Positions 1-32,000 of a stretch of 32,000 nt of DNA are shown in pieces; the stretch's first letter is position 1, and each line of letters begins with the position of its first letter. The DNA is from Candidatus Woesearchaeota archaeon (GTDB taxonomy: Archaea; Nanobdellota; Nanobdellia; SCGC-AAA011-G17; GW2011-AR17): assembly GCA_018302205.1 (NCBI GenBank), contig JAGVZZ010000021.1, positions 3,539 through 35,538 of the forward strand, written 5' to 3'. The notes beneath the pieces are model-generated. The model saw only the letters and a list, made by a program, of their open reading frames with translations. It searched no databases and had not been told where the DNA came from. Position numbers and translations under genes: made by a program.

Positions 1-441
1 TTAGAGGAATGTATAATTAAAGTTGATTCAATGTTAGATCCAAAATTAATTATTGCAAAATGTTGCCATCCATTACCTGGAGAGAAAATTATAGGTTTGA
101 TACGAGCAGCAAACAAAATTGCAATTCATAAATCTGATTGTAATATTATTAAAAAAACAATTTTAAGAAAACGTATTGGTGTACATTGGATTGAAGATAT
201 TGGTAATAAAATAAACTTAAAAGTTGATGCTGAGGATCGTTCTGGTCTTTTCACAGAATTATTGAACTGTATGATTGCATTTAGCATTCCAGTTAAACAA
301 GCTAAAGCAAAACCTATTAGTGATGAATATATTGAATGCACTTTTTCGATAGAAATTCAAAATTTAAAACATCTTCAAGAGCTTATCCAAAGATTAAAGA
401 AAATTCGAAGTGTAAGAAAAATATTTATTGAATTGATTTAA
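1..441 (+). CDS. RelA/SpoT-homologue (RSH)-type C-terminal regulatory region; 5' end lies outside the window
   Basis: The frame of ORF 31..441 stays open back to nt 1. 'CCHPLPGEKIIG..IAIHKSDC' fits the conserved Cys/His zinc-finger motif of long RSH proteins. 'KVDAEDRSGLFTELL...LQELIQRLKKIRSVRKI' fits their ACT/RRM-like terminal domain. Confidence 0.6.
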   Translation, partial: LEECIIKVDSMLDPKLIIAKCCHPLPGEKIIGLIRAANKIAIHKSDCNIIKKTILRKRIGVHWIEDIGNKINLKVDAEDRSGLFTELLNCMIAFSIPVKQAKAKPISDEYIECTFSIEIQNLKHLQELIQRLKKIRSVRKIFIELI

Positions 442-472
442 TTTTTTATAAATCATAACCTTTTTATACTTC

Positions 473-488
473 TACGTAATATTACGTA
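473..488. promoter_or_regulatory. perfect 16-bp palindrome tacgtaatattacgta, 2 nt upstream of the ATG at 491
   Basis: Read directly. It sits between a TATA-like tttttatac (461-469) and the start codon, which is an operator-like position. Confidence 0.35.
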
Positions 489-490
489 AT

Positions 491-1183
491 ATGTTAATAA
501 GTAAAATAAGTCGCGGATCTGTAATGGACCAAATATATCTCTCTAAAAACAGAAAAAGTTTGAAAGTAGGCAGTTATGTTACAATTCAAGAAATAAAATC
601 TCCTTCTATAATTAATCCATATTATCATAATGTCTCTTATATCGAACCTATAAAATATAATATTATTAAAAGTATTTTTGAATTCCTAGAAGCTGAAGAA
701 AATGTTCTTGTTACAGGTTCTTTTCTTGAAGAAGGATTCTCTTTTGAAGACTTGGATTTAATTGTATTTGGTAATGTATCAGGAATACAAGAATTTGTTA
801 AATCCAACTATGGAATAGATGTCCATATTATTGAAATTAATTCTAATGAATTTAATAAGGGCATAAATACTGATCCATTATTTCAAATGATTGCTAGTAA
901 ATTTATTGCAAAGAATAGAATAATTCTTAATATTAATAATCAAATAAATTATAAATTAATGGACTTAGCCTTAGTAAAAAGTGAATTAATTCTAACAAAT
1001 TATGAAATCTCATCAGGTCCAGAAAAATACAAACTTCTCAGAAATGCTTTTGCAATAAAAAGATTCATTGAAAACAAACAAGTTTCCAAAGAATTTATTG
1101 ACAAAGATATAGAAAATTATTTTTATAATGGATTTATAAATGATTTTCAAAAAAATATTATCTTGGGAAAGTCAGATGAATAA
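491..1183 (+). CDS. putative minimal nucleotidyltransferase-fold protein
   Basis: 230-aa ORF. 'VLVTGSFLEEGFSFEDLDLIVFG' resembles the GS..[DE]xD motif of Pol-beta-superfamily nucleotidyltransferases. The rest is unrecognised. Confidence 0.4.
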   Translation: MLISKISRGSVMDQIYLSKNRKSLKVGSYVTIQEIKSPSIINPYYHNVSYIEPIKYNIIKSIFEFLEAEENVLVTGSFLEEGFSFEDLDLIVFGNVSGIQEFVKSNYGIDVHIIEINSNEFNKGINTDPLFQMIASKFIAKNRIILNINNQINYKLMDLALVKSELILTNYEISSGPEKYKLLRNAFAIKRFIENKQVSKEFIDKDIENYFYNGFINDFQKNIILGKSDE

Positions 1184-1218
1184 AAGGTTCTATGAAGCTT
1201 TATTTAGTCAAATCTTAG

Positions 1219-1539
1219 ATGGTATCAAGAAACAAGAAGAGATTATTAAAGATAATCCTAGGAAATCTAAGTAATGCAATTCTTCATGAAATACTTGCGG
1301 AATCAACAATAGCAGAATTAAGAGAACATTATTTTAAAGAAGCTATTAATAGTTTTGAAGTAGCTATAAAATATAGACAAAAGTTAAGTTATAAATTTTC
1401 TATTTCTAATGATTTAAAATCTAAATTAATTCGCATTGTAAAAAGCAAACTCAGACAAAGAATTAAAAATGGCTATAATAATCTTAATCTCAATAAAGTT
1501 GAAATCTATGTAGAATCTCTTCTTAAAAAAATAAAATAA
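1219..1539 (+). CDS. hypothetical helical protein
   Basis: 106-aa ORF downstream of and co-oriented with the NTase-like gene. No recognisable motif. Confidence 0.3.
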   Translation: MVSRNKKRLLKIILGNLSNAILHEILAESTIAELREHYFKEAINSFEVAIKYRQKLSYKFSISNDLKSKLIRIVKSKLRQRIKNGYNNLNLNKVEIYVESLLKKIK

Positions 1540-1545
1540 AAAAAA

Positions 1546-2478
1546 TTAAGAAGCTAATGCTTCTTCTATAACTGTTTCAAAGTCAGCGTATGGTCTGGCT
1601 CCAACAATCTTTTCTCCATTGATGAAGAAAGCTGGTGTTCCAGTTACTCCATTCTCACTTCCAATTGCAGTATCTGATTCAACCTCGTCAGCCATTTCGC
1701 CATCATCTAAACAAGTATTGAATTCATTGGTATCCAATCCTAAATCAACTGCATACTGTTTCAAATCTTCAACAGATAATGCCTCTTGATTCTCGAATAA
1801 CATATTATGATATTCTTCAAACTTGCCTTGTGCGAAAGCACACTCTGAAGCTTCTGCTGCTTTTTGTGCATTTTCATGGAAACTCAATGGGAAGTTCATG
1901 AAAACTATTTTAACATCGTCTGGATAGTTTGCTAATACTTCTTTCATTGTTGTATATCCTTTTTCACAATATGGGCACTGGAAATCAGAGAACTCAATAA
2001 TTGTAACTTTTGCATTTTCATTCCCTATGAATGGTTGACCAGTTGTATCAATTTCATAAGTTTCTGTAGTATCAGTTGTTCCAGTAGTATCTGTTGCATC
2101 AATTGTTTCTCCATCTAATTGGATTACAGTTGGAAACATCAATTCTCCATCTTCAGAAAGATAAATTGTTGCATCTTGTGTTTCACCAGCGGTTGATGTT
2201 AATGTTACAGCCATAACATACATCTCATTGTTTTCAGTTACACTATCTAATTCTGCGGTTGCAAATCCACTCAAAACATCACTATTCAAGTAATCAATTG
2301 CATTATTAGCTTTTGCATTCTTTGTAATTCCAAAGTCTGGGACACCTTGTGCTACTAACATAATCAGCAACAAAACTGCTAAAATTAAACTAACCCAACC
2401 CCACATTCTAGAATTGGAATTTCTACTATGTTTTATATGCTCTTTGTGTTCTTCCAATAGAGCTCCTTTTTCGTCCAT
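1546..2478 (-). CDS. membrane-anchored DsbA-family thiol:disulfide oxidoreductase
   Basis: CPYC active site in 'IIEFSDFQCPYCEKG', a DsbA-like helical insert, and an N-terminal TM helix (WGWVSLILAVLLLIMLV). Start moved to the ATG at 2478, which has GGAGGT 7 nt upstream; the listed ORF extends to 2553. Confidence 0.75.
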   Translation of the reverse strand: MDEKGALLEEHKEHIKHSRNSNSRMWGWVSLILAVLLLIMLVAQGVPDFGITKNAKANNAIDYLNSDVLSGFATAELDSVTENNEMYVMAVTLTSTAGETQDATIYLSEDGELMFPTVIQLDGETIDATDTTGTTDTTETYEIDTTGQPFIGNENAKVTIIEFSDFQCPYCEKGYTTMKEVLANYPDDVKIVFMNFPLSFHENAQKAAEASECAFAQGKFEEYHNMLFENQEALSVEDLKQYAVDLGLDTNEFNTCLDDGEMADEVESDTAIGSENGVTGTPAFFINGEKIVGARPYADFETVIEEALAS

Positions 2479-2603
2479 TTTAATAACCTCCATTAATCTT
2501 TTGTTTTTATACAAATACCCTATATAAATATTATGTATATTCATAAAATACATTCTTTCTGCATATAAATCCTTATAAATCTTTTTTTAATAATAGCTCT
2601 GAT

Positions 2604-3281
2604 ATGGCTCTATTTGACAATATCTTTAAGAAAACACTATATTTTCCTGGTTGTACTGCTAAATTTATTACTAAAGATGTTCAAACCCGCCATGAAAAAC
2701 TTTTACAAAAATTTGGGATTAATTATGTAAAACTTCCCGAGCTTGAGGTTTGCTGTGGCAAACCGGCTTTAGATTATGGTTACAAAGCTGATTTTGAGAA
2801 ATTAATGAAATTAAACATTGAAAATTTTAGAGCCCAAGGAATAAAAAGGATTATTACCACTTGTCCTGTTTGTTATTCAATTTTCCAAAAATATTATTAT
2901 GAAGAATTTGAGATTGAACACATTACTCAAACAATCTTAAACAATATTAACAAGATTGAAAAGCGTTCTGATGAAAAGATAACTGTGTTTGATGCTTGTA
3001 ATTCTCAAAAACTCCCTGAATTATACAATAATCCTAGAGAAATATTATATAAATTAGGTTACAAACTACAAGAATTAGAATACAATAAAGAAAATTCTAT
3101 GTGCTGTGGTAAAAGTATAAAATTAGTTTCTCCTAAGGTTGCAAAGTCTATGGCAGAAGCAGTTTTAGATTCTGTAAAAACAAAGAGATTAGTAGTATTA
3201 ACTCCTGATTGTTTTACACACCTTTTAGAGAACAACAATAAAGGAATAAAGGTTGTTGAACTCTCGGAGGTATTAATATGA
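2604..3281 (+). CDS. CCG-domain (cysteine-rich) Fe-S oxidoreductase subunit, GlcF/HdrB C-terminal-like
   Basis: Two CCG-type cysteine motifs ('YFPGCTAKF..CCGKPA', 'TTCPVCY', 'CCGKS'). Its stop shares ATGA with the next gene. Confidence 0.7.
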   Translation: MALFDNIFKKTLYFPGCTAKFITKDVQTRHEKLLQKFGINYVKLPELEVCCGKPALDYGYKADFEKLMKLNIENFRAQGIKRIITTCPVCYSIFQKYYYEEFEIEHITQTILNNINKIEKRSDEKITVFDACNSQKLPELYNNPREILYKLGYKLQELEYNKENSMCCGKSIKLVSPKVAKSMAEAVLDSVKTKRLVVLTPDCFTHLLENNNKGIKVVELSEVLI

Positions 3282-4432
3282 TGAAGTTTAAGGAAGTTTT
3301 CCCTCCAAATGCATATTCCGAGGCTGCTGCAGATAAAATCACTTATGCCCGTGATGGTTCTGAGTTTGAAGGTTTAGTCAAAGCTGTTGTATATCCAACT
3401 ACTAAAGAACAAATTGCAAACATGATAATGCTTGGCAAGTCTGAAAAACTTCATTTTACTATTCGTGGTGCGGGTACAAATACCTTAGGTGCATGCGTTC
3501 CAGCAAATTCTGTTGTTGTTGATTTATCCCGGATGAATAAAATTTTAGAAATGACAACTAATTCTGTTACAGTCGAACCTGGTGTTATCTTGAGTAATTT
3601 ATTAAAAGAAATCCAAAAGAAAGGATTATTTTTCCCAATCAAACCTTTAGAATACAAAGTTTGTTCTGTGGGTGGTTTAGTTGCAATGAACTCTTTTGGT
3701 TTGGATATTCGTTATGGCCGTGTTGAAAACTGGATTGAAGAGTTAGAAGTTATTAATGGTAATAATCAAAAATTAAAAATCTCTGGTCCACAACTAAAAG
3801 ACTTTGTTGGTATGGAAGGCACAACTGGAATTATTTTCTCGATTAAATTTAAACTTCTACCCGCACCTTTACCTAAGACCGTTTCAATTTTCAAATTCAA
3901 TACAATCTCTGCATTAATGGAAAAATACGATTTTGTTTCAAAAAATAAGCATGTAACTTCCGTTTATTTCCTTGATGAGTTTTGTTCTAGTTTCTTAGAG
4001 CTAGGCAGTTCATTACTATTGATTGTAGAATATGATAACGATAATGGTGTTATTAAAAATGATGAAGAGATTGCTAAATTAGATGGATTCATGGAAAAGC
4101 TTCAACATTTAATTATCAACAAAAAATATGTTTCTAAAGAGGATCCATATATTCCTATAGAAAATATCCCCAAATTTATCCAATGGTTAAGAAAGAATGC
4201 TATTCCTTGTTATGGATATATGCACCTTGGTATTTTCCATCCTTGTTTTAGGGAATCTTCCCCATTGAACACAGAATTATACAATATAGTCAAAATTCTT
4301 AATGGTTCAGTCCCTGGAGAATATGGTATTGGAATAAAAAGAAAACAATTCTTTTCAAATCCAAAATTATCCCGAATAAAATCCAATCACGATCCTAGTA
4401 AAATATTCAACAGAGGTGTTTTAATTGATTAA
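3278..4432 (+). CDS. FAD-linked oxidase, GlcD / D-lactate dehydrogenase-like
   Basis: FAD_binding_4-type motif 'IRGAGTNTLGACVP' and a C-terminal 'EYGIGIKRK' oxidase motif. GGAGGT lies 7 nt upstream of the ATG. Confidence 0.75.
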   Translation: MMKFKEVFPPNAYSEAAADKITYARDGSEFEGLVKAVVYPTTKEQIANMIMLGKSEKLHFTIRGAGTNTLGACVPANSVVVDLSRMNKILEMTTNSVTVEPGVILSNLLKEIQKKGLFFPIKPLEYKVCSVGGLVAMNSFGLDIRYGRVENWIEELEVINGNNQKLKISGPQLKDFVGMEGTTGIIFSIKFKLLPAPLPKTVSIFKFNTISALMEKYDFVSKNKHVTSVYFLDEFCSSFLELGSSLLLIVEYDNDNGVIKNDEEIAKLDGFMEKLQHLIINKKYVSKEDPYIPIENIPKFIQWLRKNAIPCYGYMHLGIFHPCFRESSPLNTELYNIVKILNGSVPGEYGIGIKRKQFFSNPKLSRIKSNHDPSKIFNRGVLID

Positions 4433-4739
4433 ATGTAACGAATGCGGTCTTTGTAAAGAGTCATGCCCAGTTTATAGGGTTGTAAAAAAAGAAAGTGTTT
4501 CTCCAAGAGGTTTTGCAATCTTGGATAAAAAACAAAATTATGACAAAGTTTTATACTATTGTTCTCTATGTAATAATTGTAAAGTTTCTTGCCCATATGG
4601 TGTAGATTTAAAGTTAGAAGAATTAAGAGAGAAAGTCTTGGATCAAAATGGTGAAACTGAAGCCGTTAGTAAAATGATTGCTAATTTGAGGGAATTTGGG
4701 AACCCTTATGGGATGTCAGTTGGTATGAAAAAAGATTAA
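4425..4739 (+). CDS. 2x[4Fe-4S] ferredoxin-type subunit, GlcF N-terminal-like
   Basis: Two CxxCxxCxxxCP clusters ('CNECGLCKESCP', 'CSLCNNCKVSCP'). TTG start overlaps the glcD-like stop by 8 nt. Confidence 0.65.
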   Translation: MIKCNECGLCKESCPVYRVVKKESVSPRGFAILDKKQNYDKVLYYCSLCNNCKVSCPYGVDLKLEELREKVLDQNGETEAVSKMIANLREFGNPYGMSVGMKKD

Positions 4740-5668
4740 TCAAAATAAAATCTTTTTTTCAATTTATTCTGGCAGTGTTCACAATTTTCTAAATGTTTTT
4801 TAATTATTTTTTGAATTTCATTATTCTCAATATAACCTAATTTATAGTTATGTATTAATTCATAATCCATATCACATTTTCCTTCAGCTTCTATTCTTTC
4901 TTTAATAATTTCAAGAATAACTTTTTTTAATCGTGAATTATCCGTATAATCTCTTGGAACAATTACGTTCACAGAATTTCCTAAATTCTCAACAGCTTTT
5001 TTATATCCTTCATTATTATTTTGTTCAAATACTGCGATAGCAACTCCTCCTCTTTGTAAGATAAATCTAAACATATCTATGTCTGAAGCACCATCTCCGA
5101 ATACAAAGACATTTTTATAATTTATATAATATTCATTTAAGGATAAATCAGAATGCATTTTTTTTCCTTTGCAAATATTTTTTATATGTTCAACTTTTCT
5201 AAATTCTGAAACTATTCTTCCTATTTTGTTAATACCATTTTCATCTTCTTCAAATTTTCCTGATATTACTGAATTAACTTCAGGGTATATTTTAGTACCT
5301 TTGATTAATGAATCAACACCAACGGAAATTACATGATGTTCACATTCAAATCCTTGTTTTATTAATTCTTCTTTTATAATCGAGAAAAATTCTGGTAAAC
5401 CTTTTGCTAATTTTATTTGAGGTCCAAATTCTTTCTCTAATTTTTCATTAGTTAATCCATTAAATATTTCATTTGAATCTTGAAGCATTTGTTCCATCCA
5501 TTCTACACTCTTATCAAACTGTTTACATAATTTTAAGAAATACTGTATGGGCTCTGTAATTTTGTATTTTGCTTCTAGTTCTTTAGCATATTTTTTTAAT
5601 ATTGGAGTTTGCTGAAGTTCTTCACTCAGTGTTAAATCAAAATCATAAAAAAATCCTATTCTTTTCAT
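4736..5668 (-). CDS. HAD-superfamily hydrolase-like protein
   Basis: Motif I 'FYDFDLT' (DxDxT) at the N-terminus and motif IV 'VFGDGASDIDMF'. Large helical cap. Substrate unknown. Confidence 0.5.
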   Translation of the reverse strand: MKRIGFFYDFDLTLSEELQQTPILKKYAKELEAKYKITEPIQYFLKLCKQFDKSVEWMEQMLQDSNEIFNGLTNEKLEKEFGPQIKLAKGLPEFFSIIKEELIKQGFECEHHVISVGVDSLIKGTKIYPEVNSVISGKFEEDENGINKIGRIVSEFRKVEHIKNICKGKKMHSDLSLNEYYINYKNVFVFGDGASDIDMFRFILQRGGVAIAVFEQNNNEGYKKAVENLGNSVNVIVPRDYTDNSRLKKVILEIIKERIEAEGKCDMDYELIHNYKLGYIENNEIQKIIKKHLENCEHCQNKLKKRFYFD

Positions 5669-5704
5669 TCATTTAACAGACTACATTCTATTTAAATGAT
5701 TTTC

Positions 5705-5992
5705 TTAAAAGTTCAATTCAGCTATACAGTCATCTAATTCTTTAGGATAACTACTCCAAACAAAATATCTATTAACTTCAAATAATAATGATTCTCTTTC
5801 ATTATATATTTCTACAGAATTTAATTCCCATCTATCGTCTTGTCTTCTTCGCAATTCTTCACACCAAGCTTGCAATTCAATTCCTATTGTGATATCATTA
5901 ACATTATTAACTTCAATCAATCTTTCTACATAAACTGTTTTTACACACCCCATTAATATTAAAGGTAAATATTTCATTTCAGAACTTCTCAT
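5705..5992 (-). CDS. hypothetical protein
   Basis: 95-aa ORF, 34 nt downstream of the 207-aa ORF on the same strand. No recognisable motif. Confidence 0.3.
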   Translation of the reverse strand: MRSSEMKYLPLILMGCVKTVYVERLIEVNNVNDITIGIELQAWCEELRRRQDDRWELNSVEIYNERESLLFEVNRYFVWSSYPKELDDCIAELNF

Positions 5993-6026
5993 ATTTTTCT
6001 CATCCTTATGGTCTGTCTGTTGGTAT

Positions 6027-6650
6027 TTAATTATAATTCTCTGCTATTTTTAGAATTTTGCCCATATGCATCAATGAAGGCGTTAAATTATATTCATCAA
6101 AAACCCTTATTACCAAAAACCCTTTTTGATCTTCATCAACAATAAAATTCCCAACAGAACTAGCTAAACTCTCTGTAGAATGAGGTATTTCTCTTATTTT
6201 TCCATCGAGATAGTTAACTTTAACATTAAATCTTGTATATGCTACATCTCGTGGATTTGCATTCATTTCAGGGACTAAACAATATTCAAAACCTTCATCT
6301 GCTTTGATTCTTCTAAATCCCAATGGTTTTTTTTCATCCTTAACAAAACCACTCTTTATACCTCTCGCTATTCTTGTTGGTCTTGAAAGCTCAAATTCTA
6401 ATGGTAGTACAGGATTTGCGATTACCGTTAAATCATTGTTTTCTGCAAAATCTGAAAATAGTCTATGCAATGCTTCTTCTTGCAAATGAACTATTATTAA
6501 TCTTTGTAATTCATTATCCCGTAAACTTTGACCTTGACCGTCTCTAATAATATCTGCTAATTTATATCTATCAAATAAAACTTTAACCTGTCTTATAAAC
6601 ACTATATCATTAGTCCCAGCATATAGATCATTAACCATCATTTTTTGCAA
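6027..6650 (-). CDS. hypothetical protein
   Basis: 207-aa ORF. The listed start is TTG; the first in-frame ATG is at 6641. No family recognised. Confidence 0.35.
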   Translation of the reverse strand: MQKMMVNDLYAGTNDIVFIRQVKVLFDRYKLADIIRDGQGQSLRDNELQRLIIVHLQEEALHRLFSDFAENNDLTVIANPVLPLEFELSRPTRIARGIKSGFVKDEKKPLGFRRIKADEGFEYCLVPEMNANPRDVAYTRFNVKVNYLDGKIREIPHSTESLASSVGNFIVDEDQKGFLVIRVFDEYNLTPSLMHMGKILKIAENYN

Positions 6651-6673
6651 AAATAATGACTATATAAGTCTTC

Positions 6674-7261
6674 TCATTTCAAAACTTCTCCAGTTTTTCT
6701 GGACCAAAGAACGAAATCTAATTCATCCATATTTATTTCAATCTTTGCAGAAAACTTCTTCATTTTATTCTCAATTTCTAAATATTTTTTTCGATTTAAT
6801 CCAAATGGTTTTTCTTTTATTACTTTAAACTCAACTAATGAATTCAAAATATGTTTATCAAGAATAGCATAACCGGAATATCCAATATTCCTTAAAAAAT
6901 GTGAAGCTTCTTTATACCCGATTCCTTTAAAATTCTCAACTAAATAATCTCTATCATATTTAATATCAATTTTTTGTGCATGATAAATAAAGTTCGCACG
7001 TCGATTATAAAACCTACATGATAATGAATGCAATTTTTCTTTTATTTGTTCTTCACTTCCATAAAATATTACATCTCCAACATTTTCCATAACTCTTGAA
7101 GCCATCCTTGAAGAAGTGTTCGCAGCTAATATACAAAAACATAATTCTCTAAAAATTTCTTTTTTGTTTTTTGGCTGTTTGAACTCTTTTAATCTAGAAT
7201 GAATTGTATTTTTAATTTTTTCGTAATGATCCCATAATTCTTTAGTCATTTTATTGTACAA
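6674..7261 (-). CDS. ogg: N-glycosylase/DNA lyase, archaeal Ogg (HhH-GPD) type
   Basis: 'CFCILAANTSS' helix and the HhH motif 'FKGIGYKEASHFLRNIGY..AILDKHI' are typical of Ogg2-type 8-oxoguanine glycosylases. Overlaps the aIF2-gamma 3' end by 16 nt. Confidence 0.7.
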   Translation of the reverse strand: MYNKMTKELWDHYEKIKNTIHSRLKEFKQPKNKKEIFRELCFCILAANTSSRMASRVMENVGDVIFYGSEEQIKEKLHSLSCRFYNRRANFIYHAQKIDIKYDRDYLVENFKGIGYKEASHFLRNIGYSGYAILDKHILNSLVEFKVIKEKPFGLNRKKYLEIENKMKKFSAKIEINMDELDFVLWSRKTGEVLK

Positions 7262-8517
7262 TAACCAATTAATCTAAATCTATGTCCTACTAATCTAGAA
7301 ATTGTAACTTTGTCTGTTTTAGAAGCACAAACAGGAATCTTCAGTTTCACAGTAAAAGCATTCTTAGAGAGTTCTGTAACTATCCCTACAGTCGTTGCAG
7401 AATTTACATTCAACATCAAATTTTCCGCTTTTTTAATCGGATCAACATTCAATTCTTTTTCAGTTCCTACTACTCTTTGTAATAGGTGTGGTACTAATTG
7501 CATTTCATAATAAACTTCAGGCATTTTTTCACTGAACCCAACAATATTCCCAGTTAATGAATCTGATTTTACTAATGCCGGATCTAACTTGGTTAGTAAA
7601 GCAATAGACGCACCGGGTTGTGCATTTTCAAGATTTGTTTCACCACTTCTAATACTTACAATTTCAGTTACAATTGGTGTCCAGAAAACTTTTCCTTCTC
7701 TTTCTTGTTTTCTTCCCGGTCTAATCTCAATCTTATCCCCTGCTTTAACAACTCCTTGTTTTAGAGCTCCGCCTAATACTCCTCCAAGGATTTTATTATA
7801 TTCTACTCCCGGTTTATTAATATCAAAACTTCTTGCAATGAACATTATTGGTTCTTTATTCAAATCTCTAACTGGAGTTTTGAAAGTCTCTTCAATGGTT
7901 TGTATTAAATAATCAATATTAACATTATTTTTTGCAGAGATTGGGATGATTGGCGCATTTTCAGCAATGGTTCCTTTAACAAAATCTTTAATTTGTTTAT
8001 AGTTATCTACTGCTTCTTCTTCACTTACTAAATCTATTTTATTTTGAACTATGATAATATTTTTTATTCCACACATTTCTAATGCCATCAAATGCTCTTT
8101 AGTTTGTGGCTGTGGACATTTTTCATCAGCTGCAACTAACAATAAAGCTGCATCAACAATTGCGCTTCCTGAAAGCATGGTTGCCATCAAAGTTTCGTGC
8201 CCAGGCGCATCAACAAAAGAAACTGATCTAGTTTTTTTTGCTTTTCCACCACATTCACATTTCTCTGAAGCCCCATATTTCTTACATTTGTCACAATAGT
8301 AAAAGGTAGTATTTGCATAACCTAACCTGATTGTAATCCCTCTTTTAATCTCTTCAGAATGTGTATCTGTCCATTTTCCTGAGAATCTTTGAGTGATTGT
8401 AGTCTTCCCATGATCAACATGCCCAACTAAAGCTATACTAATGACAGGCTGCTTTAATTCAGAACTTTCGACAACTTTTGTTTCTTCCTTTTTAGTTTCT
8501 TTTTTAGCTCTAGGCAT
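7246..8517 (-). CDS. eif2g: translation initiation factor aIF2 gamma subunit
   Basis: G1 'GHVDHGKTT', G3 'DAPGHE', G4 'NKID', the zinc-knuckle insert 'CDKCKKYGASEKCECGG', and domains II/III throughout. Confidence 0.95.
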   Translation of the reverse strand: MPRAKKETKKEETKVVESSELKQPVISIALVGHVDHGKTTITQRFSGKWTDTHSEEIKRGITIRLGYANTTFYYCDKCKKYGASEKCECGGKAKKTRSVSFVDAPGHETLMATMLSGSAIVDAALLLVAADEKCPQPQTKEHLMALEMCGIKNIIIVQNKIDLVSEEEAVDNYKQIKDFVKGTIAENAPIIPISAKNNVNIDYLIQTIEETFKTPVRDLNKEPIMFIARSFDINKPGVEYNKILGGVLGGALKQGVVKAGDKIEIRPGRKQEREGKVFWTPIVTEIVSIRSGETNLENAQPGASIALLTKLDPALVKSDSLTGNIVGFSEKMPEVYYEMQLVPHLLQRVVGTEKELNVDPIKKAENLMLNVNSATTVGIVTELSKNAFTVKLKIPVCASKTDKVTISRLVGHRFRLIGYCTIK

Positions 8518-8558
8518 ATAAATTCAAAAATTTCTTTGATTTATAAAGGTATCCTGAA

Positions 8559-8798
8559 TTATTTAATATGTTCAATTCTTTTTTCAAAATGCCCATATCT
8601 AACATACCCATAAAAAAACATAATTGCCCCAAATACAATAAATATAATCCCAGAGATTAATGAAACATCTGACGGAAACAATTTGATTAATGCTAATCCT
8701 GTCACAAAAAAAGTTAATCCCGTTCGGATATATGCTAGCAAAGTCCTCTCATTCGCAAGAACAGTCATATAAACTTGTGAGGAATATTTTTGTTTCAT
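8559..8798 (-). CDS. DUF202/YidH-like small membrane protein
   Basis: 'LANERTLLAYIRTGL' signature followed by two further TM helices. Confidence 0.55.
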   Translation of the reverse strand: MKQKYSSQVYMTVLANERTLLAYIRTGLTFFVTGLALIKLFPSDVSLISGIIFIVFGAIMFFYGYVRYGHFEKRIEHIK

Positions 8799-8831
8799 CT
8801 ATCTAATCTAAGGTATAATTAATTTAAAAAC

Positions 8832-9119
8832 TTATTTCTTCTGTTTACCATTAACGTAGATATGATCTCCTCTTTCTTCAATTTCAATTTCTTCAAGATC
8901 ATTAATTACAATATCATTTCCTGGTAGCAAGTAATTAACATCTAATCCATTAATTACAACTTTATGAATCTTAGAATATTCAACAACATCCTTTGGTCCT
9001 TCAATACTCAAATGGGGATTATTTTCATCAAAGAAACTGATAAAGCAAGGCCTGTGGGAGAAATCATCCTCATAACTTTTTTTTCTTGCTATCAATACGC
9101 TTTTGGTTTTATACTTCAT
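8832..9119 (-). CDS. hypothetical protein
   Basis: 95-aa ORF between S6e and aIF2-gamma on the same strand. No motif recognised. Confidence 0.35.
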   Translation of the reverse strand: MKYKTKSVLIARKKSYEDDFSHRPCFISFFDENNPHLSIEGPKDVVEYSKIHKVVINGLDVNYLLPGNDIVINDLEEIEIEERGDHIYVNGKQKK

Positions 9120-9150
9120 TGAACCTTTACCCTCTTTAAGGACAATGTTA

Positions 9151-9540
9151 TTAGGTAGCCTTTTCTTCTGTCTTTCCGAAGATTTCTTCTAATGCTTTGC
9201 CACCATATTTTTTAACACTTAAATTAATTTGAGCTGTTTTGTCAGTAATTGTATTTCCACAAACTGTTTTTCTTAATTTCAATCCGGCTCTATTAACATT
9301 AATTCCAACTCCACGGCTAAGTAAAGCCTTTTTTCTAACCGGCCCTTCAATGTCCTTTCTCAATGGAAATCCAGCATGATCACTTCCGCCCCTAATTTCA
9401 AGCTCGTAACCTTCTAGTCCAATAATATTACCTTCAACTTTGTCTCCGATTTTCTTTCCAACTAGAGAATTCTCTTCTAAAGTCTTCTGATAAGTCTTCC
9501 CAGACTTTACATCGTTTACTACATATCTTACTTCTACCAT
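9151..9540 (-). CDS. rps6e: 30S ribosomal protein S6e
   Basis: 'GYELEIRGGSDHAGFPLRKDIEG..RKKALLSRGVG' is the conserved S6e core. Confidence 0.9.
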   Translation of the reverse strand: MVEVRYVVNDVKSGKTYQKTLEENSLVGKKIGDKVEGNIIGLEGYELEIRGGSDHAGFPLRKDIEGPVRKKALLSRGVGINVNRAGLKLRKTVCGNTITDKTAQINLSVKKYGGKALEEIFGKTEEKAT

Positions 9541-9569
9541 CTTATAATCATCTAAAGTTTTCAGCTTAT

Positions 9570-10199
9570 TTATAAATCTTTTGTAGGGCTATTTTTCAAT
9601 CTTTTGAATAGTAACAGGCCCAATTCCTTATAGAATGCCTCTAATGCTTCAGCACATCTTACTCTAAATTTTTTATAGAGATTTTCTTCAAGTCCAATAT
9701 TTGGAAATTCTCTTAAATTTGTGATTTTATTGACTTCTGGTTCTCTAATTTCTCTCATTTTTTCAATTAAAGCCTTGGCTAAATCCTTCAATTTTGGATT
9801 AGGCAATTCTAATTCAATATGCTCTAGAATTTCATCCCATGCCCTTTTTTTATGATAAGATCTTTGCTCCTTTACAGCACATATAATGTCAATTAATAAC
9901 TCGCTATATTCACTAGTTTCTAGGTTTGTTTTTTTTAGAATTTGATGGTGCTTTTGTTTTCTATGTAACTGTATTCCACTTTCTATTTCTTGCTTAAATT
10001 CAGTTTCTGCATTTCCTTCTCTAAAACCCAATGCCAATCTTAAAGCGATATTGGTCTCAAATTTATTATTTGGTCTATCTAAATCATGCAATCCATTAAA
10101 CGAATGAAGATTTAATTTTTCTAAATAGTAATGTACTTCCATAGAATGCTTTAATACTGCAACCAAATATTTTTCTAATTCTTTTGAGTTAGCTAACAT
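9570..10199 (-). CDS. hypothetical helical protein
   Basis: 209-aa ORF. No family recognised. Confidence 0.35.
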   Translation of the reverse strand: MLANSKELEKYLVAVLKHSMEVHYYLEKLNLHSFNGLHDLDRPNNKFETNIALRLALGFREGNAETEFKQEIESGIQLHRKQKHHQILKKTNLETSEYSELLIDIICAVKEQRSYHKKRAWDEILEHIELELPNPKLKDLAKALIEKMREIREPEVNKITNLREFPNIGLEENLYKKFRVRCAEALEAFYKELGLLLFKRLKNSPTKDL

Positions 10200-10271
10200 A
10201 CTGTTTGTGGATTAGAATCTATATTTAAATATTCCTTAATTGTTATAAACAGGAAACTACTTCAATAATTT

Positions 10272-10916
10272 ATGAAAGTTGATTTTGAAACCGCAGATAA
10301 TGTAAAAATAATTGCTAACTATTGGCCTTCAGATCATGATCGAGCAGTCATTCTTGTTCATATGATGCCGACAACAAAAGAATCCTGGACTCCATTTGCG
10401 GATTTGTTATCCTTAAATAATTTTGCAGTTTTAGCTTTTGATTTGCGTGGTCATGGTGAAAGTGTAATTCAGAATAATCAAAAATTAGACTTCCAATTAT
10501 TCATGGATGATGATCATAAAAAATCTTTATTAGATTTAGATGCTGCTGTAAATTTTCTGGATAAAAGAGAGATATTTATTATTGGTGCCTCAATTGGTGC
10601 TAATTTAGCATTATGGTATCAATCATTACATCCAAATATTAAAAAAACTGTTTTGCTCTCTCCTGGAATAAATTACCGTGGTATTGACGCGATTAAGATT
10701 GCAAAAAAAGTTTCTGATCAGCAACAAGTTTTCATGGTCTCCGGCGATTTTGATGGCTCTACCCCATTTACAAATACAATGATGTCCCAATCAATCGCTT
10801 CACTACTACCCCATGTTTATCATAAAAAAATTAACTCCTCAGCCCATGGTTCAAATTTATTGATTGATAATATCCAATTAATCCAAGAAATTATTAACTG
10901 GCTAAACGCCCCATAA
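10272..10916 (+). CDS. alpha/beta-fold hydrolase
   Basis: 'DLRGHGES' and the nucleophile elbow 'IIGASIGANLAL' (GxSxG), with a C-terminal 'SSAHGSNL' histidine region. Confidence 0.65.
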   Translation: MKVDFETADNVKIIANYWPSDHDRAVILVHMMPTTKESWTPFADLLSLNNFAVLAFDLRGHGESVIQNNQKLDFQLFMDDDHKKSLLDLDAAVNFLDKREIFIIGASIGANLALWYQSLHPNIKKTVLLSPGINYRGIDAIKIAKKVSDQQQVFMVSGDFDGSTPFTNTMMSQSIASLLPHVYHKKINSSAHGSNLLIDNIQLIQEIINWLNAP

Positions 10917-13900
10917 ATTATTCACTTTTCTTTTTATCTCTGCAACTTCTTTTAAAATATTAATCTCATCGGTTGTCAAGAATTTTTTAAATTCTTTTAA
11001 CTTTTTAAAATTATTCTCATTCATATCTACATAAAAAATATCCTCTTCATGAATCTGTCTACCGGCAGTTACACCTGGGATTGATAATGCTACTTGGATT
11101 CCTCTTTCAGCTTCTTTCACGGACTCTTTTTCATATTCGATAGTTTTAATGTGCCCTACAACATCTCCGTTATTTTTAATCAAATCTACATCTGGTCTTA
11201 ATGTCCCTGAGATAATTTCAACTCCAATTACACAAGGATTATTTTGTCTAAATGTACATCCTCTCAAAAATTTCACTTTGGCTGGCCGGATTAAATATTG
11301 TAATTCTTTTTCCTCTTCTTTTTTTGTCTCTTCATCTCTCCATTTTTCTAAATCTTCAATCAATTGATAAATAACATTATGTGAAATTACTTTGACTTCC
11401 TTAACATCTCCTGCATCAATATTAAAACAAAGTATAATTTTATTTAATAGGTCTTCAGAGGCCTGTGCATCAATGATATCTTTCTTTGTGATTATTCCGA
11501 CGGATGCTTTTTTAAATGGAATATTTCTATCTTTTAACATCCCAATGACTGCCTCTAATGATCCTAAAGAATCTGCTTTTACAACTATCCCTTCACTGTC
11601 TGTCTCCATGACAACTTCTTCAACTTCTTCTTGAATCTTTTTTCTTAGTTCTTTTTCATCATTATTGATTACAAAGATCGGCATTCCTGCAACAACTTCT
11701 TTAATTCCAACTGCATTCACTTTAACACCTGCAGCGGCAACAACTTCTTTCACTGGCCCATATTTATTTTTTTCGTCCGGTAAAAATAAACCTTTGACTT
11801 TGGTTACAACTGGTTCATTCAATCCTCCAATTATAATTGGATCATTAACCCTAATTTTCCCTTCGTAAATAATTACATCCAAACAAGTCCCCAGGCCTTG
11901 CTCTTCTTTTACTTCTAATACTGTCCCCTTTCCTGCTGCGTTTGAATCTAATTGCAAATTTTCTTCTAAGTATTTTAATGCTAATCCAATTAATACCATC
12001 AATAATTCTGGTACACCCTCTCCATTCTTTGCAGAGCAAGGTACGATTGCAATAGTTTTTGTATAATCATCAACTCTATCAAATCTATCTGCTTGAATAC
12101 CCAAACTATACAATTTACCGACGATTTCATATAATTTAGTTTCAATCACTGTTTGCACTTGTGATGACTGTTTTGAAATCATATCTAAAATGAACTTAGA
12201 ATCAACAGCCTTCCAACCGTTTAACAAATCTAATTTATTTAATGCTATTACGAATGGTGTTTTGTAAGTTTTAAGGATTGCAATACACTCTTCTGTTTGT
12301 GGTTTAATTCCTTCATTAATATCAATAACTAATACTGCAAGGTCTGCTAAGTTCCCACCCCTTTTTCTCATATTACTAAATGCTGCATGCCCAGGAGTAT
12401 CAATAAAAACCAATCCAGGGATATCAATTTTTTTATTTTTTAATAAATCCCCACAAATCTTTTGTATTGTCTTTAATGAAATTGAAGATGAAGAAATCAT
12501 TTGTGTAATTGCTCCAGGTTCAGATTCAACTACTGCAGTCCTTCTTATGGTATCTAAAGTTTTAGTATTATGTATCAAAAATCCATTAGAAGTAAAATTT
12601 TGGTTAAATGGTTCAGAAAGATCATAAACATAATTACAATCAGATTGAACAACTTCAATATTTTTAATTTTAACAAAATGCACTTCTGTATTAAGTAAAG
12701 GTTTTAATGAATATAATTCATCAATTAATTTTTCGATATTTGTCGAATTCCAAAATTTTTTTATTGCTTTACCATATTCAGTAATTGAATATTTTTTTTC
12801 TTTTTTATTCCATTCAATTAAATTATCTGCAGAAAGCTCTCTTAAAAAATTATATCCTTTCCAGACTGAATTTAATCTTCTGATAATTTCAATTTGATTT
12901 CCGGTATTTTCAAGCATTTCTTTTTTGAATTGAATTTTTTTATATATTTCCCCTTTATTTCTTTGGCAAAACTCTACAAAATCATTCATTATTTGCTTAG
13001 TTAAATTCTGTTTTAATTCATAATTTTTCCAATATGGAATTTGAAGTTCATTTTGTGATAACCCTAATTTTATTCTTAATTCTCTAATATTTTCTTTTTC
13101 TATTGGGAATATATCTAATTTTCTACTAGAAACTGCTTTTTTTTCAATTTCAAACAAACGACTTTTTTTTCTTAATAATTTCAAATCCATAATTGCTTGA
13201 ATTTTTCCAAGTTCTTCTTTTCCAGATAAAATTAAATTATAATAATCTTTTCCATTAACTTTTTTTATATAATTATTTGGAGAACATCCTATATAATTAA
13301 AAAGTGTTGTTAAACTATCTGCAAATTGTTTACTTGCAGTACAAACTTCTAAAGTTCCTTTATTACAAACATATCCATCAGTATCATATAAACCAGATAA
13401 AAATTTTCCAATGTATTCTTCATCTGCAATTTGTATTATTTTAGGTAATTTTAAATTATTTGCTTTTTTTTCTATTGGAAAATCAAAGATTATTTGTAAA
13501 AATAATTTTAAAGTTTTTCCTCCTGAGTTTAAGATACTCTCTGATATATTTTTAGTTAAATAAATTTTTGAATTTAAATTTAGTTTTTGAAATATTCTAA
13601 TTACCTCTTTTTGAATTTCTGGATCTACATTTGTAATAGTACTATTTGCTGTTCCATCACCAAATAGAACTCCTATTAAATAAAATAAATCCTTATAATC
13701 TTCTTTTGTAACAGGGATTGTCATCCAATTAGAAGTATGTCCTACCCTCCATTTATTAGAAGAAGATTTTATTTCTACAATGTTTTTGGTTTTTATTTCA
13801 ATAAACTGTTTTAGTTCTTCAATATCTTGATTTCTATATCTATTAAATTTAACTTGCTCTCTATACTTGCTTAATATCTGCTTATTTCTTAATATTATTC

Positions 13901-14426
13901 CAATTTCAGCATTTTTATCAGTATTTAACTTGAATAATAAATTATTCTCTTCTAATAAATTTTTAACAGCAAAATCTCTTATTTGCAAATAATTCCAGGA
14001 ATCTCTAGGTATTACTTTAGGACAAAGTATATAATCTCCCTCTATAAGATCTTTAGCATTTTTTTCTTTTATTGTTAATTTATCTAAAATAAAAAATTTA
14101 TGTTCTTTAGTTGTTTTTATTTTATAACCTAATGTATTTGTTATCTTAATTAATTCATTTGGGCTTTTTAGTTTACAAATTCTATAAATTTTTTTTCTTT
14201 CAAATTTTTTTGAATTTAAATTAACACTAAACAAACATCTATTTGGTTTAATATAAAATCCTAATTTATCTTTTTCAATAATAACATCTTTTTCTTTAGA
14301 TAAAATCTCCCAAAAATCACCAATTTTAATAATTTCTCCATTTTCAAGAGAAATCAAACTATCTGGATGAATACATTTTCCACTATCAACATTTCCCATT
14401 ACCACTACTAAAGGTTGCCTTAACAT
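10902..14426 (-). CDS. infB: translation initiation factor aIF5B (IF-2 type GTPase) carrying one intein
   Basis: The extein reads 'VVVMGNVDSGK|TKTLDTIRRTAV..ITQ..IPGLVFIDTPGHAAFSNMRKRGGNLADLAVLVIDINEGIKPQT..ALNKLD', which is collinear with aIF5B. 1174 aa minus the 603-aa intein gives a 571-aa host protein. Confidence 0.9.
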   Translation of the reverse strand: MLRQPLVVVMGNVDSGKCIHPDSLISLENGEIIKIGDFWEILSKEKDVIIEKDKLGFYIKPNRCLFSVNLNSKKFERKKIYRICKLKSPNELIKITNTLGYKIKTTKEHKFFILDKLTIKEKNAKDLIEGDYILCPKVIPRDSWNYLQIRDFAVKNLLEENNLLFKLNTDKNAEIGIILRNKQILSKYREQVKFNRYRNQDIEELKQFIEIKTKNIVEIKSSSNKWRVGHTSNWMTIPVTKEDYKDLFYLIGVLFGDGTANSTITNVDPEIQKEVIRIFQKLNLNSKIYLTKNISESILNSGGKTLKLFLQIIFDFPIEKKANNLKLPKIIQIADEEYIGKFLSGLYDTDGYVCNKGTLEVCTASKQFADSLTTLFNYIGCSPNNYIKKVNGKDYYNLILSGKEELGKIQAIMDLKLLRKKSRLFEIEKKAVSSRKLDIFPIEKENIRELRIKLGLSQNELQIPYWKNYELKQNLTKQIMNDFVEFCQRNKGEIYKKIQFKKEMLENTGNQIEIIRRLNSVWKGYNFLRELSADNLIEWNKKEKKYSITEYGKAIKKFWNSTNIEKLIDELYSLKPLLNTEVHFVKIKNIEVVQSDCNYVYDLSEPFNQNFTSNGFLIHNTKTLDTIRRTAVVESEPGAITQMISSSSISLKTIQKICGDLLKNKKIDIPGLVFIDTPGHAAFSNMRKRGGNLADLAVLVIDINEGIKPQTEECIAILKTYKTPFVIALNKLDLLNGWKAVDSKFILDMISKQSSQVQTVIETKLYEIVGKLYSLGIQADRFDRVDDYTKTIAIVPCSAKNGEGVPELLMVLIGLALKYLEENLQLDSNAAGKGTVLEVKEEQGLGTCLDVIIYEGKIRVNDPIIIGGLNEPVVTKVKGLFLPDEKNKYGPVKEVVAAAGVKVNAVGIKEVVAGMPIFVINNDEKELRKKIQEEVEEVVMETDSEGIVVKADSLGSLEAVIGMLKDRNIPFKKASVGIITKKDIIDAQASEDLLNKIILCFNIDAGDVKEVKVISHNVIYQLIEDLEKWRDEETKKEEEKELQYLIRPAKVKFLRGCTFRQNNPCVIGVEIISGTLRPDVDLIKNNGDVVGHIKTIEYEKESVKEAERGIQVALSIPGVTAGRQIHEEDIFYVDMNENNFKKLKEFKKFLTTDEINILKEVAEIKRKVNNLWGV
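12567..14375 (-). mobile_element. 603-aa intein with LAGLIDADG homing-endonuclease domain, inserted in the aIF5B P-loop (GK|T)
   Basis: Starts at Cys18 (TGT, 14373-14375; block A 'CIHPDSLISL'). Block B is 'TTKEHKFF'. Two LAGLIDADG motifs ('LIGVLFGDGTA', 'FLSGLYDTDGYV'). Blocks F/G 'VYDLSEP..NGFLIHN' end at Asn (12567-12569), followed by +1 Thr. Length is 1809 nt and in frame. Confidence 0.85.
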
Positions 14427-14464
14427 AGCTTTAAAGAAAATTATTTCTTATATAAAACTTCCTT

Positions 14465-14971
14465 TTAACGTCTAACTAACCTTTTGTATGATACCATTTC
14501 AAATCCTAGAAAATAATAATATTTTTCAAAACCAAATTCTGGAGTTTCATTTTGATTAACTAAAGGCGTAGAAACTAATACTTCAAAACCTGCTCTTCTT
14601 GCTCCTAATCCTGTACTCGCCACACAATCTGTAGCATAAATCCCTGATAATAACAATCTTTTAACTTTTCTTTCTTTAAACCAGTCTTGTGGTTTTACTT
14701 CACTGATAATATTTTTGGGTTCAAAACCATCAGCAAGTGTTTTCTCAAAGTATCTATGTCTAGCTGCCCTATCAACAATTTCTTTGATTCTCTTAATTGT
14801 CCTCCCACAGCCATATTCTAAAACTCCCACAGGTATATCCATTTCTACAGCAACTTCCAAAACTCTTCTTTGTTTTTTGACTAATCTTTGAACTTCATCT
14901 TCTGGAATTTTTTTAAGAAATGATTCCTGCATATCAACAATTACAAGTCCTAGATTTGATGTATTAATCAT
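14465..14971 (-). CDS. isochorismatase-family cysteine hydrolase (paralog 2)
   Basis: D-K-C triad context: 'LVIVDMQESF', 'FEKTLADGF', 'GIYATDCVAST'. Start moved to the ATG at 14971, which overlaps the upstream stop as ATGATTAA. Confidence 0.7.
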   Translation of the reverse strand: MINTSNLGLVIVDMQESFLKKIPEDEVQRLVKKQRRVLEVAVEMDIPVGVLEYGCGRTIKRIKEIVDRAARHRYFEKTLADGFEPKNIISEVKPQDWFKERKVKRLLLSGIYATDCVASTGLGARRAGFEVLVSTPLVNQNETPEFGFEKYYYFLGFEMVSYKRLVRR

Positions 14972-15503
14972 TGAACAACTCCGAATAATTTTGATAATAT
15001 TTGCCCATACGTTTAAATGGTTCACAAGTTGTCAATCCCCCGGGATTTCTTGCTTCCATCAATTTATCACAAAACATTACTTGGAAATTATTTGCTTTTG
15101 CACCCTTTGCGGTTTCATAAACACACATTTCAGCAAACAAACCTATAACTAAAACTTTAGAAACCCCTCTTCTATAGAAATAATCACTAGGTGTTTTATC
15201 TTGTTCTGATCCTTCATAATAATATGTAAATCCATCATTCAATGATTTCCAAAATATACTCGCCCCCACGGGCAATCTTTCTTTTATACTCGGGACTGTT
15301 TGATATGCTGGATTATTTAAGTGCTCATTACAATGGTTGTCTGCTAATTGAAAAGCAATTGTAGGTAGATCCAATTCTTTTACTCTTTCTAAAAATCCTT
15401 CTAAGGTTCCGATGATTCTTCTTCTTTTTCCTTCAACTAATCTCACTAGGCATAAATCTTGCATATCAACAATTACAATTCCCAAACCATTTGTGTCTAA
15501 CAT
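14964..15503 (-). CDS. isochorismatase-family cysteine hydrolase (paralog 1)
   Basis: 'IVIVDMQD', 'FWKSLNDGF' and 'GLFAEMCVYETA' give the D-K-C triad. The ATG overlaps the upstream caspase-like stop by 7 nt (ATGTTAG). Confidence 0.7.
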   Translation of the reverse strand: MLDTNGLGIVIVDMQDLCLVRLVEGKRRRIIGTLEGFLERVKELDLPTIAFQLADNHCNEHLNNPAYQTVPSIKERLPVGASIFWKSLNDGFTYYYEGSEQDKTPSDYFYRRGVSKVLVIGLFAEMCVYETAKGAKANNFQVMFCDKLMEARNPGGLTTCEPFKRMGKYYQNYSELFND

Positions 15504-16123
15504 TTTCCCGGAATTTGAAATGCTCTATCTCCTCTTAACTCTGGCACTTGCCAACCATTATTTTGAAGATCTTTTTCAATCTCTTTAAATAATCTTCCTA
15601 AAGAGAATTTTTCAGGATTTCCTTGCATAAATTCAATTATCTCCTCTCCTAAAATTAATCTTTTATTACCATTTTTATTTGTGCAAGCATATGCAAGATC
15701 ATCTTCGTTTGATGCTGCAAGTATAGTTGTACTATTTCCTGCAAACCTGTTCATAATTCCTGCATGACAGCAATCAAATATTCCTAATCTTTCTCCTCTT
15801 ATTTGTTTTAATCTATAAAATAATTCATCTCTCTTGTAAATTCCATCAACCAATTGAAATCCTGGTTCTCCATGATGTCCACAATAATAAAAAATTACTT
15901 TTGGTAATCTTTCTGCTCTCTGACATAATGTTTCAACTTCTGTTAGTACTCTTTCTAATTGTCCTGCAATAGCATTTGTAACTAAAGCAATTCGAAATCC
16001 TCTTTTTTGAAATTCTTTGGCAAGATCATGAATTGTTCCTTCAACTCCTAATTTTTGTTCAGTATCTAATCCTCCAACTAGGACAGCATATCTTACAGGT
16101 CTTGTAAATGGGTTATAATTCAT
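15497..16123 (-). CDS. stand-alone caspase-fold (C14/C13-like) cysteine peptidase
   Basis: A Rossmann-like start 'YAVLVGG'. His in 'VIFYYCGHHGEPG' and Cys in 'RLGIFDCCHAG', spaced as in the caspase/metacaspase catalytic dyad, then 'TILAASNEDDLAY'. Confidence 0.6.
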   Translation of the reverse strand: MNYNPFTRPVRYAVLVGGLDTEQKLGVEGTIHDLAKEFQKRGFRIALVTNAIAGQLERVLTEVETLCQRAERLPKVIFYYCGHHGEPGFQLVDGIYKRDELFYRLKQIRGERLGIFDCCHAGIMNRFAGNSTTILAASNEDDLAYACTNKNGNKRLILGEEIIEFMQGNPEKFSLGRLFKEIEKDLQNNGWQVPELRGDRAFQIPGKC

Positions 16124-16251
16124 TGTTTCTTAATTTTTGATTAAATTTAGTTCTTATAAATATTCCCTTTTTAACTACTAGTCCATAATAACACTTAAAT
16201 AAAATTTATTTTAAAATAAGTTTTGTTTAGAATTATACAATATAGATTTAT

Positions 16252-16788
16252 TTATCTCTTGTCTTTGTATAAGACTTTTAAATAATTTAATTCTCCTTTT
16301 TTATTTGCTTCATAAGCATTTGAAAGTCTTTCAAATTCAGCAATACAAGTTTTTCTTTCATCATCACTAAATGCTCTTTCTTTAATTTTCCATTGACAAG
16401 TATCATAACTTAAGCCTAATGCAAAATCTTGTAATTCTCTTATTCTTAACCTATAATCAACATTAGGAAAATCACTTGCTAACGTAACTAAATCATCAAC
16501 ACAAGAGTATTTTTGAGGGCTTATTTCTCTTTTACATTTTTGTCTTGCTTGTTTCAAAACTTCTGTCTGCAAATGTTTAACTCTTTCATTAGGTTCTATT
16601 TCCAATCTTTTAGATAAATTTGAATATTTTTCAATACATCCCTCATGAGGTTGTCCATTTTGAATTCTTGAAAAACAATCGATATATACCTCTTGAAGTT
16701 TTGACTTTTTTTCTCCTTTAAAAAAATCAAATGATTGAGCTGAACCAGAGTATAGTACGCCTAATAATAATAAATTTTGTATTTTCAT
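16252..16788 (-). CDS. secreted cysteine-containing hypothetical protein
   Basis: Signal-peptide-like N-terminus 'MKIQNLLLLGVLYSGSAQS'. The rest is helical with 8 Cys. Confidence 0.45.
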   Translation of the reverse strand: MKIQNLLLLGVLYSGSAQSFDFFKGEKKSKLQEVYIDCFSRIQNGQPHEGCIEKYSNLSKRLEIEPNERVKHLQTEVLKQARQKCKREISPQKYSCVDDLVTLASDFPNVDYRLRIRELQDFALGLSYDTCQWKIKERAFSDDERKTCIAEFERLSNAYEANKKGELNYLKVLYKDKR

Positions 16789-16926
16789 ATTTTTATCTTT
16801 TTTTATTAAATATATAAGTTTTATTAATCTACAAACATTACAAATACAATCTAAGAGTCAAAACCTTTTTAAACTACAAACTCTCTCATCATAATACTTT
16901 TATGATTATAAAAAAGGAGGGAAAAA

Positions 16927-17268
16927 ATGGCAAAAGTAGTAAGTAGTGGTAAAGCAATGTTAGGTAGATGGGCTTTCTTAATCGGTGTTGTTCTGTCAGT
17001 TGTCTTTGGCTTATTTACAGGTTGGTCTTGGTTACCGGTCTTGTTAGTAGTCTTAGGATTGATTGTTGGATTCTTAAACATCGAAGGAAGAGAAGTTACC
17101 CAATTTTTAACCGCAGGAACTGTTTTAGTTTTAATGGGTTATATGGGTGGTCAAACCTTAGCTAATATATCTTACTTAGCAAATATCTTCGGCAATTTGT
17201 TGACACTTTTCGTGCCAGCTACAGTTGTTGTTGCTGTTAAGTCTGTTTTCTTGTTAGCAAGAGAATAA
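16927..17268 (+). CDS. small integral membrane protein
   Basis: Strong SD (AAGGAGGG) 7 nt upstream. Four predicted TM helices. A T-rich tract follows the stop. Confidence 0.55.
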   Translation: MAKVVSSGKAMLGRWAFLIGVVLSVVFGLFTGWSWLPVLLVVLGLIVGFLNIEGREVTQFLTAGTVLVLMGYMGGQTLANISYLANIFGNLLTLFVPATVVVAVKSVFLLARE

Positions 17269-17327
17269 ATTTTTATTTTTTTTATTTTTTAGAAAACTAT
17301 TTATTTGAATAAATCTTTTCTATAACT

Positions 17328-18386
17328 ATGAATTCTGAATTAGATAAAATATTTCAAAAAATTATTGCAGTCCACTTAACCAATTATTTTCCTACGAATG
17401 GAATAATTAAAACAAAGTTCTTTACTAATCCTAAAACTTGGTTTATTGATACAATTCACTTTACTTTAAATCAACCAATAAGCGGTGAACTAAAAAGAGG
17501 AACAGGTCAAGATTTGAGTTGGAAAAATTTGAAATTTGTATTTTTAATACCTTTTCATATTCTCTATAAAGAATCTGGAGATAGATTAGCAGGTTTTGAA
17601 GAAGAAGATACTTTTTTCATGGGCAATATACAAATTCCAAAAAGTTCTACAATTGTTATTTTTAATGATGGGTTGGAAGATGTCATTAAAGAAAATATTA
17701 TCTCAAAAGAAGAGATTGCTTCACATATTGGAAAGGGACAAAAAATTATTAATAAAAACATCGAAGGGATAGAATATATAATTTATCCCAAATTAGGCTT
17801 AAAAGAAATAAATAAGAAAGAGTTTATTGTAGGAGTTATTGAGAAAAAAGGTTATACTACTTCCGGAATAAATTTTAGAGAAATCTCTAAAAAAATAAAT
17901 TTATCTAGCCATCATCCTGATCACTGGTCTTGGGATTTAACTCATTTTAAATTTTCGATAGACTTTTTTAAAGAATATGCAAATTATTTTATTCAAGCTA
18001 TACTTAAATTAAGAGAAGCAGGTTATACTTATCCAATCTATTACTATGATTCTTTTGATGGAAAAAGGCTTTTTAATTTTTATACCAATCGAAGAAACAA
18101 ATATTATGATGCAAAAAATAAAGATTTTGACCCACAAAAAATTATGTTTACTGAAGAAGAAACTTTGGCTTTAAAAATATTTTATGAATCAGTTTATGTT
18201 GACCAAGACATTTCTAGGGCAAAATTCCAAGAACCTTTTGATGAAGCAAGAAAAATACTAAAAATTGTTCCTGATAGATATTACACTTCTATTAATGTAG
18301 AAATAGAAGAATATAAAGAAGTTCTTAGAAGAATTCCTAAACCATTAATCGCCTTATGTCCTCATTTGCAAGAATACTTAAAATAA
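17328..18386 (+). CDS. hypothetical protein
   Basis: 352-aa ORF. No family recognised. Confidence 0.4.
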   Translation: MNSELDKIFQKIIAVHLTNYFPTNGIIKTKFFTNPKTWFIDTIHFTLNQPISGELKRGTGQDLSWKNLKFVFLIPFHILYKESGDRLAGFEEEDTFFMGNIQIPKSSTIVIFNDGLEDVIKENIISKEEIASHIGKGQKIINKNIEGIEYIIYPKLGLKEINKKEFIVGVIEKKGYTTSGINFREISKKINLSSHHPDHWSWDLTHFKFSIDFFKEYANYFIQAILKLREAGYTYPIYYYDSFDGKRLFNFYTNRRNKYYDAKNKDFDPQKIMFTEEETLALKIFYESVYVDQDISRAKFQEPFDEARKILKIVPDRYYTSINVEIEEYKEVLRRIPKPLIALCPHLQEYLK

Positions 18387-18389
18387 TTT

Positions 18390-19481
18390 TTAATTTCCAA
18401 AATAATCTTCTCTAAATTTTTCAAACCAATTCTTATCAATCTTTAGTTTCTCATCACTTTCTTTAGCAAGTTCTTCCATCAACTTCTTTTGTTTAGAACT
18501 TAACTTAGCTGGTGTTCTAACTTGCACTCTAACTATCTGATCCCCAGTTCCGTGCCCATGAATATTTTCAACACCTTCGCCTTTCAAACGTAGCATTGTT
18601 CCGGATTGTATTCCTGCAGGAACTTTCAAATTAACTTCCCCTCTGATTGTTGGCACTTTTACAGAATCTCCTAATGCAGCTTGTGCAAAACTAACCGGAA
18701 CTTCAACTAAAATATCATCATCTTTTCTAATAAACATTTCATGTGGTATAACAAATATTTCTACAAACAAATCCCCACTTCTTGAACCAAACTCTCCTGC
18801 TTCCCCTTCTCCAGTCAATCTTAATGTTGAACCTTCGAATACTCCTGCGGGTATTTTCACAGTGATCTTTTTATTCTTTTTTAATCGCCCATAACCTTTA
18901 CATTCTTTACAAACATGTTTGATTGTTTTACCTTGGCCCCTACATTCATCACACATTGTGGTTTGTGCAAACACTCCGAATGGAGTCCTAAAAGATTTTT
19001 GTATTCTTCCAGTTCCTTTACACTTCTTACAATTCTCTTCCCCTTCTCCACCAAGCCCATTACACTTTTCACATTTGTCTAATATAGAAATATTAATTTC
19101 TTTGTTCACACCAAAGCACGCTTCAAGGAAAGTAATCTCAATTTCATACTTAATATCTCGACCTCTATTTCTTCTTTTGCCTCGTCTTCCACCTAAATCA
19201 AAAAAACTTTCAAAAACATCTTCAAAACCTTGGAAATTTCCATTATTAAAACCTTGGAAGTTATTATTTGCTTCGGCACTTCCGTATCTATCATAATTTT
19301 CTCTTTTTCCGTCATCATTTAACGCCGAATACGCCTCATTAATCTCTTTGAACTTATGTTCAGCATCTTTATTCCCTTGATTCAAATCTGGATGATACTT
19401 CTTTGCAAGAGTCTTGTAAGCTTTCTTAATTTCTTCTTTCGAAGCATTCTTCTCCACTCCCAAAGTTTCGTAGTAGTCCAT
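18390..19481 (-). CDS. dnaJ: chaperone DnaJ (type I Hsp40)
   Basis: J-domain 'DYYETLGV..KKAYKTLAKKYHPD', a G/F-rich linker, and four CxxCxGxG zinc-finger repeats. Confidence 0.95.
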   Translation of the reverse strand: MDYYETLGVEKNASKEEIKKAYKTLAKKYHPDLNQGNKDAEHKFKEINEAYSALNDDGKRENYDRYGSAEANNNFQGFNNGNFQGFEDVFESFFDLGGRRGKRRNRGRDIKYEIEITFLEACFGVNKEINISILDKCEKCNGLGGEGEENCKKCKGTGRIQKSFRTPFGVFAQTTMCDECRGQGKTIKHVCKECKGYGRLKKNKKITVKIPAGVFEGSTLRLTGEGEAGEFGSRSGDLFVEIFVIPHEMFIRKDDDILVEVPVSFAQAALGDSVKVPTIRGEVNLKVPAGIQSGTMLRLKGEGVENIHGHGTGDQIVRVQVRTPAKLSSKQKKLMEELAKESDEKLKIDKNWFEKFREDYFGN

Positions 19482-19482
19482 T

Positions 19483-19626
19483 TTATTGATAGGTTTTATT
19501 ATCTACACAAAAACTGCCGCATCCACCTTTACAACAAACTCCACTCCTTTTCTTAAAAGGTTCAGAGCCCCCGTAACTTCCATGGGCTGTTGCTGTTTCG
19601 TAAGATCTGTCAGTTTTTTGGTACAT
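19483..19626 (-). CDS. unlisted 47-aa Cys-rich small ORF filling the dnaK-dnaJ spacer
   Basis: My translation: MYQKTDRSYETATAHGSYGGSEPFKKRSGVCCKGGCGSFCVDNKTYQ. Its ATG (19624-19626) directly abuts the dnaK stop (19627-19629). Its TAA (19483-19485) lies 1 nt before the dnaJ ATG. The region looks more G+C-rich than its surroundings. Confidence 0.4.
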   Translation of the reverse strand: MYQKTDRSYETATAHGSYGGSEPFKKRSGVCCKGGCGSFCVDNKTYQ

Positions 19627-21426
19627 CTATTTCTCCTCTTTATCGAACTCTGCATCAACAACATTATCATCCTTTTTCTCTTCTTTATTTTCGGATTCAT
19701 TTGTTTGTTGATATATTTTCATACCTATCTCTTGAACGACTTTATTTACTTTATCCATTTGCTTTGTAATTTTTTCTGCATTTTCAGATTTTAAAGTTTC
19801 TTTCAATTCATCAATTTCTTTCTGAATCTTTTCTTTGGTTGGTGCATCAACTTTATCACCATGCTCTGAAAGCATTTTCTCAGCAGTGTAAACTAAAGTA
19901 TCCCCGTGATTCTTAGCTTCAACTAACTCTGCTTTTTTCTTATCCTCTTCAGCATAGCTCTCTGCATCTTTAACTGCTTTCTCCATCTCTGCTTTATCCA
20001 TTCCAGAACCACCAGTTACAGTAATCTTATGTGTCTTTCCAGTTCCCAAATCTTTTGCTGAAACGTTTACGATTCCGTTTGCATCAATATCAAATGCAAC
20101 TTCAATCTGTGGAATTCCTCTCGGTGCTGGTGGTATTCCCACTAAATCAAATCTTCCTAATGATTTGTTATCAACAGCCATTGCTCTCTCACCTTGCATT
20201 ACATGAATTGTTACAGCTGGTTGATTATCTGCGGCAGTACTAAATATTTGAGACTTCTTTGTTGGGATTGTAGTATTCCTTTCAATTAATTTTGTCAATA
20301 CCCCACCTAAAGTTTCAATACCTAATGATAATGGTGTGACATCCAAAAGTAAAACATCTCTAATGTCCCCTTTCAAAATTCCACCTTGAATACTTGCTCC
20401 GATGGCAACAGCTTCATCAGGATTAATGGACTTGTCTCCTTCTTTTTGTAATAATTCTTTTACTTTTTCTTGGACTGCTGGAATCCTTGTTGATCCCCCA
20501 ACTAACAGAACTTTATCAATCTGTGACGGATCCAAGTTAGCATCCTTCAAAGCTTGCTTTACAGGTTTAACGGTTCTCTCAACTAAAACTTTAGTCAAAT
20601 CATTAAACTTGTTTCTTGTTAATGTCATCTCTAAATGTAACGGCCCTTTCTCAGAAGCACTTACATATGGTAATGAGATTGTGGTCTGTAATGATGTAGA
20701 CAATTCAATCTTTGCTTTCTCTGCAGCATCTTTCAATCTCTGTACTGCAACTCGATCATCTTTCAAATTAATTCCGTTTTGTTTTTTGAATTCATTTGCG
20801 ATATAATCGATTAATATTTCATCAAAATCATCTCCACCTAATCTATTATCTCCACTTGTGGACTTAACTTCGAAAACTCCGTCTCCTAATTCTAGAATAG
20901 AAACATCGAATGTTCCTCCACCAAGATCGAATACTAATACTGTATGCGCTTCGGTTTTATCTAATCCATATGCTAATGCAGCTGCTGTTGGTTCGTTGAT
21001 AATTCTTTCAACTTCGAAACCTGCAATTACACCTGCATCTTTTGTTGCTTGTCTTTGCGCATCATTAAAATAGGCTGGTACTGTGATTACTGCTTTGGTA
21101 ACTTTTTCACCTAAGTATGCTTCTGCATCATTTTTGATTTTTCTTAGAATCATTGCTGATACTTCTTGTGGCGAATAATCTTTTCCATCAATTGTAACTT
21201 TTTCATTTGTACCAATTAATCTTTTGATACTTCTTACTGTATGTAATGGATTTGCAACAGCTTGCCTTTTTGCTACTTCTCCAACAACAATATCATTTCC
21301 TTTGATTGTTATTACACTTGGAATGGTTCTTCCACCTTCTGCGGATGAAATAATTTTTGGTTGGTTTCCTTCCAATACTGCGACTGCTGAGTTTGTTGTT
21401 CCTAAATCTATTCCTATAATTTTCAT
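19627..21426 (-). CDS. dnaK: chaperone DnaK (Hsp70)
   Basis: '[10 protein letters not shown]', 'DLGGGTFD', '[14 protein letters not shown]' and full-length collinearity with Hsp70. GGAGGA lies 7 nt upstream of the ATG. Confidence 0.97.
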
Positions 21427-21857
21427 TTTGTTTCCTCCATAGTTCCTACTATGACTTTTGCTGTTCTTAGAACTTGATCATTAATTTTATACCACGACTT
21501 GTACTTTATCTTTTTCTAATTCTTTATTTACTGCGATTGCTTCTTGTTCTTTTGGATTAAAGCATTCACATTCTATTTCTTTGATATTTTCGGTTTCAAA
21601 TATTTTATTCAATTGTTCATAAATCATTTTTATTCCATCATTCATTTCCGGAATTCTTTCAAAATTATCTTTTACTTCCAAGAATTTTCTAAGAATTTCT
21701 TCTTTTGTTCTATTCTTTATGTCTTCCTTTTCTTTTTGTACCCTATTTTTATAATTAATAAAATCAGCTTGTAATTCTTTTAACTGATTAAGGTACAATT
21801 CTTCTTTGCCTTCACATCTTTGCCTTCACAACATCCTTCGCATTTATGTTCTTCCAT
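21423..21857 (-). pseudogene. grpE: grpE, reading frame broken in two places (or assembly indels)
   Basis: The central frame (21490-21798) has 'LQADFINYKNRVQKE..FLEVKDNFER..GIKMIYEQL..FNPKEQEAIA'. The conserved C-terminus '[16 protein letters not shown]..' is in another frame and ends with a TGA that overlaps the dnaK ATG (ATGA). The ATG at 21857 is out of frame with the core because of a perfect 14-bp tandem duplication. Confidence 0.6.
21803..21830. repeat. perfect 14-bp tandem duplication (tctttgccttcaca x2) in the grpE 5' region
   Basis: Read directly: 21803-21816 equals 21817-21830. Deleting one copy joins the ATG at 21857 in frame to the grpE core (MEEHKCEGCCEGKEELYLNQLKELQADF..). Confidence 0.9.
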
Positions 21858-21914
21858 CTTGTAGAGTTTAAATCAACAAGAATGCTTTAAACAGAACTTA
21901 TATATAAGCTTTGT

Positions 21915-21927
21915 GGTCAAGTGGGCT
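21915..21927. repeat. 13-nt motif ggtcaagtgggct, 24 nt beyond the stop of transposase A; exact second copy at 28816-28828
   Basis: Exact match read in both places. The adjacent 11-mer ggctttgggaa (21924-21934) recurs inverted as ttcccaaagcc at 28805-28815. Confidence 0.85.
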
Positions 21928-21950
21928 TTGGGAAAGAATCCCTGTAAAAG

Positions 21951-23207
21951 TTACACAGTTACCATCTGTTTTACACAGGCCTCAAAATCTAACTTAATCC
22001 CTAACTCAAAGCTCTCTTGATTTAAGACACAAAGATTATGTACGAGGACTTTTGTAAGCAATTCATTCTTCTCGGCTTCAAAAGATTTAGTATGTAACTT
22101 GTTGCCAAATCTTGTTTTAAGCATGTGAAAATTGGTTTCAACATTACTCCTGCAATGATACTTTTGCAGATATTCTTCCTGGTTTATTTGAAACGCTCTG
22201 AACATTTTATGCCAAGTTTCAGATCCTTTTGCTTTTCCAGTTGCATTTTTTTTGAATGGGATATAAGGAATTAAGCCTAGAGCAAAAGCTACATCAAGAT
22301 TTTTTCTTGAGCTATAAGCTAAATCTGCAACTACAGTTTTAGCATCAATATATTTTTTAGAATTTTTAAGTAGACTGGGGAACTCAGTTGGATCAGCAAC
22401 ATTCTTTTTAGTAATTGAAACTTTAACAAAAATATTAGTTTTAGTTCCAATACACGCATGAAGTTTAAGCCATTCTCTTTCCTTACCTTCGAATTTTCCC
22501 CATTTATATTCTGACCATTGCGAGTACATATTTTTAGCAAAACCTGACGAGTCAATTGCAAGGTTTTCTTCAAGTGAAGCTAATGGTAGACTAGAAATTG
22601 TAATTAGCTCTTCTAATATTTTTGTAAGACTAACATCTGAAAAATAATTACTTAAAGTTTTATAGCAAGGGACTTTGGAAATAAATCTATTATCATTAAT
22701 ACTTTTTAAGATTGAAATTGTTTTTCTAAAACTTCCTCCAAAATAAATATGTATTATCATGCAGAATAATTCTTCTCGTAATTTGAATTCCTTTTGTGAA
22801 TATGGGCTATTAAGATAAGTTTCTATTAATTCTGAAGCTAATGATTTTACAATTCCAAACTCATTACTCTTAGCTTGTTCATAAGCTGGCCAATCTTGAG
22901 AGTAAGTTTTTTTGATTTTTGTAGCAACTTCTGGAGGTTTTGGTTTTTCTAAAGGCAGTTCTTGTTGAATAGAACAATCTACTTTATCCATTAAATCTCT
23001 GATCTTATTTAGGCTAATATCTTCTTTTCGAATGATTTCCTCTTCTGGAATTAATGTTTGCTGCTTCCAATAATGCTCATCGCATCCTAAATTGATTATG
23101 TCCTTATTTCCCATCATTTCAATTGAAAATAACCCTCTCTTTATATAACTTTGGTACTTTTCCCTTATTTTAAATTGAATTTTAAAGAGAAATCCTAATA
23201 AATCCAA
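21951..23207 (-). mobile_element. IS4/IS5-type DDE transposase gene (copy A)
   Basis: DDE context 'LAIDSSGF', 'VVADLAYSS' and 'YHCRSNVETNFHMLK' (Y-2-R-3-E-6-K). The listed start is TTG; ATGs at 23117 and 23114 are more likely starts. Confidence 0.8.
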
Positions 23208-23240
23208 ATATTTATAAATAAGAAAGGCCTATATTTTATT

Positions 23241-23447
23241 ATGTCAAAAGAGGTTATTAACGATCAAAAACAAAAAATAATAAAGGAAATTCAAGTAGGA
23301 AACGACAATAGACAATTTATTTTGCGTATCCCTACGAGAATATCTGATAAAACTATACTTGATAATTTTAAAAAAAGTTATGTTGCTGAAGTTGAATATG
23401 ATCCTTCAATAAAAAATCAAATAATAGTGAGGTTTAAGAATGGCTAA
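23241..23447 (+). CDS. small AbrB/SpoVT-like (swapped-hairpin) candidate DNA-binding protein
   Basis: 68 aa. 'RQFILRIPTRISDKTIL' resembles the AbrB/MazE beta-hairpin DNA-binding motif. Its stop overlaps the next ORF's start (ATGGCTAA). Confidence 0.35.
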   Translation: MSKEVINDQKQKIIKEIQVGNDNRQFILRIPTRISDKTILDNFKKSYVAEVEYDPSIKNQIIVRFKNG

Positions 23448-23643
23448 TATAGGATTAAAACCTTTTGAGTATACTATTTATTGTTTTCTTAAGAACGGCA
23501 GTGGTGATGGATACACAATTGCAGAAATTGCAACTTCAACTTATATGGATAGAAAAACTGCAAGTAGTTGGACAGGAGCTTTGGTAAAAAAACATCTTGT
23601 TAAAACTAGAAAATCTCGAGGAAAAATACTTTATTATATTTAA
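23440..23643 (+). CDS. small winged-helix (MarR/TrmB-like) DNA-binding protein
   Basis: 67 aa. 'GYTIAEIATSTYMDRKTASSWTGALVKKHLVKT' has the helix-turn-helix plus wing layout. Confidence 0.45.
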   Translation: MANIGLKPFEYTIYCFLKNGSGDGYTIAEIATSTYMDRKTASSWTGALVKKHLVKTRKSRGKILYYI

Positions 23644-23675
23644 TTTAAAGTAAAAATATTATTTTCTTTAAGGAT

Positions 23676-24374
23676 TTAACATCTGTGGATTGTTATTGAA
23701 TCAACATAATCAATATTAAATCTAAATGTCTTTATAGCTTCTTTTCCACTTTCATTTCCCTTGCAAGTAATAATATATTTTGCTTCTTTGGGCATTTTAT
23801 CTTTTTCGTATTCTAATTCTAGATATAACCCATATTTATCTTTAGGTAGTACATAATCATATCTAAAGTGAAAAGTATTAATCTCATTGAGTTCATCATC
23901 GTAATATTCTTCTTCTTTACAAGTTACTCCTTCATATTCAATTCCTTCAAAATAATCTAAATCATTGAGAGTATAAACAAAAAGAACTACACCCCCATAA
24001 TTATCTTTTTCAATTCCATATCCTTCTGGTTCCCCATAATACTGTTTAAATAATGATAATTGAATATTATTGCTATTTTTATTTTCTAAATTTTCAATAT
24101 TAGAATAAACCATAAAACCTCCACTACAAATAGTAAATTCATCAGTAGTCCCACCATCTACCATCATATTTTCAGAATTCCAAGGAATTATATTTTCTTC
24201 CGATTTCGTTGTTTCGGTAATTATTTCATCACTATCACAGATACTATTAGAATTTGAATCTAAACAACAACTTTCTCCAACTAGAATATATGGAGCATTA
24301 CAAGTAATTTCATTAGAACAACCAGCAATAAATAATAAACCTAATATCCATCCAGCAAGTATAATTATTTTCAT
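23676..24374 (-). CDS. lipoprotein-like secreted hypothetical protein
   Basis: Signal peptide with a lipobox-like 'LFIAGC', then a Cys-rich stretch 'CNAPYILVGESCCLDSNSNSICDSDE'. Confidence 0.5.
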   Translation of the reverse strand: MKIIILAGWILGLLFIAGCSNEITCNAPYILVGESCCLDSNSNSICDSDEIITETTKSEENIIPWNSENMMVDGGTTDEFTICSGGFMVYSNIENLENKNSNNIQLSLFKQYYGEPEGYGIEKDNYGGVVLFVYTLNDLDYFEGIEYEGVTCKEEEYYDDELNEINTFHFRYDYVLPKDKYGLYLELEYEKDKMPKEAKYIITCKGNESGKEAIKTFRFNIDYVDSITIHRC

Positions 24375-24391
24375 CTAACCAGTACCAATAC

Positions 24392-24403
24392 GTTACATGT
24401 AAC
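24392..24403. promoter_or_regulatory. perfect 12-bp palindrome gttacatgtaac upstream of the RHH gene (candidate operator)
   Basis: Read directly. Lies about 10 nt upstream of a TATA-like ttaataag (24413-24420), which is about 25 nt from the ATG at 24441, as expected for a leaderless archaeal promoter. Confidence 0.3.
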
Positions 24404-24440
24404 AATAACCAATTAATAAGCATTATGGTACTAATACTGT

Positions 24441-24587
24441 ATGCGTAAGAACTATGCGAATGTAAGTATTCCTTCAGAATTGATAGAGCTAATAGAAAAA
24501 ACTTGGAAAAAGAGTAAGAAAGGCTACAGAAGTCGTGCAGAGTTCGTTATTGAAGCTATTAGAGAAAAGATTGATAGAGAAAAATAA
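24441..24587 (+). CDS. unlisted 48-aa ribbon-helix-helix (CopG/Arc-like) protein
   Basis: My translation: MRKNYANVSIPSELIELIEKTWKKSKKGYRSRAEFVIEAIREKIDREK. It has the RHH layout of a beta-strand (NVSIPSEL), helix 1, and 'GYRSRAEFVIEAIRE' as helix 2. A T7 run follows the stop. Confidence 0.6.
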   Translation: MRKNYANVSIPSELIELIEKTWKKSKKGYRSRAEFVIEAIREKIDREK

Positions 24588-24656
24588 TTTTTTTATTCTA
24601 ATTTGAATATTTTGTATTAAAAAGATTTATATATAAATTTAGGTTGAATAAATAAT

Positions 24657-25595
24657 GTGAAATGTTATCCTATTGAAGAATTGTCTGATGATGAATTTGA
24701 AAAATTAGTGAATATTATCTGCCAAAGAATTTTAGGTTCCGGCCTGGTTTCATTTACAAAAGGTAAAGATGGTGGAAAAGATGGGAGATTTGAAGGAATA
24801 GCTCAAAAATATCCTAGTGACAAATCACCTTGGAGTGGAAGATTTATTATTCAATCAAAACATACAAATAATCCTATTGCAAGTTTCTCAGATCCTGATT
24901 TTGTGAATATTATAAATAAAGAAATTCAAAGAATAAAGATTATAAAAAGCTCTGAAGCCATAGATAATTATCTTATTTTTACAAATAGAAAACATACAGG
25001 TATAATTGGAGATAAATTAATTCAAAAGATTAAAGAAGAAGTAAACCTGAATAATGTTGAGATAATTGGTTTAGAAGATATAAATTTAGTTTTAAGACAA
25101 AATAATGATATTGTTAATATATTTGATCTTGAAAACTTAAAAAATCCTTTAAGAATATCTCCTGATGATGTAAAAGAGGTAATTATTGCATTTGACACAA
25201 ATAAAAATGAAATATACCCCAAAATCTTAATTGACCCTTTTAAACACATTGATATAGAAACAAAAAATAAAATTAATCAATTAAATGAAGATTATTTTCA
25301 ATTTATAAAGGATCGTTCACAGGTTTATTTTAAACAAATTGCTGATTTTTTGGGGGATCCTAAAAATAAACCTTTTAATGAAATGTATGAAAATATCATA
25401 GATGAATTACAAGCAAAAATAATTACAAATAGAAAGGACTTTGGAGATTTTAATTTCATCTTAGAATATTATTATGATTATATACTTATTCATTGTCCAG
25501 AACTTAAAAAAATCAAAAGATTAATTAGGGTATTTTTACATTATATGTATTGGAGTTGTGATATAGGTAAAAAAGAGGATGTTAAAGCCAACTAA
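24657..25595 (+). CDS. Mrr-like PD-(D/E)xK nuclease domain fused to a helical C-terminal domain (candidate LmuA/ABC-3C effector)
   Basis: 'DEFEKLVNIICQRILG', 'GKDGGKDG' (aa 36-43), 'FIIQSKH' (aa 63-69) and 'YLIFTNRKHTG' follow the Mrr catalytic-core order. GTG start; TATA-like tttatatataaa lies at 24626-24637. Confidence 0.6.
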   Translation: MKCYPIEELSDDEFEKLVNIICQRILGSGLVSFTKGKDGGKDGRFEGIAQKYPSDKSPWSGRFIIQSKHTNNPIASFSDPDFVNIINKEIQRIKIIKSSEAIDNYLIFTNRKHTGIIGDKLIQKIKEEVNLNNVEIIGLEDINLVLRQNNDIVNIFDLENLKNPLRISPDDVKEVIIAFDTNKNEIYPKILIDPFKHIDIETKNKINQLNEDYFQFIKDRSQVYFKQIADFLGDPKNKPFNEMYENIIDELQAKIITNRKDFGDFNFILEYYYDYILIHCPELKKIKRLIRVFLHYMYWSCDIGKKEDVKAN

Positions 25596-25815
25596 ACATA
25601 TGGACTTGGATTGTTCGGTAATAAAAATTACTGCTGATATAATTAAATTATTAAGTAAACAAAAGATTATTGAATATACAGATTTATTAAATCAATTAGA
25701 AAATATCAACGGCAAAGATGTCAAATATAATTTAGTTTCAAGTTTAAATATATTATATCTTTTAGGAAAAATTAGATATCATGCTAAAGATGATGTATTC
25801 GAGATGATACTATGA
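25579..25815 (+). CDS. 78-aa helical 'middle component' (candidate LmuC/ABC-3C MC)
   Basis: Small ORF wedged between the effector and the ATPase. Its stop overlaps the ATPase ATG (ATGA, 25812-25815). An alternative start exists at the ATG at 25600. Confidence 0.5.
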   Translation: MLKPTKHMDLDCSVIKITADIIKLLSKQKIIEYTDLLNQLENINGKDVKYNLVSSLNILYLLGKIRYHAKDDVFEMIL

Positions 25816-27608
25816 AGCTTAATAAACTTTATTCAAACAAGAAAGAAATATTTGAAGATATTATTTTTAATAGTGATTTTAATGTAATTTTTGCAAAAGT
25901 TAAAAAACCAAAGGATTCTTCTAAAGATTCTCATAATTTGGGTAAATCTTTACTAATCGAATTAATTGATTTTATGCTTTTAAAAAGTTTTAAAAAAGGT
26001 CTATTTTTAAAAGATAACTATAACTTGTTTGAAGATTTTATTTTCTATTTGGAAATAAAAACAAATGATGATAAGTTTATTACTATAAAAAGAGAAGTAT
26101 CAAATAATAGCTATATATGTTTAAAAATTCATTCACAAGGATATCAGGATTTTCGTAATGAATTTGATTCTTTTTGGGAGATATCTAATATATCATTTGA
26201 AAAGGCTAAAGAAGAATTAAATAAATTACTAAATTTAAGCTCCATTTATCCCAAATGGGATTATAGAAAGGGTTTAACTTATTTTTTAAGAAGTCAACAG
26301 GATTATAATGATGTATTCCAAGTTAGTAAGTTTTCTGTTGGAAAACATCTTTATTGGAAGCCTTATATGGCCAAAATCCTAGGATTTAATGAATATTTAA
26401 TTGAACAAAAATATTCCAAAGATAATAAAATCTCAGAAAAAGAAACATTTAAATTACAATTTGAAGAAACAGTATCTATTGATCCTCAAGATTTTGATAA
26501 ACTCCAAGGTGTAATAAAAATAAAAGAAAAGGAATTAGAACAAAAAGAACTTAAAATAAATCGTTTTAATTTTTACGAAAAAGAAATTGAATTAAATAAT
26601 TCTTTAACCAATGATATAGAAGAAAACATTTCTGAATATAATACCCAATTATATAGAATAAATTATGATATTGATAAAATTCAAGAAGCTTTGAATAATA
26701 AAATTAATTTTAACCTTGATGAAATAAAAAAAGTTTATGAAGAGGCAAAGATTTATTTTTCAACAAAATTTGTTAATGATTATTCTCAGCTTATTGAATT
26801 TAATAAACAACTTTTTGATGAACGATCAAAATTTTTAAAAATTAAGCTTGAAGAATTAAACAAAAATAAAACTGAGATTAACAAAAATCTAATCCATTTA
26901 AATACTAAAAGAGAAGAGATATTATCACTTATACAGGATAAGGATAGTTTTTCTAAATTTAGAAAACTTCAGGCAGAGCTTATTGAGGAAAAAACACAAT
27001 TAATTAACTTAAAAAAAGAATTAGAAAACTTAAATCATTCAGATCAGATTCAAAAGACCATTAATAAATTGATAGAACAAAGAGATGAAATTATTAATAG
27101 TATTAAGGAAATGATTAAAAATAGTAATCAAATTTATGATACTATTCGTTATAACTTTAATGATATAATTAAAGACATTTTTGGAATACCAGCAATTCTA
27201 TCCATTAGAATTAATGGAGAAGGAAATCTTGATTTTATTGCTAATTTTGTTAAAGATGAAAAAGATTTAATTAAAACTAGTGAAGACAAAGGAAATACCT
27301 ATAAAAAGATTCTATGTGCTGCATTTGATTTATCAGTATTAATAACTTATTCAGATAAGTCTTTTTTTAGATTTGTTTATCATGATGGAATACTTGAGAG
27401 CCTAGATGATAGAAAAAAAGTTTTAATTTTAAAAAAAGTAAAATCTCTTTGTTCTATATACGGGATACAATATATATTGACCACAATAAATCATGATCTT
27501 CCACGTGATGAAAATGGGAATATTTTAGAATTTAATGATAAAGAAATTGTCAAATTGCTACATGACGATGGAAATGATGGTAGATTATTTAAAATGGACA
27601 AATTTTAG
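25812..27608 (+). CDS. SMC/Rad50-like coiled-coil ABC ATPase, DUF2326/YydD-like (candidate LmuB)
   Basis: N-terminal head 'MKLNKLYSN..FNVIFA..SHNLGKSLLIELIDF' (Walker A-like). About 200 aa of heptad-rich coiled coil. C-terminal head 'SEDKGNTYKK..FRFVYHDGILESLDDRKK' (Walker B/D-loop-like). Confidence 0.65.
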   Translation: MKLNKLYSNKKEIFEDIIFNSDFNVIFAKVKKPKDSSKDSHNLGKSLLIELIDFMLLKSFKKGLFLKDNYNLFEDFIFYLEIKTNDDKFITIKREVSNNSYICLKIHSQGYQDFRNEFDSFWEISNISFEKAKEELNKLLNLSSIYPKWDYRKGLTYFLRSQQDYNDVFQVSKFSVGKHLYWKPYMAKILGFNEYLIEQKYSKDNKISEKETFKLQFEETVSIDPQDFDKLQGVIKIKEKELEQKELKINRFNFYEKEIELNNSLTNDIEENISEYNTQLYRINYDIDKIQEALNNKINFNLDEIKKVYEEAKIYFSTKFVNDYSQLIEFNKQLFDERSKFLKIKLEELNKNKTEINKNLIHLNTKREEILSLIQDKDSFSKFRKLQAELIEEKTQLINLKKELENLNHSDQIQKTINKLIEQRDEIINSIKEMIKNSNQIYDTIRYNFNDIIKDIFGIPAILSIRINGEGNLDFIANFVKDEKDLIKTSEDKGNTYKKILCAAFDLSVLITYSDKSFFRFVYHDGILESLDDRKKVLILKKVKSLCSIYGIQYILTTINHDLPRDENGNILEFNDKEIVKLLHDDGNDGRLFKMDKF

Positions 27609-27763
27609 TTGGATTATAAATATTAACTTAACAATAACTTTTTTAATAAACTTATTATTTATGTACAAATCGCAACTTTTAGCTCTATAGAGATATAAGC
27701 AAGGTTAACATAAAAGCTAATATTAATTCTATTTTTATTCAAATAATTTAAAGTATTATTCAA

Positions 27764-28267
27764 TTACTTTGGTTCTTTGATATTTATTTCATAGGCTATA
27801 ACCTTTTGATTAACTCCTTGTAATGAATAAATTATCCAAAAAAGTAAACTTACTGAGCATATTAATAATATTAGACTCCATTTTGCTAGTTCTAGCCCTA
27901 AAAATAATGAACTTGGGGATAGTAATGAAAAACAAGAAAGAAGAATTGATGAAAAAATGGCAATATAAAATAGTTTCATTCTTTTCTGGGCATCATAGAA
28001 TTCCCATTTTGTTGAATAATCTTTTTCTAATTCTTCTGCAAAGTTTTTTAAAAAATCTATTGATTCTTGAGAATCTTTGTCCATTGCTATTTTAGGGCTT
28101 ACTTCCTGAATCCAATTAAATATTTTCTTCTTGATTTTAGAATTTAAATCATCATTATATTTGTTAAAACGATCTAAAAATTCTTTTTTATTAAAATAGG
28201 AATAAATTATTTGTGCAATTAATACTAAAAAGGAAACACCAAAATTAATGTAATCTAATGCGACCAT
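27764..28267 (-). CDS. multi-pass membrane protein, hypothetical
   Basis: 167 aa: an N-terminal TM helix, a roughly 75-aa charged helical segment, then two or three C-terminal TM helices. Lies 40 nt downstream of the nuclease gene on the same strand. Confidence 0.4.
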   Translation of the reverse strand: MVALDYINFGVSFLVLIAQIIYSYFNKKEFLDRFNKYNDDLNSKIKKKIFNWIQEVSPKIAMDKDSQESIDFLKNFAEELEKDYSTKWEFYDAQKRMKLFYIAIFSSILLSCFSLLSPSSLFLGLELAKWSLILLICSVSLLFWIIYSLQGVNQKVIAYEINIKEPK

Positions 28268-28307
28268 TGATAAAATTAAGCCTTTTTTATTTAAATGGTT
28301 TCATAGT

Positions 28308-28745
28308 TTATAAAACTGGTTTTCTAGTAATCTCTTCAGGAATCCTGTACTCTTGCCATTTAACTCTTCCAGATAGAATAGCTTCTTTAAGATTCTTCTC
28401 TTGAGGTGATAACTTTGAAGCTCCGCTTTTGACTTCAACAAAGATGACTTCTTCAATCTGCTTTTCATCCATACCTTTGAAAACTACAAAATCTATAGGT
28501 TTCCCAATGAATCTACATTCTGTTGGTGAAAAGTCAAAGTTTGGTAAGAAAGGTGCTAATTGTTCACTAAATTGGCCTCCAAGAACAGCTCTAGACTTAG
28601 CAATAGCATCTTTTCTGTGATTAGGTAACTCTTGTAGCCATTGTTGGTCTTTTTTATAGGATCCGATTTTTTGTCCCAAATAGTATGCAACTCCAATTCC
28701 TAAAAGGAAAAGCAAAGCCAGAATAATTGTTGTGAATTCTACCAT
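28308..28745 (-). CDS. membrane-anchored PD-(D/E)xK endonuclease related to archaeal Holliday-junction resolvases (COG4741/Endonuc_Holl-like)
   Basis: N-terminal TM helix 'IILALLFLLGIGVAYYL', then 'SRAVLGGQFSEQLAPFLP..IGKPIDFVVFKG..VIFVEVKSGASKLSPQEK', which gives a D..E-V-K core. Confidence 0.6.
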   Translation of the reverse strand: MVEFTTIILALLFLLGIGVAYYLGQKIGSYKKDQQWLQELPNHRKDAIAKSRAVLGGQFSEQLAPFLPNFDFSPTECRFIGKPIDFVVFKGMDEKQIEEVIFVEVKSGASKLSPQEKNLKEAILSGRVKWQEYRIPEEITRKPVL

Positions 28746-28815
28746 GTTATTAGTTTTGGATAATCCCTTTATAAACCTAATCTAACTTACACAGACGACA
28801 GATTTTCCCAAAGCC

Positions 28816-28828
28816 GGTCAAGTGGGCT
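28816..28828. repeat. second exact copy of ggtcaagtgggct, 16 nt beyond the stop of transposase B
   Basis: Exact 13-mer. It is preceded by ttcccaaagcc (28805-28815), the reverse complement of 21924-21934. Confidence 0.85.
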
Positions 28829-28843
28829 GTGCACATAAAGTAG

Positions 28844-29851
28844 CTAGAAATGTGGCTTTGCGTTGTAAAGCATCATCGCTTCGACCAATACTGAAATGTT
28901 ATGACAGCAAACCTTGCACATAATCTCATTCTCTTTGGTGGTATCACAATGTCCTCTAAGAGTGTTTCCAAACTTTCTTTTAATCATTGAGAAAGTTGAT
29001 TCTGCATTTGAACGCTTGTGATAATGCTCCTTGAACTTGTCTAAGTTGTTCTTCCACATTGAAACCATCTCATGCCAAGCAATAGAACCTTTTGCTTGAG
29101 CAGTAACATTCTTCTTAGGCATTATGTAAGGCGATGCTCCTATGCTTCTAGTTGAATCGCAGTTGTCTCTAGAAAGATAACCCGCATCCGCAGAAATTTC
29201 TTCAATCTTGAATCTCTTGGTGGTATCATCTAGCAATGGCTTGAGGTAAGGACTATCATTACAAGTTCCTTCTGTAACATAAGCAGAAACAATTACATTA
29301 GTCTTCACACCACAAATCATATGCAGTTTTCTATAATCCTTATGCACCTTGAAATCTAACCTGATTTCTTTCCATTGTTTTTTATCGAGAGTAGAAAAGC
29401 CAGTTGCATCAATGGCAAAATATTTTTCTAGTTCTTTCATAGGAATAGATAGCTCTTTCATTATAGCCTCAAGTATGTAAACTATTTCTGGATCTCCCAA
29501 ATATTTGAGAATAGTATTGAAATGATAGACTTTGTCTATGTATCCTAATCCTTTGAACATAATTAATTCTGAATTCAATCTTCTTGCAGAAATGTTATTG
29601 TAAGATTTAACCAACAATGATTTTATCATATCATTAATTTCAACAGAAGGTCTGCCATTAATGGGCTTATTTTGCAACTGCAAATAATTAACAACATCAT
29701 TGATTATCTTGTAAGCCAAAATTCTTTCTTGAGTTTGATACAGATTATATTCAGTCCATTGTCTATCTTGTTTTGGAGTTTCAACTACTTCTTTCTCCTG
29801 AATCTCTTCGTTGTTGCCTTCGTAGGGGAGGATTATTACGTTTTGTTCCAT
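28844..29851 (-). mobile_element. IS4/IS5-type DDE transposase gene (copy B, paralog of copy A)
   Basis: 'FAIDATGF', 'ISADAGYLS' and 'YHKRSNAESTFSMIK' (Y-2-R-3-E-6-K). Collinear with copy A at roughly 40% identity by eye. Visibly more G+C-rich than its neighbours. Confidence 0.8.
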
Positions 29852-29874
29852 CTTAGTAATATTCTTTTAGTATA

Positions 29875-29950
29875 TAGTAATACTATTCTTTATTACTATG
29901 TACCGCCAGTATTTAAATCTTCCTATTAGTAATACCATTATATATTACTA
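29875..29950. repeat. two 24-bp inverted-repeat units TAGTAATA-N8-TATTACTA (29875-29898 and 29927-29950), plus a solo TAGTAATA at 29854-29861
   Basis: Read directly. The arms are identical and both units have an 8-nt spacer, with starts 52 bp apart. They lie in the divergent intergenic region between transposase B and the P-loop/wHTH gene. Confidence 0.8.
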
Positions 29951-30039
29951 CTCCCGAAATAAAATAAAATAATGGCAAGTTTTATATATAAGTAATATAT
30001 ATTAAGATTATAATATGAAAAAAAGGGGGCTTGTATTAT

Positions 30040-31269
30040 ATGGATGAATACAAAAATATTTGGGAACTATATGGTTTAAAGACAAATCCCTTTTTTACAA
30101 ACCCTCTTCTATTATTTGGGGGAGATATTGATATTAAATTAGCATTTATTGGTAGAGAATATGAAGTTAAGAGATTACAAAATTTAATTTCAAATAATAT
30201 TAGTGGAAGAGTTATTGTTGCTGGTGATGTTGGAGTAGGAAAAACTACTTTTGTAAACTTTGTAAGAAGCAGTGTTCCAGATAAAGTTTTTTTTACACAT
30301 CTAAAAGAAATAGCAGTACAACCAGAATGGGATGGAATAGATTTTATATTAAATACTTTATCTGCAATATATACTACAATTAAATTAAGATTAGATATAA
30401 ATCCTAAATTTATTGATGAAGAAATCCTAAAAAAATTAGAACTTCTTGTTGATATTGTAGAAAGAAAAAATTATAGTATTTCTTTAAATATAGGTGTTAT
30501 TGGTGGAGGATATGGATCAAATACAAATATCAGTATTCCTTCATTAACAATTCATTCTCTTCAAGTTTTTTTTGAAGATTTAATTAGAGAACTTAAAAAA
30601 GTGGGATATAAGGGTGTTGTTTTACATTATAATAACTTAGAAATAATAGAAGAGCCTAAATTAAAAATTAAAAGAGTCGAATCAATTATGTCAGAATCTC
30701 CAATAATATTAGAAAATTTATCTATTACTGAGCTTAAGCAATTATTAGATAAAAGAATACAATATCTAAATATAAGCGGTTTGGATTCAATAAAGCCTTA
30801 TGAAGATGAAATAATTACAAAACTATATCAATTATATAATGGAAATTTAAGATCTATATTAAATAGCCTTTCTACAGCATTTAATGAATTAGTTATTGAT
30901 AATAGACCAACAATTATGAATTCTGAAATATTAATTAATACTCTTTCAAATACAGCTAAAAAAAGATGGTTAGATAAAATTACAGATACTGAAAAAGAAG
31001 CTCTTTTTTTAATACTTAATTCTGGTGAAATCACTAATAAAGAGATTGCTCAATCTTTAAAAAAACAAAAACAAAATATTTCTAAGATTACAAATAGGCT
31101 ATTAGATATTTATGCAATAAAAATAAAACGAACTGATGGAAAAGAAAAATATTTTACTGTTGATTCTTCTATAAAATGGTTTTTATTGGAAAAAGAAAAA
31201 AAGATCTTAGGAAAAAATAACTTAACTAAAAATATACAAAATGAAATTCAGAAAATATTACCTAACTAA
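30040..31269 (+). CDS. P-loop NTPase (Arch_ATPase/AAA_16/Orc-Cdc6-like) with C-terminal MarR-type winged helix
   Basis: 'NPF..FIGREYEVKRL' lead-in, Walker A 'GDVGVGKTTF', 'GNLRSILN' sensor-like motif, and C-terminal 'LTDTEKEALFLILNSGEITNKEIAQSL..ISKITNRLLD'. Start moved to the ATG at 30040, which has GGGGG 10 nt upstream. Confidence 0.55.
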   Translation: MDEYKNIWELYGLKTNPFFTNPLLLFGGDIDIKLAFIGREYEVKRLQNLISNNISGRVIVAGDVGVGKTTFVNFVRSSVPDKVFFTHLKEIAVQPEWDGIDFILNTLSAIYTTIKLRLDINPKFIDEEILKKLELLVDIVERKNYSISLNIGVIGGGYGSNTNISIPSLTIHSLQVFFEDLIRELKKVGYKGVVLHYNNLEIIEEPKLKIKRVESIMSESPIILENLSITELKQLLDKRIQYLNISGLDSIKPYEDEIITKLYQLYNGNLRSILNSLSTAFNELVIDNRPTIMNSEILINTLSNTAKKRWLDKITDTEKEALFLILNSGEITNKEIAQSLKKQKQNISKITNRLLDIYAIKIKRTDGKEKYFTVDSSIKWFLLEKEKKILGKNNLTKNIQNEIQKILPN

Positions 31270-31291
31270 AAAACATTAAAATGAATAAAAT

Positions 31292-31786
31292 TTAAAAAAA
31301 TAATGGGCGTGCAAATTCAAATCTTTTATCTTCTTCTTTAGGAAAATATAATCCCATTTCTGTTTTTCCTTGTTTTCTTATAACTTCTAAATATCTTGAA
31401 GCCATCTCATTATTTCCACAAAGAGCCCTAAACAAAGGATCCTCTTTGGCATCAGCAATAGATATTGTTGCAAGATCTTTTTGTGTTTCAAATAATTTTT
31501 CAAATCTTGGGATTCTATAACCATTCCAATGTTCAACACTTGGTAAATAACAATTTCCTTCAACAGCTCCTTCTATCGGTTCTATTTGTTCAAGATATAA
31601 ATGATTAAAATCCTGAACTAAATTTCGAGCTTGTTGAGATGTACAACCAAAAGAGGTATCTAAACCATAACTAATAAAAGATTCTTCAGAGAGATTTAAT
31701 CCCATAATTTCATTAACATATTTTATTAATTGTTGGCCATATCCCAAGGAAGTATCATCAATATCTAAAGCTAGCATCTCTTTCAT
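31292..31786 (-). CDS. hypothetical protein with a HAD-like N-terminal motif only
   Basis: 'LALDIDDTS' (DxDxT) at the N-terminus, but no downstream HAD motifs III/IV recognisable. Confidence 0.3.
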   Translation of the reverse strand: MKEMLALDIDDTSLGYGQQLIKYVNEIMGLNLSEESFISYGLDTSFGCTSQQARNLVQDFNHLYLEQIEPIEGAVEGNCYLPSVEHWNGYRIPRFEKLFETQKDLATISIADAKEDPLFRALCGNNEMASRYLEVIRKQGKTEMGLYFPKEEDKRFEFARPLFF

Positions 31787-31814
31787 ATAAAAAATAAAAT
31801 TAATTAATAATATA

Positions 31815-32000
31815 CTAGTCCAGTTTTATAATTTCGAACTTCTGAGTCATAATATTTGTTAATTCAGGCTTATATTGTGCCATATTTTCAAAGTAGTTAT
31901 TAACTTTATTAACAAATAAATCAAATTGTTCATAGTACTCGTTATGTACTATTTTTTTCTTGGTAAATTTCCATAATCTCTCAATTAAATTGAGATTTGG
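31815..32000 (-). mobile_element. IS630/Tc1-mariner-type DDE transposase, C-terminal 61 codons (5' part outside the window)
   Basis: My translation of the open frame: 'PNLNLIERLWKFTKKKIVHNEYYEQFDLFVNKVNNYFENM..'. It matches the characteristic 'SP.LN.IE.LW...K' tail of IS630-family transposases. TAG stop at 31815-31817. Confidence 0.55.

Follow-up and report, generated by a model that had tools for sequence, protein, structure and literature searches.

Gene content and layout of the locus

The window analysed here is a 32,000-nucleotide stretch of a Woesearchaeota contig, and all positions refer to it. Between 24441 and 27608 it holds four ORFs, all on the + strand: an RHH-like ORF of 48 aa (24441..24587), a 312-aa ORF with a GTG start for the effector (24657..25595), a 78-aa ORF (25579..25815) and a 598-aa ORF for a coiled-coil ABC ATPase (25812..27608). 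The ORF list and the sequence agree with the positions and junctions given in an earlier sequence-only reading, including the tight coupling of the last three genes, and the DPANN host proposed there is also borne out. The effector stop codon (TAA, 25593-25595) falls between two in-frame ATGs of the 78-aa ORF, at 25579 and 25600, while the stop of that ORF and the start of the ATPase gene share an ATGA at 25812-25815. In its 78-aa form the small ORF sits between the effector and ATPase genes and overlaps both. Public gene calls place its start at the ATG at 25600 on this contig (71 aa), and the 78-aa form is used in several relatives. The module has a GC content of 22-23%, against 27-32% in its flanks, and is flanked on both sides by two related DDE transposases.

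The effector, equivalent in position to LmuA, has two parts. Its C-terminal domain (aa 163-304, 25143..25568) matches the Pfam family CTD12 (PF20279, E=1.2e-34, 120 bits against a cutoff of 25), as do all 21 of the aligned effector homologues, and it appears as a helical bundle in the AF2 model (pLDDT 78), in keeping with a putative all-helical docking domain. The N-terminal domain (aa 1-158, 24657..25130) is a predicted Mrr-like PD-(D/E)xK nuclease, an assignment already made in the earlier reading and now supported by motifs, homologues and the structure model. In the family alignment, E15, D38, Q66-x-K68, H69, T70, N110 and R111 are invariant and D42 is nearly so. The match of this effector to Mrr_cat (PF04471) stays below the 21-bit cutoff (16.4 bits, E=0.0098), but 11 of 21 family members match the same Pfam family, with a best E of 7e-6. 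The PADLOC model PDC-S73 also matches the N-terminus (E=4.6e-13). Foldseek comparison of the effector model returned SfsA, EcoT38I, FokI, Can2, Avs4, YydB and LmuA (9nxx chains, E=7e-3). The matches to PD-(D/E)xK nucleases have probabilities of 0.8-1.0, with modest E-values between 3e-3 and 0.1. The match to Avs4 is assumed to run through the Mrr-like N-terminal nuclease of that protein. The quoted motifs GKDGGKDG (aa 36-43), IIQSKH (aa 64-69) and FTNRK of the effector, like SHNLGKS and FRFVYHDGILESLD of the ATPase, are present and conserved. Full-length effector homologues have 305-315 aa and 41-77% identity, and some are labelled 'ABC-three component system protein'; in other loci, CTD12 bears HNH or DUF4062-like heads instead.

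The 78-aa protein, equivalent in position to LmuC, matches two Pfam families of middle components (MC): PF20295 (MC8; E=1.9e-10, 41 bits against a cutoff of 25) and PF20293 (MC6; E=3.2e-8, 33.9 bits against a cutoff of 27.2). In each of 80 species-level loci, an MC homologue lies directly upstream of the ATPase gene, in most cases overlapping it by 4 nt.

The ATPase, equivalent in position to LmuB, matches the PADLOC model PDC-M68B over its full length (E=1e-51, 174 bits; aa 3-593 against model positions 2-577 of 581) and Pfam DUF2326 (PF10088) above the gathering threshold at aa 456-596 (E=1.2e-22, 80.5 bits against a cutoff of 28.7). Its best fold match in Foldseek is the Bacillus subtilis YydD model 9a6c_A (E=8e-22), followed by LmuB (1e-13) and then SMC and Rad50, the matches to SMC, Rad50 and LmuB having a probability of 1.00. 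Together, these results confirm the DUF2326/YydD-like ATPase that had been suggested, and members of the family carry the JGI label 'YydD (DUF2326 family)'. The AF2 model (pLDDT 86) consists of an ABC head and an antiparallel coiled coil, consistent with the split head described earlier: an N-terminal half (aa 1-190, 25812..26381), a coiled-coil arm (aa 194-457, 26391..27182) and a C-terminal half (aa 458-598, 27183..27608). The arm is longer than had been estimated, at about 260 aa in place of about 200, and is modelled as helices 194-220, 225-251, 254-295, 302-315, 324-375, 379-437 and 440-457, with a small helical apex at aa 296-323 and no zinc hook. A CxxC motif occurs within the coil in none of 255 DUF2326 family members. 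The C-terminal half of the head is modelled in the order loop, helix 495-512, strand 521-525, helix 533-550 and strand 553-559.

The active site of the ATPase departs from the canonical ABC pattern, and it does so along with its family. Walker A reads D-S-H-N-L-G-K-S, with H41 and K45 kept in 255 of 255 family members and G44 in 253 of 255. At position 39, where a canonical Walker A has Gly, 205 of 255 members have Asp, and Gly is outside the five most frequent residues. The Q-loop candidate Q162 is kept in 248 of 255 members. The signature is degenerate (T489-S-E-x-x-G494), and Walker B is FVYHD525, followed by G526 and E529, the pattern hhhhDG being present in 243 of 255 members. DUF2326 ATPases in general have a Gly right after the Walker B Asp and a conserved Glu three residues further. 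D562 occupies the H-loop position, and an H-loop His is not conserved in the DUF2326 family. The motifs KDSHNLGK[ST] and F[VTI]YHDGxxE, both (near-)invariant in the 255 members, are present in this ATPase. The Walker A without its leading Gly and the missing LSGGQ, which had been taken for oddities of this protein, are therefore near-invariant properties of the family.

Assignment to the ABC-3C systems

ABC-3C systems were reportedly defined computationally by Krishnan, Burroughs, Iyer and Aravind in 2020. In Pfam they are represented by CTD12 (PF20279), MC8/MC6 (PF20295/PF20293) and DUF2326 (PF10088), all of which are matched here above curated thresholds. The locus has a CTD-type effector end, an MC between the two larger genes, a coiled-coil ABC ATPase, and a three-gene neighbourhood in which effector heads are swappable. 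The proposed module of effector, small protein and coiled-coil ABC ATPase from the ABC-3C/Lamassu superfamily is thereby upheld. These genes stand far beyond chance, their homology reaching E-values of 1e-34 to 1e-51 and their co-conservation extending over 80 genomes. In our best explanation, which we hold with good though not full confidence, the three genes at 24657-27608 form a canonical ABC-3C conflict system. It would belong to the DUF2326/YydD branch and sit in a Woesearchaeota (DPANN) chromosome, on a mobile patch flanked by IS elements.

The description of the system as 'highly' or 'extremely' divergent, or as related but distinct, does not survive, because the Pfam thresholds are passed, hundreds of relatives exist and the trio has already been named by NCBI PGAP, for example in bacterial plasmids. 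The relatives of the ATPase are full-length, 38-50% identical and mostly bacterial. A DPANN host is not unusual either, as other Woesearchaeota copies are already in NCBI; in all, three of the four features listed as unusual are not. The locus is an ordinary copy of a catalogued candidate immune system, with every gene already recognised by Pfam, PGAP or PADLOC.

A confident match to existing models, which was expected to remove the novelty but not the function, was obtained for the ABC-3C Pfam families and PDC-M68B and not for the LmuB models of Lamassu. The leading alternative is that the locus is a bona fide Lamassu (short, Mrr-effector, type II LmuA-LmuC-LmuB) and not a separate branch, which we consider improbable. 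The genes do follow the order A-C-B, with an effector of the LmuA type, a small subunit of the LmuC type and the same three roles. LmuB is the closest solved fold after the YydD model, LmuA is among the fold matches of the effector, the mean length of short LmuB proteins is about 600 aa, and Lamassu systems with Mrr effectors are known. Reviews group ABC-3C within the Lamassu superfamily, and one study treats type II Lamassu and ABC-3C as the same and places the CTD of type I LmuA in CTD12 (bioRxiv 10.1101/2025.06.23.660979). However, on the ATPase the best LmuB model of PADLOC reaches only 21 bits (E=3e-5) and the next one 10 bits (E=0.043), against 174 bits for PDC-M68B, and the DUF2326 family profile detects none of the solved LmuB sequences at E<=1. 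The published LmuB motifs are Gx4GK[S/T] for Walker A and hhhhD[Q/S/T/E] (short) or hhhhDD (long) for Walker B (bioRxiv 10.1101/2025.04.02.646746), whereas the family here has D-x4-GK[S/T] and, in its great majority, hhhhDG.

Conservation, genomic context and the upstream RHH gene

Co-conservation of the three genes had been set as a test of the module, and 78-80 of 80 species-level loci keep the trio together. All 80 species-representative genomes contain the MC, 78 contain CTD12 and about 68 the same nuclease head. Several copies lie among defence genes: in another Woesearchaeota locus within a type I R-M operon, with GmrSD and Cas1 as neighbours, directly after BREX in a second locus, and beside DpnI and Polbeta/HEPN in a third. 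A role in defence is supported by these placements.

The trio could also be read as a selfish addiction or competition module of mobile genetic elements (toxin-antitoxin-like, or serving plasmid/ICE exclusion, cf. the anti-plasmid DdmABC), serving mainly the upkeep of such elements or rivalry between them and not antiviral immunity of the host. Relatives were found on 27 plasmids, 21 of them conjugative and many from Agrobacterium; in one locus the module adjoins an integrase-like gene and T4SS genes; transposases stand on both sides of the copy described here; and a search for phage-borne relatives found no phage carrying the module. We nevertheless regard this as very unlikely, given the chromosomal loci within or beside type I R-M, BREX, GmrSD and DpnI, the lack of a conserved cognate antitoxin-like partner, and the compatibility of anti-plasmid and anti-phage roles in Lamassu.

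The RHH-like gene adjoins the ABC-3C trio and is not a conserved component of it. Its domain matches are all sub-threshold (Pfam RHH_1, E=0.003; NCBIfam YlcI_YnfO_N, E=3.9e-6). In jackhmmer searches of both strands, about 85 related loci, some of them from relatives with 70-79% identity, yielded no RHH homologue; homologues occur only in three copies of the same contig (L001-L003). The RHH gene had been counted as part of the system, and since no relative has it, it is a neighbour or a lineage-specific add-on, at most a local, lineage-specific transcriptional regulator. A new four-gene, RHH-controlled variant of ABC-3C, with the RHH protein as an integral regulator or antitoxin that gates the nuclease, is highly improbable. 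In its favour, the RHH gene is co-oriented and lies 69 nt upstream of the effector, and about 6 of 76 other loci have in this position a small XRE-type HTH gene that is not homologous to it and in some cases overlaps the start of the effector, so that recruitment of regulators recurs. Against it stand the absence of the RHH gene near the trio elsewhere, its sub-threshold matches, the T-run behind its stop codon, which separates it from the trio, and a single upstream 12-bp palindrome that is not above chance and has no repeat ahead of the effector.

Proposed mechanism and comparison with known systems

A mechanism can be proposed by analogy with the structurally characterised Lamassu LmuACB/DdmABC, for which an LmuA1B2C1 complex, sensing of DNA ends and CTD-mediated tetramerisation of LmuA have been described (bioRxiv 10.1101/2025.04.02.646746 and 10.1101/2025.06.23.660979). 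The coiled-coil ATPase, probably as a dimer, would hold one or more effectors in an inactive state by way of the helical CTD12; the small MC protein would serve as adaptor or as the subunit in contact with DNA. The complex would sense an abnormal DNA structure of an invading virus or plasmid, such as free ends or replication intermediates, and nucleotide-dependent movements of the heads would release the effector. Once released, the effector may oligomerise through its CTD, and the Mrr-like nuclease would then cut DNA, so that the invader or the infected cell is destroyed.

At its ATPase active site the DUF2326 branch is unlike both Lamassu classes, and ATP hydrolysis, and hence the release step, may work differently there. 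One hypothesis goes further and takes the branch to be mechanistically distinct, with a very slow or non-hydrolysing nucleotide-gated switch that has its own trigger. It is prompted by the universal lack in these ATPases of the first Walker A Gly, the catalytic residue after Walker B, the H-loop His and the zinc hook, and we give it a small chance. On the same reading, the module could guard DPANN episymbionts against elements exchanged with the host archaeon, and lineage-specific regulators such as the RHH protein would set its expression. To our knowledge, the viruses and plasmids of DPANN episymbionts are almost unknown.

The locus documents a DUF2326-type ABC-3C system in DPANN (Woesearchaeota), one that apparently moves on mobile DNA and is held in common with bacteria. 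The family has thousands of members, and this widespread branch carries an oddly degenerate ABC active site at a time when its Lamassu cousins have structures and mechanisms. Our literature search on DUF2326, PDC-M68, PF10088 and YydD found no functional experiment on any DUF2326-type system; as a starting point, a bacterial orthologue would be far more accessible than the archaeal copy.

The closest fold is that of B. subtilis YydB-YydD (PDB 9a6c, an integrative model from crosslinking MS and deep learning). YydD is the best match of the ATPase, with a TM of 0.60-0.62, and YydB is the best match of the effector (E=7e-4), at identities in the structural alignments of 16% and 12%, respectively. 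The YydB chain has 481 residues against 312 for the effector here, so its head is probably a different one. The literature searched reports no function for YydBCD.

Type I Lamassu (Bacillus cellulasensis LmuA-LmuB) shares the CTD12 reported for its LmuA, and the LmuAB-DNA structure 9ux7_A matches the ATPase (E=1.4e-9). It differs in having two genes, with no middle component, and a Cap4 nuclease head. Its ATPase belongs to a different Pfam family, DUF3732. Type II (short) Lamassu, including Vibrio cholerae DdmABC, is the second-best structural match of the ATPase and shares the three roles and their order A-C-B. Its ATPase is likewise SMC/Rad50-like, has about 600 aa and bears a short coiled coil, from which the zinc hook may be absent; its effector, too, joins an enzymatic head, for which Mrr domains are known, to a helical CTD. 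In contrast, sequence similarity is marginal, the two diverge in their Walker A, Walker B and H-loop patterns, the CTD here is CTD12 and not CTD7, and the 78-aa MC is set against a V. cholerae LmuC of at least 149 residues, a minimum that follows from the citing of K149 for that protein.

PDC-M68 is a bioinformatic candidate system in PADLOC. Its B component is matched by the ATPase over the full length, while its A component (PDC-M68A) is matched by neither the effector nor the MC of this locus at E<=1, and only weakly by the CTD12 of a bacterial orthologue (E=9e-4). The effector behind the definition of PDC-M68 is therefore probably of a sister subtype. With the DUF2326 branch of ABC-3C the locus has in common its gene order, overlapping junctions, protein lengths (about 310, 78 and 597 aa) and modularity of effector heads. 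The architecture is identical, and what sets the copy described here apart is only its Woesearchaeota host, its very low GC and the RHH gene next to it.

Gene organization and domain identities

The four co-oriented ORFs proposed by the sequence-only reading are present exactly where it placed them: a 48-aa RHH-like ORF (24441-24587), the 312-aa effector nuclease with a GTG start (24657-25595), a 78-aa small ORF (25579-25815) and a 598-aa ATPase (25812-27608). The motifs it quoted were all found in the proteins, and direct reading of the sequence also bears out the tightly coupled junctions. The effector stop codon (TAA) occupies 25593-25595, in-frame ATGs of the small ORF lie at 25579 (a 17-nt overlap with the effector) and 25600 (a 4-nt gap), and the stop of the small ORF overlaps the start of the ATPase in ATGA at 25812-25815. 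On identical metagenomic contigs, public annotations choose the ATG at 25600 (71 aa), while the overlapping 78-aa form is used in several close relatives. A 51-aa ORF on the plus strand (27535-27690), out of frame with the ATPase gene, overlaps its 3′ end; public callers annotate a 42-aa product there on identical contigs, probably a false prediction in AT-rich DNA.

In profile searches, the C-terminal 140 residues of the effector match Pfam CTD12, ‘C-terminal domain 12 of the ABC-three component systems’ (E=1.2e-34), the small protein matches the ABC-3C middle components MC8 (E=1.9e-10) and MC6 (E=3.2e-8), and the C-terminus of the ATPase matches DUF2326 (E=1.2e-22), all exceeding curated Pfam thresholds. 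Among PADLOC models, PDC-M68B aligns with the ATPase end to end (E=1e-51), and the Lamassu LmuB models reach E=3e-5 at best. NCBIfam holds no equivalog for the effector, middle component (MC) or ATPase. The description of the locus as a highly divergent Lamassu was dropped, since the curated ABC-3C models match strongly and the LmuB models do not.

The family is also widespread. At least 490 homologues of the ATPase are spread across many bacterial phyla, with others in some archaea; nearly all measure 588-598 aa and share 38-50% identity along the whole protein, and they are annotated as ‘DUF2326 domain-containing protein’ or ‘YydD’. In an exhaustive profile search over 1.84 billion cluster representatives, 2,315 members score at E<=1e-3, of which 684 reach E<=1e-30. 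Full-length relatives of the effector (305-315 aa, 41-50% identity) also number in the hundreds, and some of them already bear the name ‘ABC-three component system protein’; on bacterial plasmids PGAP names the three proteins ‘ABC-three component system protein’, ‘ABC-three component system middle component 8’ and ‘DUF2326 domain-containing protein’. Among species-representative genomes, the closest relative (71% identity) lies on contig CAZQXW010000054.1, which has 26% GC and is labeled ‘uncultured Thermoplasmatales archaeon’. Apart from this contig, the top 80 genome matches are all bacterial, the next at 49% identity, a pattern that suggests, from sequence comparison, a small AT-rich archaeal subclade arising by inter-domain transfer.

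Predicted folds and active-site motifs

Whether the 598-aa protein folds as an ABC/SMC head with a coiled coil had been set as a test, and an AlphaFold2 model (pLDDT 86, pTM 0.70) and Foldseek agree that it does. The model has an N-terminal head half containing the P-loop, a C-terminal head half, and a long antiparallel coiled coil (helices at aa 194-457) with a small helical apex (aa 296-323). The top Foldseek match in the PDB is the integrative YydD-YydB model 9a6c (E=8e-22, TM 0.60-0.62), followed by Lamassu LmuB in LmuACB-DNA complexes (1e-13 to 1e-11) and then by SMC heads, Rad50 and JetC, all with probability 1.00. Searches of PDB sequences with the ATPase and effector alignment profiles returned nothing, or spurious coiled-coil matches only.

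Counts over 255 full-length family members define the ATPase motifs. Position 39, the canonical first Walker A glycine, is Asp in 205 members, with Gly outside the five commonest residues, and H41, G44 and K45 are invariant or nearly so (255, 253 and 255 of 255). Q162, which follows a short strand and is the Q-loop candidate, is kept in 248. At the ABC signature site, the N-terminus of helix 495-512, T489 and G494 (236 and 253 members) form a degenerate signature. The Walker B D525 is invariant and is followed by Gly in 243/255, E529 is Glu in 230 and Asp in another 16, the H-loop position 561 is His in only 68, and D562 is found in 222. No member (0/255) has a CxxC zinc hook in the coiled coil. 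The unusual Walker A and missing LSGGQ, which had been taken as peculiarities of the archaeal copy, are thus traits of the whole family, and the archaeal copy has nothing special in this respect. These motifs depart from the published definition of LmuB, which specifies Walker A as Gx4GK[S/T] and Walker B as hhhhD[Q/S/T/E] or hhhhDD (bioRxiv 10.1101/2025.04.02.646746).

The effector model (pLDDT 78) consists of an alpha/beta head and a helical tail, with fold matches to YydB, Avs4, LmuA, SfsA, EcoT38I, the FokI cleavage domain and Can2; the Avs4 match is assumed to be via its Mrr-like nuclease. The family alignment shows no variation at E15, D38, Q66-x-K68, H69, T70, N110 or R111 and almost none at D42. 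Pfam Mrr_cat is matched by 11 of 21 family members; the window copy, taken by itself, scores under the Pfam threshold. Together, the fold matches, invariant residues and Mrr_cat matches argue for a Mrr-like PD-(D/E)xK domain in the head, as the sequence-only reading had predicted.

Conservation, regulators and genomic context

Co-conservation of the three genes was assessed with HMMs from our own alignments in the best 80 of 540 loci with relatives, found in a scan that took one genome from each of 185,579 species. A homologue of the MC lies immediately upstream of the ATPase in 80/80 loci, typically with a 4-nt overlap, and a CTD12 effector lies upstream of the MC in 78/80, so the three genes are co-conserved, as had been posed for testing, in an obligate linkage. 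Of the two loci without a CTD12 effector, one is a short contig lacking upstream room and the other is unexplained. The effector is modular: about 68 of the 80 loci carry a nuclease head like that in the window, and in the remainder CTD12 bears an HNH or DUF4062-like head, an exchange of heads characteristic of ABC-3C and Lamassu effectors.

The RHH gene does not share this conservation. The RHH assignment is plausible from sub-threshold domain matches, and a T-run follows its stop codon. Among the related loci, its only homologues (jackhmmer, both strands) are in three loci that represent the same contig from other metagenomes; in relatives of 70-79% identity its position is taken by an integrase-like gene, BREX brxL or nothing. 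The RHH protein, formerly counted as part of the module, is thereby ruled out as a fourth component. About 6 of 76 loci have a small XRE-type HTH gene immediately before the effector: one proteobacterial subclade (L090, 2497-2820; L065, L071, L076 and L078, 4462-4782), in which the gene on a Burkholderia plasmid overlaps the effector start by 4 nt, plus L026, with a different HTH (4614-4823). Such genes are recurrent, non-homologous counterparts of the RHH position, so non-homologous regulators are occasionally recruited, and the RHH gene may be one example. Within the 66-bp divergent intergenic region upstream of it lies a perfect 12-bp palindrome, GTTACATGTAAC (24392-24403), which was rejected as its operator: it occurs once in the window, not above chance, and not before the effector.

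The aIF2-gamma encoded in the window confirms the proposed DPANN-like host: it matches an NCBI ‘Candidatus Woesearchaeota archaeon’ protein at 100% identity, and its named relatives are mostly Woesearchaeota or Nanoarchaeota. The window also encodes an Ogg-HhH 8-oxoguanine DNA glycosylase, DnaK/DnaJ and a 1,174-aa aIF5B/IF-2 (10902-14426, minus strand) split by an intein that carries a LAGLIDADG homing-endonuclease domain (Pfam Intein_splicing 5e-28, LAGLIDADG_3 1.7e-10). Scans of the window for tRNAs and Rfam families returned nothing.

The module has 22-23% GC, whereas its flanks have 27-32%, and it sits in a patch of about 5.6 kb bracketed by two related DDE_Tnp_1 transposases (21951-23207 and 28844-29851, both minus strand; 31% identity, E=4e-44). 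A composite transposon with identical arms is ruled out by this low identity and by the lack of DNA repeats of at least 40 nt in the window. The 335-aa ORF at 1546-2553 is unrelated. Between the first transposase and a 232-aa Cys-rich, lipoprotein-like ORF (23676-24374, minus strand) are two overlapping small genes (23241-23643, plus strand; 68 and 67 aa), the second with weak winged-helix (TrmB/HTH_36) matches; both are kept on all copies of the contig and may be cargo of that mobile patch. Just downstream of the module are a multi-pass membrane protein (27764-28267) and a 145-aa protein (28308-28745, minus strand) with a hydrophobic helix at its N-terminus and a strong match to PF10107, ‘endonuclease related to archaeal Holliday junction resolvase’ (E=3.7e-36), which was not found adjoining the three genes in relatives. 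A 412-aa protein at 30031-31269 (plus strand; 440 aa from an earlier start in public calls), with an N-terminal AAA_16 and, at the other end, a MarR/TrmB/TFIIE-like winged helix, is a possible Orc1/Cdc6-like or mobile-element ATPase.

Relatives of the three genes lie in defense islands. On a Woesearchaeota contig (JGI 3300051636; L092, 5845-8797) they are inside a type I R-M locus, with a split HsdR on one side, HsdS-HsdM on the other, and GmrSD and a Cas1 gene adjacent, a clear example of one defense system nested in another in a DPANN genome. A 73% identity relative on an AT-rich contig of 31% GC (L087, 1-7794) is directly downstream of BREX pglX-pglZ-brxL (PglX-like methyltransferase, PglZ and BrxL). 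Other neighbors are DpnI with a Polbeta/HEPN pair (L093), and a DNA methyltransferase, T4SS genes and an integrase-like gene (L085). The three genes occur on 27 plasmids, 21 of them conjugative, and in none of 50,697 phage records. These contexts are the classic signature of a mobile defense gene set.

Proposed mechanism and placement

Lamassu cryo-EM work (bioRxiv 10.1101/2025.04.02.646746, 10.1101/2025.06.23.660979) provides a template for mechanism. By analogy, the ATPase dimer would sequester a monomeric effector via the helical CTD, and the small subunit would help to contact DNA. The effector would be released through the ATP cycle together with the binding of DNA ends or replication intermediates. 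It would then oligomerize via its CTD and assemble an active nuclease site, whose action would degrade DNA and bring about abortive infection or loss of the element. The title of PDB 9a6c, an integrative YydD-YydB model from crosslinking MS and deep learning, points to direct ATPase-effector contact within the DUF2326/YydD family. Judging by the degenerate ATPase active site, hydrolysis may be slow or altered, which has already been proposed for short LmuB. Our search of the literature on DUF2326, PDC-M68, PF10088 and YydD found no functional studies of any DUF2326 system.

The locus has all four defining features of the ABC-3C class, and is a member of that class and of the DUF2326/YydD family. 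PADLOC files its ATPase under PDC-M68, a candidate system. Compared with Lamassu, the mode of working would be similar, but the ATPase falls outside LmuB by both HMM and motifs, which places the locus in a sister branch of the ABC-3C/Lamassu superfamily rather than in Lamassu proper; in the broad usage of some authors, ‘Lamassu’ covers it. The locus is thus a further instance of an already known kind of system.
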